From Thermoanaerobacter sp. A7A (lineage in GTDB: Bacteria > Bacillota > Thermoanaerobacteria > Thermoanaerobacterales > Thermoanaerobacteraceae): 64,000 nucleotides of DNA. The DNA is taken from the NCBI RefSeq assembly GCF_000445185.1, contig NZ_AVAF01000093.1:33357-97356 (forward strand), in the 5' to 3' direction. Positions within the stretch are counted from its first letter, which is position 1. Every line of letters begins with the position of its first letter. The notes beneath the pieces were generated by a model. The model had not been told where the DNA came from, ran no database searches, and saw only the letters and a list, made by a program, of their open reading frames with translations. Shown here one piece after another: positions 1-64,000 of the stretch. The position numbers were made by a program, and so were the translations under genes.

Positions 1-93
1 TCCTGGCTTAACATGCATAAAATCCACAACTGTAAAAACCTGTCCGTCAACCTCAATAGTTACTCCTTTTCTGAAATCACCTGCTGCTATCAA
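1..93 (-). CDS. efp: Elongation factor P, 5' part (runs off the window)
   Basis: Manual translation from TTG at 93: [31 protein letters not shown]; GGAGG RBS upstream; aroQ-pepP-efp order as in Bacillus. Confidence 0.95.
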
Positions 94-111
94 AAAAATC
101 CCTCCATCGCT

Positions 112-1191
112 TTAGTTTAATTCAATTAAATATTTCGATGATTTAGTTAAATTTATAACACCATCTTCTTTTAATAATACCATATCTTCGATTCTTACGC
201 CACCAAAATCGGGAATATATATACCTGGTTCTACAGTAACAATTGCTCCTTCTTTTAAAATTTCTTCTTTTTTGAAAGACAAGCTTGGCGCCTCATGAAC
301 TTCAAGCCCTACTCCATGTCCTAAAGAGTGACTAAAATACTTACCATAACCTTTTTCTTCAATGACAAACCTTGCTAACAAATCCGCCTCTTTTGAGGTA
401 AGTCCTGCCTTTAAATTAGCTATCGCTTTTTGCTGTGCTTCTAAAACTATGTTATATATCTCTTTTTGCTTTTCATTAGCTTTTCCCATCACTATCGTTC
501 TTGTCATATCAGAACAATAACCATTTACTTTACATCCAAAATCTATTGTGACAAAATCACCTTTTTCTATCACTTTTTCAGAGGCTTTTCCATGAGGGAG
601 AGAGGACCTTTTACCTGATGCTACAATCGTATCAAAAGATAGGTCTTCTGCTCCTTGTTTCTTCATAAAATACTCTAATTCTAATGCTACTTCTTTTTCT
701 GTCATTCCTACTTTAATGAAATTTAACAAATACTCAAAAGCCTTATCAGTAATATTTTGTGCTTTTTTTATGTTTTCTATTTCTTCCTCATCTTTTACCA
801 TTCTCAAAGTCTCTACCAAATTAGCCTGTGGTATTAGCTCAATCTCTAAAAACTCTTTTAATTCCCTATACTGTCCATAAGAAATACTTTCTTCAAAGGC
901 TAATTTTTTTATCCCCAATGTTTTAATGTATTCTTTTAAAACTTCTTTTATGCCAGTTTTGTGCTCGATAACTTCAAAATCTTTAACTTCCTTTTGAGCT
1001 TGCTCAGTATATCTTCCATCTGTAATAAAAATAGCTTTATCGTGGGTCACAAGAGCTACGCTGTCATCTCCAGTAAAGCCAGTAATATATGTAACATTGA
1101 CAAATTTGTAAATCACAAAAGCCTCTATATCTCTTTTCTTCATCAAATTTCTCAAATTTTGTAATCTTTTATTCATGAATTTACCCCCCAA
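112..1191 (-). CDS. Xaa-Pro aminopeptidase (M24, YqhT/PapA-like); probable start ~1176
   Basis: DGRY N-domain, [30 protein letters not shown] motifs. Confidence 0.93.
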
Positions 1192-1627
1192 TTGAATCCT
1201 CTAAAAGCTTAACTGCATTGAGGGCAAGGACATAACTATAAGGTCCAAACCCCGTTATCACACCTTTGCATTTAGATGCAGTAACAGAGGTCTTTCTGTA
1301 ATCCTCCCTTCCAAAAATATTTGAAATATGAACTTCTATTACTGGAACTGACACAGCTGCAATAGCATCCATAATAGCTAAACTGTAATGAGTGTAAGCT
1401 GCAGGATTTATAATTATAGCATCGAAATTGTTTTCTGCAGAATGAATAAGATTAATTATTTCTCCTTCACTATTAGATTGCTGAATCTTGACAGCTATAT
1501 CTAATTTTGCAGCCTCTCTTTTTATCAGATTATTTATTTCTTCGTAATTTATATCTCCATATACCTCTTTTTCTCTTTTACCTGTCAGATTTACATTAGG
1601 GCCATGAATTATCAAAACTCTTTTCAT
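1181..1627 (-). CDS. aroQ: Type II 3-dehydroquinate dehydratase
   Basis: [30 protein letters not shown] motifs. Confidence 0.95.
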
Positions 1628-1656
1628 AATCTCACCTCACTTTACTATAATACACC

Positions 1657-2919
1657 TTATTTCCTTATTTGTCCACTACCTAAAATTACATATTTGTAGG
1701 TGGTAAGCTCCTCAAGTCCCATTGGCCCTCTCGCATGCATTTTTTGTGTACTTATTCCTATCTCTGCCCCAAAACCAAATTCTCCTCCATCTGTAAAGCG
1801 AGTAGAAGCATTTACATACACAGCAGCCGAATCTACAGATTTTAAAAACATCATGGCATTTTCATAATTTTCTGTAATAATGCTTTCAGAATGGCCTGTG
1901 GAATACTTTGAAATATGATCTAAGGCTTCTTCTATGCCATCTACAACTTTTACAGCCAGTATAAGGTCTAAATATTCCGTTTCCCAATCCTTATCTGTAG
2001 CCTCTTTAACTTGAGGACATATTTCTTTTGTAATTTGACACCCTCTTATTTCTACTCCCAAAGAAGTCAATTCTTCTACCATTAAAGGCAAAAACTCTTT
2101 TGCAATAGATTTGTGAACTAAAACTGTCTCTACTGCATTACATACCCCTGGCCTTTGAACTTTTGCATTCACAATGATGTCTTTTGCTATATTAAACTTA
2201 GCTGTTTCATCAACAAAAATATGACAATTGCCTACTCCTGTCTCTATTACAGGCACTGTAGAATTTTCAATGACATTTTTTATAAGACTGGCTCCACCTC
2301 GAGGAATAATGAGGTCAATTAGACCGTTTAACTTCATCATACGGTTTACTTCTTCTCTATCAGTATTTTCTATAAGCTGTATTGCCCCTTCAGGAATACC
2401 AGCCTCATAGGCAGCTTCAGCAAGAATAGAAGAAATTGCTATATTGGAATTGATCGCATCACTTCCTCCCCTTAAAATCACAGCATTTCCCGATTTCAAA
2501 CATAGGCCTGCCGCATCAGCTGTCACATTCGGGCGAGATTCATAAATTATACCTATTACTCCAATTGGCACTCTCATTTTGCCAATTTGAAGTCCATTTG
2601 GTCTTTTCCACATCTTTTCTATACTTCCTACAGGGTCAGGAAGAGCAGAAATCTCTCTTAATCCTTTTGCCATAGCTTCGACTCTTTTTTCATCAAGTTT
2701 TAGTCTATCAATAAGAGAAGCTTTTATATTCCTTTTTTCAGCCTCCACAACATCCTTTTTATTAGCCTCAAGTATTTTTCCCATATCTTTTATTAAAGCA
2801 TCTGCCATGTGATTCAAAGCTAAATTCTTTGTATTTTCATCTAACACAGCCATTCTTCTGGCCGCAGCTTTTGCCTGTTTTGCCTTTACTTCAACTTCCA
2901 AACTTCTCACCTCTTTCAA
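1657..2919 (-). CDS. proA: Gamma-glutamyl phosphate reductase
   Basis: [49 protein letters not shown]. Confidence 0.97.
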
Positions 2920-4009
2920 GTATTACGAGATTATCCCTATGAATCACTTCATCATAATACTTATAACCTAGTATTTTTTCTATATTATGAGTTTTACAAC
3001 CTTTTATCTTTTCAACTTCTTCTGAAGAATAATTAATAAGTCCTCTGGCAATCTCTTTTTCTTGATGGTCAACTACTGCAACACAGTCTCCTACATCATA
3101 ATCTCCTTCAGTTTTTACAACTCCACTTGGTAATAGACTTTTCCCATGCTTTATAATAGCTTTCGCTGCTCCTTCATCAATAAAAAGTCTTCCGCTCACT
3201 TTCGCATTAAAAGCAATCCAAACTTTCCTGCTACTTATTGGCTTTTTCATAGGCAAAAATGTAGTGCCAATTTTTTCGCCATTTGCTATCCGATTTAATA
3301 CATTGTCAATTTTCCCATTCGCTATAATCATCTTAACTCCTGAATTCCAACATATCTTTGCTGCCTGAATCTTTGTATACATTCCCCCAGTTCCTCTTTT
3401 TGTCCCAGCACTACCAGCAATTTTAAACAATTCATCTGAAAACTCTTCTACGACTTCTATAATTTTTGCCTCTTTATAAATTCGAGGGTCTTTATCATAA
3501 AGCCCATCAATGTCAGTTAAAATTATTAAAATATCAGCCTCAACTAAACTAGCAAGCAGCGCCGCTAAAGTGTCATTGTCTCCAATTTTAATTTCATCAA
3601 CAGTTACTGTATCATTTTCATTTATTATTGGCACAACACCCCATTTGAGCAGGTTTGACAAGGTATAACTGACATTTAAATATCTTCTTCTATCGCTAAA
3701 ATCTTCCTTAGTCAAAAGAACTTGCGCAGTAATTTTGCCATATTCATTAAAAAACTTTTCATAAATTTCAATTAAAAGCCCTTGCCCTATAGCCGCTAAG
3801 GATTGCTTTTCTGGGATGGTTTTAGGTTTTTCCTTTAAATTTAATTTTCCCATTCCCGCCCCAATTGCCCCAGAAGTTACTAATACTACTTCCTCTCCTC
3901 TGTTTAATAAATTAGCAATTTGCCTTACTAACTTCTCCATTATTTCTAAATTCAATTTACCATTTTCATATGTCAAAGTGCTTGTACCAACTTTTACTAC
4001 AATTCTCAT
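2891..4009 (-). CDS. proB: Glutamate 5-kinase with PUA domain
   Basis: [30 protein letters not shown]-terminal PUA. Confidence 0.97.
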
Positions 4010-4884
4010 ACTTTCGACATCCTTTTTGCAATATTTAGATATATCTCTTTTAGTTTTAAAGCATCTTCTGCCATAGTTCCTCTCGATTCACATATGACAA
4101 TAGGCTCCATCTTTCTTTCATAGAAAAGCTGTGCCAAAGGCTCAAATTCTGGCCCGTATTGAGTGTCTTTCAGTGTCCAATGCCTTTTTTCTCCCTGATC
4201 TGTGTATTCAATTCTACTAAAATGGACGTGTATCTTTTTCGCCCTTTCTTTTCCCAAATACCTTTCAATAATATCCAAAACCTCTGCATAATCTTCTATA
4301 GACTTAAACCTTCCATTATCTCTTGCATGTAAATGGGCAAAGTCTATAGTGGGAATAATTCTCTTATCCACATTGCACAGCTCCAATACTTCTTCTAAAG
4401 TACCCAATTGGTTTTTCTTTCCCATTGTCTCTGGACATAGGGTTATGTCAGTAAGTCCTTTGTCCTCTATCTCTTTTAAAATTTCCTTTAAAAGTTTTTT
4501 TGCTCTCTCTAAAGCCTCTTTTCTCGTCCCTTCTGCTCCCGAACCAGGATGAAAAGTTACCCTTTTAGCCCCCATCCATTTTCCTGCAATTAAACTATCT
4601 ATTAAGTATCTCTTGGAATTCTCCATTTTGGTTTTATCCGTAGTAGCTAAGTTTATGTAATAAGGAGCATGAACAGTAATAGTTATGTTGAATTTTTGTG
4701 CCCCTTCCTTAAGCTCCTTAGCCATCTTTTCGCTAATTTTTATTCCCCTTGAAAAAGAATATTCATACGCATCAAGCCCCATGTTATGGAGCCATTCAGG
4801 CATTTCTAAAGAAGATTTATGCCCTTCTTTGTAGAAACTATCAGAATTCCCAGATGGTCCAAATTTTATAGCCAATCCTCTCAT
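4006..4884 (-). CDS. Endonuclease IV-like TIM-barrel protein (AP endonuclease family 2)
   Basis: [29 protein letters not shown] metal-ligand pattern. Confidence 0.8.
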
Positions 4885-5396
4885 CCTTTCTTAAGTCTAA
4901 TGTAAGCCTTTATAACTTCCTCTGCTACTTCATCTATTGTCATATCGGATACATCAATAGTATAGTCGGCAAACCTATAAAAAGGCTCTCTTTCTTTTAG
5001 AAGCTGTCTTATTTTCTCTTCTGGATTATCCACCATAAGAAGAGGCCTGTCTTTATTCTTTCCTATATTCCTCAATATAATTTCTGGCCTGGCTACAAAG
5101 CAAATGACTACACCATTTTTTCTTAATTGTACAATATTTGAGGGGTTTAATACAACTCCCCCTCCTGTAGCTATGACAAAATTTTTTAATCGGGCTGCTT
5201 TTTTAACCGCTGCTTTTTCTAATTTTCTAAAATAATTTTCTCCATATTTTTCAAAAATATCTGAAACAGTCATATTTGCCATTTTTTCAATCATTTTATC
5301 CGTATCTATAAAACCAAAGGACATGGTGGTAGCTACTTTTTTGCCAACAGTAGTTTTCCCGGTAGCCATAAAACCCGTTAAAACGATGTTTTTCAT
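4881..5396 (-). CDS. aroK: Shikimate kinase
   Basis: [12 protein letters not shown]-loop, DTD, IATGGG, RPLL. Confidence 0.95.
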
Positions 5397-5493
5397 GAAT
5401 ATTTCCTCCCTAAGGCAATGAAGGTATTTTCTCTTTCAAAACTTTTTCTATAGTATCATTTATTATTTTATTTACATCTATATTCTGAAGATT

Positions 5494-6174
5494 TTAAGGA
5501 GATTGAGAAGCAGAAGGCTGGTCTACATTATTTGATTGTTCACTTCTGGTATCATCATACAGAGACTTGAAAGGGTTACTTTTACCTTTTAAAAAATCTA
5601 TCGGTATTGAAGTACCACCACTGTCTTTCATTGAATAAATAAAAATCTGTAGAGTCAAAAGAAGGTTTTGCTGATTTTGGTCTTTTTCAATAGAGAAACT
5701 TTGAATGTTACAAAGTCTCTTAGAATTTTGTATTTCCTTTAGAAAAGCTATAATCTCATCGTAATTACCTGAAACAGTAATATTTACGGGTATTGTCACA
5801 AAATCTTCTTTTTTCACATTACTAGTTTCTTTTTGACTTTGATCTTGGTTTTCAAAAGTTAAGCTTTTTGTCTTTACACCTGTATCATTGACCATTTGTT
5901 GTAAATTAAAAAGAAAAATTTCTATATCCCTTTCTTCTGGTAAAATCATGCTTAATTCCTTTAGTTGAGTTTGTTGCTTGTCTAAACCTTCTCTTGAATT
6001 TTTATTGTTTAAAGCAGTTACTTGTTCTAAAATTTGTCTTTTATTTTTTAATTCAATAGATAAATTTCGTATTTCTAAAATTTTGGGAGTTAAATAATAT
6101 TGATAATAAAGTGCAAAAAATCCGAGTATGACAGCAAAGTAAATTAATACTCTTTCTCTTCTTGTAAGCTTCAT
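5494..6174 (-). CDS. pilO: Type IV pilus assembly protein PilO; the frame stays open past the TAA to 5410
   Basis: N-terminal TM, coiled coil, LP...IE.FL, TVSGNYDEIIAFL; follows pilM and pilN. Confidence 0.8.
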   Translation of the reverse strand: MKLTRRERVLIYFAVILGFFALYYQYYLTPKILEIRNLSIELKNKRQILEQVTALNNKNSREGLDKQQTQLKELSMILPEERDIEIFLFNLQQMVNDTGVKTKSLTFENQDQSQKETSNVKKEDFVTIPVNITVSGNYDEIIAFLKEIQNSKRLCNIQSFSIEKDQNQQNLLLTLQIFIYSMKDSGGTSIPIDFLKGKSNPFKSLYDDTRSEQSNNVDQPSASQSP

Positions 6175-6708
6175 CTATGATACCACCTTGATTTTTACTT
6201 GTAAAACATATTTTAGAAGGCCTTTATCTGTCAAATCCACCGATATCACTTTCACATCTTCTACATAACTTATACTTCTTAGGTTAAGCATAAAAGCTGC
6301 TATATCAGATTCTGAAAGTGCTTGTCCATCTATTTCCAAAATATTTTTCTCATATTTCAAAGAATCAATAGATACTTTTTCAGGTATATTTGAGGCTAAA
6401 TCTTCTAATATATTTACCGCATCCAGCTTTTGGCTTTGCAATTTTTCTATTAAGCTTTTCTTCTTTTCTATATAAGCGGATAAATCTTTTACATTTTGCT
6501 GCAACTGAGAAATGTCTTTAAATTTACCTAATTCATTATCTGCGTATTTTAAGTCTTGATACAATTTATTGATATATACCAGTGGAAAAGCTATTAAGGC
6601 AAAAATAACGGTGGTTAAAACAAACACAAAAAAAAGACGGGATATTTGTTTTTTTCTTCGCATTTTTTGTTCCTTTAGTTCAGCTGGTATGAGGTTTATA
6701 TCCTTCAA
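6175..6708 (-). CDS. pilN: Type IV pilus assembly protein PilN
   Basis: INLIP motif, TM segment, position after pilM. Confidence 0.85.
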   Translation of the reverse strand: MKDINLIPAELKEQKMRRKKQISRLFFVFVLTTVIFALIAFPLVYINKLYQDLKYADNELGKFKDISQLQQNVKDLSAYIEKKKSLIEKLQSQKLDAVNILEDLASNIPEKVSIDSLKYEKNILEIDGQALSESDIAAFMLNLRSISYVEDVKVISVDLTDKGLLKYVLQVKIKVVS

Positions 6709-6709
6709 C

Positions 6710-7669
6710 CTATTCCCCCCTTAAAAGGCATCCATAAACAGGTAAAAAGTATAAATAATCTTCTGCTTCTGTCACAAAAGTAGGTATCCTAAAATAATCT
6801 TCCACGTATTCTCTCAATCCTAAAAGTTTAGAAGTACCACCTAACATGATAATTTTTTGTATATTTTTATGATATGTGGCATAATAAAAATCAAATATTC
6901 TGCTTAGCTGTTGAAACACTTCCGAAAAGGATAAAAGTATAGTATCTTCTATATCCTTATAGTTTTCTTCTCCAATAAATTTTTTTGCCCTTTTATATTC
7001 TTCTGCTGCTTGAAAATCTATATTAAAGGCATTCGCAATTATTTGTGTAATTTTATTTCCACCAAACTCTATGCTCCTACTAAAAATGTAATTTCCGTTA
7101 TCAATCACCGTCACATTGGTAACAACTGCCCCTATATCTACAATTGACACTATTCCTTCAGCTAAATTCACCTTTTTACAAGCTTTATAAATTGAATTGC
7201 TATAAATATCAATGGCTTCTAATTTTAATTTTAACATCTCTGCTAATTTAACATATTTTTCTATTATATCCTTAGGAGAAGAGGCAATCAGTACTCTAAT
7301 CATTTTATCTTTCTCCGCAATATTAGGTAAATATCTATAATCTATTACATAATTTTCATAATCAGGAATGTATTGCTCAATCTCATAGTATAAGGCCTTT
7401 TCGACTTCCTCTTCTTTCATTAGTGGCAATTCTAAATCCCTTATTATATTATTTGAGCTGGAAATAGTAAAACACACTTGTTTTTCTTTGATATTGTTCC
7501 TTTTCAAAGTCTCATTAATTACATCTGCCAATGAATTTATATCAATAATTTTACCATTAGTTATCACATTAGAAGGCGTATTTATCATTAACCTTTTACC
7601 AAAGAATTTATTCTTTTTTTCTCCAATTAATAATTTTGTATTAAAATTTCCTATTTCAATTCCAAGCAT
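6710..7669 (-). CDS. pilM: Type IV pilus assembly protein PilM (FtsA/actin-like)
   Basis: LGIEIG, VDIGA..T, FGGNKIT, LGGTSKLLGL. Confidence 0.9.
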   Translation of the reverse strand: MLGIEIGNFNTKLLIGEKKNKFFGKRLMINTPSNVITNGKIIDINSLADVINETLKRNNIKEKQVCFTISSSNNIIRDLELPLMKEEEVEKALYYEIEQYIPDYENYVIDYRYLPNIAEKDKMIRVLIASSPKDIIEKYVKLAEMLKLKLEAIDIYSNSIYKACKKVNLAEGIVSIVDIGAVVTNVTVIDNGNYIFSRSIEFGGNKITQIIANAFNIDFQAAEEYKRAKKFIGEENYKDIEDTILLSFSEVFQQLSRIFDFYYATYHKNIQKIIMLGGTSKLLGLREYVEDYFRIPTFVTEAEDYLYFLPVYGCLLRGE

Positions 7670-7679
7670 TTTTTACCTC

Positions 7680-7940
7680 CTAATGGCGCTTATTGTTATT
7701 CACTTTAATAGCAGCCATTGTTATAGCTTTTATTATGTCTACCTCAAATTGCCTGACTAACTCATTTGTCTTTACATATAGTTCTCCTTCTTCTGATACA
7801 ACATATTTTGGAGGTAAATTGTTAAGTGCTAAAGCTTTTATGTCCATTCTACACCTGTCGCATTTACAAACGTCTAAATCTTTCAAAACCTTATCCATCA
7901 TTTGGTCAACAGCGTCTTCCATGTAATTTTTAAGATGCAT
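7680..7940 (-). CDS. comFB: ComFB-family protein (start at MHLKNY)
   Basis: KNYME, CKCDRC..D..ALALNNLPPKY signature; AAGGAGAGG RBS before ATG 7940. Confidence 0.88.
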   Translation of the reverse strand: MHLKNYMEDAVDQMMDKVLKDLDVCKCDRCRMDIKALALNNLPPKYVVSEEGELYVKTNELVRQFEVDIIKAITMAAIKVNNNKRH

Positions 7941-7959
7941 AAAAACCCTCTCCTTATTT

Positions 7960-8619
7960 TTATTGTGTTTGTGGAATTGAATCAATTATCCACTTATCTA
8001 CTATAGGTGGAGACTGTGATGCATTACCACTAAGAATCACCTTATAATTCGCACTCTTATCATCACCCATCTTCGTAATATTTACATTAATATTAAATGT
8101 AATCTCCGCATAACCGTAACGTACGATTTTGTTCATCCTACCTTCCGTCCATGCACGTACTTTATAGGTTAAAACTTGAGTTCCTTCATTTTCAAAAGCT
8201 TTAATTGAAGGAGGAACCATTTCTATACTGTCAATTTTATACTCTTGTCCTGAATCACCCAGTGAAATCCACTCCCCTACTGGGATGTCAAGTCCAAATG
8301 ACTCCTTTAATAAATTTTTGGCATCTTGTTTATACTGAATTTTAGTTGTATTTTTATTTTCAACTACATTTATCCAAAATTTACCTTTCCCTTTTCCTTT
8401 ACCTTTCCCTTGATAAGCATCTAATAAAGCTATGTTAAATTCATTTTTTACTCGTTCAAGGCCAGCTTCTGCTGCATAAGTGGCTGATATAGAATTTGCA
8501 TAAGCATGAGAAATTTTGTAATTGGTAATAGTTACTTCTAAGATTGCTACAGCTAAAACTGTGAGAATCAAAATTACCATTAAAGTAAAAATTAAGGCAG
8601 AACCTCTCTCATCGAACAT
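7960..8619 (-). CDS. PilX-like minor pilin
   Basis: ERG|SALIFTLMVI N-terminus and A.YAAEAGLE motif. Confidence 0.75.
   Translation of the reverse strand: MFDERGSALIFTLMVILILTVLAVAILEVTITNYKISHAYANSISATYAAEAGLERVKNEFNIALLDAYQGKGKGKGKGKFWINVVENKNTTKIQYKQDAKNLLKESFGLDIPVGEWISLGDSGQEYKIDSIEMVPPSIKAFENEGTQVLTYKVRAWTEGRMNKIVRYGYAEITFNINVNITKMGDDKSANYKVILSGNASQSPPIVDKWIIDSIPQTQ
8380..8409 (-). repeat. (Gly-Lys)5 low-complexity repeat in the PilX-like gene
   Basis: GGG AAA GGT AAA GGA AAA GGG AAA GGT AAA; 12-mer repeated at an 18-nt period. Confidence 0.9.
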
Positions 8620-9118
8620 TTATATCACTCTTTCTTAAAAAAACGTCTGTAGAAAGAGAAAATCTGTTTGATCCATTACCATCACTTTGTCCAATTATTT
8701 GGATATTTATCATGTTGTTAGGTTTTTTAGTCACCTTAAAATCATAAATATTGACAGCTAATTGAAGCTTACTACCTCTACTGTCCGTGTCAGATTCTTT
8801 GATATGGGTATAAAGAATAAGATTTTCTAGCGTTATTGTATAATCACGATACCCTCTATCTGTTAATACTTTTTTTATCGATAGACCACAGCCATTATTA
8901 ATAATCTCGACTTTAGAAGGCCCTTTTTCTAATAAAGATACAATATAATTCATAGCAAACCTAACATTTTGTTCCACGTCTACGCTATTTTGTGTACTTG
9001 AAAATGACTTGTACCCCGAATAATATAAAGATGAATAAACCCCTATCACAATCCCCAATATTGCCAGTGTCACAATAAGTTCAATGAGGGTAAAACCCTC
9101 TTCTTTTCTCACCACCAT
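8609..9118 (-). CDS. Minor pilin (PilW-like), probable start MVVRKEEG
   Basis: EEG|FTLIELIV prepilin cleavage motif with E5. Confidence 0.85.
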   Translation of the reverse strand: MVVRKEEGFTLIELIVTLAILGIVIGVYSSLYYSGYKSFSSTQNSVDVEQNVRFAMNYIVSLLEKGPSKVEIINNGCGLSIKKVLTDRGYRDYTITLENLILYTHIKESDTDSRGSKLQLAVNIYDFKVTKKPNNMINIQIIGQSDGNGSNRFSLSTDVFLRKSDINVR

Positions 9119-9201
9119 TTTAACCACCATAGCCAAAATTTTTGTTTTGGTAATCTCATTCCAGCCCAATGTAGCTACCACAAAACCTAAAAATAAAGTA
9201 G

Positions 9202-9594
9202 TCAAGGCATTTCTAGAGTAGCATAAGAAGTTATATTTGTTCTAGGCGCCACAACATAAAGGGTATACATAGGAGTGTTTGAACCAATTTTCCCTACTTT
9301 GATCTGATATTGAGAGAGTTCTCCTGTAGAAGTTTGCTGTTCAACATAGGCTATAAAACCTTCCTCTTTATACTTAGTTATTATTTCATCAAGGTTTGAT
9401 ACATTTCCCGCTTTTATGTTTTCTGCAATTGTCTGCGCAATAGTAGCTTCTTTTGTCCTTATCCTAGAATCAGCAGAAGTAATAACAGATTGACTAAAAA
9501 TACCTAAAAGAGGTATTGCCACTATTGCAAACATAGCTATTGAGACAAGAACCTCTATTAAAGTCATGCCTCTATTATCTTTTAAAATCTTCAT
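9202..9594 (-). CDS. Minor pilin (PilV-like), probable start MKILKDNRG
   Basis: NRG|MTLIEVL motif; AGGAGTGA RBS. Confidence 0.85.
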   Translation of the reverse strand: MKILKDNRGMTLIEVLVSIAMFAIVAIPLLGIFSQSVITSADSRIRTKEATIAQTIAENIKAGNVSNLDEIITKYKEEGFIAYVEQQTSTGELSQYQIKVGKIGSNTPMYTLYVVAPRTNITSYATLEMP

Positions 9595-9604
9595 AAAATC
9601 ACTC

Positions 9605-10063
9605 CTAATAGTTCCTCCCACTTATCATAATGCGCCCTGTTACCACTGCCACACTTATGTAAATTTCGCTTCCTTTATCATTTTTTAAAGTTATTGTACA
9701 AGCTCCAATAGGAGTTCCCATCTGATTAAAGTATATTTCTACTTTTCCGCCATCTTTTTTACTTATTTTAATTCCCTCAGGTAAATTTTTTATCTTAATA
9801 TTTTCATTGTCATCTTTTCTCTTTATGTAATACCTCGTCTTAGTGTCATCGCTTTCAAAACGTAAAATTTCTCCTTCAAAAATACTTTTTTGCTGTATGT
9901 ACCTTAAGTCATTTACAACCTCACGTGCAATAAGAGTAAGCCTTATATTTGACCTTGTCGTATCAAAAAAGTCAGTCGAAGGAATGACTATAAGAACTAT
10001 AATGGACAAGATAGCCAAAACTGTTACCAGCTCTATTAAAGTTAATCCTTCTTCCTTTTTCAT
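9605..10063 (-). CDS. Minor pilin (FimT/GspH-like)
   Basis: EEG|LTLIELV motif; C-terminal FNQMG.P...TGRI. Confidence 0.85.
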   Translation of the reverse strand: MKKEEGLTLIELVTVLAILSIIVLIVIPSTDFFDTTRSNIRLTLIAREVVNDLRYIQQKSIFEGEILRFESDDTKTRYYIKRKDDNENIKIKNLPEGIKISKKDGGKVEIYFNQMGTPIGACTITLKNDKGSEIYISVAVVTGRIMISGRNY

Positions 10064-10067
10064 AAGC

Positions 10068-10826
10068 TTAGCCTCTTATAAATTTTATATAATAATTTAA
10101 CATCTCATAGCCATACAAAATCGAGATGAGCCATGCAATGGAAATGTAGGGTGCAAAAGGAATGTAATCTTTTCTTCCTTTAATTTTCAAAGCTACTAAT
10201 ATAACGCCACCCAATGCTCCAATGATTACAGAAAGAAAAAGTACTAAAATTGTAAGCTTCCACCCTATAAAAAATCCAATTAAGGCCATAAGTTTTATGT
10301 CTCCTCCTCCCATCTCTCCTCCTGAAATTAAGGAGATGAGAAGGAGAATACCCCCACCCAAGACCAATCCCATTATGTAATCTATAAAGCCATAATTGTA
10401 CATCAAAACTCTAAATATTATTCCACCTATAAAGCCTACTAAAATGATTTTATTTGGCACAATCCTGTGTTCTATATCAATAAAACTTACAGCTATCAAA
10501 ATAGAAGCCAAAAACATGTAAGAAAAAGCTTTAAAATCTAAACCGAATTTATAGTAAATTATCAAAAACACAATTCCTGTCAATAGTTCCACAATAGGGT
10601 ACCTTATTGAAATCTTTTCTCCACAATACCTACATCTTCCTTTAAGTAGAATATAACTCAATATAGGTATTAAATCAATAGTTTTTAATTCATGTTCACA
10701 TATAGGACAATGAGAAGGGGGATAGACTATTGATTCTTTTCTTGGCACTCTGTGTATGACCACATTTAAAAAACTTCCTATAATTGTGCCGAATAAAAAT
10801 ATGAATATGTAAAGTAGTATTTCCAT
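10068..10826 (-). CDS. pilD: Prepilin peptidase
   Basis: GSFLNVVIHRVP, PPSHC..C, RCRYC, D..H, GGGD.KL, IPFAP. Confidence 0.95.
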   Translation of the reverse strand: MEILLYIFIFLFGTIIGSFLNVVIHRVPRKESIVYPPSHCPICEHELKTIDLIPILSYILLKGRCRYCGEKISIRYPIVELLTGIVFLIIYYKFGLDFKAFSYMFLASILIAVSFIDIEHRIVPNKIILVGFIGGIIFRVLMYNYGFIDYIMGLVLGGGILLLISLISGGEMGGGDIKLMALIGFFIGWKLTILVLFLSVIIGALGGVILVALKIKGRKDYIPFAPYISIAWLISILYGYEMLNYYIKFIRG

Positions 10827-10853
10827 AATGACCTCCTAAAAAAATAATAGGGA

Positions 10854-10871
10854 GGGCACAAAAATGTGCCC
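10854..10871 (-). terminator. Hairpin after the major pilin gene
   Basis: GGGCACA-TTTT-TGTGCCC with a T-rich tract a few nt downstream. Confidence 0.6.
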
Positions 10872-10906
10872 GTTAATATTCATTAAACACCTTTTATTTT
10901 AATATT

Positions 10907-11260
10907 TTATGGATAAAGCTGTGTATCTCCAACCTTAACTGTAGCTTTTCCATCGTCACTCATTTCAAGTGTGAACTGGCCACCATCAGCAGGTTGTGGA
11001 ACTTTATTTAAATATCCTGCATCAACTAAATCTTTTATGTTATCGGTGGTGTTCCCTGTCTCTATATAATACCTCTCAGCCGCTTGTCCTATAATTTGTG
11101 CATTTGCTATATCAGCATTCTCTTTTGCTGTTTTTAATGAAGTTGTCACCCTTGGCACAGCTATTGCTGCCAGTATCCCTAAAATTGCAATGACAACAAT
11201 CAATTCAATTAGTGTAAAACCTCTCTCATCCTTGTTTAATGCTTTTACAAACCATTCCAT
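10907..11260 (-). CDS. pilA: Major type IV pilin
   Basis: ERG|FTLIELIVVIAILGILAAIAVP; strong RBS; followed by a hairpin. Confidence 0.9.
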   Translation of the reverse strand: MEWFVKALNKDERGFTLIELIVVIAILGILAAIAVPRVTTSLKTAKENADIANAQIIGQAAERYYIETGNTTDNIKDLVDAGYLNKVPQPADGGQFTLEMSDDGKATVKVGDTQLYP

Positions 11261-11284
11261 CCTTTTTCACCCCCTTTCCCAATA

Positions 11285-12496
11285 TCACTGACCTATGAAA
11301 TTGTATAACTCAAACAGCGGCATGACAATTGAAATAACTATAAATCCTACCACTGTCGCCAGCATAACAATTATTAATGGCTCTAGAAGAGTTGTCATTT
11401 GTGAGACAGCTGTATCCACTTCTCCGTCATAAAAATCAGCAGTTTTATTTAATATGCTGTCCAATGAACCTGAACTTTCACCAATACTTATCATCTGAAT
11501 CACCATTGGCGGGAAAATGCCAATTCTTTTTAAAGGTTCTGAAAGGGGTAAGCCTTTTTTTATATCCTCTTGAGCTTTCCCAAGACCTTCTGCTACTACC
11601 GTATTACCCACAACTTTTTCTACTACTTCCATTGCCTTCATAAGCGGTACACCAGCACTTATCAATGTTCCTAAAGTCCTTGTAAACCTGGAAATTAAAA
11701 TCTTTTTGTTTAGAGGGCCAAAGATTGGCATGTTTAAAAGCATTCTGTCATAAATGCGCCTTCCTTCAGGTGTCTTCAAAAAACTCGAAATCGAATAAGA
11801 AATCACCAAAATTACTCCTGTGTAAAAGTACCAATATTGAGATATAGAACTGCTTATAGCAATAAGTATTCGAGTGGGAAGAGGCAACTGGATTCCAGCA
11901 TTTTTAAACATACCTACAAAAATAGGTAAAACATTTGTCAAAAGAAAAATAACAACTAATACAGCTACAACAGATACAATAAGAGGATAAGTCAAAGCAG
12001 ACTTTATTTTCTGATTTAATTCATTCTCTTTTTCATAGTGTTCTGCCATTTCATTCATCACTTTATCTAAAGTACCGCTTACTTCCCCCACTTCCACCAT
12101 ATTATATAAAAGCATAGGAAAAACATCACTGTGCCTTTTCATAGCATCAGAAAGAGTCCTTCCTTTTTGAACTTCTTCGTACACCTCTCTCAAAGCATTT
12201 TTCAGTCTTTTATTCTCCACTTGTTCTCTCATAGTAACCAAAGAGGTCACTATAGGAATCCCTGCATTTATCAGAGTGGCAAACTGCCGACAGAAGACCG
12301 CAATATCTTTTACTTTGACCTTTTTAAAAGAACTAAAATCGAGTATGTCTTGTTTGACTATCTCTTCTTGTATGTCGATTATATAATAATTTCTCTGTTT
12401 TAAAATGTCAATACACTGAGATTTTGAGTCAACTTCCAAAGTCCCTGTAACGAGATTTCCTCCCATATCCCTTGCCCTATAAGCATACAACGGCAT
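11285..12496 (-). CDS. pilC: Type IV pilus platform protein PilC
   Basis: FCRQFATLINAG, GEVSG.LD, SA..YP, LEPL.I; two GspF repeats. Confidence 0.95.
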   Translation of the reverse strand: MPLYAYRARDMGGNLVTGTLEVDSKSQCIDILKQRNYYIIDIQEEIVKQDILDFSSFKKVKVKDIAVFCRQFATLINAGIPIVTSLVTMREQVENKRLKNALREVYEEVQKGRTLSDAMKRHSDVFPMLLYNMVEVGEVSGTLDKVMNEMAEHYEKENELNQKIKSALTYPLIVSVVAVLVVIFLLTNVLPIFVGMFKNAGIQLPLPTRILIAISSSISQYWYFYTGVILVISYSISSFLKTPEGRRIYDRMLLNMPIFGPLNKKILISRFTRTLGTLISAGVPLMKAMEVVEKVVGNTVVAEGLGKAQEDIKKGLPLSEPLKRIGIFPPMVIQMISIGESSGSLDSILNKTADFYDGEVDTAVSQMTTLLEPLIIVMLATVVGFIVISIVMPLFELYNFIGQ

Positions 12497-12506
12497 ATAA
12501 TCACCT

Positions 12507-13565
12507 CTATATCATGCGAGAAAAATTCTCTTGGTCTACGCAATATGTCAAAGCATCCTCTAATGATATAACTCCTCTTTTTAACAGATGTAAAATAGAC
12601 ATATCCATTGTCATCATTCCAAACTTGCTACCTGTTTGAACTGCCGACTGTATCTGGAAAGTCTTCCCTTCTCTTATGAGATTTCTTATAGCAGGAGTAG
12701 CAATCATCACTTCTGTCGCAACTACTCTGCCGCTGTTGTCCTTTTTAGGTATAAGCTGTTGAGAAATAATTCCCTCTAAAACATTTGAAAGCTGAATTTT
12801 TATCTGCTGCTGCTGATGGGGAGGAAAAACATCAATAATCCTATCGATCGTCTTAACGGCTCCTATTGTGTGAAGAGTGGACAAAACAAGATGGCCTGTC
12901 TCAGCAGCAGTTATAGCAATTTGGATGGTTTCTAAATCCCTCATCTCTCCCACTAATATAACATCCGGGTCCTCCCTTAAAGCAGCCCTTAAAGCTGAAG
13001 CGTAAGATGCCGCATCATGCCCAATCTCTCTTTGATTTACTATGCTTTTGTTGTGTTTATGTAAATATTCTATAGGGTCTTCCAATGTGAGAATATGACA
13101 AGTCCTTTTAGAGTTTATCCAATCCACCATCGCAGCCAGTGTAGTAGATTTACCACTGCCAGTAGGTCCTGTTACCAATATAAGCCCTCTTGCCTTTAAA
13201 GCTAAGTCTTTAAGTATTGGAGGAAGTCCCAATTCCTCTATTGTAGGTATTCTCAAAGCTACAGACCTTATTGCAAGGCTATAACTTCCCCTTTGTTTGT
13301 ATACATTTATTCTAAACCTTCCTAATCCTGTAACTGAATAGGACAAATCAATATCTCCATTTTGTTCTAACTTTTTCAATTGCTCACTTGTCAATAAATC
13401 CTTAACTATTTCTTCAGTCTGCCCAGGGGTAAAAGGCTCCCCTTCTAATTTTTCTAAATAGCCATTAATTCTAAGAACTGGAGGTACTCCAACCGTTATA
13501 TGCAAGTCTGAAGCTTTTCTTTCAACTACTAATTTTAAAAGTTCCTTTGTATCCATATCCCTCAT
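12507..13565 (-). CDS. pilT: Retraction ATPase PilT
   Basis: ASDLH, GPTGSGKSTT, LREDPD, TGHLV.STLH, AIRNLIRE. Confidence 0.97.
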   Translation of the reverse strand: MRDMDTKELLKLVVERKASDLHITVGVPPVLRINGYLEKLEGEPFTPGQTEEIVKDLLTSEQLKKLEQNGDIDLSYSVTGLGRFRINVYKQRGSYSLAIRSVALRIPTIEELGLPPILKDLALKARGLILVTGPTGSGKSTTLAAMVDWINSKRTCHILTLEDPIEYLHKHNKSIVNQREIGHDAASYASALRAALREDPDVILVGEMRDLETIQIAITAAETGHLVLSTLHTIGAVKTIDRIIDVFPPHQQQQIKIQLSNVLEGIISQQLIPKKDNSGRVVATEVMIATPAIRNLIREGKTFQIQSAVQTGSKFGMMTMDMSILHLLKRGVISLEDALTYCVDQENFSRMI

Positions 13566-15238
13566 TCCTCGTAAGTTAGTCTTATCATTTCATCAATTGT
13601 AGTTTTTCCTTGTAATACAAGTCTTTTAGCACTTTCTCGTAAAGTTTTCATGCCATTTTTTACAGCCTGAGCTCCAATAACATCAGAGGAAACCTTAGCA
13701 TTTATAAGCTCTCTAATATCAGAAGTAACAGTCATTATCTCATATATAGGAATTCTTCCCCTATAGCCTGTTTTATTACAAACAGGGCACCCTCTCCCCT
13801 TGTATAAAGTAATGTCTTCATTTTCTGAAATTCCCAATAGCTCTTTTTCGCCTTTGGAAGCTTTGTAAGAAATTCTACAGTTATCACATATTTTTCTCGC
13901 CAATCTCTGAGCAATAACCCCTACTACAGAAGAAGACACAAGATAAGGCTCTATACCCATATCTATAAGCCTAGTCACCGCTCCCGCCGCATCATTTGTA
14001 TGCAAAGTGGAAAGGACTAAGTGCCCTGTTATGGCAGAGCGAATAGCTATCTCAGCAGTTTCAGTATCTCTAATTTCTCCAATCATAATTATATCAGGGT
14101 CTTGCCTCAAAATTGACCTAAGAGCAGTCGCAAAGGTAAGGCCTGCCTTTTCATTAACTTGTACCTGGTTTATTCCCTCAAGGGAATACTCAACAGGGTC
14201 CTCAACAGTTATTATATTTACATTGGGTTTGTTAAGCTCTCTCAGCATTGCATAAAGAGTGGTGGTTTTCCCACTACCTGTAGGACCAGTCAAAAGCACA
14301 ATGCCATTAGGCCTTTTGATAAGTTTATCAAAGAGCACCAGATCCTCTTCTTCAAAACCTAATTGCTCCTTTGTCATTATAAAATTTTCCTTGTCTAAAA
14401 GCCTCAATACCAATTTCTCTCCAAAAACAGTGGGCAACGAAGAAACTCTTATGTCAATATTTTTACCACCTGTAGTAAAATCAAATCTGCCATCTTGAGG
14501 AAGTCTTCTTTCAGCGATGTTCATATTAGCCATAATTTTTACTCTTGTCACAACAGGGGCATGGGTACTTTTTATAGTCTTCATAGCTTCTGTTAATTGT
14601 CCATCTATCCTAAATCGAATTCTAAGGTCTTTTTCAGTAGGTTCAATGTGAATATCTGAAGCCCTATTTTTTATTGCCTGCTCAATTATAGAATTTACAA
14701 AGCGTACAGCAGGCGCGTTTTGTACTTCTTCAAGAATCTCATCTGGCAGCTCTTCTTGACTTTCACTTTGAAACTCCTTTTTAAAATCCTGTACTGCTTT
14801 TTCTGCCTGTTCTCTTCCGTAAATTCTATCTATGGCTTTTAAGATACTTCCTTCAGAAGCAATTAAAGGCTTTACATTTTGTTTCGTAATGATTCTCACA
14901 TCATCTAGTGCAAAAATATTCAGAGGGTCTGCCATTGCTACCAATATACCATCTTCATCTTTTTTTATAGGAATAATAGTATGTCTTTTAGCAACAGCTT
15001 CGGGAATTAATTTTGCCACATCTGGGTCAATATAGTATTTTTGCAAATCTACACGTGGAATACCTAATTGAAATTCTAAAGCCTCTAGTATTTGGCTTTC
15101 TGTAACATACCCCAATTTAATGAGAACTTTTCCTAACTTTTCTCCTGTTTTGCTCTGAACTTCTATTGCGTGCTTTAGTTGTTCTTCTGTTATAAGCCCT
15201 ACCTCAACTAAAAGCTCTCCTAGCTTTTTTTTGGCCAT
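13562..15238 (-). CDS. pilB: Extension ATPase PilB with N-terminal MshEN-like domain (start at MAKKKL)
   Basis: RASDIH, ERRLPQDG, GPTGSGKTTT, LRQDPD, Zn-finger CxxC pairs; GGAGG RBS before 15238. Confidence 0.95.
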   Translation of the reverse strand: MAKKKLGELLVEVGLITEEQLKHAIEVQSKTGEKLGKVLIKLGYVTESQILEALEFQLGIPRVDLQKYYIDPDVAKLIPEAVAKRHTIIPIKKDEDGILVAMADPLNIFALDDVRIITKQNVKPLIASEGSILKAIDRIYGREQAEKAVQDFKKEFQSESQEELPDEILEEVQNAPAVRFVNSIIEQAIKNRASDIHIEPTEKDLRIRFRIDGQLTEAMKTIKSTHAPVVTRVKIMANMNIAERRLPQDGRFDFTTGGKNIDIRVSSLPTVFGEKLVLRLLDKENFIMTKEQLGFEEEDLVLFDKLIKRPNGIVLLTGPTGSGKTTTLYAMLRELNKPNVNIITVEDPVEYSLEGINQVQVNEKAGLTFATALRSILRQDPDIIMIGEIRDTETAEIAIRSAITGHLVLSTLHTNDAAGAVTRLIDMGIEPYLVSSSVVGVIAQRLARKICDNCRISYKASKGEKELLGISENEDITLYKGRGCPVCNKTGYRGRIPIYEIMTVTSDIRELINAKVSSDVIGAQAVKNGMKTLRESAKRLVLQGKTTIDEMIRLTYEE

Positions 15239-15251
15239 AAAATATACCTCC

Positions 15252-15278
15252 AAAAATAATAAAGCCGACATAAGCCGG
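15252..15278 (-). terminator. Putative terminator overlapping the riboswitch 3' end
   Basis: CCGGC-TTAT-GTCGG followed by CTTTATTATTTTT. Confidence 0.55.
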
Positions 15279-15343
15279 TTGCACTACTGTATCCGTGAGG
15301 CATAAAGTGCCCACATATAGCCTCACTTCATCTACTCTTTATA
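15270..15343 (-). ncRNA. c-di-GMP-II riboswitch upstream of pilB
   Basis: Minus strand GAAG-TGAGGC..GTGGGCACTTTAT-GCCTCAC..AGTAGTGCAACCGGC: paired GTGAGGC/GCCTCAC, GCAC/GTGC pseudoknot and the class-II tail. Confidence 0.88.
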
Positions 15344-15350
15344 AAATATT

Positions 15351-16205
15351 CTACAAATTATGCGTAATTCCTTCTTTTAAATGCATGTATACCAAATTTT
15401 TGTCGAAAAATCCCCCTGTCCATAATTTGAAAGAATAATTAGCTTGATTTACCAACATAGAAAGTCCATTAGAATACTTTATTCCATTCTTTTTCGCATG
15501 TTTTAAAAGAGCAGTTTCAAAAGGATTGTAAATAAGGTCATAGACAAATTTAGCTTTTAAAACCACTCTTTCGCTAACAGGTGAATCTTCCACATTTGGA
15601 TACATTCCCATGCTTGTAGTATTAACAAGCATGTCTATTTCTGGTATTTCTTCTACTTCATTTATACTACAGTAATCGCACTGAATCTTAAATTCTTTTT
15701 TAATGTACTCTGACAAATCTTTTGCTCTTTCAACACTTCTATTGGCAATTATTATCGAATCTATCCCTTTTAGAGCAAGAGCGACACAAACTGCCTTAGA
15801 AGCCCCACCAGCTCCTAAAACAACAGCTTTCCTCCCTTCAATTTTTTCTCCTACTTCTGTTAATGAGTCTATAAAGCCATAGACATCCGTATTATATCCT
15901 TTTAATATTCCTCCTTCATTGACTACAGTATTGACTGCGCCAATTTTTAATGCTTCTTCTGAGACCACATCTAGGTATTTAATTATTTTCTCTTTATGAG
16001 GTACAGTCACATTAAATCCTTTTATTCCTAAAGCTTTGGCTCCTTTTACTGCATCTTCAAGTTTTTCTGGCAAAACGTCAAAAGCAGTGTAGACACAATT
16101 TAAATTTAAAGACTTAAAAGCATAGTTATGTATTAAAGGGGATAAACTATGTTCTACAGGATGCCCTATAAGACCATACAGTTTAGTATTTGAATTAATC
16201 TCCAT
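15351..16205 (-). CDS. aroE: Shikimate dehydrogenase (start at MEINS)
   Basis: GHPVEHSLSP..H, NVTVPHK, GAVNT, NTD, GAGGA, NTTS.GM. Confidence 0.96.
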   Translation of the reverse strand: MEINSNTKLYGLIGHPVEHSLSPLIHNYAFKSLNLNCVYTAFDVLPEKLEDAVKGAKALGIKGFNVTVPHKEKIIKYLDVVSEEALKIGAVNTVVNEGGILKGYNTDVYGFIDSLTEVGEKIEGRKAVVLGAGGASKAVCVALALKGIDSIIIANRSVERAKDLSEYIKKEFKIQCDYCSINEVEEIPEIDMLVNTTSMGMYPNVEDSPVSERVVLKAKFVYDLIYNPFETALLKHAKKNGIKYSNGLSMLVNQANYSFKLWTGGFFDKNLVYMHLKEGITHNL

Positions 16206-16695
16206 ATCTCTCAATCCTTTTAAGTACATGTTTTTCCGCTTTTCTCATAAGTTTAGTCCATCCTAATTCCTCTTCTGATAGAGGTTTTACCAAAATAGTA
16301 TATAAACCTGCTCTTTTGCCACCAAAAATATCAGTAAATATTTGATCTCCTATTAAAGCTGTTTCATTAGGCTTAGCATTTAAAATCTTTAAAGCCTTTT
16401 TAAAAGCTCCTTTTCTCGGCTTAATGGCCCAAGCTATTCCAGGTACACCAACTTTTTCTTTAAATTCATTCACTCTTCTTTTAGTGTTATTTGAAATGAG
16501 ACAAATTTTAAACCCCTCTTTTTTTACTTTTTCAAGCCATTCAATAGTCATTTTATCGGGAAATTTTGATTTTTGAGGCACTAAAGTATTGTCAATATCT
16601 AAGACAAGACTGGTAATTCCTTTTTCTTTTAAAAAGTCTAAATTGATATCATAGATATTTTCCACTATAATATCAGGAATTAACTTTTTATACAT
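16195..16695 (-). CDS. yqeG: YqeG-family HAD IIIA phosphatase
   Basis: LDIDNTL, SNN, KP, IGDQIFTD. Confidence 0.9.
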   Translation of the reverse strand: MYKKLIPDIIVENIYDINLDFLKEKGITSLVLDIDNTLVPQKSKFPDKMTIEWLEKVKKEGFKICLISNNTKRRVNEFKEKVGVPGIAWAIKPRKGAFKKALKILNAKPNETALIGDQIFTDIFGGKRAGLYTILVKPLSEEELGWTKLMRKAEKHVLKRIERYGD

Positions 16696-16717
16696 ATCTT
16701 CACCTCATTTAGTTAAA

Positions 16718-16747
16718 ATTATATAATAAAAAAAAATAAACTGTCAA
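16718..16747 (-). promoter_or_regulatory. SigA promoter for yqeG-aroE
   Basis: TTGACA-N18-TATAAT with a T9 run in the spacer. Confidence 0.75.
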
Positions 16748-16758
16748 TACAAACAGTT

Positions 16759-17478
16759 TTACATGGAAAGCTCTTTAAAAAGCTTATTTAAAGCCTTCTT
16801 TTCAATCCTTGAGACATAGGAACGAGATATACCAAGCATCTTTGCTATTTCTCTTTGAGTCCTCACTTTCCCATTGTACAGACCATACCTCATTTCTATA
16901 ATTAACCGTTCTCTATTTTTTAAAACGCTGTTCATTTTACTGTACAACTTTTTAATTTGAAGTTTTTTCTCCACTTGCTCTGATATTTCATCTTCCTCTG
17001 TGCCAAGTACATCCATCAAAGATATCTCATTGCCCTCTTTATCTACTCCAATAGGATCCTGTAAAAAAACCTCCCCTTTCATCTTTTTTTCTGCTCTTAT
17101 GGACATAAGTATCTCATTTTCTATACATCTTGCTGCGTATGTGGCAAGATGAGTACCTTTTGAAGAATCAAAAGTAGAAATTGCTTTTATAAGCCCTATT
17201 GTTCCAATAGATATCAAGTCGTCTATATCTTTACCAGTTCCACTGTATTTTTTTACTACATGGGCTACCAATCTCAAGTTCCTCTCTATTAAAATATTCC
17301 TCGCTTCCTCATCACCGTTTCTATAAGCTTCTAAATATTTTTTTTCCTCTTCTGGAGTAAGTGGATTGGGAAAAGAGTTGGTGTTTGTCAAGTAACCAAG
17401 ATTTAAGATTTCCTTTACAATTGATGCCAAAATTGCAACAACAACTTCCCACATTGCCGCCACCCCTTTTTTCAACAT
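16759..17478 (-). CDS. sigK: Pro-sigma-K, uninterrupted (probable start MWEVV at 17451)
   Basis: Hydrophobic pro-sequence, SFP.PL, LIERNLRLVAH, LATYAARCIENEILM, ISRSYVSRIEK. Confidence 0.95.
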   Translation of the reverse strand: MLKKGVAAMWEVVVAILASIVKEILNLGYLTNTNSFPNPLTPEEEKKYLEAYRNGDEEARNILIERNLRLVAHVVKKYSGTGKDIDDLISIGTIGLIKAISTFDSSKGTHLATYAARCIENEILMSIRAEKKMKGEVFLQDPIGVDKEGNEISLMDVLGTEEDEISEQVEKKLQIKKLYSKMNSVLKNRERLIIEMRYGLYNGKVRTQREIAKMLGISRSYVSRIEKKALNKLFKELSM

Positions 17479-17486
17479 TACACATC

Positions 17487-17515
17487 TATTATATGAGGTT
17501 TATACAAAATGGTGC
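17487..17515 (-). promoter_or_regulatory. SigK/SigE-type promoter of sigK
   Basis: GCAC-N16-CATATAATA matches the mother-cell sigma consensus. Confidence 0.65.
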
Positions 17516-17522
17516 ACGTACA

Positions 17523-19130
17523 TCAATATTTCATTATTTCCTCCGCTATTTCTTTAAAAAGAGGGGCAGCTTTAGTTCCTCCAGTATCTCCATTTTTTAC
17601 AAAAATCGAAATTGCATATTTAGGCTTATCAAAAGGAACAAAACCTGTAAACCAAGCATGATATATATTTAGCTCCTTGCTAACTTCAGCAGAACCTGTT
17701 TTACCAGCACTGCCATAGGTAATCTCAGCCCTTTTTCCTGTCCCTTCTGGGTCAATAACCACTTCTCTCATCATTTCTTTTAAAATTTTGGCTGTTTTTT
17801 CGCTTATCACTCTGTAAGACTTTTTCTGAGACAATTTTTCAATTTCTTTCCCTTCTTCATCAACTATTGCAGTCACTAAACGTGGAACATTTCTAACACC
17901 GTTATTAGCAATTGTCGCTGCGATATCAGCTGCTTGAAGAGGCGTCATCAGCACATCTCCTTGCCCTATTGACAAATTCCCAATACCTGCTCCATAAGTA
18001 TCAGACAATTTAGGCAATCTCCCTATTTGCTCAGGTATTGGCAGACCATCATCACTTTCTATTCCAAATTTTCTCGCCATCTCCAAAATATTTTTGGTCC
18101 CTGTTATTTGCCCAATCTTTATAAAAGTAGTATTGCAGGAAACTGCAAAACCTTTTACCATGTTTATTACTCCATGACTTTCTCCTTTGTAATCGTGAAA
18201 TACTATTCCATTTATATCATAACTACCACTGCAATAAAAAGTATCCTGTAAATTCACTTTATTATATTCTAACGCTGCAGCAGCTATTACAATTTTAAAA
18301 ATAGAGCCAGGTGGATACATTGAGACAGCTTTGTTTATAAATTCTTCGTTAGAGCTATTTAAATAAGCTTGAATATTATTTTGGTCAAAATTAGGCCTAC
18401 TTGCCATTGCAAGTATATCACCTGTTTTTATATCTAATACCACTGCTGCTCCATCTACCATATTCTTGTCAAGAACATTCTCTACTGCCTTTTGTATGTG
18501 ATAATCAAGAGTAGTTTTTACCCCCAAAACTTCTTTTCCAGAAGTTTTTAACCTTACTCCTAACCCTTTTATATAATCAGTATTATTCCCATCAGTAAAC
18601 ACTGCAATGCTATCTTCCCTTTTGCTATTTAAAATTCCATCAAAAGCATCTTCTAAACCCATTTTTTTATCTCCTATATACCCTATTACATGTTTTGCTA
18701 AAGAATTTTGCGAATACCTTTGAGGCAAAGCTAACTTAAAAATGCCTATAGGTAATTTGTTGTTTAAATTAAATTTAACTTCATATTTCACATAATCTTT
18801 TGCACTTCGAAGGGATTTTAGCACATCCTCATAGTCTACTGCAGCAATTTCACTTATAACCTTAGCGGCTTTTTCTTTGTCAGTTAACATTTTAGGTATA
18901 GCAAATATATATTCTTTGTATTCTCTATCCGTAAAAGGAATCATATTCCTGTCGTATATTTCTCCTCTTCTCTCCAAAATTTTAAAGCTTCTAATTTTTT
19001 GTTCCACTGCTTTTTGAGAATAAAAATCTCCTTTGATTACCTGAATGTAAAAAAGCCTAAAAATCAATGTTAACATTAAAATTGACAAAACTACCCTCAA
19101 AAAAACAATCCTATAATTTCTATTTTCCAT
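17523..19130 (-). CDS. Class B penicillin-binding protein (FtsI/SpoVD-like)
   Basis: RGEIYDRN, GS.FK (SxxK), SCN (SxN), KTG. Confidence 0.92.
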   Translation of the reverse strand: MENRNYRIVFLRVVLSILMLTLIFRLFYIQVIKGDFYSQKAVEQKIRSFKILERRGEIYDRNMIPFTDREYKEYIFAIPKMLTDKEKAAKVISEIAAVDYEDVLKSLRSAKDYVKYEVKFNLNNKLPIGIFKLALPQRYSQNSLAKHVIGYIGDKKMGLEDAFDGILNSKREDSIAVFTDGNNTDYIKGLGVRLKTSGKEVLGVKTTLDYHIQKAVENVLDKNMVDGAAVVLDIKTGDILAMASRPNFDQNNIQAYLNSSNEEFINKAVSMYPPGSIFKIVIAAAALEYNKVNLQDTFYCSGSYDINGIVFHDYKGESHGVINMVKGFAVSCNTTFIKIGQITGTKNILEMARKFGIESDDGLPIPEQIGRLPKLSDTYGAGIGNLSIGQGDVLMTPLQAADIAATIANNGVRNVPRLVTAIVDEEGKEIEKLSQKKSYRVISEKTAKILKEMMREVVIDPEGTGKRAEITYGSAGKTGSAEVSKELNIYHAWFTGFVPFDKPKYAISIFVKNGDTGGTKAAPLFKEIAEEIMKY

Positions 19131-19179
19131 AAAACTTTGCTCCTTTCAGGAAAAAGTATTCCCAAAAGGAGCAAGTTTT
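19131..19179 (-). promoter_or_regulatory. Hairpin sequestering the PBP Shine-Dalgarno
   Basis: AAAACTTGCTCCTTT...AAAGGAGCAAAGTTTT directly before ATG. Confidence 0.7.
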
Positions 19180-19182
19180 AAC

Positions 19183-20400
19183 CTAATTTTTAATTTCTCG
19201 ACGCAGTATAAAAAATTCTTCTACAGGATACTTTACAGGAATTTTCACTATCATTTGAGGATGGGGAGCTACTTCAATCTCATTTCCTTCTTCATCCCAC
19301 ATTTTTTCAATTTGCTGCTCAAACTCTACTTTAGGACCCATAATCTCAATTTTATCTCCCACAAACATCCTGTTTCTTTGCTCTACAACAGCAATTTCTG
19401 TATTGGGGTCATATTCTTTTACAATTCCTACAAAATCATGAGTCCGTATATATTTTGAAGACTCATAATTTTGAGCGTCAGGACCTGGCTTGCCAAAATA
19501 AAACCCTGTGGTAAATCCTCTGTGACTTGCTTTAGAAACCTCTTCAAGAAGTTTTTTGTCAAAAACATAATCTTTTCCTTTTTCAAGGTAATCGTCAATC
19601 GCCTTTCTGTAAGCCCGTGTCACTACAGCAACATAGTAGGCACTTTTGTTTCTTCCCTCAATTTTAAAACTTGTAACTCCAGCCTCAACAAGTTCTGGAA
19701 TGTACTCTATCATGCATAGGTCTTTAGAATTCATAATATATGTGCCCCTTTCATCTTCGAAAATGGGCATATACTCTCCTGGCCTTTTTTCTTCTACAAG
19801 ATAATATTTCCACCGGCAAGGTTGTGCACATTCACCTTTATTAGAATCTCTTCCTGTAAGGTAATTGCTTAAAAGGCACCTTCCTGAGTAAGAAATGCAC
19901 ATAGCCCCGTGGACAAATGCCTCTAATTCTAAAGTTTTTGGTGTCTTCTCTCTTATCTCTTTTATCTCTTTTAAAGATAGTTCCCTTGCCAAAATTATTC
20001 TTTTTGCACCTAAATTATGCCAAAACAGAGCACTTTTATAATTCACATTATTTGCTTGCGTACTTATATGAACATCTACTTCAGGAGCTACTTCTTTTAC
20101 AATAGAAAAAATCCCTGGGTCAGAAAGAATAATAGCATCTATGCCAAGGTCAACGACTGATTTAATGTATTCAGGCAATCCTTCCAAATCCTCATTGTGG
20201 GGAAAGATATTTATAGTAATATATGCTTTTTTTCCACTTTTCCTCACATATTTTATTGCTTCTTTTATCTCTTCAAGAGTCAAACCAACAGAAGCCCTTA
20301 AACTATAGTGTTTCCCTCCAAAATATACCGCATCTGCTCCGTAATTTATAGCTATTTTTAATCTTTCCAAATCTCCAACTGGTGCCAAAAGCTCTAACAT
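19183..20400 (-). CDS. trhP: U32-family protein (TrhP-like tRNA hydroxylation protein)
   Basis: ELLAP, HGAMCISYSGRCLLS, GECAQPCRW, KIEGR; yrrM-yrrO context. Confidence 0.85.
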   Translation of the reverse strand: MLELLAPVGDLERLKIAINYGADAVYFGGKHYSLRASVGLTLEEIKEAIKYVRKSGKKAYITINIFPHNEDLEGLPEYIKSVVDLGIDAIILSDPGIFSIVKEVAPEVDVHISTQANNVNYKSALFWHNLGAKRIILARELSLKEIKEIREKTPKTLELEAFVHGAMCISYSGRCLLSNYLTGRDSNKGECAQPCRWKYYLVEEKRPGEYMPIFEDERGTYIMNSKDLCMIEYIPELVEAGVTSFKIEGRNKSAYYVAVVTRAYRKAIDDYLEKGKDYVFDKKLLEEVSKASHRGFTTGFYFGKPGPDAQNYESSKYIRTHDFVGIVKEYDPNTEIAVVEQRNRMFVGDKIEIMGPKVEFEQQIEKMWDEEGNEIEVAPHPQMIVKIPVKYPVEEFFILRREIKN

Positions 20401-20407
20401 GATTATT

Positions 20408-21046
20408 CTATTCCTCCTTAAAACTTAAAGCCAATCCGTCTCCTAAAGGCAAAATTACCGTGTACAAAGTTTTATCTTGATATAATATTTCTATAAATTC
20501 TCTCATTCTGTACACAATAGTTCTTCTCTTATGTTTTACATTTTTCTCATTTACAACATATCCCTTATACAAAATATTGTCCCACAAGATTACGCCCTCT
20601 TTGCTTAAAAGTCTTTTCAGTTCTTTGTAAAATTCTATATATTGCCCTTTCGCCGCATCTACAAAAATCAAATCGTACATCTTAGTTAAATTTGGAAGAA
20701 CTTGCTGTGCTTCTCCACAAATAAGCTCGATTCTATCTTCTACTTTTGCTTTCTTAAAATTTTCTTTAGCTATTTCAGCCAAATTTATATCCCTTTCAAT
20801 AGTGACTACACTAACTTCTGAATAAGCTTTTGCCATTATTATAGTAGAATAGCCAATAGCAGTACCTATCTCTAATATATTGTTAGGCTTTTTTAGCTTC
20901 ACAATAAAACTTAAAAAATCAGCAACTTCCGGTTTTGCAATAGGGATATAATTTTCGTAGGCATATTTCTCCATCTCATCTAAAGGATATCCAAATTTAT
21001 GAGCTATCCCTCTTATAAATTTCATATCATTTGGAGTTTTTTCCAT
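20408..21046 (-). CDS. trmR: O-methyltransferase (TrmR/YrrM-like)
   Basis: LEIGTAIGYS, DLIFVDAAKGQY, DN; between mltG and the U32 gene. Confidence 0.8.
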   Translation of the reverse strand: MEKTPNDMKFIRGIAHKFGYPLDEMEKYAYENYIPIAKPEVADFLSFIVKLKKPNNILEIGTAIGYSTIIMAKAYSEVSVVTIERDINLAEIAKENFKKAKVEDRIELICGEAQQVLPNLTKMYDLIFVDAAKGQYIEFYKELKRLLSKEGVILWDNILYKGYVVNEKNVKHKRRTIVYRMREFIEILYQDKTLYTVILPLGDGLALSFKEE

Positions 21047-21058
21047 AACTCAACCCTT

Positions 21059-22114
21059 TCATTTAGTATTATTATTTTCAATTGCTTCAATTTCTTTCTG
21101 AGCTTTTAAATGCTCTTCATAAGTTATACTAAAAATATGGGACCCATCTTTCTTTGCAACATAATAGTAAAAGTCATGCTTTGTTGGGAAAAGAGCTGCT
21201 TCAATCGATTTAAGTCCAGGATTACAAATGGGACCTATAGGAAGTCCATAGTGTTGGTAGGTATTGTAAGGGGAATCTACCTCCAAATCTTTGTACAAAA
21301 GCTTATCCTTGTGTTCCCCTAATGCGTATTGTACAGTAGCATCTATTTGTAGTTTCATATGTTTTTTCAAACGGTTGTATATAACACCTGCAATTAGAGG
21401 TCTGTCCTTATCTACCACAGCCTCTTTTTCTATCAGAGAAGCTATTATCACAATTTGATCTGGTGTCATTCCTACATATTTTGCATTATCCTTTATAGTA
21501 CTATTATAAACTTGTTGAAACCTTTTAAGCATAATATTTATTATTTCTTTTTCGCCAGCCTCTATAGGTATTTGATAAGTATCGGGAAAAAGATACCCTT
21601 CTAATCTACTTGGTCTATCTTTAGGTATGTCTTTTAAAAAATCGTAGTTAAAAGTATCTTTTTGTGCAACTTCTAAAAATTTATCTTTATTTACTAAGCC
21701 TAATTGCGATAACTTATTGGCTATATCCTTAACAGAATAACCTTCCGGAATTGTCACTTTTATTGTATCCTTTTGTGCTTTACCTGCAAATATTTTTTCT
21801 ATTATTTGATCAGTAGTCATGTTAGGGCTTAAAAGATATTTTCCTGCTTGTAATTTTCCATCAGCACCTAAAACTTTTGCTCTCCATATAAAAAACCACT
21901 CATTCTTAATTAAATTATTCTCCTTTAACACCTTAGCTATTTGCACGGTAGAATACCCTTTTGGAATATTTATAATCTTTTGAGGCACATCACTTTTTGT
22001 AGTTACTGGTTGAAAAAAGCTTTGATAGTATACAAAAGCAGAGAAAAACAAAAAAATTATAGTCGTTATTACCACAGCAAATCTACTTTTTCTTTTGTAT
22101 TCGACATTATTCAT
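21059..22114 (-). CDS. mltG: Endolytic transglycosylase MltG
   Basis: TIPEG, LEGYLFPDTY, ASLIEKEA, LQIDATV, SPYNTY..GLP.GPI.NPG. Confidence 0.96.
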   Translation of the reverse strand: MNNVEYKRKSRFAVVITTIIFLFFSAFVYYQSFFQPVTTKSDVPQKIINIPKGYSTVQIAKVLKENNLIKNEWFFIWRAKVLGADGKLQAGKYLLSPNMTTDQIIEKIFAGKAQKDTIKVTIPEGYSVKDIANKLSQLGLVNKDKFLEVAQKDTFNYDFLKDIPKDRPSRLEGYLFPDTYQIPIEAGEKEIINIMLKRFQQVYNSTIKDNAKYVGMTPDQIVIIASLIEKEAVVDKDRPLIAGVIYNRLKKHMKLQIDATVQYALGEHKDKLLYKDLEVDSPYNTYQHYGLPIGPICNPGLKSIEAALFPTKHDFYYYVAKKDGSHIFSITYEEHLKAQKEIEAIENNNTK

Positions 22115-22167
22115 TACATTTCTCTCCCTTGGGTAGGTATACCTAAATTATATAATTAATTAAAAAT

Positions 22168-22200
22168 AAAAACAAGTAAGCCTTCCGCTTACCTGTTTTT
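22168..22200 (-). terminator. Intrinsic terminator after queT
   Basis: AAAAACAGGTAAGC-GGAAG-GCTTACTTGTTTTT. Confidence 0.8.
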
Positions 22201-22669
22201 ATAAAGAATACTTATCTTTTAATCTTTTGTATACTGCAATCACTACATACCCAAATACACCTGTCACAATAGCTTCACTTAAAGCAATATACAAAACTAC
22301 AAGATAATAGGGCATTTTCGTGAAATAACTTACCCATATTGAAACAATAAGAGCATTTAATATTATAGGAGGCAATATACCTTTGTAAAAAGTTTTAGTC
22401 TTTGATGTAAGGTACGCAGCAAGTAATGTCACTAAACTTCCACCCAAAATATCGAGAAGTCCAAAGGGGCTTCCTATATTGGCTAATAAACATCCTATAA
22501 AAACCCCCCATATTGCTGCCGGCTCTACCATGGGTAATACAACTAAAGATTCAGATATTCTAAATTGAATAGGGCCATAAGAAACACTGCCCAAAAGAAT
22601 AGTAACAACAAAGTAAATGGCTGCAATGGCTCCTGCTTTTACAATGTACTTAGTATCTATTGTTTTCAT
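22199..22669 (-). CDS. queT: QueT-family transporter
   Basis: AAIY, SYGPIQFRISE, GCLLAN, D..GG; hydrophobic. Confidence 0.85.
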   Translation of the reverse strand: MKTIDTKYIVKAGAIAAIYFVVTILLGSVSYGPIQFRISESLVVLPMVEPAAIWGVFIGCLLANIGSPFGLLDILGGSLVTLLAAYLTSKTKTFYKGILPPIILNALIVSIWVSYFTKMPYYLVVLYIALSEAIVTGVFGYVVIAVYKRLKDKYSL

Positions 22670-22999
22670 CTACTTCATCTCCATTGGTTCCATGATTATT
22701 TTTAGTATATCATCCATTATCTTGCCAAGAGCGTATTCTAAAGACAAGTAAGAACTTATCTCAGGATTAAGATTCAATATCTCCCATAGCTTTTCTAACA
22801 CTTCTTTTTCTTTAGGATCCACTTTTTCACCCGACAACTCTTTAGCTTGAATCTCTAATTGCTTTTTTCTAAAATCCTCTAACATTTTCTTATTTTGCTC
22901 ATTTTCATTTATTTTTTGATACGCCCCTTTAAAAGCTTTGTATTCTGGCAACTGTCTTATAGCATTAGCCAGTTCATAAGCTTTGTCGTAGACGTTCAT
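22670..22999 (-). CDS. YlbF/YmcA-family regulator
   Basis: NVYDKAYELA..I..PEY, LNPEI..Y..E. Confidence 0.85.
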   Translation of the reverse strand: MNVYDKAYELANAIRQLPEYKAFKGAYQKINENEQNKKMLEDFRKKQLEIQAKELSGEKVDPKEKEVLEKLWEILNLNPEISSYLSLEYALGKIMDDILKIIMEPMEMK

Positions 23000-23016
23000 A
23001 TTTAAGCTCCTCCTGG

Positions 23017-24699
23017 TTAAATTTCCATTATGATTGGCAATATCATAGGATTTCTCTTAGTTTTTTCATATAAGAAACTGCTTAAATCATCTTTTATCAT
23101 TGATTTTATAGTAGCCCATTCGCTAATTCCCTCTTTCTTACACTTTGATAACACATCTCTGACAACATTTTTGGATTCCTCCATTAAATCCTCTGATTCT
23201 CTCACATATACAAATCCTCTGGAAATTATGTCGGGACCCGCTATAATTCCTCCCGTTTCTTTAGAAATAGTAACCACTACTACTAACAAACCATCTTGAG
23301 CCAAATGTTTTCTATCTCTTAAAACAATATTTCCTACGTCTCCAACACCCAAGCCATCTACTAACACTTTCCCTGCTGTTACTGTTCCTGCAATTCTTCC
23401 AGAATTTTTTGTAAACTCTAATACTGTCCCATTATCTACTACAAAGATATTTTGTGGAGGCATTCCTAAAGTCTCTGCAAGCTTAGCATGCTGAACTAAA
23501 TGTCTGTATTCTCCATGAACAGGAATGAAAAATTTAGGTTTTATTAATGTATGAAGTAGCTTAATCTCTTCTTGACAGGCGTGACCCGATACGTGAATAT
23601 CTGCCAATGCTTCATAAATTACATTGGCACCTTTTTTAAATAATTGGTTGATGACGCGAGAAATAAGTTTTTCATTTCCCGGAATAGCAGAAGCAGAAAT
23701 TATCACTGTATCTCCCGGTACAATCTCTACTTTTTTATGCTCAGAAGAAGCCATTCTGGTAAGAGCTGACATAGGTTCCCCTTGGCTGCCTGTCGTTATA
23801 ATGACAACTTTATCATGAGGCAATTTATTGGCTTCATCAATATCAATCAAAAGGCCATCAGGAACAATTAAATAGCCTAATTCCATCGCTACATTAACTA
23901 CATTTAACATGCTTCTGCCTGAAATAGCAACCTTTCTTCCATACTTGTGCGCAGAATCTATAATTTGTTGAACTCTGTGGATATTAGAAGCAAAAGTTGC
24001 CACTATGATTCGTTGTTCTGCTTTTCTAAATATACTGTCAAAAGTCTCTCCCACTGTCCTTTCTGACATGGTATAACCCGGTCTTTCAATATTGGTACTA
24101 TCACATAGCATTACTAGTACCCCTTTTTCCCCTAACTGGGCAAAGCGGTGTAAGTCTGGTATTTCTCCCCCTATAGGGGTAAAGTCTACTTTGAAATCCC
24201 CCGAGTGGAAAACCGTCCCAACAGGAGTATGAATAGCTAAAGCCGCAGAATCTGCAATGCTATGAGAGGTTCTTATAAACTCCACTTTAAACTGACCAAT
24301 TTCGACAATCTCTCTTGGCTTCACCGTTATCAATTTACTATCTTTTAAAATACCATGCTCTTTTAACTTATATTCTACTAAACCTATAGTCAGACGAGTC
24401 CCATATACAGGAACATTAAGTTGCTTTAAGACATATGGTAAAGCTCCAATATGGTCTTCATGACCATGTGTTAAAACAATTGCCTTAACCTTTTCCCTAT
24501 TTTTCAATAAATAAGTAATGTCGGGAATGACCAAATCTATTCCCAACATTTCATCATCTGGAAAAGCGAGACCGCAATCCACAACTATTATGTCGTTTCC
24601 GAATTCAAAAACAGTCATGTTTTTGCCGATCTCATTTAACCCGCCCAAAGGAATGATTTTAAGTTTTGCCTTGTGTGCCAAATACTTATCTCCTTTCAT
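23017..24699 (-). CDS. rnj: Ribonuclease J (probable TTG start 24681)
   Basis: PLGGLNEIGKNM, THGHEDHIG, HVSGH, PVHGEYR, RNPMILPII. Confidence 0.97.
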   Translation of the reverse strand: MKGDKYLAHKAKLKIIPLGGLNEIGKNMTVFEFGNDIIVVDCGLAFPDDEMLGIDLVIPDITYLLKNREKVKAIVLTHGHEDHIGALPYVLKQLNVPVYGTRLTIGLVEYKLKEHGILKDSKLITVKPREIVEIGQFKVEFIRTSHSIADSAALAIHTPVGTVFHSGDFKVDFTPIGGEIPDLHRFAQLGEKGVLVMLCDSTNIERPGYTMSERTVGETFDSIFRKAEQRIIVATFASNIHRVQQIIDSAHKYGRKVAISGRSMLNVVNVAMELGYLIVPDGLLIDIDEANKLPHDKVVIITTGSQGEPMSALTRMASSEHKKVEIVPGDTVIISASAIPGNEKLISRVINQLFKKGANVIYEALADIHVSGHACQEEIKLLHTLIKPKFFIPVHGEYRHLVQHAKLAETLGMPPQNIFVVDNGTVLEFTKNSGRIAGTVTAGKVLVDGLGVGDVGNIVLRDRKHLAQDGLLVVVVTISKETGGIIAGPDIISRGFVYVRESEDLMEESKNVVRDVLSKCKKEGISEWATIKSMIKDDLSSFLYEKTKRNPMILPIIMEI

Positions 24700-24777
24700 T
24701 AGATATTTTTAGCTTTAATTTTATTTTCCCCCAAAAACCCAAAAAAACTTACCCGTACCTTACACCAGTTAATATAA

Positions 24778-24806
24778 ATTATACTTTATTTGAAAAAATA
24801 CTTCAA
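24778..24806 (-). promoter_or_regulatory. SigA promoter for rnj
   Basis: TTGAAG-N17-TATAAT. Confidence 0.7.
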
Positions 24807-24858
24807 CCCTATTAATGTAAATTATTTCTTAAACAAAATCCAAAATCTCACTATAAGT

Positions 24859-25299
24859 TTAATTATACCTGCTCCTACATTTGCTACAATAACCAAAAAA
24901 TTTCACATTATGATCTATTATTTCAAAATCTTTAGTCTCTTCTATTGCCTCTTCTAAATTCTCCAAAAGGTCTCCTTCCATTTCTATAACTGCTCCGCAT
25001 TTTAAACAAATCAAATGATGATGCTGATGGTTTTCATTATGATATAGCTCGTATCTATTTCGACCATCGTCAAAATTTAATTTATAGACAATACCTAATT
25101 CCTCAAATAACTGAAGGGTCCTATAAACTGTAGCAAGCCCTATTTCAGGATATTTTAGCCTTACAAGGTCATATATTTCCTCAGAGGAAAGATGTTTATC
25201 CCTATTTTCCATAATGACGTCCAATATCACACGCCTTTGAGTTGTCAACTTATATCCCTTATCTTTTAATTTTTCTTTAAATTTTTCAATTTCATTCAT
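24859..25299 (-). CDS. fur: Fur-family transcriptional regulator
   Basis: GYKLT.QR, IGLATVYRTL, HHHLICLKCG, GYCSKC. Confidence 0.9.
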   Translation of the reverse strand: MNEIEKFKEKLKDKGYKLTTQRRVILDVIMENRDKHLSSEEIYDLVRLKYPEIGLATVYRTLQLFEELGIVYKLNFDDGRNRYELYHNENHQHHHLICLKCGAVIEMEGDLLENLEEAIEETKDFEIIDHNVKFFGYCSKCRSRYN

Positions 25300-25332
25300 C
25301 TAAATCACCGCCAAATAATATCAACTAATATT

Positions 25333-25361
25333 AGTTTATGATATTCATTTTCAATTGTCAA
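25333..25361 (-). promoter_or_regulatory. fur promoter with a Fur box in the spacer
   Basis: TTGACA-N17-TAAACT; spacer holds TGAAAATGAATATCA (13/15 to TGATAATNATTATCA). Confidence 0.75.
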
Positions 25362-25472
25362 ATATTTTTTTTCGATTTTTTAGTAAATATCAAATTTTAT
25401 AGTGGACAGAGATATTTCAATTGAGAATCCAATTTCCATTTTACATAGAAATTAAATTTTGTGGGTATATAA

Positions 25473-25505
25473 AATTAAGATATACCAAAACGGTATATCT
25501 TAATT
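25473..25505. terminator. 14-bp hairpin after the DUF1292 gene
   Basis: aattaagatatacc-aaaac-ggtatatcttaatt. Confidence 0.75.
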
Positions 25506-25525
25506 AATTTCATTCTAATTTTAAT

Positions 25526-25813
25526 TTACTCTTCATCGTCAAAATCTTCATCATCATAATATTCTTCATACTCTTCCATCAGCTCATTGTATGCTTCGAC
25601 AGCATCATTGAACTCATCTTCGTCTTCAATCCCTACAAAAATATCATTGCCATTTTCATCTTGTTCCACTCTCAGGATGTAAGCATCTTCTCCATCACCA
25701 TCGACAGGGACCACAACTGCATACCTGGTATCATCAAGGTCAAATGATGCTACAAGTTCGAAGTCTACTTCATGGCCGTGCTCGTCGATTAGCTGAATGA
25801 TTTCTGGTTCCAT
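25526..25813 (-). CDS. DUF1292 (YrzB-like) acidic protein
   Basis: I.L.DE.G.E..F, Y.V..P, acidic tail; follows yqgF; own TTGACA-N17-TACAAT promoter at 25849-25877. Confidence 0.88.
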   Translation of the reverse strand: MEPEIIQLIDEHGHEVDFELVASFDLDDTRYAVVVPVDGDGEDAYILRVEQDENGNDIFVGIEDEDEFNDAVEAYNELMEEYEEYYDDEDFDDEE

Positions 25814-25896
25814 ACTATTTCACCTCAATTCTACTTCAAGATAATGTAATTGTATAACATACCAAAAAGACTGTCAAGTTTTTAATAAAAATTTAT

Positions 25897-26316
25897 TTAT
25901 TTATTTTTTTGTGAATCTAAGTAGTTCTGAAGTATAAGAACTGCAGCCAGCTTATCAATTACTTCTTTTCTCTTTGCCCTACTTATATCAGCTTTTTCTA
26001 TTAAAACCCTTTGTGCTTCTACTGTAGTAAGCCTTTCATCCCACAAGATTATTGGTATATTAATAGCTTCCTTTAAGTGTTCAACAAATCTCATAACTTT
26101 TTGTCCCTGTGGCCCCAAAGTACCATTCAAATTCTTAGGCAATCCTACAATTATCATTCCCACTTCATATTCATTTATTATTTGTTTTATTCTCTCAAAA
26201 TCTTTTTTGTTACTACTTCTTTTAATAGTAGTAAGTCCCTGTGCAATTGTGCCTGATAAGTCACTTATAGCTACCCCGATTGTTTTATCCCCCACATCTA
26301 AACCCATAATCCTCAA
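25897..26316 (-). CDS. ruvX: YqgF/RuvX nuclease
   Basis: [34 protein letters not shown]. Confidence 0.95.
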
Positions 26317-26335
26317 AGAAACCTCTCCATTCTAA

Positions 26336-26362
26336 AATTGCCTCACACAAAGTGAGGCAATT
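26336..26362. terminator. Hairpin between ireB and yqgF
   Basis: aattgcctcac-acaaa-gtgaggcaatt. Confidence 0.65.
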
Positions 26363-26371
26363 TCATTTTTC

Positions 26372-26629
26372 TTATTTTTGGGAAGACAAATACTCTCTCA
26401 AAAGTTCTTCTACTAATTCATCTCTTTCAATTTTTCTTATCAAATTTCTCGCATTTTTATGGCTGGTTATATAAGTAGGGTCCCCAGACAATATATAACC
26501 TACTATTTGATTAATTGGATTATAACCTTTTTCAGAAAGTGCTTCATACACTGCTGTCAATATCTCTTTAACAGTTTTTCTATCAGTTGTAACGTGATAC
26601 CTCAGAGTCTGCTCGTTTTTATCTACCAT
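26372..26629 (-). CDS. IreB/ReoM-family phosphoprotein (UPF0297)
   Basis: [27 protein letters not shown]. Confidence 0.93.
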
Positions 26630-26706
26630 AATATATCACCTCTAGATACATTTAACTACCATCAACTTTATAATAACCTATATTTACTTGGCTAGTCAAG
26701 CTTTTC

Positions 26707-29340
26707 TCAATTTTTTAACTGTTCTTTTACAATATCTATCGCTTTGTTTAACGCTTCATCTACCTTAGATAGATTTTTGCCTGTTCCTTGAGCCATGTCT
26801 GGTCTTCCACCGCCATTTCCTTCAGATACTTTGCACACCTCTTTAATAATAGCTCCCATGTTTATCCCTTTTTGAACAACATCTTTAGTAGCCATACCGA
26901 CAAATATAGCTTTTTCTGGGGTAGAAGATGCTAATACTACTGCAGCAATTTTTAATTTATCTTTTAAAATATCTCCTAATGCCTTCAAAGCCTCACTATC
27001 ATAATCTTCAACCTTTGAAACCACTACTTTTATACCATCTAATGAAATAGCAGAATTGATTAAACTATCAGCCAAAATAGAAGCCATTTTTATTTTTAAT
27101 TGTTCTATCTCTTTATCTTTTGTCTTTAAAACTTGCTGCAAACTCTCAATTTTTGAAATTATCTCTTTATCTTGGACTTTTAATAAATCAGAAGCCTCTT
27201 TTAATATTTCTTCTTTCTCTCCTAAATATTTTATTGCAGCAAGTCCTGTTAAAGCTTCAATTCTTCTTAAACCTGCACCAACTGCACTTTCAGATACAAT
27301 CTTAAAAATCCCTATTTCGTTAGTATTTTTAACATGAGTTCCACCGCAAAGTTCCATGCTGTAATCATCAATTTTTACAACCCTTACTTTATCCCCATAC
27401 TTTTCTGTAAATAACGCAACAGCCCCTTCTTTCACTGCCTCATCATAAGTTTTTTCTTCAATATGCACATTTAAACTTTGGTATATCTTTTCATTAACCC
27501 TATTTTCTATTTGCTTTAGCTCTTCTTTAGTCACAGCTTGATAATGTGAAAAATCAAATCTTAATCGATCATCAGCCACAAGAGAACCAGCTTGATGAAC
27601 ATGGTCGCCTAAAATCTCCTTTAGGGCTTTATGAAGAAGATGAGTTACAGTGTGGTTTCTTGCAGCATTCCTTCGACTTACCACATCAATTTGAGCTTTT
27701 ACTTCATCTCCTACTGAAATTAAACCTCTTTCAATTGTTCCAGTGTGTATAAACTTATCTCCTATTTTTTTACAGTCATTTACTTTTATCAAAGCATTTT
27801 CATTCTCTAGAACTCCCTTGTCTCCTATCTGCCCACCACTTTCAGCATAGAAAGGAGTAACATCTAATATGATACTCACATCATCTCCAGCTTCTGCTTC
27901 CTCAACAAGCTCTTCATCTTTTACAATAGCTAAAACTTTTGAATCGCTTTCATAAGTATCATATCCCACAAATTTTGTTTTAATATCTCCTAAAGTAGAA
28001 TATATGTCTTGTTCCCACAAACTATTATCTTCTTTTCTGCTGCTTCTCGCTCTTATCCTTTGTTTCTCCAACTCCTTTGTATATCCTTCTTCATCAACAG
28101 TAATGCCAGCTTCTTGCAAAATTTCTTTTGTTAAATCCAATGGGAACCCATAGGTATCGTATAGTTTAAAAGCTTTAGAACCTTCTAATACGGTTTTTCC
28201 TTGTACTTTTAGTTCGCTTATATAATCTTGTAAAATTGTAAGTCCTTGGTCTATTGTCTCCTTAAATCTTTCTTCTTCCAGTTTGATTATTCGCTTTATA
28301 TAGTCCTTTCTCTCAATTATTTCAGGATATGCCTCTCCATAATTTTCTATGACTGAATCAACCACTTTATACAAGAAGGTATCGTTTATCCCCAGCAATT
28401 TACCGTGCCTTGCAGCCCTTCTTAAAAGCCTTCTCAAAACATAGCCTCTTCCTTCATTAGAAGGCAGAATTCCATCTGATATCATGAAAGTTATCCCTCT
28501 TATATGGTCAGTGATAACTCTCAAAGACACATCTTTTTCTGCATCTTTTCCATATTCTACTTCCGCAATCTTAGACACAAAATTAGTAATGCCTCTTATT
28601 ACGTCTACATCAAATATGCTGTCGACTCCCTGCATTATTGTGGCTATCCTCTCAAGTCCCATGCCTGTATCAATATTTGGATTTGGCAACCTGTGATAAT
28701 TTCCTCGTTCGTCTTTATTAAACTGGGTAAAAACTAAATTCCAGAATTCAATAAACCTATCGCAATCACAGCCAACTCCACAAGTAGGCTTCCCACAGCC
28801 TTTTTCTTCACCTCTGTCAAAATAAATCTCTGAAGAGGGGCCACAAGGTCCTGTGCCAATCTCCCAGAAATTATCTTCTTTCCCCATCCTCACAATTCTT
28901 TCAGGAGGTAACCCAACTATTTTATTCCAAATCTCAAATGCTTCATCGTCTTCCTCATAAATTGATACCCATAACCTGTCAACTGGCAATCCCAAAACTT
29001 CTGTGACAAATTCCCATGCCCATGGAATAGCTTCTTTTTTAAAATAATCACCAAAAGAAAAGTTACCTAGCATTTCAAAAAAGGTACCGTGACGTGCTGT
29101 TTTACCCACTCTTTCAATATCCGGTGTCCTTATACATCTTTGGCAAGTAGTTACTCGTTTGCTGGGGGGAGTTTCTTTTCCTGTAAAATAGGGTTTTAAA
29201 GGAGCCATTCCAGAATTAATTAACAATAAGCTTTTATCATTCTTAGGAATTAGAGAAAAACTTGGTAGTCTCAGGTGCCCTTTGCTTTCAAAAAAGCTTA
29301 AAAATTTTTCTCTAATTTCGTTCATCCCGAGTTTTTCCAT
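26707..29340 (-). CDS. alaS: Alanine--tRNA ligase
   Basis: [48 protein letters not shown]. Confidence 0.98.
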
Positions 29341-29361
29341 AAAAATCCTCCTTTTTGATAC

Positions 29362-29390
29362 AATAAAAACCGTCCCAAATTTGGGGACGG
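29362..29390 (-). terminator. Terminator in the short alaS leader
   Basis: CCGTCCC-CAAATTT-GGGACGG-TTTTTATT. Confidence 0.75.
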
Positions 29391-29416
29391 GCTTTTACCC
29401 GCTCTTTTTTGAGTAT

Positions 29417-29445
29417 ATTATACAAGATTGAATATAACAAGTCAA
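29417..29445 (-). promoter_or_regulatory. SigA promoter for alaS
   Basis: TTGACT-N17-TATAAT. Confidence 0.85.
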
Positions 29446-29453
29446 TAACTGGT

Positions 29454-30479
29454 TTATTTCTCAATAAAAATTTCTGTTACAATAACTTTCCCTATTGCTA
29501 CAACAGGCACAGATAATAAAAGCCCCCAGACGCCAAAAAGTTCCTCTCCTGCAATCAATGAAAAAATCACTGTAATAGGATGAAGCCCTACACTGTCGCT
29601 AATTATTTTAGGTGTTATAAAGGCATTTTCTATCTGTTGCACTAAAAGACACACAAGTAAAGCCCAAAAGCCTTTAGATAAAGAATCAAGGAGCCCTATT
29701 AAAACAGCAGGAATAATTGACAAGATAGGCCCTATGTAGGGAATTATATTTAATATTCCTGCCAATATTCCTATTAAAAAAGCATATTTAACTTTAATTA
29801 GAGAAAGGCCTATACTTGTAAAAATAGCAACAAAGATAGAAAGATATATTTGTGCTCTTATGTATTTACTTAAAATTTTGTCTATTTTTTTTAAAAGAGC
29901 AAAAAAACTATCATGATATTTGGAGGGAATCATTCTTTCAATTTCTTTTTCAAATACATTTTTATCTTTTAAAAGATAAAAAGTAATAATCGGTACAATT
30001 ATCACGTCTATAATATCTTTTAATATTGCAACAGTAGATTTAAAAACCAAATCGACACGAGAGGCAAAAAGATTATTTAGGGCATTCAAATTTTTATCTA
30101 AAACTTTTTCAAATTGAGGTGGCAAATAAGAAAAATAGTTAAATTTTAGTTGAATCAAAATTTTTTGTAGTTCTTCAGTATAGAAAGGTATCATTTTCAC
30201 AAAAATAACTATTTCATTTATCAACAAAGGGAGAATGTAAAAAGAAAAAAATAGTATTACCAAAGCAACAATTAAAAACACTAGAAGAATAGACAAAAAA
30301 GTAGAAAAGCCCTTTGAATTAAAAAATTTTACCATTGGATTTAATAAATAGGCTATTAAAGCGGAAACAAAAAAAGGGGAAAGTATATTTTTAATACTCA
30401 CCCAATTCTTTATAAAAAAATACAATAAGCCTATGGCACCAATGATTAAAAAAAGTAGATACACTTTTTTAACTTGCAT
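29454..30479 (-). CDS. AI-2E family transporter (YrrI-like)
   Basis: PF..S.LIAYLLNP, ..IP..TFY.L.D, IPYIGP, QQIEN..ITPKI, HP. Confidence 0.92.
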   Translation of the reverse strand: MQVKKVYLLFLIIGAIGLLYFFIKNWVSIKNILSPFFVSALIAYLLNPMVKFFNSKGFSTFLSILLVFLIVALVILFFSFYILPLLINEIVIFVKMIPFYTEELQKILIQLKFNYFSYLPPQFEKVLDKNLNALNNLFASRVDLVFKSTVAILKDIIDVIIVPIITFYLLKDKNVFEKEIERMIPSKYHDSFFALLKKIDKILSKYIRAQIYLSIFVAIFTSIGLSLIKVKYAFLIGILAGILNIIPYIGPILSIIPAVLIGLLDSLSKGFWALLVCLLVQQIENAFITPKIISDSVGLHPITVIFSLIAGEELFGVWGLLLSVPVVAIGKVIVTEIFIEK

Positions 30480-30496
30480 TTTATCACCTGAAAAAT

Positions 30497-30658
30497 CTAT
30501 CTAATTTTTATTTTGTTCATTGTACGCCATATTTTTGTCATATTTTTTTCTATCATATCTTTATAACGTCTATATTTTCTCATATCTATTTTGGGAATTA
30601 TATATGCAGCAGCTACTATTCCTGCCAAAAATCCCTTTATATATTTGTCTCTATTCAT
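30497..30658 (-). CDS. 53-aa small protein with a short hydrophobic N-terminal segment (not in the ORF track)
   Basis: AGGAGG RBS; MNRDKYIKGFLAGIVAAAYIIPKIDMRKYRRYKDMIEKNMTKIWRTMNKIKIR. Confidence 0.75.
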   Translation of the reverse strand: MNRDKYIKGFLAGIVAAAYIIPKIDMRKYRRYKDMIEKNMTKIWRTMNKIKIR

Positions 30659-30725
30659 AAAAGCCCTCCTTTGAAATCTAAAAAAGTTTCTGCTTTTTAT
30701 AGATTTCCCTCTTTAAAATAAAAAA

Positions 30726-30744
30726 TGCACACTTTTTGTGTGCA
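30726..30744 (-). terminator. Terminator after mnmA
   Basis: TGCACAC-AAAAA-GTGTGCA followed by TTTTTTATTTT. Confidence 0.8.
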
Positions 30745-31839
30745 CTATCTCACCTTTTTTTCAATTATTCCTCCTCCTACTACTACATCTTTATCGTAGA
30801 AGACAACTGATTGTCCTGGAGTTATAGCTCTTTGAGGTTTTAAAAATTTTACTAATACTTTATCTTCTTCATATGGCTTTATTATAGCCTCTTCTTCTTT
30901 AGCTGTGTAGCGTATTTTTGCAGTTACCTTCATTTCCCTTTCAAGTTTTTCAATGGAAATAAAATTGTTATTTGAGGATATTAGCTCTTCTCCCCACACA
31001 TCTTCTTGATGTCCAACAACAACCACATTGTTTTTCACATCTATATCCACGACGTATAAAGGTCTATCAGAAGATAAACCCAATCCTCTTCTCTGACCAA
31101 TTGTATAGTGTATTATTCCCTTATGATACCCTAAAAATTTGCCGTGAACATCTCTAAATTCTCCTGGCTTTATTTCATCTTTAACTTGCCTTTTTATAAA
31201 TCCGCTGTAATCATTATCTGGGATAAAACAAATTTCTTGACTCTCTAGCTTTTTAGCAACAGGTAGCTTTAACTCCTCTGCCAAAGCTCTTATTTCTTCT
31301 TTTTTGTAATTTCCTAAAGGGAAAAGAGCATGTTCTAACTGCTTCTGTGTCAAACGATATAAGACATAGCTTTGATCCTTAGAAGAATCTATACCTTTTT
31401 TTAATAAATATCTTTTTGTTTTTTCATCATAGTCTTTTCTGACATAATGGCCTGTAGCAATGTAATAAGCTCCCAACTCAAATGCTTTCTCTAGAAGCTC
31501 TCCAAATTTTATTTGCCTATTACACAATACACAAGGATTAGGAGTCCTTCCTTTTAAATATTCATTGATAAAATAATTTACTATTTTATCATAAAAGACT
31601 TCACTAAAATCAACTGTGTAATGAGGTACTCCCAACATCTCTGCAACTTTTTTTGCATCTTGTGTAGCTCTTAAAGAACAACAGCTCTTATCGCTATCAA
31701 AAGCTTTAGCTTCATGGTCTACCCATACTTTCATTGTAAGGCCTATAACATCAAATCCTTCTTTTTTTAAAAGATATGCAGCTACAGAGCTATCTACTCC
31801 TCCACTCATTCCAATTGCTACTCTATTGTTTATCTCCAT
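30745..31839 (-). CDS. mnmA: tRNA 2-thiouridylase MnmA (start at MEINN)
   Basis: MSGGVDSS, TPNPCVLCN, ATGHY, KDQSY, SQEICF, TIGQRRG, TPGQ. Confidence 0.97.
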   Translation of the reverse strand: MEINNRVAIGMSGGVDSSVAAYLLKKEGFDVIGLTMKVWVDHEAKAFDSDKSCCSLRATQDAKKVAEMLGVPHYTVDFSEVFYDKIVNYFINEYLKGRTPNPCVLCNRQIKFGELLEKAFELGAYYIATGHYVRKDYDEKTKRYLLKKGIDSSKDQSYVLYRLTQKQLEHALFPLGNYKKEEIRALAEELKLPVAKKLESQEICFIPDNDYSGFIKRQVKDEIKPGEFRDVHGKFLGYHKGIIHYTIGQRRGLGLSSDRPLYVVDIDVKNNVVVVGHQEDVWGEELISSNNNFISIEKLEREMKVTAKIRYTAKEEEAIIKPYEEDKVLVKFLKPQRAITPGQSVVFYDKDVVVGGGIIEKKVR

Positions 31840-31885
31840 ATTATATATAAAATCCTCCCCTAAAAGTCCTAAAATTATTATTTCC

Positions 31886-32335
31886 CTAAATGTAATACAT
31901 AAAAGCACTTTTTTGATTTAATCGCCTGTAATCATCCACCATATCCTGTAAAGTAATAGAGTCTATCACTTTATTTATACTGTCTCTTATTCTTTCCATC
32001 ACCAACTTCGTCGGACAACCTCCTGCTCTGCTGCACTCAAAAGGAGTATCTTCCAAAACGCAATCTGCAGGAGCCAGTGATCCTTCCAATGTTCTTATCA
32101 CATCTCCAACGGTTATCTTATCAGGAGGAGCTGCTAGCATATATCCTCCCTGTGCTCCTCTGACACTTTTCACAAGGTCAGCTTTTCTAAGGATTGCTAT
32201 AAGCTGTTCTAGATAATGCTCAGAAAGTCCTTCATTTTCGGCAATTGTCTTTAAAGAAATGGGGCCTTCCCCGTAGTAAAGGGCTAATTCAAACATAGCT
32301 TGTATCCCATATCGACCTTTTGTAGATAGTTTCAC
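31886..32335 (-). CDS. Rrf2-family regulator, IscR-like (3 Cys)
   Basis: MKLSTKGRYG, YLEQL, S.RGAQGGY, C-x8-C-x5-C. Confidence 0.9.
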   Translation of the reverse strand: MKLSTKGRYGIQAMFELALYYGEGPISLKTIAENEGLSEHYLEQLIAILRKADLVKSVRGAQGGYMLAAPPDKITVGDVIRTLEGSLAPADCVLEDTPFECSRAGGCPTKLVMERIRDSINKVIDSITLQDMVDDYRRLNQKSAFMYYI

Positions 32336-32350
32336 GATTATCCACCCCTG

Positions 32351-32412
32351 AATTCCTACTATTTTACCCGGATTTCACCAAAAAGAATACCACTTAAAAA
32401 AGTGGTTGTCAA
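32351..32412 (-). promoter_or_regulatory. Rrf2 gene promoter with a pseudo-palindromic operator
   Basis: TTGACA-N17-TATTCT (32384-32412); downstream aattCCTACTA-ttt-TACCCGGattt (+ strand, 32351-32375) resembles IscR type-1 sites. Confidence 0.6.
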
Positions 32413-32422
32413 CACTTAATTT

Positions 32423-32716
32423 TCTATAATTCTTTTGCTTTATCCTGCAAAGAACCCGGCATTATTTGCATTAGTTCTATTCTATTTCTATCAGGATCTT
32501 CTATCCAATATTGATAATTTCCATCTGCTCCCATCATAGGCTGCCCCTTTATTCAATGAATTGTCCCTCCGCCACTTTTAGATATACAAGCATTAATTCT
32601 CCATTTTCATGGTTTAACCTAAATGCTTCTTTTAGACCTAATTTTTTACAATAAAACTCTATGCTTCTGTCAATATCTGTGACTTTGTAGGCTACATGCC
32701 CTAAACCTATTATCAT
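32423..32716 (-). pseudogene. VOC/glyoxalase-family pseudogene with internal deletion and frameshift
   Basis: Fragment 1 MIIGLGHVAYKVTDIDRSIEFYCKKLGL...GQFIE* (stop 32549); fragment 2 in another frame GQPMMGADGNYQYWIEDPDRNRIELMQ... Confidence 0.85.
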
Positions 32717-32788
32717 TTTAAAACCCTCCTAAAAAATATTATTCCTCACTCTATTATAGCAATCCCTTCAAATTTTTCATAATGCAAA

Positions 32789-32812
32789 AAGAGGCGCATT
32801 TTTACGCCTCTT
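32789..32812 (-). terminator. Terminator ending the ornithine operon
   Basis: AAGAGGCG-N8-CGCCTCTT-TTT overlapping the orr stop. Confidence 0.75.
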
Positions 32813-33866
32813 CAATGACTTTTTCTACATATTCAGAGGTAGAACAGGATAAAATCCCTCCATATCTCAGTTTGAACTTTATTATATCTCCTACCTTATA
32901 CGGATATTGGGAATTTGTAACATTTACAATTAAATGGTCACTGCTTGAACCTATTAATTCAATAGAGCTGTCTATAGGAATTAGGTCATTCATATTGACA
33001 TCCTGTCTTCCTATAGCCAAAATTGCTCTTTTCATTATCCCCCTATCCACATATACTTGTCTTTCTCCAAAAGCATCCATTCCTAATATACCTCGTGGAT
33101 AAGAAGGTTTTTCTTTTAATTCGACTATCTGTGCTTCTAAAGTAAATACATCGTCATAAGTATGGGGAATTCTGTCTCCAAAAGCCGTTTCCCTACCTAA
33201 GACAATAGCTTCTCCTATTCTAAGTTGCGTTATTCCTCTTGGTATGAGACCATTTTGAACTAAGTACAGACTGCTTGAGTTTCCTCCTGAGACTATATCT
33301 AAATTCAAGTTGAATTTTTTGTTGATAGAATTTTTTATTTCCACAAGCTCTTCTAATATATCTGGCGTAGGAATAACCGAACCATAACAAGTTAAATTAG
33401 TACCTATTCCCCTTAATCTTATACCTTCTAGTTTTACTATTTGTTCTACTATTGGAATAACATCCTCTTTCAATACGCCCTCTCTCAAATCCCCTAAGTC
33501 TACCATTAGGATTATTTCATGAATTTTCCTTTGTTTTTTTGCCTCTTCCGATAGGCTTTTTATTGTATCTATTTCTGAGTTTAGGCTTATATCTGCATAT
33601 TTTATAACTTCTTCCACTTCACTTTTCATGGGAATTCGAAGAAGCATTTTAGGTACCGGTATATGTTGTAATTTTTTTAAATTTTTAATTCGAGAATCTC
33701 CTAAAATTTCTACTCCGCCTTTTACCATCGTCTGTGCTACTTCTGGAATAGCACAAAAAACTTTTGTAACACCTACTACCTTTATATTTTTCTTTTCACA
33801 CAAATTAACGATAGTTTGTGTATTTTCTCGAAGTTTTACTAAGTTTATTCTCAACAAGGGATACAT
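32802..33866 (-). CDS. orr: Ornithine racemase (alanine racemase-like, PLP)
   Basis: VGVTKV PLP lysine, DLGDLREG, GTNL.C, SGGNSS, RIGE; operon context. Confidence 0.85.
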   Translation of the reverse strand: MYPLLRINLVKLRENTQTIVNLCEKKNIKVVGVTKVFCAIPEVAQTMVKGGVEILGDSRIKNLKKLQHIPVPKMLLRIPMKSEVEEVIKYADISLNSEIDTIKSLSEEAKKQRKIHEIILMVDLGDLREGVLKEDVIPIVEQIVKLEGIRLRGIGTNLTCYGSVIPTPDILEELVEIKNSINKKFNLNLDIVSGGNSSSLYLVQNGLIPRGITQLRIGEAIVLGRETAFGDRIPHTYDDVFTLEAQIVELKEKPSYPRGILGMDAFGERQVYVDRGIMKRAILAIGRQDVNMNDLIPIDSSIELIGSSSDHLIVNVTNSQYPYKVGDIIKFKLRYGGILSCSTSEYVEKVIEEA

Positions 33867-33882
33867 TTAATCTCCCCCATTT

Positions 33883-35226
33883 CTAAATACATAAGCTATT
33901 TTTGATTAATTTCAAAGCTTCGTCAGGATATTTCTTAGACAAAACACCACAAACCGCCATGATATAATCTCTGTCAATTAAAACTTTTGCCGATGAAGGA
34001 GGATAAAGCTCTTTTCCACTTCCTCCATCATTTATATTTTCTAATAATTTTTCTCCTCCTTCAAGTCTTGAAAATATTCCACCGGTACCTATTATCCATT
34101 TAACATTTGTCAAATCTCTTCCTTCCGCATAAAAGGTTCTTCCTGTAGGTCCAAAATAACTGCTTAATTTACCTGCGTGACGCTTTACTGCCACTTCTAA
34201 TGCCTTGTTTGCAAGATATATCACAAATTCTTTTTCTTCTTCTGTTTGTGGTATTGGCTTTATATTGTTTATTAACTCATCTGCATTACTGAATTTTTTA
34301 TATATATCCTCTCCGCACAAATCAAATAAATTTCTTGAATTAACAAAAACCCCCAAATCCCCCTCTACTGTGCGTTTAGCCAAAGGCTCTGGATTTACAG
34401 TTATTTTTTGTATTTCATCGCTTCCTTCAGTAACAGAATGAACATCTGTAGTAGCTCCACCTATATCGACTGCCATCAAATCACCTATGTCATTGTAAAG
34501 AAGTATAGCACATTCCATGACAGCACCTGGCGTTGGGATTATATTTCCTGTCACCAATTCTTTTACTTTACTCATACCTGGCGCTGTTACAATATGCTTT
34601 TCAAAAACTTTCTGAATCATTTTTCTTGTCGGTTCTACATTTAAATTATCAATTGATGGATAAACATTGTCTACAATGTATACTTCCTGACCGGCTTCTT
34701 GAAAAATGTGGGAAATTTCTTCTCTATTTTCTATGTTGCCTGCATAAATTACTGGCACATTCAACTTTAATTCCGCCAATTTTTCTCCATTATAAAGAGC
34801 AGTTTCTCTATCTCCGTAATCCACTCCACCTGCTAAAAGTATTATGTTTGGTTTTATTTGTTTTATTTTTTCTAAATCCGTTCTTCTCAGTTTTCCTGCT
34901 GTTATAAGTTTTATATTGGCTCCTGCCCCAAGGGCAGCCTCTTTAGCTGCCCTTACAGTCATGTCGTAGACTAAGCCATGTACAGTCATTTTGAGGCCAC
35001 CAGCAGCACTGCTACAAGCAAGCATCTCACTATATACAAAATCTCCAATTTTATCTTTTAAATTCTCAATAGCCCCCACAAGACCAATATTCACATCCCC
35101 ATCTAAGACTGTGGTAGGAGCCATCCCCTGACCTATAAAAACAGGATCACTGCCCAGAACAAAAGCATTTACAGTTGTCGTAGTACTTCCAATCTCGGCT
35201 ACAAGTATGTCAATTGTTTTCCTCAT
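33883..35226 (-). CDS. GlmL/MutL-like putative aminomutase reactivase
   Basis: AEIGSTTT, CSSAAGGL, PTPGAV, DIGGATTD.HS, RTVEGDLG; follows oraE. Confidence 0.85.
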   Translation of the reverse strand: MRKTIDILVAEIGSTTTTVNAFVLGSDPVFIGQGMAPTTVLDGDVNIGLVGAIENLKDKIGDFVYSEMLACSSAAGGLKMTVHGLVYDMTVRAAKEAALGAGANIKLITAGKLRRTDLEKIKQIKPNIILLAGGVDYGDRETALYNGEKLAELKLNVPVIYAGNIENREEISHIFQEAGQEVYIVDNVYPSIDNLNVEPTRKMIQKVFEKHIVTAPGMSKVKELVTGNIIPTPGAVMECAILLYNDIGDLMAVDIGGATTDVHSVTEGSDEIQKITVNPEPLAKRTVEGDLGVFVNSRNLFDLCGEDIYKKFSNADELINNIKPIPQTEEEKEFVIYLANKALEVAVKRHAGKLSSYFGPTGRTFYAEGRDLTNVKWIIGTGGIFSRLEGGEKLLENINDGGSGKELYPPSSAKVLIDRDYIMAVCGVLSKKYPDEALKLIKNSLCI

Positions 35227-37414
35227 TTTCCTTTTCCCTTCTTTTTTTAACTAAAAAACTTGCCACTTGATTTCCTTTTGTACCTCTTCCAAATCCTGCA
35301 TCAAAGCCAACACTTTTAGCAAGGTCGTTTGTAATTTGCGTACCTCCACCTACTAAAATTACTTTATCCCTTATTCCCTTTTCTACACAGAGGTCGTGAA
35401 TTTTTTTCATATTCTTTATATGGACATCATCATGGGTTATTATAGTGCTAGCTAAAATAGCATCAGCATTTTCCTCTATAGCTGCATCAACTAACTTTTC
35501 TACAGGACAAGAAGTACCAAGGTAAGTAAATTTTATGCCGTATTTTTCAATTCCACCGTGTTTTATGTCCAAAATCTCTCTTAAGCCCACAGAATGTTCA
35601 TCATTTCCTACAGTTGCAGCAACCACCTTCATAGGCTTTCTCTTAATATCTTCTTCTATTTCCTCATCTGAAAGTATTTCCTCTTCCGGCGGTATTTCTA
35701 ATTCATTTTTGTCAATAGAAAATTGAACACGCCCTCTTACTTCCACGTACGTTCCCTCTGCAGGATGCATTGGAAGTTTACCTAAAACGACTACATCAGT
35801 AAGCCCCAGCTTTTCTGCGTATTTAATAGCCGCGTATTCAGCAGTCCTTTCATTTACAGGCAAAAATAGGTTCATGCTTATTATGCCGTCTCCTGCCCAT
35901 TCAACTTCTGGCTTTATTTTATCTCCTTTTCTGTACTCAACAGTTTCTTTCAATCTATTTTCTACATTGTCATTCTCATCTAATTCGTCTATATAATGGA
36001 TTTTCTCATGCTTGCAAAGAGTACATCCATCTATTAAATCGCAAGGTTTATTAAGCCCTTCTGGCAAATTGTTATATCCAAAGTGAGAGCATACTGGTGC
36101 AATATAGTCTTTATCTCTTTTGTAAACAGTACCGGCGCCAATACCGCCATTTATAGTTCTTACAATGCCATCTCCATTTCTCTCTGGATAATAGCCTGAA
36201 TCCACAAAGAAACCTTCTTCTACTGCCTTAAAGTATCCCCCAACTTCTAAAATTTCCTCCATAAAGAGAATAGCTCTCATTTTTAATTCTCTGACTTTTT
36301 TCCCTAACTCCCCATCAAAATTGAGTTTTACCATCTCTTTTAGACCGTCCATGCCGATAAGGGCTTGTTTAGCAGTGTTTATCGCGTTGATATTGTTGTA
36401 ATGCCATGGGACATTTCTTCCCTCATCAGGAGTAATAGTACTTTGTATATCTGCTGAGGTCAATCGAGATATTAAAAGGTTAAGCACATGTGTTACAGTT
36501 GCTTCTCTCATATCGTGTTCGATATACTTTGTGTTCATTTGCGCTCTCATTTTATAATCTTTAAAAAGCTGCCTCAAAGCTACTGCATACGGCAAATCCA
36601 AACGTATGGAAGGAGTTGGTGGAGCATTTGGTGGCACTGTAGATAAGGCTATGTTTTCTGGTTTTATTCCTACTTTTCTCGAATAAAGTGTATTTATAGC
36701 GTGCTGAACTAAAAGTTCAGGCATAACTTTCCATCCATATTTTGCTGTTGCATTGGCATTGTGAGCACCATCAATTTGAAGTATATTAGCATCTGCCATT
36801 ATTTTCTTAGCAACTGCTGCATCTACAAAAGACCTTACCATGTTTATATTTCTATAAAGGACATTGTACTGAGGGTCTTGATGGGCACCATTTACCCCTT
36901 CTTCAGCGAACATAACAGCTACTTCAGGACCGGCTATCCCACTTACATAAGAGTGAAAGTTTATAGGCCTACCGACCTCATCTTCAATTAAATCCAATGC
37001 TTTTCTCGTCGCTCTTATTTGTTTTCTCGAAATAGGAACTCCTCCTACACCTTCAGGTGTTCCTTCAATGAGTCCATCAAAATGGCTTTGTCCTAACGTT
37101 CTAATAACCATTATGTGGTCTGCTCCATGCCATGCTGCCATTCTCATGCGCCTTATATCATCTTCAAACCTTCCTGAAGCTATTTCTGTGGTTATCACAC
37201 AATCTGGCTGAGGGTCAATGTTTCCAAAGTGTTTTGCAGCAGGTAAAGGAATACTGTTTTTAAGTGGTTTTGAAACCTGATAATACTCAAAATCGCCAAT
37301 TTTGTGTTTACCTACATCCTCTCTCCAGTGCCATCCTCTTCTCCTAGGCACATATTTGTCCAAATCCTTTAAAATTTCTTCAATATCTATTTTTTTATCC
37401 TTTTCAAGCTTCAT
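35210..37414 (-). CDS. oraE: D-ornithine 4,5-aminomutase large subunit (AdoCbl/PLP)
   Basis: EIASGRFEDD, HQDPQYN.LYRN, DEHSVG cobalamin motif, IKHGG. Confidence 0.95.
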   Translation of the reverse strand: MKLEKDKKIDIEEILKDLDKYVPRRRGWHWREDVGKHKIGDFEYYQVSKPLKNSIPLPAAKHFGNIDPQPDCVITTEIASGRFEDDIRRMRMAAWHGADHIMVIRTLGQSHFDGLIEGTPEGVGGVPISRKQIRATRKALDLIEDEVGRPINFHSYVSGIAGPEVAVMFAEEGVNGAHQDPQYNVLYRNINMVRSFVDAAVAKKIMADANILQIDGAHNANATAKYGWKVMPELLVQHAINTLYSRKVGIKPENIALSTVPPNAPPTPSIRLDLPYAVALRQLFKDYKMRAQMNTKYIEHDMREATVTHVLNLLISRLTSADIQSTITPDEGRNVPWHYNNINAINTAKQALIGMDGLKEMVKLNFDGELGKKVRELKMRAILFMEEILEVGGYFKAVEEGFFVDSGYYPERNGDGIVRTINGGIGAGTVYKRDKDYIAPVCSHFGYNNLPEGLNKPCDLIDGCTLCKHEKIHYIDELDENDNVENRLKETVEYRKGDKIKPEVEWAGDGIISMNLFLPVNERTAEYAAIKYAEKLGLTDVVVLGKLPMHPAEGTYVEVRGRVQFSIDKNELEIPPEEEILSDEEIEEDIKRKPMKVVAATVGNDEHSVGLREILDIKHGGIEKYGIKFTYLGTSCPVEKLVDAAIEENADAILASTIITHDDVHIKNMKKIHDLCVEKGIRDKVILVGGGTQITNDLAKSVGFDAGFGRGTKGNQVASFLVKKRREKENEENN

Positions 37415-37778
37415 TTTTACTAGCCTCCCTTGCTATATCATCAAGCACCTCCAAGTACTCTCCATTAGCTATGGATTTTCCGGCAGTGAGGTAATCCTTT
37501 TTAACCCTTTCTGCAACTTTCAACACAATATTTCCTGCTCCTTTTGGCAAAAGCCCTCTTTCCTCAATTCTGTTTACAATCTCCTTTGCCTCAATACTAG
37601 AAAAACCCATTCGTAAAAGCACAGAACGCTCAATGGATGGAGATGTGTGATAATATGCCAACTCTATCAAAGGATCTACAATTTTTTCTGCCAATTTCCA
37701 GAAATATGCGTCTAATTCTTCATCTGTCATGTGCTTTAAGTGTTTGCTTCTTGTTTCAAAATCATCTTCTCGTCTCAT
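37404..37778 (-). CDS. oraS: D-ornithine 4,5-aminomutase small subunit
   Basis: MRREDDFE.R, FW.L...IVDP, TSPSIERSVLLRMGFSS. Confidence 0.95.
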   Translation of the reverse strand: MRREDDFETRSKHLKHMTDEELDAYFWKLAEKIVDPLIELAYYHTSPSIERSVLLRMGFSSIEAKEIVNRIEERGLLPKGAGNIVLKVAERVKKDYLTAGKSIANGEYLEVLDDIAREASKNEA

Positions 37779-39187
37779 ACTAACCCTCCATTCTGTAATT
37801 CTGAAATTACTTCTTTCACAAATTCTTCACTGGACTTAGTATCTTCTGCTAAAAACTTGATGTCCTCCTCTTTAGGCATTATTCCAAAATGTTGGACACA
37901 GTTTTTAATATAGGATTTTTTCAAATTTGAAAGATTGACTTCTCTTGCCTTTATCATAGAAGGATGTTCAGGCAAAATTATATTTTGTCCTGGTATCTCA
38001 TCATCAGGATTTCCTACTAGAATTTTTATGCCGTTTTGCATAGCAAAAGTAAGCTGAGCCGTTGGATTTTTACCTGCCCCTGTATATTCTGTCTCCTGCA
38101 CCACTATTATCTGGTCATTTTCCATTTGCTGTGCCAAACTGAAAGCTGCCGCTAAAGAGGTATTTCCCGCTGGTCCTCTTTCTAAACCTTCTAATTGAGC
38201 TAAAAGCTCTGTCATGTAAAAGACTTCCCCTTGCTTGACAAGGTAATACCCATCCATGTACCTTAAAGGCCTTGCAGCATTTCGAGGCACATCTGCTCTA
38301 TCCGGCCAAGTCGCAAAAGGAATTCCAAATCCTGTATGTCCCGTCGTAAAAGACTTTCTATTAAAATCTTTATCTGAGGCCATGTGAAGTCCTGTCAAAT
38401 CAACACTCACGCCGTATATTTTTGTGTTTACTGCTCCCGCTTTCATAAGTCCTCTTGCAGTACCCGTCAAATTGCCTCCACCAGCATGGGTGGCTACAAC
38501 AACATCAGGAAACTTACCAGTCCTCTCTTTTACTTGCTGAGCTATTTCATATCCCAATGTTTCAATACCAGCAACTCCAAAAGGAGTGTACAAAGAAGCA
38601 TTAAAATATCCCGTCTCTTCTAATAACATCAAGTTTACATAAAATAATTCCGGTCCAACAGTTAGTTGTATGACTTCCGCTCCAAATGTTTCACACTTTC
38701 TTCCTTTTTCCAATATTTCTGGCTGCCCTATACCTCTACTATCATAAGCTTCTTGCACTACGATGCATTTTAAACCTTTCATGGCAGCTTGTGAAGCCAC
38801 TGCTGCTCCGTAATTACCACTAGTGGCAGCTATGACTCCCTTATATCCCTTTTGTTTTGCGTGATATATAGAAACACTAGCCCGCCTTTCTTTAAAGCTT
38901 CCTGAATGGTTACAAGCTTCATCTTTTATAAAGATTCTGGCAGCTTTTCCTGTTGGCGAAACTTTTCTCGCTAATTCTGTCAAGTTTTTTAACTCTATAA
39001 GAGGAGTATTTCCTACATTTGCTTCCCTTTGTATTTTAACAATTTCTTCTAAGGTGTAACCTGTTTCTTTCATCATTTTTTCATATTCAAAAGCAATTCC
39101 ACCTGATTCAAATTTTTCATAATCTATTCCCAAAGATCTTTTCATTATTTCGTTTTTCCTAGCCATTACATGCTTATACCTACTCAT
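37775..39187 (-). CDS. ortB: 2-amino-4-ketopentanoate thiolase beta subunit (PLP)
   Basis: SGSFK.RR, AATSGNYGAAVASQAA, HAGGGN.TG, ETEYTGAGK. Confidence 0.93.
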   Translation of the reverse strand: MSRYKHVMARKNEIMKRSLGIDYEKFESGGIAFEYEKMMKETGYTLEEIVKIQREANVGNTPLIELKNLTELARKVSPTGKAARIFIKDEACNHSGSFKERRASVSIYHAKQKGYKGVIAATSGNYGAAVASQAAMKGLKCIVVQEAYDSRGIGQPEILEKGRKCETFGAEVIQLTVGPELFYVNLMLLEETGYFNASLYTPFGVAGIETLGYEIAQQVKERTGKFPDVVVATHAGGGNLTGTARGLMKAGAVNTKIYGVSVDLTGLHMASDKDFNRKSFTTGHTGFGIPFATWPDRADVPRNAARPLRYMDGYYLVKQGEVFYMTELLAQLEGLERGPAGNTSLAAAFSLAQQMENDQIIVVQETEYTGAGKNPTAQLTFAMQNGIKILVGNPDDEIPGQNIILPEHPSMIKAREVNLSNLKKSYIKNCVQHFGIMPKEEDIKFLAEDTKSSEEFVKEVISELQNGGLV

Positions 39188-39486
39188 TCTTCTTCACCGC
39201 CATACAATATCTCTCTTGCTTTTATACCTGCTTTTATAAGCTCAGGAATTGGATTGCCAAAATCGTGAATATGCCGTGGATTGATTTCTACTAAAATTCC
39301 TTCCACTACTCTACCCGTCAAAGTCTTAATTTTGACTGTGTCGCCAATCTCTCCATCTTGTAAAAGTAAACCTTTAACCCACATCGTCAAAGGAGTCCCT
39401 TTGGTATCTTGAGGTGTATTTTCAGATCTTTCCGATGGTTCTAAAATAACCTGTTTAATTTTTACCCAATCGCCTTTTTGAGCCAT
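39184..39486 (-). CDS. ortA: 2-amino-4-ketopentanoate thiolase alpha subunit
   Basis: KGDWV, P.DT..PL.MWVKG, T.TGR...G, H.FG. Confidence 0.92.
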   Translation of the reverse strand: MAQKGDWVKIKQVILEPSERSENTPQDTKGTPLTMWVKGLLLQDGEIGDTVKIKTLTGRVVEGILVEINPRHIHDFGNPIPELIKAGIKAREILYGGEEE

Positions 39487-39487
39487 T

Positions 39488-40528
39488 TTATCTCCTCCTG
39501 ATCATATCTCTTGCATCGCCCATAATAGCTCTAGGTACAGGCAAATCCAGCATAGTAACAAGACCTGGCTGCGCATTTATGACATGAGGTATCATATTGA
39601 CACAAAGAGCAATAGTACCTAGACCTCCAGGTATCTCAGGCTTTATAGACAACTTTATATTTGGAGTTCCTTTAATCTCAATATAGTCTCCAGTCTCTAC
39701 TCCTTCTTTTTGAGGTAATATCTGTTGCGGATGTTCCAATTCTATTTTTACCTCTCCATCTACCTTTCCATACCCTATTTGGCGACATCCAGCAACGTAA
39801 CCCGGCTCAACTCTTGCATAAGGGGTCTCTCTATAAGTTTTAGAAACTATAGGCTCTCTTGTCTGCTCAATACCTGAAAGTTTCCACCCTAAAGCATCAC
39901 AAATCATCGAAATAGACTCAGGAAATCCTATATGCCCTGCAACAGTCCCGTTTTTTACGCCTTCTTCAAATTCCTCAGGAGTGAGGCCCACCCCTTGTTC
40001 TTCCATAACAGCTTTTCCAAAAGGAGATAAGTCATTAATTCTTGCTGCTTTAATGGAATCAACATCTACGCAAACTCCCGTCAGTGCAATGATTAAATAG
40101 TCTAATACAAATCCCGGATTTATTCCTGTACCTAAGACAGATACGCCATTTTCTCTTGCAAGTCTGTCAATTTCTTTGGCTAATTCTAGATGTTGTGCAG
40201 AAGGATACGCCATCTCCTCAGCAGTTGTAATGACATTGATGCCATTTTCTACCGCCAATTTAATGAGCGGGAAAACCTTTTCTACATAGGAGGATGTAAC
40301 AATAACCGCTATATCAGCACTTCCTTTTTTTATAATATCTTGAGGTTCAGAAGTGATGTAAACAGGTTTAGAATTTGTCCCTAAAATTTCATTCAAATCC
40401 TTTCCTCTTTTATTTGGATCTGTATCAATTGCTCCAACTATTTCCATTCCTTTTTTAAAAAGTATCATCTTAGCAATACCACTTCCCATTGCACCAAGTC
40501 CCCATACAACCACTTTTATGTTTTCCAT
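39488..40528 (-). CDS. ord: 2,4-diaminopentanoate dehydrogenase
   Basis: WGLGAMGSG, TTAEEM, LGTG.NPGF.LD, GHIGF.ES, PEIPGG; operon context. Confidence 0.93.
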   Translation of the reverse strand: MENIKVVVWGLGAMGSGIAKMILFKKGMEIVGAIDTDPNKRGKDLNEILGTNSKPVYITSEPQDIIKKGSADIAVIVTSSYVEKVFPLIKLAVENGINVITTAEEMAYPSAQHLELAKEIDRLARENGVSVLGTGINPGFVLDYLIIALTGVCVDVDSIKAARINDLSPFGKAVMEEQGVGLTPEEFEEGVKNGTVAGHIGFPESISMICDALGWKLSGIEQTREPIVSKTYRETPYARVEPGYVAGCRQIGYGKVDGEVKIELEHPQQILPQKEGVETGDYIEIKGTPNIKLSIKPEIPGGLGTIALCVNMIPHVINAQPGLVTMLDLPVPRAIMGDARDMIRRR

Positions 40529-40608
40529 TCTATCACCTCTAAGAATTTTCTCTATATCTATATTGTATACATTTACTTAAGCTAAATAAAAGCTTTCCCA
40601 TTCCTTAA

Positions 40609-40651
40609 AAACCGAAGAAAACCCAATATTAAATTGGGTTTCCTTCGGTTT
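40609..40651 (-). terminator. 19-bp hairpin with U-tract upstream of ord
   Basis: AAACCGAAGGAAACCCAAT-TTAAT-ATTGGGTTTTCTTCGGTTT-TT. Confidence 0.7.
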
Positions 40652-40734
40652 GCGAGAGTATGCCTTAGTATGTTTCGATTTTCTTAATTTTTTGGAAAAT
40701 TAAACAATTCTTTTCATATTTATTCAAGGAATAA

Positions 40735-40769
40735 AATTAAAAATCCTGCATAATGCAGGATTTTTAATT
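40735..40769. terminator. Perfect 16-bp hairpin at the thioredoxin stop
   Basis: aattaaaaatcctgca-taa-tgcaggatttttaatt. Confidence 0.85.
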
Positions 40770-41435
40770 GTTTAAATGCTTTTCTATAAACTTTACAAAG
40801 TCTGCTTTAGGTCTTGCTCCTATTATTTTATCTACCATCTTGCCATTTTTGAAAAGTCCTATTGTAGGTATGCTCATTATTCTAAATTGCATTGCCAGCT
40901 CATTTTCTTCGTCTACATTAACTTTTCCTACTTTAATCTTTCCTTTATACTCTTTTGCTAGTTCATCTATTATGGGAGCAACTAATCTACAAGGTGCACA
41001 CCATTCAGCCCAAAAGTCTATCAATACTGGTACATCAGAGTTTACAACTTCTTCTTCGAAATTATCGTATGTAATTTCTACCTCGTCAGATTCTTCTGAT
41101 TGTGTAGCACCACCATTGAGATGTTTTTCTATAAACTTTACAAAGTCTGCTTTAGGTCTTGCTCCTATTATCTTATCTACCATTTTACCATTTTTGAAAA
41201 GCCCAATTGTTGGTATACTCATTATTCTAAATTTCATCGCCAATTCATTTTCTTCATCAACATTAATTTTACCTACTTTGATTTTTCCTTCATATTCTTT
41301 CGCCAATTCGTCAATTATTGGAGCCACCATTCTACAAGGCATACACCACTCAGCCCAAAAGTCTATTAAGACTGGTACATCTGAATTTACAACTTCTTGT
41401 TCAAAATTTTCAAGTGTAATAACTAATTCTGCCAT
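40764..41435 (-). CDS. Tandem two-domain thioredoxin
   Basis: Two Trx folds at a 115-aa period with WCMPC and WCAPC sites and cis-Pro SIPT motifs. Confidence 0.93.
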   Translation of the reverse strand: MAELVITLENFEQEVVNSDVPVLIDFWAEWCMPCRMVAPIIDELAKEYEGKIKVGKINVDEENELAMKFRIMSIPTIGLFKNGKMVDKIIGARPKADFVKFIEKHLNGGATQSEESDEVEITYDNFEEEVVNSDVPVLIDFWAEWCAPCRLVAPIIDELAKEYKGKIKVGKVNVDEENELAMQFRIMSIPTIGLFKNGKMVDKIIGARPKADFVKFIEKHLNN

Positions 41436-41537
41436 AAAACCACTCCTATACTTTTATTTCAATTTTATTTTTATACAAAGCAATTGCTTTATACATTTAT
41501 TATAAAACAAATTGCTCACAAAACCTAACTTTTAAAA

Positions 41538-41804
41538 TCACTTCATAAATTTTATAAATGTCTCAACTAGTTCATCTATCATGTCATCTTGCTTTTCAGT
41601 ACACATTGCTCCCTTTACACAGCTAGTAGTATAGCTTTTAAGAAGAATTTTGCCAACGCTGTTTATTGCAGACCTAACAGCAGCCACTTGTACCAGTACA
41701 TCTACACAATAGGCGTCATTTTCAATCATTTTTTGTATGCCTTTTACTTGTCCTTCAATTTTTCTTAATCTTCTCAACAAATCCTCTTTGCTATCTTGGT
41801 ACAT
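41538..41804 (-). CDS. CsoR/RcnR-family repressor lacking the metal-binding His
   Basis: RRLRKIEGQVKGI, YC.DVL.Q..AV, KSYTTSC. Confidence 0.9.
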   Translation of the reverse strand: MYQDSKEDLLRRLRKIEGQVKGIQKMIENDAYCVDVLVQVAAVRSAINSVGKILLKSYTTSCVKGAMCTEKQDDMIDELVETFIKFMK

Positions 41805-41816
41805 ATTATACCTCCC

Positions 41817-41870
41817 AACCCCATTGGGGTATCCAATGAATAGTATAAAAGTTTTTCACAGATATGTCAA
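41817..41870 (-). promoter_or_regulatory. SigA promoter with a CsoR-type operator
   Basis: TTGACA-N17-TATACT; TACCCC-AAT-GGGGTT between +1 and the RBS. Confidence 0.78.
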
Positions 41871-41880
41871 TAGCTTTTTG

Positions 41881-42591
41881 TTATTTTTTTAATAAATCCT
41901 TTACTACCTCTGCCGCTAAAATTAAGCCTGCTACAGAGGGAACAAAAGAAATACTGCCGGGTACCGATTTTGAAGAAGTTACAGTTTCCTCGCTTTGATA
42001 GAAATTTTTTAAAGGCTCTTCTTTAGAGTATACCACTTTTAAAGATTTAATACCTCTTTTTTTAAGTTCTCTTCTAACTATTTTTGCCAGAGGGCATACA
42101 CTTGTCTTGTATATATCCGTTACTTCAAATTTTGTAGGGTCTAATTTATTTCCTGCCCCCATACTGCTTACTATAGGAATATTTAACGAAATGCATTTTT
42201 CTATCAAATCTATTTTAGAAGGTACTCTGTCAATTGCATCAATCACATAGTCATACTCTTTAGACAAAAGCCTATCGCTATTTTCGCTAGAGTAAAACTC
42301 TTTAAAAATAATAACCTGGGCTTGAGGATTTATTTCCAATATCCTATCTTTCATCACTTCTACCTTTGGCTTGCCTATTGTATGAGTAGTAGCATGTATC
42401 TGTCTATTTATATTTGTGACACACACGTTGTCCCCGTCTATCAAAACCAATTTACCAACTCCTGCTCTTACTAAAGCTTCAACAGCAAAAGAGCCTACTC
42501 CTCCTATTCCAAAAACAGCAACAGTACTGTTTTTAAGTTTTAAAAGCCCTTCTTTCCCTATTAAAAGCTCTGTTCGTGAAAAAATGTCCAC
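41881..42591 (-). CDS. tcdA: tRNA threonylcarbamoyladenosine dehydratase (ThiF family)
   Basis: GIGGVGS...E.L.R.G, TN.NRQ, DAID, SSMGAGNK.DP, P.A..VR. Confidence 0.9.
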   Translation of the reverse strand: MDIFSRTELLIGKEGLLKLKNSTVAVFGIGGVGSFAVEALVRAGVGKLVLIDGDNVCVTNINRQIHATTHTIGKPKVEVMKDRILEINPQAQVIIFKEFYSSENSDRLLSKEYDYVIDAIDRVPSKIDLIEKCISLNIPIVSSMGAGNKLDPTKFEVTDIYKTSVCPLAKIVRRELKKRGIKSLKVVYSKEEPLKNFYQSEETVTSSKSVPGSISFVPSVAGLILAAEVVKDLLKK

Positions 42592-42609
42592 ACTCTTCCC
42601 TCCATAAAA

Positions 42610-42792
42610 AAAACCCCATAGTGCCGTGCCTCCCGGTAGTTTTTGAACCCGGACTCACAAAGTGGGTGCCCTCTTGGCAGCTTCATATTTCCGTTCGAAG
42701 ACGGCCTATATTCCACTGCCAAAGCCCAGGCTCCCTTATTATTGGTGTTGGCTCAAACTTTCACCGGACCTCACGTACACCACAGGGCTTTT
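42610..42792 (-). ncRNA. ssrS: 6S RNA
   Basis: Long terminal pairing (GCCCTGTGGTGT/GCACTATGGGGT, CCGGT/ACCGG, TTTGAGCC/GGTTCAAA) around a central bubble; aspS-6S-tcdA synteny as in B. subtilis bsrA. Confidence 0.9.
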
Positions 42793-42817
42793 CAGCTTTA
42801 TTCATCTTTCTATATAA

Positions 42818-42846
42818 ATAATAGCACAAAAGCCTCTATTTTTCAA
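42818..42846 (-). promoter_or_regulatory. 6S RNA promoter
   Basis: TTGAAA-N17-TATTAT with extended TGn. Confidence 0.7.
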
Positions 42847-42857
42847 CTGGTAAACGT

Positions 42858-44636
42858 TTATAGGTCTACCTTTATGTGCAATTCCTTTAACTGCTCTTCT
42901 GAAACCTCAGAAGGAGCATCTGTCATCAAGCACACTGCATTTTGAGTCTTTGGAAATGCAATTACATCCCTTATGGTGTCGCTTCCCGTTATAATCATTG
43001 CAAGCCTATCCAACCCATAAGCTATACCTCCATGGGGAGGAGCACCGTATTTGAAAGCCTCCATCAAAAATCCAAATCTTTCCCACGCTTTTTCTTCGCT
43101 AAATCCCAAAACTTTAAACATTCTTTTTTGAAGCTCAGTATCGTGTATCCTTATACTTCCTCCACCAATCTCTGTACCATTTAAAACTATGTCATAAGCC
43201 TTTGCCCTGACTTTTAAAGGTTCCTTTTCCAGTAGCTCTATATCTTCATCTTTAGGAGCAGTAAAAGGATGGTGCTTTGCTACATACCTTTTTTCTCCTT
43301 CGTCGTACTCTAAAAGTGGAAAATCTACTATCCAAACAAACTCATATTTATTCTCATCAATTAAATTAAATCTCTTGCCAAGCTCTAGCCTCAAATGAGC
43401 TAAAGTATCAAAAACTATTTCATCTTTGTCTGCCACAATTAGTAGCAAATCTCCGGCTTCTGCCTCAAGTCTTTCGAGTATTTTCTTCATTTCTTCTTCA
43501 CTTAAAAATTTAGTAGCAGGAGATTTCACTTCCTTTTCAAAAACTTGTATCCACAAAAGTCCTTTAGCGCCATAAGTTTTTGCAAACTCTACCAGTTCGT
43601 CCAACTGTCTTCTTGGCATAGAAGCAGCACCTTTTACATTTATACCTCTGACAGACCCGTTGTTTTTTAAAGCATTCTTAAACACATTAAATTCTGATTG
43701 TGCCACTATATCAGATAAATCCTTAAGTTCCATTCCAAACCTCAAGTCTGGTTTATCTGTCCCAAATCTTTCCATAGATTCTTGATAAGATAATCTTTTA
43801 AAAGGAATTGGTACATCAATGCCTAAAGTCTCTTTAAATATCTCTGCAATCATTTTTTCGTTAATTTTCAAAACATCTTCTACTTCTACAAAAGACATTT
43901 CTATATCTATTTGTGTAAACTCTGGTTGCCTATCTGCTCTTAAATCCTCATCTCTTAAACATTTGGCTATTTGGTAATACTTGTCAAATCCAGAAATCAT
44001 AAGAAGTTGTTTGAATATTTGAGGAGATTGAGGCAAAGCATAAAATTTTCCTGGATAAATTCTACTCGGTACAAGATAGTCCCTTGCCCCTTCTGGAGTA
44101 CTTTTAATTAAAAGAGGAGTTTCTATTTCTATAAAACCATTTCTGTTTAAAAAATCGCGGACAACTTTAGTTATTTTAAACCGAGTCATCAAATTTTGCT
44201 GCATTGAAGGCCTTCTCAAATCTAAGTATCTGTATTTCAACCTTATAGCTTCTGATACATTGCTCCTATCCTCTATTGGAAAAGGCGGAGTCTCTGATTT
44301 GCTTAAAATTTTTAAAGTATTAGCATATATTTCAATTTCTCCTGTAGAAATTTTAGGATTTACATTTTCCGGAGCCCTTTTTACCACTTTTCCCTCTATT
44401 GCCAGTACATATTCACTTCTTACGCTTTGCACTTTTTCAAAGGCTTCAGAAGAAACCTCATTGCTAAAAACCACCTGCACAATGCCTGTTCTATCTCTTA
44501 AATCTATAAATACTAATCCTCCATGGTCTCTTCTCCTTTGCACCCATCCCATTACTACAACTGACTTATCTACGTCTTCAACTGTCAATTCTCCACACAT
44601 GTGAGTTCTTTTAAGGCCATTTAATTGTTCTCCCAT
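42858..44636 (-). CDS. aspS: Aspartate--tRNA ligase
   Basis: RTH.CG, RRDHGG, EGARD, LPQSPQ, RQPEFTQ.D, PPHGG. Confidence 0.98.
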   Translation of the reverse strand: MGEQLNGLKRTHMCGELTVEDVDKSVVVMGWVQRRRDHGGLVFIDLRDRTGIVQVVFSNEVSSEAFEKVQSVRSEYVLAIEGKVVKRAPENVNPKISTGEIEIYANTLKILSKSETPPFPIEDRSNVSEAIRLKYRYLDLRRPSMQQNLMTRFKITKVVRDFLNRNGFIEIETPLLIKSTPEGARDYLVPSRIYPGKFYALPQSPQIFKQLLMISGFDKYYQIAKCLRDEDLRADRQPEFTQIDIEMSFVEVEDVLKINEKMIAEIFKETLGIDVPIPFKRLSYQESMERFGTDKPDLRFGMELKDLSDIVAQSEFNVFKNALKNNGSVRGINVKGAASMPRRQLDELVEFAKTYGAKGLLWIQVFEKEVKSPATKFLSEEEMKKILERLEAEAGDLLLIVADKDEIVFDTLAHLRLELGKRFNLIDENKYEFVWIVDFPLLEYDEGEKRYVAKHHPFTAPKDEDIELLEKEPLKVRAKAYDIVLNGTEIGGGSIRIHDTELQKRMFKVLGFSEEKAWERFGFLMEAFKYGAPPHGGIAYGLDRLAMIITGSDTIRDVIAFPKTQNAVCLMTDAPSEVSEEQLKELHIKVDL

Positions 44637-44650
44637 TTAACTCCCTCCGT

Positions 44651-45907
44651 TTATATATTTTTTATCCTTTGTTCTATCTCATCAATGGATATTTCTACTT
44701 CGCTTCCAACACTCATATCCTTTAATTTAACTTTGTTTTCCTTCATCTCTTCTTCTCCTATTACAATAGCAAATTTCGCATTAAGCTTATTGGCATACTT
44801 CATTTGAGCTTTTAAGCTTCTATCCATATTGTCTCTTTCTACTTTTAATCCATTAAATCGCAACTTATTTGCGAGAGCAAAAGTAAATAATTTTGCTTCT
44901 TCCCCAACATAAGCTATAAACAAGTCTACACCTTCAGGTTTAGGAATCTCAATGCCATTTTGCTCTAATGTAATAAGGAGCCTCTCTAACCCCATTCCAA
45001 AACCTACTCCCGGCATAGAAGGCCCTCCGCATTCTTCTATAAGACCATCATACCTTCCTCCACCGCATACAGTCCCCTGAGCTCCGATGTCTTTTGAAAT
45101 TATTTCAAAAGCAGTTTTGGTATAATAATCAAGTCCTCTCACAATTCTGGGATCAATTATATAATCATAGCCCATTATATCTAAATATTTTTGTAGCTCT
45201 TCAAAATGACTTTTGCAATCATCACACAAATAATCTGTAATGAGAGGGGCATCTTTGGTTATCCTCTGACAACTTTCTACTTTGCAATCCAACACCCTCA
45301 AAGGATTTATCTCATATCTGACTTTACAGTCGTCACACAAATACTCCAAATTGTTCTTCAAAAACTCTTTAAGCACTTTATTATAATTTTTTCTACAAAC
45401 AGGACATCCTACACTATTTATTCTAAGCTCCAAATTATTAAGCCCCAATTTTTTTAAAAGTGTCATAGCAACACTTATAACTTCTGCATCTGCAGAGGCG
45501 CTTTTAGCACCAAATATTTCGACTCCAAATTGGTGATGTTCTCTTAGCCTTCCCGATTGAGGCCTTTCATATCTGTAAACAGGAGTTATATAATACAATT
45601 TAGTAGGTTGCGTCTCTGCATACAAATTGTGCTCTATAAATGCTCTTACAGCTGGAGAAGTACCTTCAGGCTTCAGAGTAATGCTTCGCCCTCCCTTATC
45701 CGTAAAAGTATACATCTCTTTTCTCACAATGTCAGTCGATTCCCCTACTCCTCTTAAAAACAACTCAGTATGTTCAAAGCCAGGCGTTCTTATCTCTTTA
45801 AAACCGTAAACATCACATATCTCCCTTATGAGTCCTTCTATATATTGCCATTTATATGATTCTGAAGGAAGAACATCCTTCGTACCTCTTGGCGCTTTTG
45901 TAAGCAT
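44651..45907 (-). CDS. hisS: Histidine--tRNA ligase
   Basis: PRGT.D, L.PEGT, RYERPQ.GR.RE, LVRGLDYY, GGGRYDG. Confidence 0.98.
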   Translation of the reverse strand: MLTKAPRGTKDVLPSESYKWQYIEGLIREICDVYGFKEIRTPGFEHTELFLRGVGESTDIVRKEMYTFTDKGGRSITLKPEGTSPAVRAFIEHNLYAETQPTKLYYITPVYRYERPQSGRLREHHQFGVEIFGAKSASADAEVISVAMTLLKKLGLNNLELRINSVGCPVCRKNYNKVLKEFLKNNLEYLCDDCKVRYEINPLRVLDCKVESCQRITKDAPLITDYLCDDCKSHFEELQKYLDIMGYDYIIDPRIVRGLDYYTKTAFEIISKDIGAQGTVCGGGRYDGLIEECGGPSMPGVGFGMGLERLLITLEQNGIEIPKPEGVDLFIAYVGEEAKLFTFALANKLRFNGLKVERDNMDRSLKAQMKYANKLNAKFAIVIGEEEMKENKVKLKDMSVGSEVEISIDEIEQRIKNI

Positions 45908-45944
45908 TTCACCAACTCCTTTTACATTTTGTAAAAACTTTATA

Positions 45945-46175
45945 CATTTAAAAACCCCTCGTCTGCAACAATTTGCAGGGACGAGAGGTTAAATCCCGTG
46001 GTGCCACCCTGATTTGGACTCATTCCCTTAACGCAGGTTCACGGACACAGCCTACCTTATCGACTGGTCTGCTCACAGGTGTCTTTCGCAATAGCATAAG
46101 TATGAAGATACTCTCAATCACGGTATCTTCTCCCTGTATACCTGCTATTGCTACTCTCCTGGTCATCGCATTTAT
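45945..46175 (-). promoter_or_regulatory. T-box leader of hisS-aspS (Asp specifier GAC)
   Basis: Stem I with AGTA/GAA loop and AGGGAG box; specifier loop GAAAGACA; GGGTGGCACCACGG...CGTCCC antiterminator; terminator with T-tract. Confidence 0.92.
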
Positions 46176-46192
46176 CCTTCATTTTATTTGAT

Positions 46193-46222
46193 ATTATACA
46201 TTATACTATTACTAACTGTCAA
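46193..46222 (-). promoter_or_regulatory. SigA promoter for the T-box leader
   Basis: TTGACA-N18-TATAAT. Confidence 0.7.
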
Positions 46223-46253
46223 TCACAATTATCTTTTACATTTTTATTGCTAA

Positions 46254-46505
46254 TTGGGCATTGTTCTACAATGTCTTTTTTTATATTTTCCTAATATTCC
46301 ACCAACTATTGACAAAACAATTTCGAACTTTGATTTAGAAGATAGAAGAAAAATACATATTTCTTTAACAAAAAAAGGAGAAAATATTTATAAACATTTG
46401 GTAGACTTTAGAATGAAAGTCTTACAGCCAATTTTTGAAAAACTCTCTCCCCAAGAAATAGAAACATTAAAAAGCATATTGCAAAAAATTAAAGAAGAAC
46501 TATAA
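46254..46505 (+). pseudogene. MarR-family remnant (C-terminal half only)
   Basis: PNIPPTIDK...DLEDRRKIHISLTKKG wing motif and C-terminal helix; no N-terminal half and no RBS. Confidence 0.75.
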
Positions 46506-46527
46506 TTTTGAAGGTCCTCTTGCTTTT

Positions 46528-47160
46528 TCACTCCATCAAATCCCTCAAAAACAGATTAAGTCTCTTTTCTTTGCCAATAGTTGAAGAGTCCCCATGACCG
46601 GGGTATATTGTAACATCATTTCCTAAAACTAAAAGCTTATTTTTTATAGAGTCCCTTAAAGTAGAAAAATCTCCTCCAGGAAAATCGTGTCTTCCTATTG
46701 AGCCTTTAAAAAGAGTATCTCCTGTAAAACAGACGTTATCAATTTTAAAACACACTCCGCCCTTTGTGTGTCCTGGAGTGTGTAGGATTTCTACTTTGTA
46801 TTTTCCAAAATATAGAGTATCACCGTCACTTAATAAAATATCTGCAGGATTGCATAGTATTTTTTTATAGACCATTTCAGATAAGTTTAAACTAGGGTCT
46901 AAAAGCATAGGAGCGTCTTCTTTTGAAATGGCAACTCTTGCTTGAGTTAGTTTTTTCAGCTCTTCTACTCCACCTATGTGATCAAAATGCCCATGTGTGA
47001 GTAAAATATATTTTACATTTAAATTGTTAGTAACAATATAATCTTGTATTTCAGATGAATATTCCCCTGGGTCTATTACAATTGCTTCCCTCTCTTCTTC
47101 GTCAGAAACAATATAGCAATTGGCTCCATAAAGTCCTACCACATACCTTTGTATTTTCAT
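46528..47160 (-). CDS. MBL-fold metallo-hydrolase (glyoxalase II-like), start at MKIQRY
   Basis: NCY, IDPG, THGHFDHIG, TPGHT.G, FTGDTLF, YPGHG. Confidence 0.92.
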   Translation of the reverse strand: MKIQRYVVGLYGANCYIVSDEEEREAIVIDPGEYSSEIQDYIVTNNLNVKYILLTHGHFDHIGGVEELKKLTQARVAISKEDAPMLLDPSLNLSEMVYKKILCNPADILLSDGDTLYFGKYKVEILHTPGHTKGGVCFKIDNVCFTGDTLFKGSIGRHDFPGGDFSTLRDSIKNKLLVLGNDVTIYPGHGDSSTIGKEKRLNLFLRDLME

Positions 47161-47170
47161 AAACTCACTC

Positions 47171-47629
47171 CTAAAATATTTTTTTAGAATCAATAAGTAT
47201 AGTAACAGGCCCGTCATTTTCAATTAATACTTTCATCATGGCCTGAAATTTACCTGTTTTGACACTCACACCTCTTTTTTCAATCTCATTTACTAATAAA
47301 TTAAAATACTTCAAAGCCTCTTCCGGCTTTTGAGCCATCATAAAATTAGGCCTTCTGCCTTTTCTCACATCTCCCAGCAAAGTAAATTGAGAGACGAGCA
47401 AAACTTCTCCTCCTATATCCAAAAGCGACAAATTCATTTTTCCTTCTTCATCCTCAAAAACACGTAAATTTACTATTTTATCCGCCATGTACATTACGTC
47501 ATTTTCATTATCATCAACAGATATGCCAACCAAAACAACAAATCCTTTCCCTATTGAACTTATTACTTCTCCATCTACACTTACTTCTCCGCGAGTCACT
47601 CTTTGAACAACAGCTCTCAAAAAAATCAC
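47171..47629 (-). CDS. dtd: D-aminoacyl-tRNA deacylase (probable TTG start 47620)
   Basis: RAVVQRV, SQFTL, GRRP.F, NDGPVT. Confidence 0.97.
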
Positions 47630-47631
47630 CT

Positions 47632-49800
47632 CTATGCACTTAATCGGTAAACATCCATTACTCCTTCCAAAGCTTTTAACTTATTCATAACTTTTTCCAG
47701 TTGCTCTTTTGAAATAATCTCTAAAGTTAAATTTATAATTGCAATATTGTCTTTTGTTGTTCTAGCATTGACAGCTTTTACAGCAATTTTTACATCTGCA
47801 AGAACACTAGTAACCTCTGTCAAAAGTCCAAATCTATCACTAGCCATAATCTGTATATCAGCTTGATAAGCGATATTTCTACCCTGATCCCACTCTACTT
47901 CTACAATTTTGTTCCTATCAAAAAGATATTCTTTTATATTGGGACAATCTTTTCTGTGAATAGAAATACCTCTTCCTTTAGTTACATAACCTATTATTTC
48001 ATCACCCGGGACGGGAGAACAACATTTTGCAAACCTCACCATTACATTGTCTACACCTTTTACAATTACCCCCATTCCACCTGTTTTCTCTTTTTTCTTC
48101 CCAGCTTTATCAAGTGGAACGGACTTTAAACCTATTTCTTTTTGAGATTTTTTGATTTCCTCTTTTATTCTCGGTATTACTTGATTTAAAGTTAAGCCAC
48201 CATAACCAATTGTTGCATATAAATCCTCTATTGTGTGAATGTTGAGTTTTTTAAGCACTTCCTCCCATATCTCACTTTTTATCATAGCAGGTTGTATTCC
48301 ATGACGCCTGAGGTCTCTTTCTAACATTTCCTCGCCGCGAGCGATATTTTCTTCTCTTTTTTCTTTTTTAAACCACTGTCTGATTTTGTTTCTCGCTTGA
48401 GAACTTTTGACAATTTGCAACCAGTCTCTGCTTGGACCTCTGTCTTTATTTGGACTTACTAATATCTCAACAATATCACCGTTTTTCAATTGATAATTTA
48501 TAGGGACTATTTTACCGTTTACTTTAGCACCATTTAATCGATGACCTATTTCAGTGTGTATGCTGTACGCAAAGTCAATAGGAGTAGACCCCGCTGGAAG
48601 ATTTATGACATCCCCTTTAGGAGTAAAGACAAAAACCTCATCTGTAAAAAGATCAATTTTTAATGTTTCCATAAACTCTTTTGCATCTTTTAACTCTTTC
48701 TGCCATTCTAAAAGCTGCCTAAGCCAAGAAAGCTTTTGGTCAAATTCGTCTTCTGTAGTCTTACCCTCTTTATATTTCCAATGGGCTGCAATACCGTATT
48801 CTGCCGTTTTGTGCATCTCCCATGTTCTTATTTGTATTTCAAAAGGTTCTCCTTTAGGACCTATTACTGTAGTATGAAGGGATTGATACATATTAGGTTT
48901 TGGCATAGCGATATAATCTTTAAATCTTCCAGGAATTGGCTTCCATAAAGTATGCACAATTCCTAATACGCCGTAACAGTCTTTTACGGTGTTAACAATT
49001 ATCCTCACTGCTAACAAATCGTAAATTTGTTCAAAGGTTTTATTTTGCGTTTTCATCTTTTTGTAGATACTGTAAAAATGTTTAGGTCTACCATCTACTT
49101 CTGCTTGTATCCCCATTTCTTTTAATTTCTCTTTAATTGTAGTTATGATATTTTGTATAAACTCTTCTCTTTCTTTTCTTTTGGCAGCAACCTTTTCTAC
49201 GAGGTCATAATACTCCTCCGGATGCAAATATCTCAAGCACAAGTCTTCTAATTCCCATTTTATCTTAGATATTCCTAAGCGATGAGCAATAGGGGCATAA
49301 ATCTCTAAAGTCTCTTCCGCTTTTTCTTTTTGTTTGTCAAGAGGTAAATATTTGAGAGTTCTCATGTTGTGAAGCCTGTCAGCTAATTTTATAAGTATGA
49401 CTCTTATGTCTTTTGCCATTGCTATAAGCATTTTTCTCATGTTTTCAGCTTGTTGCTCTACTTTACTTTTATATTCTATTTTACCAAGTTTTGTAACTCC
49501 ATCAACTAAATCAGCAATTTCTTTACCAAAATATTCCAGTAACTGCCCATAAGTCACATCTGTGTCTTCTATTACATCATGTAAAAGGCCTGCTGCAATA
49601 GTGGTAATATCTAACTCTAGTTCGGCCAAAATATATGCAACTTCTATGGGATGAATAATATATGGCTCTCCTGAGTTTCTTATCTGGCCGTCATGAGCAT
49701 TTACAGCAAAGTCATAAGCTTTGTATATTAAACCTAAATTTGCATCATCACCCATATATTTTTTTATCCTATTTATCACTTTGTCCAACATATTTACCAC
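47632..49800 (-). CDS. relA: Bifunctional (p)ppGpp synthetase/hydrolase
   Basis: [38 protein letters not shown] and ACT domains. Confidence 0.97.
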
Positions 49801-49837
49801 ACCTTATAATTAAAGTGGCTTAAAGCCACTTAATAGA

Positions 49838-50359
49838 TTAAAACTTTATTAATGAAATTATATCATATCCGTCAAGTTTTTTTCTACCATCTAAAAAAGT
49901 CAATTCACTCAAGAAAATAATAGAGTCTACTATTCCACCCAATTTTTCAACAAGTTTTGCAGAAGCGTAAATTGTGCCTCCTGTCGCCAATAAATCGTCG
50001 ACTATCACTACTCTTTGTCCCTCTAAAACAGCATCTTTGTGTATTTCAAGAGAATCTATCCCATATTCCAGTTCATACTCATAGCTTAAAGTTTCAGCAG
50101 GTAATTTTCCAGGTTTCCTGACAGGGACAAATCCTACTCCCAATCTATAAGCTAGTGGGGCTCCAAACAAAAATCCTCTTGCTTCTGGCGCTGCAATAAG
50201 GTCAAATTTTCTACCCTCTAAAGCCTTAGCCAGCATTTCTATGGAATAATTGAAAGCTTGCGCATCTTTTAAAACAGGTGTAATATCTTTAAATTTTATT
50301 CCTTTTTTAGGGAAGTCAGGTATTTCTCTAATCATCATTTTGATTTCTTCCAGCGTCAT
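49838..50359 (-). CDS. apt: Adenine phosphoribosyltransferase (start at MTLEE)
   Basis: DFPKKGI.FKDIT, EARGF, RKPGKLP, VDDLLATGGT. Confidence 0.97.
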   Translation of the reverse strand: MTLEEIKMMIREIPDFPKKGIKFKDITPVLKDAQAFNYSIEMLAKALEGRKFDLIAAPEARGFLFGAPLAYRLGVGFVPVRKPGKLPAETLSYEYELEYGIDSLEIHKDAVLEGQRVVIVDDLLATGGTIYASAKLVEKLGGIVDSIIFLSELTFLDGRKKLDGYDIISLIKF

Positions 50360-50372
50360 TACAAAAACCTCC

Positions 50373-52820
50373 TTAAATTTTCTGGCTGACAATGAACTTG
50401 GCAAATTCAATAAACTCTTTTTTAGCTGAGAGTATCTGTTGCATTATTCGAGCTTGTTCAATATTAACCTTTTGTGACACAGAATTTTTGCTTAACATAA
50501 AAATATTATCACGTTCTTTTACATTTATCAATCCTATTTCTTTCATTGCTTTTATGCAAAATGAAAATTTTATTGGATTTAAATTCAGTTGTGGATGCAA
50601 ATGTTCTTTAAATAAAATGTTGTTTCCTTCTTCTATAAATTTGTAAAGTTTAATAAAGTCCTTCCTTTGAGGAAAAATTTCGTCAAAGGATTTTAAGTTA
50701 TAATATATATCTGCTTCTTTAAAAACTAAATGAATCCTCTTTCCTTGTGAATGAGAAAGAATGTGGTAAAAGATTTCTTTTTTAAAGGGTATATCATAAA
50801 TAATTATATCATCGTAGTATTTTAATGGTTTTAAAGAATTTGGGAAAAATAGTATACCATTTTCTTTTTTACAATCCACATTGCATAAAGAAAAATCCAA
50901 AAACTTTTCTTTTTTGAGATATCTAAGTAATGACCTAAGTTCTACAACTGTATTTACTATGACAACCGTTTTGCCTTCTCTTTTAAAAAGTTTTAGCACA
51001 TATTCCCACTTGTTATTAATTCCTCTTTGGTCAATTATATAATCAACTTTTTTGTCTATCTCTTTTTTCTCGGGCTGATACTCTACCATGATTTTGCTCA
51101 AGTTTTTATAATAGGAAAACAAAGGTAACTTAATTCTTAAATCTTTTACATTTATCATTACTGACTCTATACCATTCCAGCTGTTTATTTCAATGCTTCC
51201 CACAACATCTATTATATCTCCTATTTTTACATCGTTTCCCTGGTCTGATACATCAAATAACATAAGCTCATACACAAACTTGTCTTTTTGGACGATGATT
51301 TTTTTGTATTTTCCACCATTTAAGTCAAATACTTTTGTAACTGTCAAACCCTCAAATAAAAAATTAGGCCGAGGATTATTGCTGCCAAAAGGTTTAAACC
51401 TTTGAACTTGTTTAGCTATTTCTATATCTATCTTTTCATTTTTAACCTTTGCATCTATTCTTAAACTTGGAATTAAATCAAGATCACTAAGCACCGTATC
51501 AGCGTATTCATTTATCTTAGTTTTAAAAATCTCCAAATTGTTTTTTTCAATATTTATTCCAGCAGCCATTTCATGACCGCCATATTTTATCAAATAATCT
51601 TTACAGTATTCTAATGCTTTATACAAATTAAAGCCTTCTATGCTTCGCCCTGAACCTTTTCCTTCCCCTTCTCCTAAACTTATAAGTATAGAAGGTCTAT
51701 GAAACCTTTCTGTTATCCGGGATGCCACAATTCCAATAACACCTGGATGCCAATTTTTATCCCACAGTACAATTACTTTTTCCTTATTTAAATCAACCGT
51801 CTCTTTTATTTTTTTGATTGCTTCCTGAAGTATTTGATTTTCTATTTGTTGCCTATTTAAATTTTCTTGATTTAAATATTCTGCTATCTCTTCTACTTCT
51901 TTTTCATCTTGGCTTATCAATAACCTCACAGCCGCTTCTGCACTTCTTAATCGCCCTGCAGCATTGAGGCGAGGAGCTAATATAAATCCCACATGATATT
52001 CATCAATTTCACTATTTTGCAATCCAGAAGCTTTTATGAGGGCTTTTAAACCTATATTTTGTGTTTCATTTAGTCTTTTTAGTCCTTCTTTTACAATTAT
52101 TCTATTTTCTCCTAATAAAGGGACAATATCTGCAATAGTTCCTATTGAAACAATATCTAAAAGTTCATAAGCTTCTTCTCCAATAAGAGCTTGTGACAGT
52201 TTAAAAGCAACCCCTACCCCTGCCAGGTCACAAAAAGGATATTCAATATCAGGCAAATGGGGATTTATCACCACATCTGCTTGTGGTATCTCCTTAGGGA
52301 TACTGTGGTGGTCAGTTATTATCACGTCTATTCCTAAAAATTGGGCTTTTTCCACTTCCTTAACAGAGGTTATACCGCAATCTACACTAATTATAAGTTT
52401 TGTTCCTCTCTGTGCAATTTTGTCTATTGCTTCTTCATTTATACCATATCCTTCAACTAATCTTTCCGGTATATAATAATCCACTTTTGCTCCTAATTTT
52501 TTTAAGGTTAAATATAAAACAGAGGTGGCAGTAATTCCATCTACATCGTAATCACCGTAAATGGTGATTAGGTCCTTCAAGGCGATATGTTGTTGTATCA
52601 ATTCTTTTGCCTCTTTTATCCCCCTCAGGAGATAAGGAGAATACAAATCTTTTAAATCAGGATTTAAAAAATTCTTAACTTCTTGGGCATTTAATTTTGA
52701 TGAAAGTATATCAGCAATTATTTTGTGTAACCCGTATTCTCTTTGTATTTCTTGAGTAAGTTGAAGATTTGGATTTTCCTTCAAAATCCACCTGTAAATT
52801 TTGGACATCAAATCACCCAC
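50373..52820 (-). CDS. recJ: ssDNA exonuclease RecJ with C-terminal extension
   Basis: GDYDVDG, VDCG, TDHH (DHH), PRLNAAGR, GGH..AAG. Confidence 0.96.
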   Translation of the reverse strand: MGDLMSKIYRWILKENPNLQLTQEIQREYGLHKIIADILSSKLNAQEVKNFLNPDLKDLYSPYLLRGIKEAKELIQQHIALKDLITIYGDYDVDGITATSVLYLTLKKLGAKVDYYIPERLVEGYGINEEAIDKIAQRGTKLIISVDCGITSVKEVEKAQFLGIDVIITDHHSIPKEIPQADVVINPHLPDIEYPFCDLAGVGVAFKLSQALIGEEAYELLDIVSIGTIADIVPLLGENRIIVKEGLKRLNETQNIGLKALIKASGLQNSEIDEYHVGFILAPRLNAAGRLRSAEAAVRLLISQDEKEVEEIAEYLNQENLNRQQIENQILQEAIKKIKETVDLNKEKVIVLWDKNWHPGVIGIVASRITERFHRPSILISLGEGEGKGSGRSIEGFNLYKALEYCKDYLIKYGGHEMAAGINIEKNNLEIFKTKINEYADTVLSDLDLIPSLRIDAKVKNEKIDIEIAKQVQRFKPFGSNNPRPNFLFEGLTVTKVFDLNGGKYKKIIVQKDKFVYELMLFDVSDQGNDVKIGDIIDVVGSIEINSWNGIESVMINVKDLRIKLPLFSYYKNLSKIMVEYQPEKKEIDKKVDYIIDQRGINNKWEYVLKLFKREGKTVVIVNTVVELRSLLRYLKKEKFLDFSLCNVDCKKENGILFFPNSLKPLKYYDDIIIYDIPFKKEIFYHILSHSQGKRIHLVFKEADIYYNLKSFDEIFPQRKDFIKLYKFIEEGNNILFKEHLHPQLNLNPIKFSFCIKAMKEIGLINVKERDNIFMLSKNSVSQKVNIEQARIMQQILSAKKEFIEFAKFIVSQKI

Positions 52821-52828
52821 AAATTCTC

Positions 52829-54496
52829 CTATTTTTTTCTCCTCTCAATTATAAAGATTCGATAAAAGACCCATAAGCACAGAAGTAAAGCAACCACATA
52901 GCCAAAAAGCCCCAATGCATTGTAGCCGAAAATTTTATATCCCCCTTGAAATGTCAAAACCAATGAAGAAGCTACAATTAATGCTGATGCTATGATACTT
53001 ATAATAACTTTATTCACCATAATATTTAAGTCATAGCGTAAGCTTTCACTTTCATCAAGGTTTATTCTAACTTTTATATCGTCTTTTATAAGCTTTGTCA
53101 TTATACTTTGGATTTTGGAAGGAAGTTTTCTCAATACTATTATTGCCTTATGTAAATCTTTCGAGTTTTCTTTTAATATTTTAGTTAAACTGATGTTTCT
53201 CAAATATACCTCTTTTATAAAATCTTTTGCTACACTAGAAATGCTAAAATCGGGATCTAAGCTTCTGCCTACACCTTCTACTGTAGCTAAGGACTTGAGA
53301 AGTAAAGTAAACCCTGGAGGTAAAATCAGCTTATGCTTATAAACAGTTGACATTATTTTCCTCATTGAATCATTCACACTGATATTTTTTAGAGGAGTAT
53401 TGTAAAAATAATTTATTATATGGCTCAAATCAGACTTAAGAGTTCTAAGGTTAGTATCAGGCCTTATGGCACCCATGTCCGACAAAACTTCTATTACTTC
53501 CTCAATATCATTCTCAGCAAAAGCTTTAAAAAGGTCAATTATCATTTCCCTTGAGGATTTATCAAGGTAGCCTACAATTCCAAAATCTATATATGAAATT
53601 TTGCCATCATTTGTAATTAAGATATTGCCAGGATGGGGATCTCCGTGGAAAAGACCAAATTCATAAACTTGTAAAAATATAGCCCATGCTCCCTCTCTTG
53701 CAATTTTCTTTAAATCAAAGCCTTTTTTAACAAGTAAATCTCTATTTTTTACACTTATACCTTCTACGTACTCCATTGTAAGAACGCGCTTTGTAGTGTA
53801 TCCCCAATATACTTTAGGTATGTAGATATAACTTTCCTTTTCAAAATTTTCTCTAAAGCGTTCGGCATTATTCCCTTCTTGTGTGTAATCCAATTCATTG
53901 AGAAGAGATTCGGCTAATTCATCAACAATTTCTACAAAATCCAAAGGAGCATCAACTATACGCTCATTCAAAATTTTAGCAATATTCTTTAGAATTATTA
54001 TATCAGCATTTATCTTTTGGGATACTTCTGGACGCTGTACTTTAACAACGACATCTTTCCCTTCTTTAATTTTTGCCCTATAAACTTGTCCAATAGAAGC
54101 TGAAGCAATAGGAGTTTCATCAAAATAAATGAAAAAATCCGATATTTTGCCTTTTAATTCACTTTCTAAAATATTCTTTATAGTTACAAAGTCTTCTGGT
54201 TCTACATCATCTTGAAGTTTAGCAAGTTCCAATAAAATATCATGGGGAATAAGGTCCCCTCTTGTACTTAAAAGCTGTCCCATTTTTATAAAAGTAGGAC
54301 CTAATTCCTCTAATGTTTTCCGAATCCTCTCTCCTGCTCCCATGTAATCATGACTTTTCAGTATATGAAAAGGTATATGTCCACCTTTTAATAAAATATC
54401 AGAAATAAAACCAAAACCATTTTTAGTTAAAATCTTTAATATCTCTTTATATCTTCTGGTAATATTTTTATTTCTAAAAATAAAAGGCAAATTCAT
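52829..54496 (-). CDS. AarF/UbiB (ABC1) kinase-like protein
   Basis: LGPTFIKMGQ.LSTR, ASASIGQV, KVQRP, ELDY..E, FHGDPHPGN, DFG. Confidence 0.93.
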   Translation of the reverse strand: MNLPFIFRNKNITRRYKEILKILTKNGFGFISDILLKGGHIPFHILKSHDYMGAGERIRKTLEELGPTFIKMGQLLSTRGDLIPHDILLELAKLQDDVEPEDFVTIKNILESELKGKISDFFIYFDETPIASASIGQVYRAKIKEGKDVVVKVQRPEVSQKINADIIILKNIAKILNERIVDAPLDFVEIVDELAESLLNELDYTQEGNNAERFRENFEKESYIYIPKVYWGYTTKRVLTMEYVEGISVKNRDLLVKKGFDLKKIAREGAWAIFLQVYEFGLFHGDPHPGNILITNDGKISYIDFGIVGYLDKSSREMIIDLFKAFAENDIEEVIEVLSDMGAIRPDTNLRTLKSDLSHIINYFYNTPLKNISVNDSMRKIMSTVYKHKLILPPGFTLLLKSLATVEGVGRSLDPDFSISSVAKDFIKEVYLRNISLTKILKENSKDLHKAIIVLRKLPSKIQSIMTKLIKDDIKVRINLDESESLRYDLNIMVNKVIISIIASALIVASSLVLTFQGGYKIFGYNALGLFGYVVALLLCLWVFYRIFIIERRKK

Positions 54497-54510
54497 TTTT
54501 TCACCTCAAT

Positions 54511-54562
54511 AAAAATCTAGTAGCATTATCTCTAAAAAGAGATATTATGCCACTAGATTTTT
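54511..54562 (-). terminator. Long hairpin terminator after secF
   Basis: AAAAATCTAGTGGCAT..TATCTCT-TTTT-AGAGATA-ATGCTACTAGATTTTT. Confidence 0.75.
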
Positions 54563-54578
54563 TGTATTTATTTAAAAC

Positions 54579-55490
54579 TTAGGCTTTTATAGGTTTATTA
54601 GAGGTTTTTCTTCTCTTTTCTCTATTCTTAATTAATACCCAAAGAGGAGTAGAGATAAATATCGAAGAATATGTTCCCGAAATTATCCCAATAAGCAAAG
54701 GCAATGCGAAATCTTTCAATGCATTGGGTCCTAAGAAATACATTAAAACAAGGATAATCAACGTAGTCAAAGTTGTATTTATTGACCTTGTAAGAGTCTG
54801 ATTTACACTAACATTTGCAATTTTTGCATAATCCGATCTTCTCATGATTTTTAAGTTATCCCTTATTCTGTCAAAAATTACGACAGTAGCATTCACAGAA
54901 TAGCCAAATACAGTTAAAACTGCTGCTATAAAAGGAGCGTTAACTGTTATGTGAAAAATAGCATATATAGAAATTAATATAATCACATCGTGGAGTAAAG
55001 CAATAACTGCAGCCCCACTCATTTCAAATTCAAACCTAAATCCTAAATAGATAAACATTACAGCAGAAGCCAGCAATAGAGCACGTATCATTCCAAATTT
55101 TATTTCTGCGCCTAAAGAAGGTCCTACTTGTTGTGACATTATCAGATCGTTTTCCGTTAAATTATATTTTGACTCTATATCTTTTATTATAGAAAGTCGA
55201 GTTTCATTAGATATTGGGCTTGTCTTTATTGAAACAGTATCTCCCTTTGTGCCTATTTTCTGCACTTGAAAGTCTTTGACTTTATAATTGTTTAATATTT
55301 TTATGATGTCAGCAGTATCAAAAGATTTGCCAATTTGGAATTCCATTATTGTTCCACCAGTAAAATCTATACCCCAATTAAATCCATTTACAAACATTGC
55401 TATTACACCAATTAAGATTACAATTCCTGATATCGCAAACCAAATCTTAGTTTTACCAATGACGTCTATATGAAATCTGTGTTGATTCAC
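54579..55490 (-). CDS. secF: Protein translocase subunit SecF
   Basis: GIDFTGG, VGP, HD, GYS.N.T.V.FDRIR, QTL.RS.NT. Confidence 0.96.
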   Translation of the reverse strand: MNQHRFHIDVIGKTKIWFAISGIVILIGVIAMFVNGFNWGIDFTGGTIMEFQIGKSFDTADIIKILNNYKVKDFQVQKIGTKGDTVSIKTSPISNETRLSIIKDIESKYNLTENDLIMSQQVGPSLGAEIKFGMIRALLLASAVMFIYLGFRFEFEMSGAAVIALLHDVIILISIYAIFHITVNAPFIAAVLTVFGYSVNATVVIFDRIRDNLKIMRRSDYAKIANVSVNQTLTRSINTTLTTLIILVLMYFLGPNALKDFALPLLIGIISGTYSSIFISTPLWVLIKNREKRRKTSNKPIKA

Positions 55491-55502
55491 TCAATTTCCC
55501 TC

Positions 55503-56738
55503 CTACGCTCCGTAAAATTTTATATTTCTTGTCAAATCCAAATCGACAAGTGCAAGCAACAAAAATCTCGTTACAGTTATAGCTGTAAACAAGCTGGATA
55601 TGACACCTATTAGAAGTGTTAAAGCAAAACCTTTCACATTTCCAGAGCCCATGTAAAAAAGTATAATAGCACCGATAATAGTAGTCATATTAGCATCAAA
55701 AATGGCTCTGAAGGCCCTTGCAAAACCTGCCTCTAAAGCAGCTCTTATGCTTTTACCAGCCCATAGTTCTTCTTTAAATCTTTCAAAAATTAAAACATTA
55801 GCATCAACAGCCATACCAATTGACAATAGGAAGCCTGCAATCCCTGGTAAATCTAAGGTTATATTAAATAAAGCATAAATTATTAAATCTATCAATATAT
55901 ATATTAAAAGGGCTATATCTGCCATTACTCCTGGCAATCTATAAAAAACTGCCATAAATAGTAAAATAAGTAGTACACCATATATACCAGCTTCTACGCT
56001 AGCATTATAGGCACTAGGGCCTAAAGTTGCACCTACAGAACTATAGGCTATTGGTTTTAATGTAACAGGTAGAGAACCAGCTCTTATAAGAGTAGCTAAT
56101 TCAGATGCTTCTTGAAAATCCTTCAAGCCTGTAATGACTGCATTTCCAGTAGTTATTACGTCATTTACTTTAGGAGCAGAAATTACCTTATCATCTAAAA
56201 GTATCGCAATAGGTTGTCCTAAAAATTTTTGTGTTGCTTCTGCAAATTTCTTTGTACCCTCTGCATCAAGTACAAGTGTAACTTCTGGTTGTTGCACACC
56301 TGTTTGACTCTGACCATATACTGCTTTAGAGTCTTTAACATTGGCACCAGTTAGTATTACTTGTCCATCTGGACCTACAAATTTTAATTGAGCAGTTTTA
56401 CCTATTATTTCTATTGCTTTGTCAGGGTCTTTCATACCAGGTAATTCTACACGAATTCTATTTGAACCCTGTTGAGCTATCACAGGTTGTGTTACACCCA
56501 GGGCATCCACCCTGTTTTTTATAACCGCAATCGCTTTATCTATCGCGTCTTGTGTAACATCCCCCTGAGCTTCTAATAATACATAAACGCCACCTCTTAA
56601 ATCTAGCCCTAATCTTATGTGCTTTTGCACAGGACTTATAGAGTAATTACCCACATTTATTCCAAAAAATGCTACATATGCAACTATTGCTGCAATAAGA
56701 ACAACAGAAAAAAATTTGATAAAACCTCTACTTCTCAT
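55503..56738 (-). CDS. secD: Protein translocase subunit SecD
   Basis: LGLDLRGG, AILLD, GSLP, VDANVLIFER.KEE, D.N.TT. Confidence 0.96.
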   Translation of the reverse strand: MRSRGFIKFFSVVLIAAIVAYVAFFGINVGNYSISPVQKHIRLGLDLRGGVYVLLEAQGDVTQDAIDKAIAVIKNRVDALGVTQPVIAQQGSNRIRVELPGMKDPDKAIEIIGKTAQLKFVGPDGQVILTGANVKDSKAVYGQSQTGVQQPEVTLVLDAEGTKKFAEATQKFLGQPIAILLDDKVISAPKVNDVITTGNAVITGLKDFQEASELATLIRAGSLPVTLKPIAYSSVGATLGPSAYNASVEAGIYGVLLILLFMAVFYRLPGVMADIALLIYILIDLIIYALFNITLDLPGIAGFLLSIGMAVDANVLIFERFKEELWAGKSIRAALEAGFARAFRAIFDANMTTIIGAIILFYMGSGNVKGFALTLLIGVISSLFTAITVTRFLLLALVDLDLTRNIKFYGA

Positions 56739-56757
56739 TCGAATCCTCCTTCATAAT

Positions 56758-57324
56758 TCAACTATTTTCTATTATATTACTTTTATTGTAAACGGTCAAT
56801 TTCCCAAAGTTGGAAAAATGTAATTTTGCTAATTCTACATAATGTTCATAGGAGCGATGAATATTTTCAATTTCCTCTTGAGTAAGTTTCCTTATAACTT
56901 TTGCAGGATTTCCAAAAGCAAGACTGCCCTCTGGAATCTTTTTACCTCCTGTTACCAATGAACCAGCTCCAATTATACAATTATCTCCTATCTCTGCATC
57001 ATCTAATATAATCGTTCCCATACCTATTAGTACATTATTTCCTATCTTACAAGCATGAACTATCGCCCCATGTCCTATTGTACAGTAATTTCCTATATAA
57101 CAAGGATGTCCTTCTGTAACATGTACAACGCAATTATCTTGTATGTTAGTTCCTTCTCCAACAACTATTTTATCTATATCTCCTCTCAGCACAGCCCCAT
57201 ACCATATATTTGCATCTTTTTTTATTTCTACATCTCCAATAACCTCTGCTGTTTCCGCTATATACGCCTCATCATCTATTTTGGGCTTCATACTTTTATA
57301 TTCCTTTATTATCATTTTCCTCAC
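56758..57324 (-). CDS. Gamma-carbonic-anhydrase-like hexapeptide-repeat protein
   Basis: IGDV, WYGAVLRGD, NIQDN..VH, TIGHGA.VHAC. Confidence 0.92.
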   Translation of the reverse strand: MRKMIIKEYKSMKPKIDDEAYIAETAEVIGDVEIKKDANIWYGAVLRGDIDKIVVGEGTNIQDNCVVHVTEGHPCYIGNYCTIGHGAIVHACKIGNNVLIGMGTIILDDAEIGDNCIIGAGSLVTGGKKIPEGSLAFGNPAKVIRKLTQEEIENIHRSYEHYVELAKLHFSNFGKLTVYNKSNIIENS

Positions 57325-58681
57325 CCTTTAGCATTTGATATGCTTTTATGGCAATCGCATTTTCAAAACGCCTTTTTTGCATTTCACAAGCCAGCTCGTA
57401 AGGTTTATTAATATCTCCATTTATGTTGTAGTTATTTGCAAAGCAACCTCCACTGCAATAGAACCTCGCCCAACATTTCGTACATTCTTCTTTTTTGTAA
57501 ATATCGCTTTCCATAAATTTTTGCTGTAATTCTTTATTAGTTATACCTTCTTCAAGATTCCCTAATTTAAATTCCTCAATACCCACAAATTGATGGCAAG
57601 GATAAATATCCCCATCGGGAGTCACCGCTATATACTCAAAACCAGCACCACAGCCTTGAAGTCTTTTTTTAATGCAAGGCCCTCCTTCTAAATCTATTTT
57701 AAAATGATAAAAAGAAAAAGGCCTTCCTTCTTCGTATCTCTTTACATATTCTTCTGCTAATCTGTCATATTCATTTAAAATTCTCTCTAAATGCTCTTCC
57801 TTTAATGTATAGTCTTTATCTTCTTTTTCAACTACCGGCTCTACAGATATTTCATAAACTCCCAAATCAGCAATATGCAACACATCATTAGCAAAATCCA
57901 AATTTTTTGCTGTAAAAGTCCCTCTCACATAGTATTCTTTTTTCCCTCTTGATTCAACGAATTTTTTTATTTTTGGAACTATTGTATCATAACTTCCACT
58001 GCCGTCTACACGTATCCTCATGCTGTCATTTACTTCTTTTCTTCCATCCAAACTAAGTACCACATTAGAAAAATTTTCATTAAAATACTTTATTTTCTCA
58101 TCATCCAGCAAAACCGCATTGGTTGTTATGGTAAATTTAATTACTTTTTTATTTTCTTTCGCCTTTTCTTTTCCATATTCTACTAACCGCTTGACTACCT
58201 CAAAATTTAAAAGGGGTTCACCGCCAAAAAAATCAACTTCAATGTTTCGCCTTTTCCCAGAACTTTTTATTAAAAAATCAATTGCTTTTTTGCCCGTCTC
58301 AAAATCCATCAACTTGCGGCTACCTTTAAAATCCCCAGTAGAAGCAAAACAATATTTGCACCTTAAATTGCAATCGTGAGCAACATTCAAACACATCGCT
58401 TTTATAACAGAATCATTTCTCGACACTGGAATATCTTTATATATATCTTCTGAAAATAATAACCCTTTTTCTTTTAATTCATCAATTTCTGCAATAGCTT
58501 CCAGTATATCTTCTTTTTTATATTTATGCTGAAGTAAATTTACAATTTCTTCTTTTGAGCGATTTTCATAAAAGTCCAAAATATCATAAATAATATCGTC
58601 TACCACATGGATAGAGCCACTTACCGGATCTACTACAATATTCATTCCCAGTCTTTTAAATTTATGCATTAGCTCTGACAT
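57296..58681 (-). CDS. scfB: SCIFF radical SAM/SPASM maturase
   Basis: CNLRCKYC, DFFGGEP, CGAG, CHQF, C..C...YCSGGC; follows the SCIFF peptide. Confidence 0.95.
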   Translation of the reverse strand: MSELMHKFKRLGMNIVVDPVSGSIHVVDDIIYDILDFYENRSKEEIVNLLQHKYKKEDILEAIAEIDELKEKGLLFSEDIYKDIPVSRNDSVIKAMCLNVAHDCNLRCKYCFASTGDFKGSRKLMDFETGKKAIDFLIKSSGKRRNIEVDFFGGEPLLNFEVVKRLVEYGKEKAKENKKVIKFTITTNAVLLDDEKIKYFNENFSNVVLSLDGRKEVNDSMRIRVDGSGSYDTIVPKIKKFVESRGKKEYYVRGTFTAKNLDFANDVLHIADLGVYEISVEPVVEKEDKDYTLKEEHLERILNEYDRLAEEYVKRYEEGRPFSFYHFKIDLEGGPCIKKRLQGCGAGFEYIAVTPDGDIYPCHQFVGIEEFKLGNLEEGITNKELQQKFMESDIYKKEECTKCWARFYCSGGCFANNYNINGDINKPYELACEMQKRRFENAIAIKAYQMLKGEENDNKGI

Positions 58682-58704
58682 TTTTTAACCTCCATTGCAA
58701 GTTT

Positions 58705-58735
58705 AAATGGCAGTAATTACACTTTACTGCCATTT
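58705..58735. terminator. 12-bp hairpin between scfA and scfB
   Basis: aaatggcagtaa-ttacact-ttactgccattt; weak U-tract. Confidence 0.6.
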
Positions 58736-58747
58736 GAGTAATATGTA

Positions 58748-58885
58748 TTAATATTGACACTCTTGGTTTGCTACAGTACAAGAGGTTTTACAAGCAGACT
58801 GACAGGATGCCTGGCATTCGCCGCAACCTGGCTTTTTTAAGCTATTTTTTAACGTTGGCCTGTTAATTGTTATAACACGCTTCAT
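58748..58885 (-). CDS. scfA: SCIFF (six Cys in 45 residues) ranthipeptide precursor (not in the ORF track)
   Basis: MKRVITINRPTLKNSLKKPGCGECQASCQSACKTSCTVANQECQY; GAGGAGG RBS. Confidence 0.97.
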   Translation of the reverse strand: MKRVITINRPTLKNSLKKPGCGECQASCQSACKTSCTVANQECQY

Positions 58886-58940
58886 TTTTCTTCCCTCCTC
58901 TTCCTGATTTATTATAACACATAAAGAGAAGGAATTAAAG

Positions 58941-59333
58941 CTATAAATTGATACCTATCATACCACCTAAAGCTCCTAAAATAGCTCCCCAAGCGTATTT
59001 TACTGCCCAAGAAGAAGTAGGCTCTAATTCTTTTACAAAAAATGCTCCCAAAATCAACATAACAGTTACATATAAAATACCAGCAATTCCTCCATTTAAC
59101 CATCCTTTGCTAGTAGTATGCCTTGCTGATAAAGCACCTGATAAAACTATGCCTGTTATAGTTATCAACAAAGTAAGGGTAGGTAAAGTTAGTTCAGATA
59201 CGGCTGTAAAAGTCAAAAGCAAAGCGTAAATTATGAAAAAACTAAGAGTGATAATGTATGCTATTAAAACCCCTGTAAAAATTCCAGTAATATTTATGCC
59301 AGTTCCCTTTTCCACACCAAACCTTCCTTTCAA
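58941..59333 (-). CDS. TIGR04086-family membrane protein
   Basis: Four TM segments, KGWLNG, GG..GIN; conserved position between yajC and scfA. Confidence 0.8.
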   Translation of the reverse strand: MKGRFGVEKGTGINITGIFTGVLIAYIITLSFFIIYALLLTFTAVSELTLPTLTLLITITGIVLSGALSARHTTSKGWLNGGIAGILYVTVMLILGAFFVKELEPTSSWAVKYAWGAILGALGGMIGINL

Positions 59334-59397
59334 AGTCTCACCCCCACAGTTTTCTTACTAATATGTATGCTTTTTATCTTAAACATAGTACATAAAA

Positions 59398-59419
59398 AAG
59401 ATGCGGCAAACCGCATCTT
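59398..59419 (-). terminator. Terminator after yajC
   Basis: AAGATGCGG-TTTG-CCGCATCTT-TTTT. Confidence 0.82.
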
Positions 59420-59420
59420 A

Positions 59421-60856
<1,436 letters not shown>

Positions 60857-60865
60857 CTATTCTGC

Positions 60866-61891
60866 TCAAATTATAAGCATTGCATCTCCAAAGCTAAAAA
60901 ATCTATATTTCTTTTCAACGGCTATTTTATAAGCCCTCATTATGTTTTCCTTACCAGCAAAAGCTGACACCATCATAATTAGAGTAGACTCAGGTAAGTG
61001 AAAATTTGTTATCATGCCGTCAATAGCTTTAAATTTGTAACCAGGATATATAAAAATATCAGTCCAACCACTTTTTTCTTTTATATAACCATCTTCATCA
61101 GCAACTGTTTCAAGAGTTCGAGTAGAAGTCGTACCGACTGCTATGATTCTTCCTCCACTTTTCCTAGTCTCATTTATTTTCTCAGCTGCTTCTTTTGTAA
61201 CAATGTAAAATTCTTCATGCATTTTATGATTTTCAATTACTTCTTCCTTTACAGGTCTAAAAGTACCTAACCCTACGTGAAGAGTAATAAAAACAGTTTT
61301 TACTCCCATTTGCCTTATTTTTTCTAATAACTCTTCTGTGAAATGAAGCCCTGCAGTAGGAGCAGCTGCAGAACCTTCATATTTTGCATAGACAGTTTGA
61401 TATCTATCTTTGTCTTTTAGTTTCTTTTTGATATAAGGTGGCACAGGCATTTCTCCTAATTTATCTAATACTTCTTCAAATAAACCTTCATAATAAAATC
61501 TTACTACTCTTCCTCCAACTTCTGTATTGTCCAAAATTTCTGCAACCAATTCTCCATTTCCAAAAACAACTCTTGTCCCTACTTTAGCTCTTCTGCCAGG
61601 CTTTACCAACGTTTCCCACTCATTTACTGATAATCTTTTCAAAAGAACAAATTCTATCTTTCCTCCTGAGTCTTGTCTTCGTCCTATAAGGCGCGCAGGA
61701 ATAACTTTTGTATCATTTAAAACAAGACAATCTCCCGCTTTTAAATATTTTGTTATATTTTTAAAAATATCGTGTTGAATCTCACCAGTTTTTCTATTTA
61801 AAACCATTAAACGAGAACTAGACCTATCTTCTAAAGGTTCTTGTGCAATTAATTCTTCTGGTAATTCAAAGTAAAACTCGCTGCGTTTCAT
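60866..61891 (-). CDS. queA: SAM:tRNA ribosyltransferase-isomerase
   Basis: [43 protein letters not shown]. Confidence 0.98.
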
Positions 61892-61908
61892 TTTTTTGCG
61901 CCATCCTT

Positions 61909-63510
61909 TTACAGAGTTTTATTGTTTATAGTATCGTATACCTCAATACCTTTGTAATAGTATTTTAAAATATAAATGTAATTATACCCATGGTCCGCCA
62001 GTCCTCTTGCCCCATACTGGCTTAAACCAACCCCATGTCCATAACCACTGCCATTTATAGTATAAACTTCGCTGGGCTTATCTGTCTTTTTCAATTCTTT
62101 TACTCCATTTGCCCCTATAACATAAAAGGTATCTTTAGAAACCTTCGTTATACCTGTACTATTTTGAATATTTATCTCTTTTAAAGAAACTTTTTGCGAA
62201 TCACTGTAAGAAGAAGTCACGTACACTTCAAATTCACTGCTGCCATCGCCCTTTATATCAATCATAGTGCTTTTTATTTTTAGTCCAAAAAAAGATCGTA
62301 TATCTCCTTTTTTCAATGCGAAAGTCCCTTTTGTACCATAAATAGTGACAGTAATCGCTCTTCCAGTCCAGCTTTTCTCAGTAACCTTTACATCTACTAT
62401 ATCTCCTATATACTGCCCTTTACTTAAGAGCATGTTTTTTATCTGGTCTTTTGTGTAAGTCACTGTCCAACTGTCATTAGCACTGCTATAGCCAAAAACA
62501 TATTTATCTTCCACACCTTTTAAATAAGGAACATCCGCAGAAAAATAATTATTATTGTCTTCAGTATACCCTCCGCTGTGAGAATGATAAAGAGCATCTA
62601 TAAGACTTCCTTGATATATAGCGACCACACCTTTTGTTTCATCTACCGCTTTGCTTGTAGAAGGATATTCTCCATCATATCCTTTGTAAACTTGTGTTTT
62701 ATCATCATCTGTCAAATCAAATCCATATCTTCCGTATCTGCCTATGTTTTTAGCTGCATAAGTTCGTGCTGCAACTGCCTGTGCTTTTAAAGCTTCTATA
62801 TTCCACGATGCCGGCATCTCACCCGGCACAACACCATATAAATATTCCTCCAAGGGCACAACATTTATAGCAGTCATGTCACTGTCCTGTTGCCTTCTAA
62901 ACTCAAACATGCCTCTGTAACGCTTTGATTCTATCGCAAGGGGTGTGCTATCAGAATTAAGTTTGCTTACATATAAATCAGCCTTCATATTAAACAAAAA
63001 CAGGTTTTTTGTACCATTGCTTATTAAAATATTTTTATCCGGCAACACTTTGGCTATATTGCTATAATCTTTTGAAAAAATCTCATAAGCAGATTCCAAA
63101 TCCGGCAATGTCAAATACGGTCCTATGTATATATGATATTTACCATCAAATCCTATAAAAGCATTGGCAATTTGGCTTGCCACTTTAGCATAATCAGCAT
63201 TCACAGTGTACAAATTATCATAGCTTCCCACCATTAAATAAAAATTATCATCTTTTACAACTTTTATATTTTGTGAATTAGTGCTAAAAATATTAACCAA
63301 ATTTCCTGCATTGTCTTCATAGGCGAAATTAAAACCCCCAGAAGAAGAAAGCTGGTAAGAGGGTTTTGCAGTCTGTCCATAAAAAAGCCCTACTTTTATA
63401 ACCTTCGGAATGCTAATATCAGCATTCGCGGTAGGGTAAGGTGAGAGAGTTAAAATCATGACACTAATTATACTCCCTATTATAAATTTTTTCAACCTCA
63501 CAAAATACAA
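61909..63510 (-). CDS. SpoIID/LytB-domain exported lytic transglycosylase-like protein
   Basis: Signal peptide; [37 protein letters not shown]. Confidence 0.9.
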
Positions 63511-63524
63511 CCCCTTTTCATACG

Positions 63525-63737
63525 TTATCTTCTAAAAAGCCAAAAAATTAATGTAAAAACCAGGCTCAATAAAAGGCTTGTCATAATAGGAAAATAAAAA
63601 GTGAAATTTCCTTTTTGATAAACTATATCTCCTGGCAAACGTCCTAAACCAATTTTTGAACCTACAGAAAAAAGCACCCCTATTAAAATTAATATAGCTC
63701 CCATAAATATCAACATTTTACCAAAACTATCAAACAC
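63525..63737 (-). CDS. DUF2905 small membrane protein
   Basis: LGRLPGDI...[10 protein letters not shown]. Confidence 0.9.
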
Positions 63738-64000
63738 CTTCTATCCTCCCCTGTTCTATATAAGGATATTTAAGGTAATCATAAGCTAATTTTGTAACAA
63801 CTCTTCCTCGCGGAGTCCTGTTTAAAAAACCTATTTGCAAAAGATAAGGTTCATAAACATCCTCTATTGTATCCCCATCTTCTCCTATTGATGCAGCAAT
63901 AGCATCGATTCCTACAGGACCACCGCCAAACTTTTCTATAATAGAAACCAAAATCTTTCTATCAATGTATTCTAATCCCATCTCATCTACACCTAATACG
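63730..64000 (-). CDS. ruvB: Holliday junction helicase RuvB, 3' part
   Basis: [23 protein letters not shown]...RTPRGR. Confidence 0.96.

Follow-up and report, generated by a model that had tools for sequence, protein, structure and literature searches.

A crystal structure has reportedly been obtained for the c-di-GMP-II aptamer of Clostridium acetobutylicum. A close known counterpart of the element studied here is Cdi-2-4 of C. difficile, located upstream of pilA1, a class-II transcriptional ON switch shown experimentally; all four class-II switches of this organism are ON switches (PMC6366702). Besides RNA, several proteins related to type IV pili perceive the same second messenger. MshEN domains bind c-di-GMP in Vibrio cholerae MshE, Clostridium perfringens PilB2, and Myxococcus xanthus PilB (PMC11656802), and ComFB proteins are c-di-GMP receptors, among them ComFB of Thermoanaerobacter brockii, comFB being found within the pilus operons of the Thermoanaerobacterales (PMC12448109). 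As for transcription, the sigma factor SigH recognizes a motif consisting of AGGA and GAAT with a 17-18-nt spacer, and drives competence genes in non-sporulating Bacillota, as cited in the same article (PMC12456013).

In this study, we analyzed a leader in a 64-kb window (the whole stretch of 64,000 nucleotides from Thermoanaerobacter sp. A7A) in which the minus strand carries, in this order, sigK, yqeG, aroE, an aptamer, a hairpin with a U-tract, the sequence GGAGG, and pilB. This leader of the pil operon contains a class-II riboswitch that is preceded by a probable sigma-H-type promoter and most likely acts as a c-di-GMP ON switch. Class, association with type IV pili, and ON logic are all known already from C. 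difficile, which makes the core finding confirmatory. The parts worth following up are the sigma-H-type promoter and the multi-level c-di-GMP input; the architecture is compact and the class unremarkable. The features of the locus, all on the minus strand, are as follows.

16718-16747, minus strand: TTGACA-18-TATAAT, a sigma-A consensus promoter that precedes yqeG-aroE, 12 of 12 matches (promoter scan)
15351-16229, minus strand: aroE, shikimate dehydrogenase (TIGR00507, 290.3 bits; cut-off 200.2)
15348-15374, minus strand: sigma-H-type promoter candidate GAAGGAATT-N11-GTAGAAT, of the form AGGA-N17-GAAT
15372-15369 and 15351-15348, minus strand: its -35 AGGA and -10 GAAT, overlapping the last aroE codons and the stop
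15265-15347, minus strand: c-di-GMP-II aptamer (RF01786, 60.6 bits)
15343-15337 with 15274-15269, minus strand: aptamer helix P1, core UAUAAAG
15335-15333 with 15291-15289, minus strand: aptamer helix P2
15326-15320 with 15301-15295, minus strand: aptamer helix P3
15312-15307 with 15284-15277, minus strand: aptamer pseudoknot, loop GGGCAC with GUGC..CC
15252-15278, minus strand: expression platform, hairpin CCGGC-UUAU-GUCGG (15278-15265) and U-rich tract CUUUAUUAUUUUU (15264-15252)
15278-15274 and 15269-15265, minus strand: hairpin arms CCGGC and GUCGG, loop UUAU (terminator scan)
15247-15251, minus strand: GGAGG, the pilB Shine-Dalgarno sequence, with a distance of 8 nt to ATG 15238, conserved in alignment A1
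13562-15238, minus strand: pilB, type IV pilus assembly ATPase (TIGR02538/TIGR02533; Pfam T2SSE and MshEN)
5494-13565, minus strand: rest of the operon, namely pilT, pilC, major pilin, prepilin peptidase, minor pilins, PilX_N protein, comFB, and pilM-pilN-pilO (NCBIfam, Pfam)
7680-7940, minus strand: comFB, stand-alone (PF10719, 91.3 bits), flanked by the PilX_N minor-pilin-like gene and pilM

The aptamer and its relatives

A sequence-only reading of this DNA had placed a c-di-GMP-II riboswitch between aroE and pilB, without naming a strand, and had itself proposed a covariance-model search as a check. The search (RF01786, Rfam release 15) gave a minus-strand match at 15265-15347 of the window with 60.6 bits (E 5e-11), above the curated gathering score of 53.5 bits and over the full length of the model (positions 1-84 of 84), which bears out both the class and the place. 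It is the only RF01786 match in the 2.6-Mb genome. As delimited by Rfam, the aptamer begins 3 nt past the aroE stop TAG (15353-15351), and the P1 core begins 7 nt after it, close to the distance of about 8 nt given earlier. The conserved UGA, AGU, and GCAACCGGC core positions of the RF01786 alignment are all found in the window aptamer. The outer consensus P1 pairs are unformed, however, and about six A/U-rich pairs remain of a consensus P1 of 11 bp. By duplex folding, P1 of the window species amounts to -0.8 kcal/mol, with a bulge left by a 1-nt deletion that is common to two other species. The program-made ORF track had run pilB into this element, as the earlier reading pointed out: the longest ORF begins within the aptamer, at ATG 15271, whereas the conserved start is ATG 15238, with the N-terminus MAKKKLGELL kept in relatives and the upstream extension not.

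When RF01786 was searched in 40 relatives together with the window genome, matches were obtained in 22 of the 41 genomes. The aroE-riboswitch-pilB arrangement is present in eight of the ten genomes of the window's genus (g1), in one g4 genome, and in all nine genomes of Thermoanaerobacterium (g2), where it represents a second aptamer copy scoring 38-49 bits. These pilB-linked Thermoanaerobacterium copies (L023-L030) fall below the gathering score of 53.5 bits, yet are clear homologues with compensatory changes, and annotation based on the gathering score would miss them. The assignment of g2 to Thermoanaerobacterium comes from locus L031 (T. butyriciformans), which shares its contig with L030. 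The family carrying the arrangement is thus the thermophilic Thermoanaerobacteraceae. In Thermoanaerobacterium, the first copies (L004-L011, L015) belong to a separate c-di-GMP-II riboswitch that scores higher, at 65-76 bits, and has a strong terminator made up of GCCGUAGU...ACUGCGGC and then UUUUUGUUUU; the ORFs next to them are small and uncharacterised. Among 80 more distant pilB loci, a regular-expression search found an aptamer upstream of pilB only in Thermoanaerobacterium and in one Bacillota MAG, the expression being strict enough that diverged copies may escape it. Five other matches in these loci are not aptamers, as they are located either deep within the coding region or past it.

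The class assignment made from the sequence is further backed by compensatory changes among relatives. The covariation alignment (A1) brings together 17 aroE-riboswitch-pilB leaders belonging to three genera of Thermoanaerobacteraceae. Pairing in it amounts to 92.7% for P2, P3, and the pseudoknot, both partners are altered in four pairs, and the covariation score was reached by none of 500 shuffles; in slid-partner controls, pairing falls to 25-49%. In P2, a G-C pair becomes A-U in four sequences and G-U in three, and in P3 G-C is replaced by U-A in eight sequences and by A-U in one. The six pairs of the pseudoknot are paired in 100% of the leaders, with one of them changing from A-U to G-C in 8 of the 17. 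P1 was compared by per-sequence duplex folding, as the columns of the MAFFT alignment are unreliable there because of gaps. It can be drawn in every leader as a helix of 5-7 bp that is A/U-rich, bulged, and weak (-0.8 to -4.6 kcal/mol), and its sequence varies by genus (UAUAAAG/CUUUAUG, UGA(U)UG/CAUCA, AUA(G)UG/CAUAU). The class-II c-di-GMP riboswitch at this locus is genuine but fairly ordinary.

The terminator hairpin and the logic of the switch

The expression platform is a hairpin of the intrinsic-terminator type, at the weak end of the range: a 5-bp stem with four G-C pairs and one G-U pair, followed by nine U in 12 nt, the U-tract being broken by A residues. Its calculated energy is -6.2 kcal/mol at 37 C, -3.4 kcal/mol at 55 C, and about -1.8 kcal/mol at 65 C, and the terminator of the window species is marginal. 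Comparison nevertheless shows the stem to be 100% paired and invariant in 16 of the 17 leaders across three genera. As the aptamer dictates its 5' arm, this stem shows no covariation in the 17 leaders, and conservation is the sole comparative evidence for it. The exception in the window's genus is species G008, in which a 12-nt deletion between two CGGC repeats has removed the hairpin and left the aptamer; there (L018), the U-tract and the Shine-Dalgarno sequence come immediately after P1.

The hairpin overlaps the 3' strand of P1 (15274-15269) and the last two bases of the pseudoknot (15278-15277), and the earlier observation that the 3' strand of the aptamer is also the 5' arm and loop of the terminator is therefore correct at both places. 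The variants of the hairpin loop among the leaders (UUAU, UUUAU, AUAU, AUCAUU) track the 5' strand of P1. Such co-change of loop and P1 is the signature of nucleotides that belong to two mutually exclusive structures. The pilB-linked c-di-GMP-II aptamer of the Bacillota MAG (L059, 69.4 bits) is an independent example: its terminator, which is long and classical, is built like that at the pilB leader studied here, with the 3' strand of P1 as its 5' arm.

Nearest-neighbour calculations, made with neither pseudoknot nor ligand, gave -19.9 kcal/mol at 37 C and -5.9 kcal/mol at 65 C for P2, P3, and the terminator together, as compared with -7.9 and +2.9 kcal/mol, respectively, for P1, P2, and P3. 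The ligand-free terminator fold is thus ahead of the P1-closed fold by 9-12 kcal/mol. On these model energies, the terminator is predicted to be the default state, and the cost of P1 and the pseudoknot has to be covered by ligand binding, which makes the element an ON switch. The ON logic had been predicted from the sequence, and the shared nucleotides, the invariance of the hairpin, and the calculated ligand-free energies lend it support. Without ligand, the nascent RNA would fold P2 and P3 and then the CCGGC-UUAU-GUCGG hairpin with its U-rich tract, and transcription would halt just ahead of the Shine-Dalgarno sequence of pilB. With c-di-GMP, the CC of CCGGC would be bound in the pseudoknot and GCUUAUG in P1, so that the hairpin would be blocked and RNA polymerase would continue into pilB, the ON state. 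Ligand binding and termination are the two steps of this scheme that we infer. A transcriptional ON switch, as with Cdi-2-4 and pilA1 in C. difficile, is most likely the best reading of the leader.

Two other readings of the leader have to be weighed against it. Control could instead be translational: in the ligand-free RNA, the 3' strand of P3, AUGCCUCA, would pair with the Shine-Dalgarno region UGGAGGUAU, and the ligand would lock P3 and thereby release the ribosome-binding site. The AUGCCUCA/UGGAGGUAU helix does occur in minimum-free-energy folds of the leader, and this anti-Shine-Dalgarno helix is present in all species of the window's genus, including the terminator-less G008. However, Thermoanaerobacterium is without it (CCUC is changed to ACUC), 8-10 of the 17 sequences are unpaired at key positions, and pairing and covariation of the helix are no better than in shuffles; moreover, P3 is a strong local hairpin and the first to form during transcription. 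We therefore regard translational control as unlikely to be the main mechanism, and from the distribution of the helix, Shine-Dalgarno sequestration is a possible genus-specific add-on and not a conserved mechanism. The element of the window species might also be a decaying, non-functional relic, given a score just 7 bits over the gathering score, the 1-nt deletion in P1, and a genus in which other members have lost the hairpin (G008) or, as in G002 and G006, the element as a whole. Against this, every conserved core position is intact, as are the pseudoknot and the hairpin; an identical sequence is found in another species (G007); and the compensatory changes point to purifying selection acting on the fold, all of which makes a relic very unlikely. 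The transcriptional ON switch remains the reading that we prefer. An extended terminator with a lower stem, AGUAGUG/UAUUAUU, was also considered; it is predicted by minimum free energy, is restricted to the genus, does no better than shuffles, and is therefore not taken by us for the conserved platform.

The promoter and the origin of the transcripts

The sequence-only reading had noted a TAGAAT -10 element that overlaps the aroE stop and has no clear -35. Both of these observations stand, as neither a promoter scan nor inspection by eye at 16-18 nt spacing found a sigma-70 -35 for TAGAAT; the element itself is better read as the 3' part of a sigma-H-type promoter, AGGA-N17-GAAT, than as a sigma-A -10 that lacks a -35. 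CATAAT as a -10 and an extended -10 (TG) were both rejected on spacing. For scanning we used a longer form of the motif, RnAGGAwWW-N11-12-RnnGAAT, which we take to be that of the B. subtilis literature. The candidate is its sole strict match on both strands of the 64-kb window, as compared with an average of 0.87 matches per window in first-order Markov simulations.

The motif is kept in 16 of the 17 pilB-linked leaders (8 of 8 in g1 and 8 of 8 aligned ones in g2), and in Thermoanaerobacterium it lies in another aroE reading frame, extends past the aroE stop, and is found 29-74 nt upstream of the aptamer. It also precedes pilB in two genomes of f2, a different family of the order, with a yqeG-like upstream gene and without a riboswitch, and as a near-match in g3, where GAAA replaces GAAT. 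Outside the family of Thermoanaerobacterium and the window, it is seen in only 1 of 79 more distant pilB loci. The genome encodes a sigH gene (TIGR02859, 385 bits; cut-off 294.8). On the basis of this distribution, we lean towards AGGA-N17-GAAT being the ancestral pil promoter of the order, and the riboswitch a lineage-specific insertion behind it.

Transcription would then probably initiate at the sigma-H-type promoter within the last codons of aroE; the start site and the dependence on sigma-H are again steps that we infer. A start 6-8 nt past GAAT would fall inside the nominal P1 and leave only three to five P1 pairs, which weighs against the preferred reading; a P1 truncated in this way agrees with the unformed outer consensus pairs. 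Some transcripts may also arrive by read-through from yqeG-aroE.

It is conceivable, although on balance doubtful, that the leader has no promoter of its own and that the riboswitch is an intercistronic gate in a sigma-A-driven yqeG-aroE-pil transcript, in which the aroE unit would end conditionally at the hairpin and c-di-GMP would permit read-through into pilB. The sigma-A promoter preceding yqeG, TTGACA-18-TATAAT, is perfect, and no terminator-like site was found from there down to the aptamer, the stretch after aroE included. In addition, the complete 5' strand of P1 would occur only in read-through transcripts, and two congeners have pilB about 17 nt past the aroE stop with neither riboswitch nor sigma-H motif, so that pilB is probably co-transcribed with aroE in those two. 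On the other hand, AGGA-N17-GAAT is kept across genera in differing aroE frames and also where the upstream gene is not aroE, which would be difficult to account for if the motif were no promoter. As this alternative touches only the origin of the transcripts, it leaves the ON logic unchanged, and both sources may coexist. Initiation at the sigma-H-type promoter is the origin that we favor.

The pilus operon and comparison with known systems

The regulated unit is a type IV pilus operon of about 10 kb, probably of the competence type. It is wedged between two shikimate-pathway genes, aroK (4881-5396) and aroE (15351-16229), and aroE and pilB are neighbours in a class-level relative (L118) as well. 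Its first gene product scores 641.7 bits with TIGR02538, under the equivalog cut-off of 675.65, and 640.9 bits with TIGR02533 (GspE), over the cut-off of 630.25. At the N-terminus of PilB, residues 5-57 match the c-di-GMP motif NF053729 with 74.4 bits (cut-off 38). Four GGDEF-domain proteins are encoded in the genome and could supply c-di-GMP. Within the operon, the pilin gene has a promoter-like TTGTCA-17-TACAAT ahead of it (11328-11300), and between the pilin gene and pilD there is a hairpin, GGGCACA-UUUU-UGUGCCC (10854-10871, minus strand), after which come UCCCUAUUAUUUUUUUAGGAGG and the start of pilD; with its 7-bp stem the hairpin resembles a partial terminator, and its layout of hairpin, U-tract, and Shine-Dalgarno sequence is like that of the riboswitch platform. 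Elsewhere in the window, Rfam matches were found on the minus strand for a 6S RNA (42609-42791, 115.6 bits) and a T-box leader (45974-46175, 96.9 bits, just over the gathering score of 93).

Judging from the encoded domains, a single operon would combine c-di-GMP sensing at the RNA level with sensing in two proteins, and c-di-GMP probably acts again at the protein level via the MshEN motif of PilB and ComFB. One may go further and imagine a layered coherent feed-forward arrangement, in which sigma-H supplies a growth-phase or competence input, c-di-GMP is read by the riboswitch, PilB-MshEN, and ComFB, and the sensitivity to the ligand depends on the promoter. This last idea stems from the aptamer abutting the -10: sigma-H transcripts would carry a truncated P1 and sigma-A read-through transcripts a full one, so that, if true, the differing P1 length would give the same riboswitch a promoter-dependent ligand sensitivity. 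The arrangement as a whole is speculative, and we consider it distinctly improbable.

What the locus offers is a compact thermophilic example, in which a 5-bp hairpin against a weak P1 of about 6 bp decides the outcome at 60-70 C, and it could become a minimal system for kinetic switching at high temperature. In the Thermoanaerobacterales, moreover, the pilus operon, likely one for competence, is seen to have a sigma-H-type promoter that is conserved, with a riboswitch inserted behind it in a lineage-specific manner. These features have a bearing on the engineering of natural competence in Thermoanaerobacter and Thermoanaerobacterium, which include production strains.

Like MshE, PilB2, and M. 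xanthus PilB, the PilB protein of this locus has an N-terminal c-di-GMP-binding motif. In contrast to those cases, the gene for the receptor itself lies here behind a c-di-GMP riboswitch, an arrangement of which we found no description in the literature searched. With the SigH promoters of Bacillota (PMC12456013), the candidate promoter has in common the motif and its spacing, a position upstream of a pilus or competence-type operon, and the presence of sigH in the genome; it differs in that it sits inside the preceding coding sequence. The P1-P2-P3 fold and the GGGCAC/GUGC..CC pseudoknot are shared with the RF01786 consensus (Lee et al. 2010), whereas the outer half of the 11-bp P1 is unpaired here and its 3' nucleotides, GUCGG, are the 3' arm of the terminator. 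The remaining comparison is that with Cdi-2-4 (Bordeleau et al. 2015, summarized in PMC6366702 and PMC11656802). Both elements belong to the same aptamer class, both regulate a type IV pilus operon, and both follow the same logic of termination without ligand and read-through with c-di-GMP, which is a prediction in the present case. The first gene here is the ATPase gene pilB, whereas it is the major pilin gene in C. difficile. Unlike Cdi-2-4, the element described here has a minimal leader, with the aptamer abutting both the -10 and the aroE stop and a hairpin of only 5 bp as terminator, and it resides in a thermophile behind a candidate sigma-H-type promoter.

Follow-up and report, generated by a model that had tools for sequence, protein, structure and literature searches.

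An apparent T-box remnant, reduced to its terminator end, precedes alaS in Thermoanaerobacter and its relatives

Organization of the alaS leader

The window analyzed here, a stretch of 64,000 nucleotides from Thermoanaerobacter sp. A7A, carries on its minus strand the alanyl-tRNA synthetase (AlaRS) gene alaS, which is followed by ireB and ruvX and preceded by a gene for an AI-2E family transporter (Table 1). The two genes are separated by a spacer of 113 nt (minus strand). The TAA stop codon of the transporter (29456-29454) lies 8 nt before the -35 box of a sigma-A-type promoter, which in our promoter scan matches the consensus at 11 of 12 positions, with no TG extension, so that the coding end of the transporter is what is found upstream of this promoter. 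From the predicted start in an A-run it is only about 20 nt to an intrinsic terminator, whose stem of 7 bp (6 of them G-C), 7-nt loop and U5 tract make up the GC-rich hairpin and U-run typical of such elements. The near-consensus promoter, short leader and terminator that the initial annotation had reported before alaS are thus all in place, and the RNA string that it quoted is exact.

Table 1. Features of the alaS leader and its flanking genes, in window coordinates
Feature	Position	Strand	Details
AI-2E family transporter gene, upstream of alaS	29454..30479	minus	341 aa; PF01594, E 5e-73
Sigma-A-type promoter	29445-29417	minus	-35 box TTGACT 29445-29440, 17 nt, -10 box TATAAT 29422-29417
A6 run, predicted +1	29410-29405	minus	7 nt past the -10 box; from the sequence
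A2-like hairpin (putative residual antiterminator)	29402-29387	minus	GCGGG(U) 29402-29397, loop AAAA, (G)CCCGU 29392-29387
Intrinsic terminator	29390-29365	minus	CCGUCCC 29390-29384, loop CAAAUUU, GGGACGG 29376-29370, U5 29369-29365
Shine-Dalgarno sequence (SD)	29354-29347	minus	AAAGGAGG; from the sequence
alaS start codon	29340-29338	minus	ATG; from the sequence
alaS (AlaRS)	26707-29340	minus	877 aa; Pfam tRNA-synt_2c E 2e-211, tRNA_SAD, DHHA1

The promoter scan returned no promoter-like site between the U-run and the alaS ATG, and a second promoter between the hairpin and alaS was rejected on this basis; because no promoter lies between the hairpin and the start codon, read-through of the terminator is required for alaS expression. 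No terminator belonging to the transporter gene precedes the leader hairpin, which is located 64 nt 3′ of the stop codon of that gene. Further upstream in the window, a 53-aa ORF with no Pfam match (30497-30658, minus strand) is situated between mnmA and the AI-2E transporter gene, and a terminator-like hairpin (30746-30724) follows mnmA.

One congener (G007) displays a 1.9-kb group II intron in the sense orientation between the U-run and the alaS SD (L130, G007:C1:1744000-1748700, ~2651-4561). The intron is inserted 2 nt after the U5 run and is identified by Rfam matches for D1-D4 and domains V/VI (group-II-D1D4-3, D1D4-1 and Intron_gpII); its protein is encoded in two pieces, an RVT_1 ORF (309 aa) and a GIIM ORF (113 aa). 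Class C bacterial group II introns habitually insert just 3′ of intrinsic terminators. Since a good promoter was not found at the 3′ end of this intron, alaS in this genome must apparently be made by read-through followed by splicing, and we take the intron as independent support for read-through at the leader terminator.

As the window was drawn from a 178-contig draft, the leader could in principle be an assembly artefact, a possibility that the initial annotation had raised, or a recent strain-specific deletion and hence an unstable feature. We consider this exceedingly improbable: a closed genome of 2.36 Mb from the same genus (L002) carries this leader letter for letter, two independent assemblies of different runs have it in identical form, and the same architecture recurs in 21 of 21 genomes of the family. 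Misassembly is refuted by these identities together with the family-wide layout, and the leader can be treated as real.

Relationship to T-boxes

The Rfam T-box model (RF00230, gathering threshold 93 bits) detects the hisS T-box of the window at 45974-46175; at the alaS leader (29200-29700) it returns no T-box at the gathering score and none at E<=10, and it returns none in nine leaders of the window's family. Stem I, the specifier loop and the distal platform are absent from the alaS leader, and the T-box sequence itself (AGGGUGGNACCGCG, comprising helix A1 and the 7-nt UGGN bulge) is absent from 29341-29453. In T-boxes the UGGN of this 7-nt bulge pairs with the NCCA end of the tRNA. The same T-box sequence is found both in the T-boxes of this organism's own genome and in the alaS leaders of a sister family. 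What the alaS leader does feature is the antiterminator 3′ strand CG(U/C)CC reused as the 5′ arm of a terminator and followed by a U-run (CCCGUCCC at 29391-29384). This is a discriminating signature: of the 11 T-box terminators of this genome, 10 have CG[UC]CC in their 5′ arm, versus 3 of 346 gene-end terminators, and its longer form CCGTCC occurs in the 5′ arm of just two of 793 intergenic terminator-like sites genome-wide, namely the serS T-box terminator and the alaS leader. Because the longer motif is common to only these two of the 793 sites, the likeness of the alaS leader to T-boxes exceeds chance. Although the alaS element would operate in the manner of a T-box expression platform, we classify it as a T-box derivative and not as a member of the class, because it fails the tests of covariance-model score, Stem I/specifier and T-box bulge. 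The initial annotation, which saw in the leader the 3′ stump of a T-box, is sustained by the presence of the A2-like helix, the CGUCCC strand and the terminator; as to the lack of Stem I, specifier and UGGN bulge that it described, inspection of the sequence and Rfam agree. A search of this genome for other T-box stumps found none.

The initial annotation had further proposed aligning the alaS leaders of relatives in search of a full T-box, and such an element indeed emerged in a sister family of the same order, where a full Rfam T-box (98-141 bits) precedes alaS in 4 of 4 genomes, with the stump layout found in all 21 genomes of the window's own family. These sister-family T-boxes carry a GCC (Ala) specifier and a GGGUGGUACC(A/G)CGG motif, and they are orthologous in position to the stump, with a promoter on one side and a U-run-to-SD segment on the other that resemble those of the stump. 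In a global alignment, the sister-family promoter (TTGACAG...TTGTATAAT) and U-run-to-SD segment (TTTTTTATATTATACAAAAAGGAGGA) align with the flanks of the stump. The deletion junction could not be placed by global alignment of the stump with the sister-family T-box, and local alignment was discarded as a route to orthology with the sister alaS T-box, the stump matching the 3′ ends of paralogous T-boxes equally well. Taken together, the signature and the positional orthology support the alaS leader as a likely evolutionary remnant of an alanine T-box.

Beyond these two families, the other two families of the class show neither a T-box nor a terminator before alaS, and a similar promoter also precedes alaS in a Caldicellulosiruptor-like family. 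The distribution of alaS T-boxes in distant Clostridia is patchy, a motif search recovering them in 14 of 76 among the leaders listed. Two metagenome-assembled genomes, one of a Gudongella sp. (L094) and one of a Lachnospiraceae member (L069), have a terminator-like hairpin and U-run within 120 nt before alaS and are negative for an Rfam T-box; these are independent cases of a short, terminator-only alaS leader in unrelated lineages. The layout in L094 consists of TTGACA-17-TAAAAT, about 20 nt, then CCTCCCTTTAAAGGGAGG and ATTTTT. Another genome (G024, family f3) bears an alaS leader of about 170 nt with no T-box or other Rfam match (L035, ~540-700), and the leader of its congener (L034) is short. 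Layouts of a comparable kind are also seen at other genes. On contig C130 of the window's own genome (minus strand, ~32510-32730), a 12/12 promoter (TTGACA-16-TATAAT, with TGn) overlaps the rnr stop codon and is followed after 17 nt by a hairpin of -18.9 kcal/mol with a poor U-run and then by smpB, much as at alaS. On contig C145 of the same genome (plus strand, ~2270-2440), a 12/12 promoter, a 34-nt leader, a hairpin of -18.5 kcal/mol and UUUUAAUUUUU precede a gene starting MKRIFELTMKDIEGMDKNM; this locus could be a small unclassified attenuator.

Conservation in the family

Our sample of species genomes comprised 40 from the class, 27 of them from the order. In 21 of the 21 genomes of the window's family, spanning four genera, we found the same succession of transporter stop codon, promoter, A-run, CCGUCC(C)...GGACG(G) hairpin, U4-8 tract and SD. 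The promoter is kept in both position and sequence throughout, and the A-run has 4-6 residues in all members. Across 12 distinct leaders, 92.8% of the terminator stem cells are paired, with the loop varying from 4 to 11 nt among relatives; it is the sequence of the stem that is conserved, with one double change. The A2-like helix is intact in most species of the window's genus but degenerate in the other three genera, with 66.7% of its cells paired family-wide and no compensatory changes. Compensatory changes are nearly nil in both helices, but covariation is uninformative here, given how close the sequences of the family are.

Two other identities for these elements were considered and rejected. 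A palindromic DNA operator is disfavored by the spacing of the arms, which varies between 4 and 11 nt, as would be expected of an RNA hairpin but not of a DNA site bound by a protein. The A2-like helix, with its third pair G.U and the CCA that follows, might have mimicked the tRNA-Ala acceptor stem for AlaRS; however, three species of the same genus have A-U in place of the G.U or lack the CCA, and the other genera do not have the helix. In a separate congener (G009:C45:2849-3447), the alaS frame has in-frame TAA and TAG codons near codon 100 and the leader is intact; this genome is a draft (94% complete, 6% contamination), and the stops represent either an assembly error or a pseudogene.

Folding and terminator strength

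The terminator hairpin is of ordinary strength (-11.7 kcal/mol), with 63% of 346 gene-end terminators being weaker. Before its 3′ arm emerges, the A2-like hairpin can form at -9.1 kcal/mol, a stability matched by only 2% of shuffled 5′ segments. The two hairpins overlap in CCGU (29390-29387), so that the A2-like one claims four nucleotides of the seven-nucleotide 5′ arm of the terminator. For the 46-nt transcript, the minimum free energy structure at 37, 60 and 68 C is a non-terminator fold (-14.2), which combines the A2-like hairpin with a slipped CCCA/UGGG mini-hairpin. Because the A2-like helix shares CCGU with it, the terminator stem is lowered to an equilibrium probability of 0.2-0.3 (computed with 20 nt of upstream sequence: 0.20 at 37 C, 0.31 at 65 C), which is below that of about 99% of 290 gene-end terminators (medians 0.96 at 37 C and 0.92 at 65 C), equilibrium folding with parameters extrapolated to 65 C being a poor proxy for co-transcriptional kinetics. 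Among the intact T-box platforms of this genome and the sister family, folded in their full antiterminator context, 9 of the 10 scored give 0.74-1.0; the tenth gives a probability of about 0, its hairpin being doubtfully defined.

The balance between the folds differs across the family. Most species of the window's genus have terminator probabilities of 0.2-0.75. The second large genus has a 5-bp terminator stem (-5.3 to -5.9) with probabilities of 0.35-0.8, and in the two genera represented by single genomes the terminator is uncontested at equilibrium (about 0.95-0.98). Prior to the emergence of the 3′ arm, an alternative hairpin engaging the terminator 5′ arm is possible in every genus, the fraction of shuffled 5′ segments that fold as well being 0.02 (g1), 0.02 (g4), 0.07 (g3) and 0.18 (g2).

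Functional interpretation

We infer, with moderate confidence, that the leader is a T-box fossil that acts as a hard-wired, leaky attenuator of alaS and also ends the transporter mRNA. This proposal builds on the anatomy of the locus, its conservation, the absence of a sensor, the T-box ancestry indicated by the signature and the sister family, and the unusual thermodynamic competition at the terminator. An ancestor in the family (probably of the Thermoanaerobacter/Thermoanaerobacterium relatives) would have lost about 200 nt encompassing Stem I with the specifier, Stem III and the 5′ half of the T-box sequence, with helix A1 and the UGGN bulge also gone, so that helix A2, the CGUCCC strand and the terminator came to follow the promoter at a distance of about 20 nt. 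Because the sensor portion was lost, the leader RNA would no longer be able to read tRNA-Ala. Transcripts are predicted to start at the A-run, whereupon the A2-like hairpin (GCGGG/CCCGU) would fold first and occupy four nucleotides of the terminator 5′ arm; a presumed fraction of polymerases would then terminate at the U-run (about +46), and the remainder would continue into alaS. The combination of a near-consensus promoter and a leaky terminator would thereby set a moderate, fixed and presumably unregulated level of AlaRS, with the hairpin doubling as the end of the upstream transporter mRNA. On our reading of the folding models, this would amount to a switch locked partly ON after the loss of its sensor. 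A literature search found no maps of transcription starts or 3′ ends and no papers on alaS leaders for these genera.

Certain observations weigh against the leaky reading: a hairpin of ordinary strength could terminate efficiently, the strict conservation of a terminator before an essential gene could mean regulation, the A2-like helix that competes with it is preserved in a single genus, and there in most species only, and in the two single-genome genera nothing contests the terminator at equilibrium. The fixed partial read-through by way of GCGGG/CCCGU that the initial annotation had offered as one explanation is favored by folding in the window's genus; in the other three genera this helix is degenerate. 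In the window sequence the two folds are almost equal in energy, which is also what the design of a switch would look like, and the leader might hence be a minimal attenuator that is still regulated, its near-isoenergetic folds being tipped by a signal other than tRNA pairing, such as AlaRS, NusA/NusG, another RNA binder, start-site choice by NTP, reiteration at the A-run, temperature or the speed of elongation. Conservation across the four genera covers the purine-rich 5′ segment as well as the terminator, each genus can form an alternative hairpin with the terminator 5′ arm, and the weak 5-bp stem with U7 of the second genus is of the type seen in NusA-dependent terminators. Factor-dependent, terminator-only leaders are also known, e.g., the rimP leader (PMC2965389). 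However, the leaders have no conserved motif besides the terminator and the A/G-rich start, the alternative pairings differ among genera and lack covariation, and the likeness to the tRNA-Ala acceptor (G.U third pair and CCA) is lost in three congeners and all other genera. The initial annotation had named slippage on the A-run or a protein factor as its other explanation, and neither acquired specific support: slippage pairing with the terminator was rejected, as the added poly(A) could not base-pair with the CCGUCCC arm, and A-runs at the start are common in these AT-rich genomes, including relatives with no terminator. All told, we regard a leader that is still regulated in this manner as rather doubtful. 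The more specific proposition that the T-box stump was re-used as a regulated attenuator of about 45 nt, set by a trans factor or a physical signal, strikes us as decidedly unlikely; were it true, alaS would stay feedback-controlled with no tRNA-binding domain, and the short leaders of L094 and L069 would be convergent cases.

The hairpin could alternatively be in essence the terminator of the AI-2E transporter gene, largely ignored by the promoter-proximal, early elongation complexes that set out from the alaS promoter only about 20 nt away, in which case alaS would not be meaningfully attenuated. The transporter has no other terminator than this hairpin 64 nt past its stop codon, a few other loci here present a consensus promoter, then a hairpin, then a gene (e.g., rnr-smpB and the one on C145), and the efficiency of termination is known to be influenced by the sequence transcribed first. 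Nevertheless, the T-box signature implies that the hairpin originated in the attenuation of alaS and not at the end of a gene, termination does occur at short attenuators close to a promoter, that of Bacillus subtilis pyrG among them, and in relatives that have lost the leader entirely the two genes evidently need no terminator between them. This makes a hairpin that serves the transporter alone unlikely in our estimation, and we retain the leaky T-box fossil as the preferred reading.

Significance and comparison with known systems

The alaS leader offers a clean natural case of riboswitch decay, in which the sensor appears to have been deleted and the expression platform kept family-wide before an essential gene. 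It suggests how cells might survive the loss of the sensor, by an unusually competitive leftover antiterminator in one genus and by a weak terminator stem in another, and it is a natural minimal construct with which the basal read-through of a T-box platform, independent of tRNA, could be measured. For annotation, it cautions against assuming an undiscovered sensor wherever a terminator directly precedes a gene. We predict that alanine starvation does not induce alaS through tRNA sensing in Thermoanaerobacter or Thermoanaerobacterium, and that T-box-targeting compounds would therefore not act on this gene. The leader is not a new mechanism unless regulation is demonstrated; a literature search found no prior description of such a conserved T-box stump.

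Among other leaders of minimal build, that of rimP has its own GGGc...gCCC signature and is probably tied to NusA autoregulation. It has been described as a terminator-only 5′ attenuator (Naville & Gautheret 2010, PMC2965389). Like the alaS stump, it is short, has a conserved part that is more or less confined to the terminator hairpin, and stands before a gene of the translation apparatus; unlike it, the alaS stump bears the T-box signature, and no factor is implicated. The attenuator of B. subtilis pyrG functions through reiterative transcription, whereby the added poly-G pairs with a pyrimidine-rich terminator arm. The alaS leader resembles it in minimal build: in both, the promoter is followed by a homopolymer run at +1 and, within about 50 nt, by a terminator, and an aptamer is lacking. 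However, the alaS run is of A at the predicted +1, which cannot pair with CCGUCCC, and alaS has no connection to an NTP pool. In Escherichia coli, AlaRS reportedly autoregulates alaS by binding a DNA palindrome at its own promoter (Putney & Schimmel 1981). The gene is the same and a palindrome is again found near the transcription start; in the stump, however, the arms are 4-11 nt apart and followed by a U-run, which are features of an RNA hairpin and not of a dimeric DNA operator.

The closest comparison is with the alaS T-boxes proper (RF00230), which are known from Clostridia such as Clostridium acetobutylicum (PMC4695836) and from the sister family. The stump precedes the same gene, likewise lies between a strong promoter and the SD, and has the same 3′ platform of an A2-type helix, CGUCCC as the terminator 5′ arm and a U-run, with mutually exclusive hairpins. 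It differs in lacking Stem I, the specifier, Stem III, the T-box sequence, the UGGN bulge, helix A1 and an Rfam match, and because these sensing elements are missing, tRNA sensing is impossible in the stump. Relative to intact T-boxes, its residual antiterminator is also much stronger, with a terminator probability of 0.2-0.3 compared with the 0.74-1.0 of 9 of the 10 intact platforms.

Follow-up and report, generated by a model that had tools for sequence, protein, structure and literature searches.

A thioredoxin-linked CsoR-family repressor of Thermoanaerobacter with tyrosine at the copper-ligand position, and its candidate thiol-sensing lineage in Clostridia

The csoR-trx unit and its operator

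The window analyzed here, by which we mean the whole stretch of DNA under study, comprises 64,000 nucleotides from Thermoanaerobacter sp. A7A, and all features described below lie on its (-) strand. An ORF at 41538..41804 encodes an 88-aa csoR-like repressor with a match to PF02583. It is followed, after a 102-nt spacer (41436..41537), by a gene for a tandem double thioredoxin of 223 aa (40764..41435), which has two PF00085 domains (E = 2.4e-67), matches TIGR01068 (E = 3.4e-78) and carries WCMPC and WCAPC as active sites, and the two fused halves of which are 90% identical to each other. A strong intrinsic terminator with a 16-bp stem and a T-run (40735..40769), right behind trx, closes the pair. 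Our search of the csoR-trx spacer for an intrinsic terminator found none, and promoter, operator, csoR, trx and terminator form one unit without an internal terminator. An earlier note on this DNA had pointed to a thioredoxin gene in place of copZ or copA, and this is indeed what lies downstream. The gene on the other side of csoR (41881..42591) encodes a ThiF-family, TcdA-like protein (PF00899; the best NCBIfam match, TcdA, falls below its cut-off). Synteny identifies it as a conserved upstream neighbor and a context marker of the lineage described below.

The unit begins with a sigma-A-type promoter (41842..41870) in which TTGACA (41870-41865) and TATACT (41847-41842) are separated by 17 nt and match the consensus at 11 of 12 positions; both hexamers are kept at all 10 Thermoanaerobacter loci. 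The Shine-Dalgarno sequence of the repressor gene, GGGAGG (41811..41816), is kept in orthologous loci as well. Between the -10 hexamer and the Shine-Dalgarno sequence, roughly at +3 to +19, lies a putative CsoR-type operator, ATACCCCAATGGGGTT (41817..41832), of the form ATACCCC-N3-GGGGTT, an inverted repeat with G/C tracts. The earlier note had proposed its TACCCC-N3-GGGGT core as an operator of the gene's own promoter, and the comparison with relatives supports this: in 10 Thermoanaerobacter genomes the two arms stay the same around a variable N3 spacer (AAT, GAT, ACT, AGT), as would be expected of a dyad that a protein binds. Within the window alone, a match to the operator pattern is not unusual in shuffled sequence (21 of 100 shuffles), and the weight of the assignment thus rests on position and conservation. 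Related ATACCC-N3-5-GGGTAT boxes occupy the same place, between the -10 hexamer and the Shine-Dalgarno sequence, at many distant loci linked to trx or rseC.

Across the 2.6-Mb genome, ACCCC-N3-GGGGT occurs twice, once as the csoR operator and once in frame inside galK; no second intergenic copy was found. We rejected the galK site as a second regulon member because of its in-frame coding position and took it as a chance match. Since there is only one intergenic copy, the visible regulon is the csoR-trx operon alone. The genome has copA and copZ genes and no cop-linked CsoR: copA lies on another contig (G000 C115:2481-4871) with no CsoR gene beside it and, among the genome matches, no CsoR-type box in front of it, and no operator was found near the copZ genes. 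Looser TACCC-N5-GGGTA and TACC-N7-GGTA matches were inspected at the copA and copZ regions only.

Two further elements of the unit were considered and set aside. The csoR-trx spacer holds an AU-rich hairpin or palindrome, AAAGCAATTGCTTT, in a region conserved within the genus; the spacer folds with -19.4 kcal/mol (z = -1.97), and the tail after the hairpin is A-rich, not U-rich. As a second regulator site this palindrome was rejected, its core occurring at two other places in the genome only and its hairpin being modest and without a U-tail. A promoter-like TTGGCA-17-TATACT inside csoR, the -10 of which uses the Tyr58 codon, was likewise attributed to chance because congeners do not keep its hexamers where synonymous change is free to occur.

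A CsoR-type protein with tyrosine at the ligand position

By sequence and predicted fold, the window protein is a CsoR-family repressor. It scores 102.2 bits against PF02583 (Trns_repr_metal; E = 2e-29, cut-off 22.8), and its AlphaFold2 model (pLDDT 91.5) consists of three helices, residues 3-28, 33-68 and 72-87. The first Foldseek matches of the model are the CsoR structures 4m1p, 4uig and 4adz, with TM scores of 0.87-0.91. Thus, the predicted protomer is a three-helix one, as in the disc-shaped tetramers of the CsoR/RcnR superfamily. Alignment by HMMER to 4m1p, 4adz and 2hh7 places Cys33 (codon 41706-41708) at position X, Tyr58 (TAT, 41631-41633) at position Y, where Cu(I) sensors have their His ligand, and Cys62 (41619-41621) at position Z. 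The motif around Tyr58 reads KSYTTSC here versus ERHANHC in Geobacillus and HNHLETC in Mycobacterium tuberculosis. An extra cysteine, Cys68 (41601-41603), lies six residues past Cys62; in the model it is found on a different helix face, at the C-terminal end of helix 2. The codons and the alignment thereby confirm what had been read from the letters alone, namely, Tyr in place of His, retention of both cysteines and an additional Cys.

The characterized groups of the family differ in how far they resemble this protein. Cu(I)-sensing CsoRs (Geobacillus thermodenitrificans 4m1p, Streptomyces lividans 4adz and those of Bacillus subtilis and M. tuberculosis), which form clusters 1/23 of a published sequence similarity network (SSN; PMC8643695), are the best match in sequence and fold, with E values from 4e-18 (4m1p) to 1e-12. 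They share with the window protein the three-helix protomer, the cysteines at X and Z and a second-shell Tyr and Glu (Tyr35 and Glu81 in CsoR; Tyr32 and Glu78 here, with His32 in three congeners), and with the window system a G/C-tract inverted-repeat operator and autoregulation, the latter predicted here. Unlike them, the window protein has Tyr at Y, its neighbors are tcdA and trx with no copA or copZ beside it and no operator at copA, and its output is a thioredoxin.

CstR proteins (Staphylococcus aureus, Enterococcus faecalis, Streptococcus pneumoniae 7mq1) have an x-C-x-C fingerprint with a non-ligand residue at the His position, and the combination of Cys33, Tyr58 and Cys62 fits it. The similarity is lower, however (7mq1, E = 2e-11), and the window protein does not group by sequence with the characterized CstRs, which are found in SSN clusters 3, 4 and 10 (PMC8643695); its Tyr aligns to the Asn "wedge" of cluster 10. 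Matches to the NCBIfam models RicR, FrmR (50.8 bits, cut-off 133) and RcnR (42.9 bits, cut-off 138) were all below threshold. The N terminus, MYQDSK, lacks the Pro2 that supplies the amine used together with Cys35 in FrmR, and residues 1-31 contain no His, which, with Tyr at Y, departs from the H-C-H-H and H-C-H-C fingerprints of RcnR and InrS.

Tyr58 and the lineage across Clostridia

Every one of the 10 Thermoanaerobacter genomes searched, that of the window included, has Tyr58, as do two sister genera (g2 and g3). The Tyr codon is TAT, once TAC, in these 12 genomes of three genera, and the His orthologs all have CAT. The possibility that we are looking at a strain-specific CAT-to-TAT mutation, which the earlier note had left as its alternative, is ruled out by this distribution, and the codon comparison indicates that the change from CAT to a Tyr codon is one old transition. 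Tyr also arose independently in other lineages of Clostridia. Orthologs from Thermoanaerobacterium (g4), which are ∼83% identical, keep His58 in the same tcdA-csoR-trx order, and His is also kept in Desulfosporosinus, Moorella and others, with the same aspS-(tcdA)-csoR-trx/rseC context and the same kind of operator. Conservation of the Tyr, which the note had suggested checking, is thus complete in the Thermoanaerobacter genomes searched and the two sister genera and does not extend to Thermoanaerobacterium, Desulfosporosinus and Moorella.

A third cysteine always accompanies Tyr58 in the Thermoanaerobacter branch (Cys68 in genera g1 and g3, Cys60 in g2), and Cys32 stands beside Cys33 in several other Tyr-type proteins. 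The idea that a third cysteine generally makes up for the missing His was rejected, however, since most Tissierellales-type Tyr proteins have two cysteines only. By this comparison, Cys68 is lineage-specific and not a general partner of Tyr58. Potential additional metal ligands were seen in the His-type proteins too: about 30% of the His-type matches from the first search have an N-terminal His or Cys, a possible fourth metal ligand, as in MNSYH of Thermoanaerobacterium and in the HCHN or CCDH extensions of family f3, and sister-genus orthologs carry His5 together with His at Y.

An ortholog of the repressor is present in 27 of the 27 Thermoanaerobacterales genomes searched. The gene that follows it is trx in two families (f1 and f2) and rseC in f3, where the ortholog, with His, precedes, in place of a thioredoxin, a membrane protein of the RseC/MucC family that has a CxxCxxC motif. 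Both genes occur together, in the order csoR-rseC-trx, in one Thermoanaerobacterium genome (L020) and in a Clostridia MAG (L108), and a decayed rseC tail is found in the 200-nt spacer of three other Thermoanaerobacterium genomes (L017-19). Outside the order, a hisS-aspS-(tcdA)-csoR-like-(rseC/trx) locus was found in Paramaledivibacter, Acididesulfobacillus, Desulfosporosinus, Moorella, Heliobacterium, Tepidibacter, Alkalithermobacter and Tissierellales MAGs. The anchor of the lineage locus is hisS-aspS-(6S RNA)-(tcdA), and its outputs are thioredoxin and/or an RseC-like CxxCxxC membrane protein; a Halonatronum locus (L058) is exceptional in combining copA/copZ with csoR-rseC. Shared as it is by distant Clostridia loci, the module is old and widespread, and what Thermoanaerobacter has is an rseC-less, Tyr58 form of it. 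Proteins of the lineage are 45-58% identical to cop-linked Firmicutes CsoRs, and the lineage probably sits inside the Cu-annotated SSN cluster 1 of PMC8643695.

As His-bearing orthologs occupy the same operon, the module is not defined by the change from His to Tyr. The redox module proposed in the earlier note holds in so far as the unit is a thioredoxin-coupled CsoR-type unit outside the cop context; loss of His as its cause does not. Retention of His by orthologs, which the note had named among the findings that would speak against a redox role, is seen in part of the lineage, and the redox idea survives it since the His orthologs share the trx/rseC context.

We next turn to the residues that are constrained in each context, for which 114 loci were compared (order-level loci, 80 loci from one genome-contig scan and several exact-protein look-ups), classed by their neighbors with tblastn using Trx, RseC, ThiF, AspS, CopA and CopZ queries. 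Cys33 and Cys62 are invariant at all loci compared. The 53 copA/copZ-linked proteins have His58, Tyr32 and Glu78 without exception (53/53 each). By contrast with these cop-linked CsoRs, the wider lineage does not conserve the triad: among the 52 trx/rseC-linked proteins, position 58 is His (33) or Tyr (19); position 78 is E, D, K or S; and position 32 takes eight different residues, including Y, C, S, H, F, Q and A. Three loci linked to aspS/thiF only have His once and Tyr twice at position 58; Y, C and D at position 32; and Glu78 in 3/3.

De-replication below 80% identity left 41 cop and 24 redox representatives of equal divergence, with mean pairwise identities of 0.51 and 0.52 and mean column entropies of 1.40 and 1.24, respectively. 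Of the cop-invariant columns, those with non-conservative change in the redox group are 32, 58 and 78, which correspond to Tyr35, His61 and Glu81 of M. tuberculosis CsoR, that is, to a Cu(I) ligand and its energetically coupled allosteric second shell (PMC8643695). The DNA-binding and core columns R12, E17, G18, Q19, G22, M26 and Q39 and both cysteines are invariant in both groups. On a maximum-likelihood tree of 88 columns, which is poorly resolved, at least five independent His/Tyr changes fall, all of them on the redox-linked side. The context itself switches once or twice on this tree, so that what links residue to context is a difference in rate between two clades, not a correlation that evolved repeatedly; the tree test does not reject a single cop clade (p-AU 0.195), and with one to two independent context switches an independent-pairs test of context against residue state has no power.

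Taken as sequence comparisons, these data indicate that in the lineage only the two cysteines are strictly constrained, and that the copper His and its allosteric partners drift. The His-to-Tyr change is one sign of a release from copper-type constraint that runs through the whole clade, not the event that defines it. Relaxation of the His and of its second-shell partners throughout the clade, with both cysteines invariant, is better evidence for a redox role than Tyr58 as such.

Candidate sensing mechanisms and their meaning

With strict constraint confined to two cysteines and the His and its partners free to drift, the repressor most likely senses through oxidation of the Cys33-Cys62′ pair, the prime marking the second subunit. 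In the mechanism that we infer, the repressor occupies the single ATACCCC-N3-GGGGTT operator, immediately past the promoter of its own gene, and thereby keeps the two-gene operon of csoR and the double thioredoxin repressed. If Cys33 and Cys62′ were oxidized across the dimer interface, to a disulfide or to a per- or polysulfide bridge as in CstR, affinity for DNA would fall and the thioredoxin would be derepressed. The induced thioredoxin would reduce cellular targets and probably the sensor too, closing a negative feedback loop that would act as a homeostat. Tyr58, or His in its place, would serve as a bulky, hydrogen-bonding spacer between the thiols rather than as a ligand, and the lineage would no longer use the Cu(I) allosteric network. 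Precedent comes from CstR, in which the same Cys pair in the CsoR fold is a persulfide/oxidant switch (PMC8643695; PMC11672702) and a "wedge" residue occupies the His position (PMC8643695); by analogy, the likely sensing chemistry on an intersubunit Cys pair would be common to both. The alternative output also fits a redox theme in that RseC is a redox protein, part of the SoxR-reducing system (PMC11729352), and is needed for rnf-dependent autotrophy (PMC9124969).

A functional parallel is provided by RexT of Nostoc, an H2O2-sensing repressor of the thioredoxin gene trxA2 that belongs to the ArsR-SmtB family (PMC8960804). As would be the case here, a member of a metal-sensor family acts as a Cys-based redox switch with a thioredoxin output; fold and family are unrelated, however, and the likeness is a functional analogy only.

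We weigh a dithiol Cys33-Cys62′ switch, responding to redox state or sulfane sulfur, derepressing thioredoxin and probably reset by it, against other inducers, and consider it the probable mode of action of the window protein, with room for doubt. Counted against it are the continued presence of Tyr32 and Glu78 in this protein, its closer sequence relation to Cu(I)-CsoRs than to CstR, the full C-H-C set kept by many members of the lineage, the Halonatronum locus that joins copA-copZ to csoR-rseC and the lack of CstR-typical genes in the operon. One rival is that the protein is still a soft-metal sensor, with Cu(I) or another thiophilic metal on Cys33 and Cys62′, a third cysteine replacing His (Cys68, or Cys60 or Cys32 elsewhere) and thioredoxin repairing metal-caused damage to thiols and Fe-S clusters. 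The nearest solved relatives are Cu(I)-CsoRs, the second-shell Tyr and Glu are retained in the window protein, Tyr58 always comes with a third Cys in the Thermoanaerobacter branch (and with Cys32 in several other Tyr-type proteins), the genome has no cop-linked CsoR, and the potential N-terminal ligands of the His-type matches point the same way as the Halonatronum locus. We nevertheless regard metal sensing as unlikely: most Tyr-type proteins of the Tissierellales group have no third Cys to offer, the modeled Cys68 is not on the helix face of Cys62, the operator is absent near the copA and copZ genes, the allosteric residues are relaxed across the lineage, and in CstR the absence of the His reduces both Cu(I) affinity and allostery (PMC8643695).

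A narrower version of the dithiol switch would make the protein a CstR-type sensor of persulfide or sulfane sulfur specifically, with thioredoxin as the persulfide reductase. Thermoanaerobacter species are thiosulfate and sulfur reducers, and such a sensor would suit this way of life. The His-less x-C-x-C fingerprint resembles CstR, and thioredoxin-like proteins reduce protein persulfides in S. aureus (PMC6196236). Against this sub-case, neither the operon, which consists of csoR and trx only, nor any gene behind a second operator supplies a rhodanese, persulfide dioxygenase, TauE or CoA-persulfide reductase, so that a sulfide/sulfite detoxification regulon of the CstR kind is missing. Instead, the regulon is thioredoxin, with or without RseC, in a separate, hisS-aspS-anchored lineage; the wedge residue is Tyr or His and not Asn, the window protein stays apart from CstR by sequence, and the operon is common to His-type orthologs. 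The lack of sulfurtransferase and persulfide dioxygenase genes mildly favors general oxidation over sulfane sulfur, and we hold this restricted inducer to be improbable. Smaller still, to the point of being a slim chance, is the likelihood that the protein senses electrophiles or aldehydes in the manner of FrmR, which belongs to the CsoR family and detects aldehydes with its Cys at position X (PMC11672702), or that it is an inducer-less autorepressor that buffers thioredoxin expression. Negative autoregulation alone can stabilize expression, and the NCBIfam matches, that to FrmR among them, are all subthreshold. FrmR needs its N-terminal amine for a methylene bridge, for which the window protein has no Pro2, and under either proposal the invariant Z-position Cys across the lineage would be unnecessary.

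Returning to the dithiol switch, the residue statistics suggest that the whole Clostridia branch most likely senses thiol oxidation and not copper. It is conceivable, and we put it forward tentatively, that the lineage, including many lookalikes of C-H-C copper sensors, constitutes a thiol/disulfide-stress sensor class with a thioredoxin and/or RseC-like regulon and reset by thioredoxin. Thiol switching in the CsoR fold is already known from CstR; here it would be coupled to a thioredoxin/RseC regulon. According to a 2024 review of metal sensing in bacteria, the inducers of the CsoR family are Cu(I), Ni/Co, formaldehyde and persulfide (PMC11672702). In the SSN of 32,476 sequences, clusters 6-9 are uncharacterized, the supplement guessing Cu for clusters 6-7, Ni/Co for cluster 8 and Cd/Zn for cluster 9, and thioredoxin is absent from text and supplement (PMC8643695). 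We searched the literature for CsoR in combination with thioredoxin, RseC, Thermoanaerobacter or Clostridia and came upon no such module, a regulator of this type goes unmentioned in a 2024 survey of clostridial thioredoxin systems, and we found none described in the searchable literature that is dedicated to the thioredoxin system of strict anaerobes of this kind.

What the locus points to is a large conserved branch in which the Cys pair alone is constrained and which is wired to thioredoxin and RseC, not to copper export. If this reading is true, the inducer classes of the CsoR family, which are Cu, Ni/Co, formaldehyde and persulfide, would be joined by a fifth. Inducer specificity in this family is usually read from a four-residue fingerprint, and annotation by the W-X-Y-Z fingerprint would then mislabel the lineage; C-H-C proteins, if this is confirmed, would not necessarily be copper sensors. 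The comparative signal, as it appears in the sequences, is clean and directly testable, and natural His/Tyr pairs at ∼83% identity would be at hand for dissecting the role of position 58. Several of the host genera are biofuel and acetogen workhorses in which oxygen and redox tolerance matter. Confirmation would give strict anaerobes, among them Thermoanaerobacter, Thermoanaerobacterium, Moorella, Desulfosporosinus and Tissierellales, a dedicated regulator of the thioredoxin system.

The thioredoxin gene and the csoR-trx spacer

The thioredoxin gene of the operon (trx; window 40764-41435, minus strand) encodes a head-to-tail fusion of two thioredoxin domains that share 90% identity with each other and carry the active sites WCMPC and WCAPC, both of which are non-canonical. 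The fusion is found in 8 of the 10 Thermoanaerobacter genomes, with a single WCMPC copy in the other two. In all other genera there is one copy, nearly always with a WCGPC site. The Gly-to-Met substitution in the active site is a genus-level change, and it coincides with the His58-to-Tyr change in the repressor. The canonical WCGPC is absent from the three strongest thioredoxin-domain matches in the genome, which have WCMPC, WCAPC and WCRPC. The WCRPC site belongs to the other clear thioredoxin (contig C93:113025-113348, beyond the window), whose gene adjoins CcdA-like and ResA-like genes.

The spacer between csoR and trx contains, in the interval 41474-41516 of the window, a conserved AU-rich palindrome, AAAGCAATTGCTTT, which together with an upstream partner arm, AGCAATTTGTTTT, can form a hairpin of ~15 bp. 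The predicted fold has a free energy of −19.4 kcal/mol (z −1.97) and is without a U-tail; the hairpin might serve in processing or stabilizing the mRNA, or it might be another site for a regulator.

Genomic surroundings of the operon

Between aspS and the tcdA-like gene is a 6S RNA gene (ssrS; window 42609-42791, minus strand; RF00013, 115.6 bits, E 5e-24), and the local order is therefore hisS-aspS-6S-tcdA-csoR-trx. Transcription from 6S/tcdA could possibly read through into the csoR operator. Immediately 3' of the trx terminator are the ornithine-fermentation genes ord, which encodes 2,4-diaminopentanoate dehydrogenase, ortA and ortB (window 37775-40528, minus strand). The macro-synteny hisS-aspS ... 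ord-ortA-ortB is also present in Paramaledivibacter (locus L037).

Related csoR loci and their output genes

In three Thermoanaerobacterium genomes (L017-L019), the 200-nt csoR-trx spacer harbors a decayed yet recognizable 3' remnant of rseC, the RseC-like membrane-protein gene, whereas rseC is intact at L020 (1775-2200; 141 aa). Together, these genomes capture the loss of a gene from the operon in progress.

The genome encodes a second CsoR-family protein (L002 1483-1749; contig C114:1702-1932), which has the complete C-H-C set and a glutamate at the second-shell Tyr position, and its gene lies upstream of cysteine desulfurase and thiI genes rather than cop genes. In f3, the Thermoanaerobacterales family in which csoR is followed by rseC, the orthologue of this second gene (L030, L031) has a thioredoxin gene after it, with a separate TTGACA promoter and a C5-N7-G4 box in front. 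It represents another CsoR-thioredoxin pairing within this order, independent of the first.

Several f3 orthologues of the operon's own csoR (L024-L026, L028) carry Cys/His-rich N-terminal extensions of 10 to 20 residues, for example EHCHNTYSY, ECCDHSYSY and HCNCDNNTYSY. These extensions might add a fourth metal ligand, and such f3 members may therefore be genuine metal sensors. In Halonatronum saccharophilum (L058), copA-copZ form one uninterrupted run with a canonical C-H-C csoR and an rseC-like gene, and a perfect GATACCCCAAAGGGGTATC box is located upstream. The locus may represent a transitional state between cop-type and rseC-type wiring, or may hint at a role for RseC-like proteins in copper stress.
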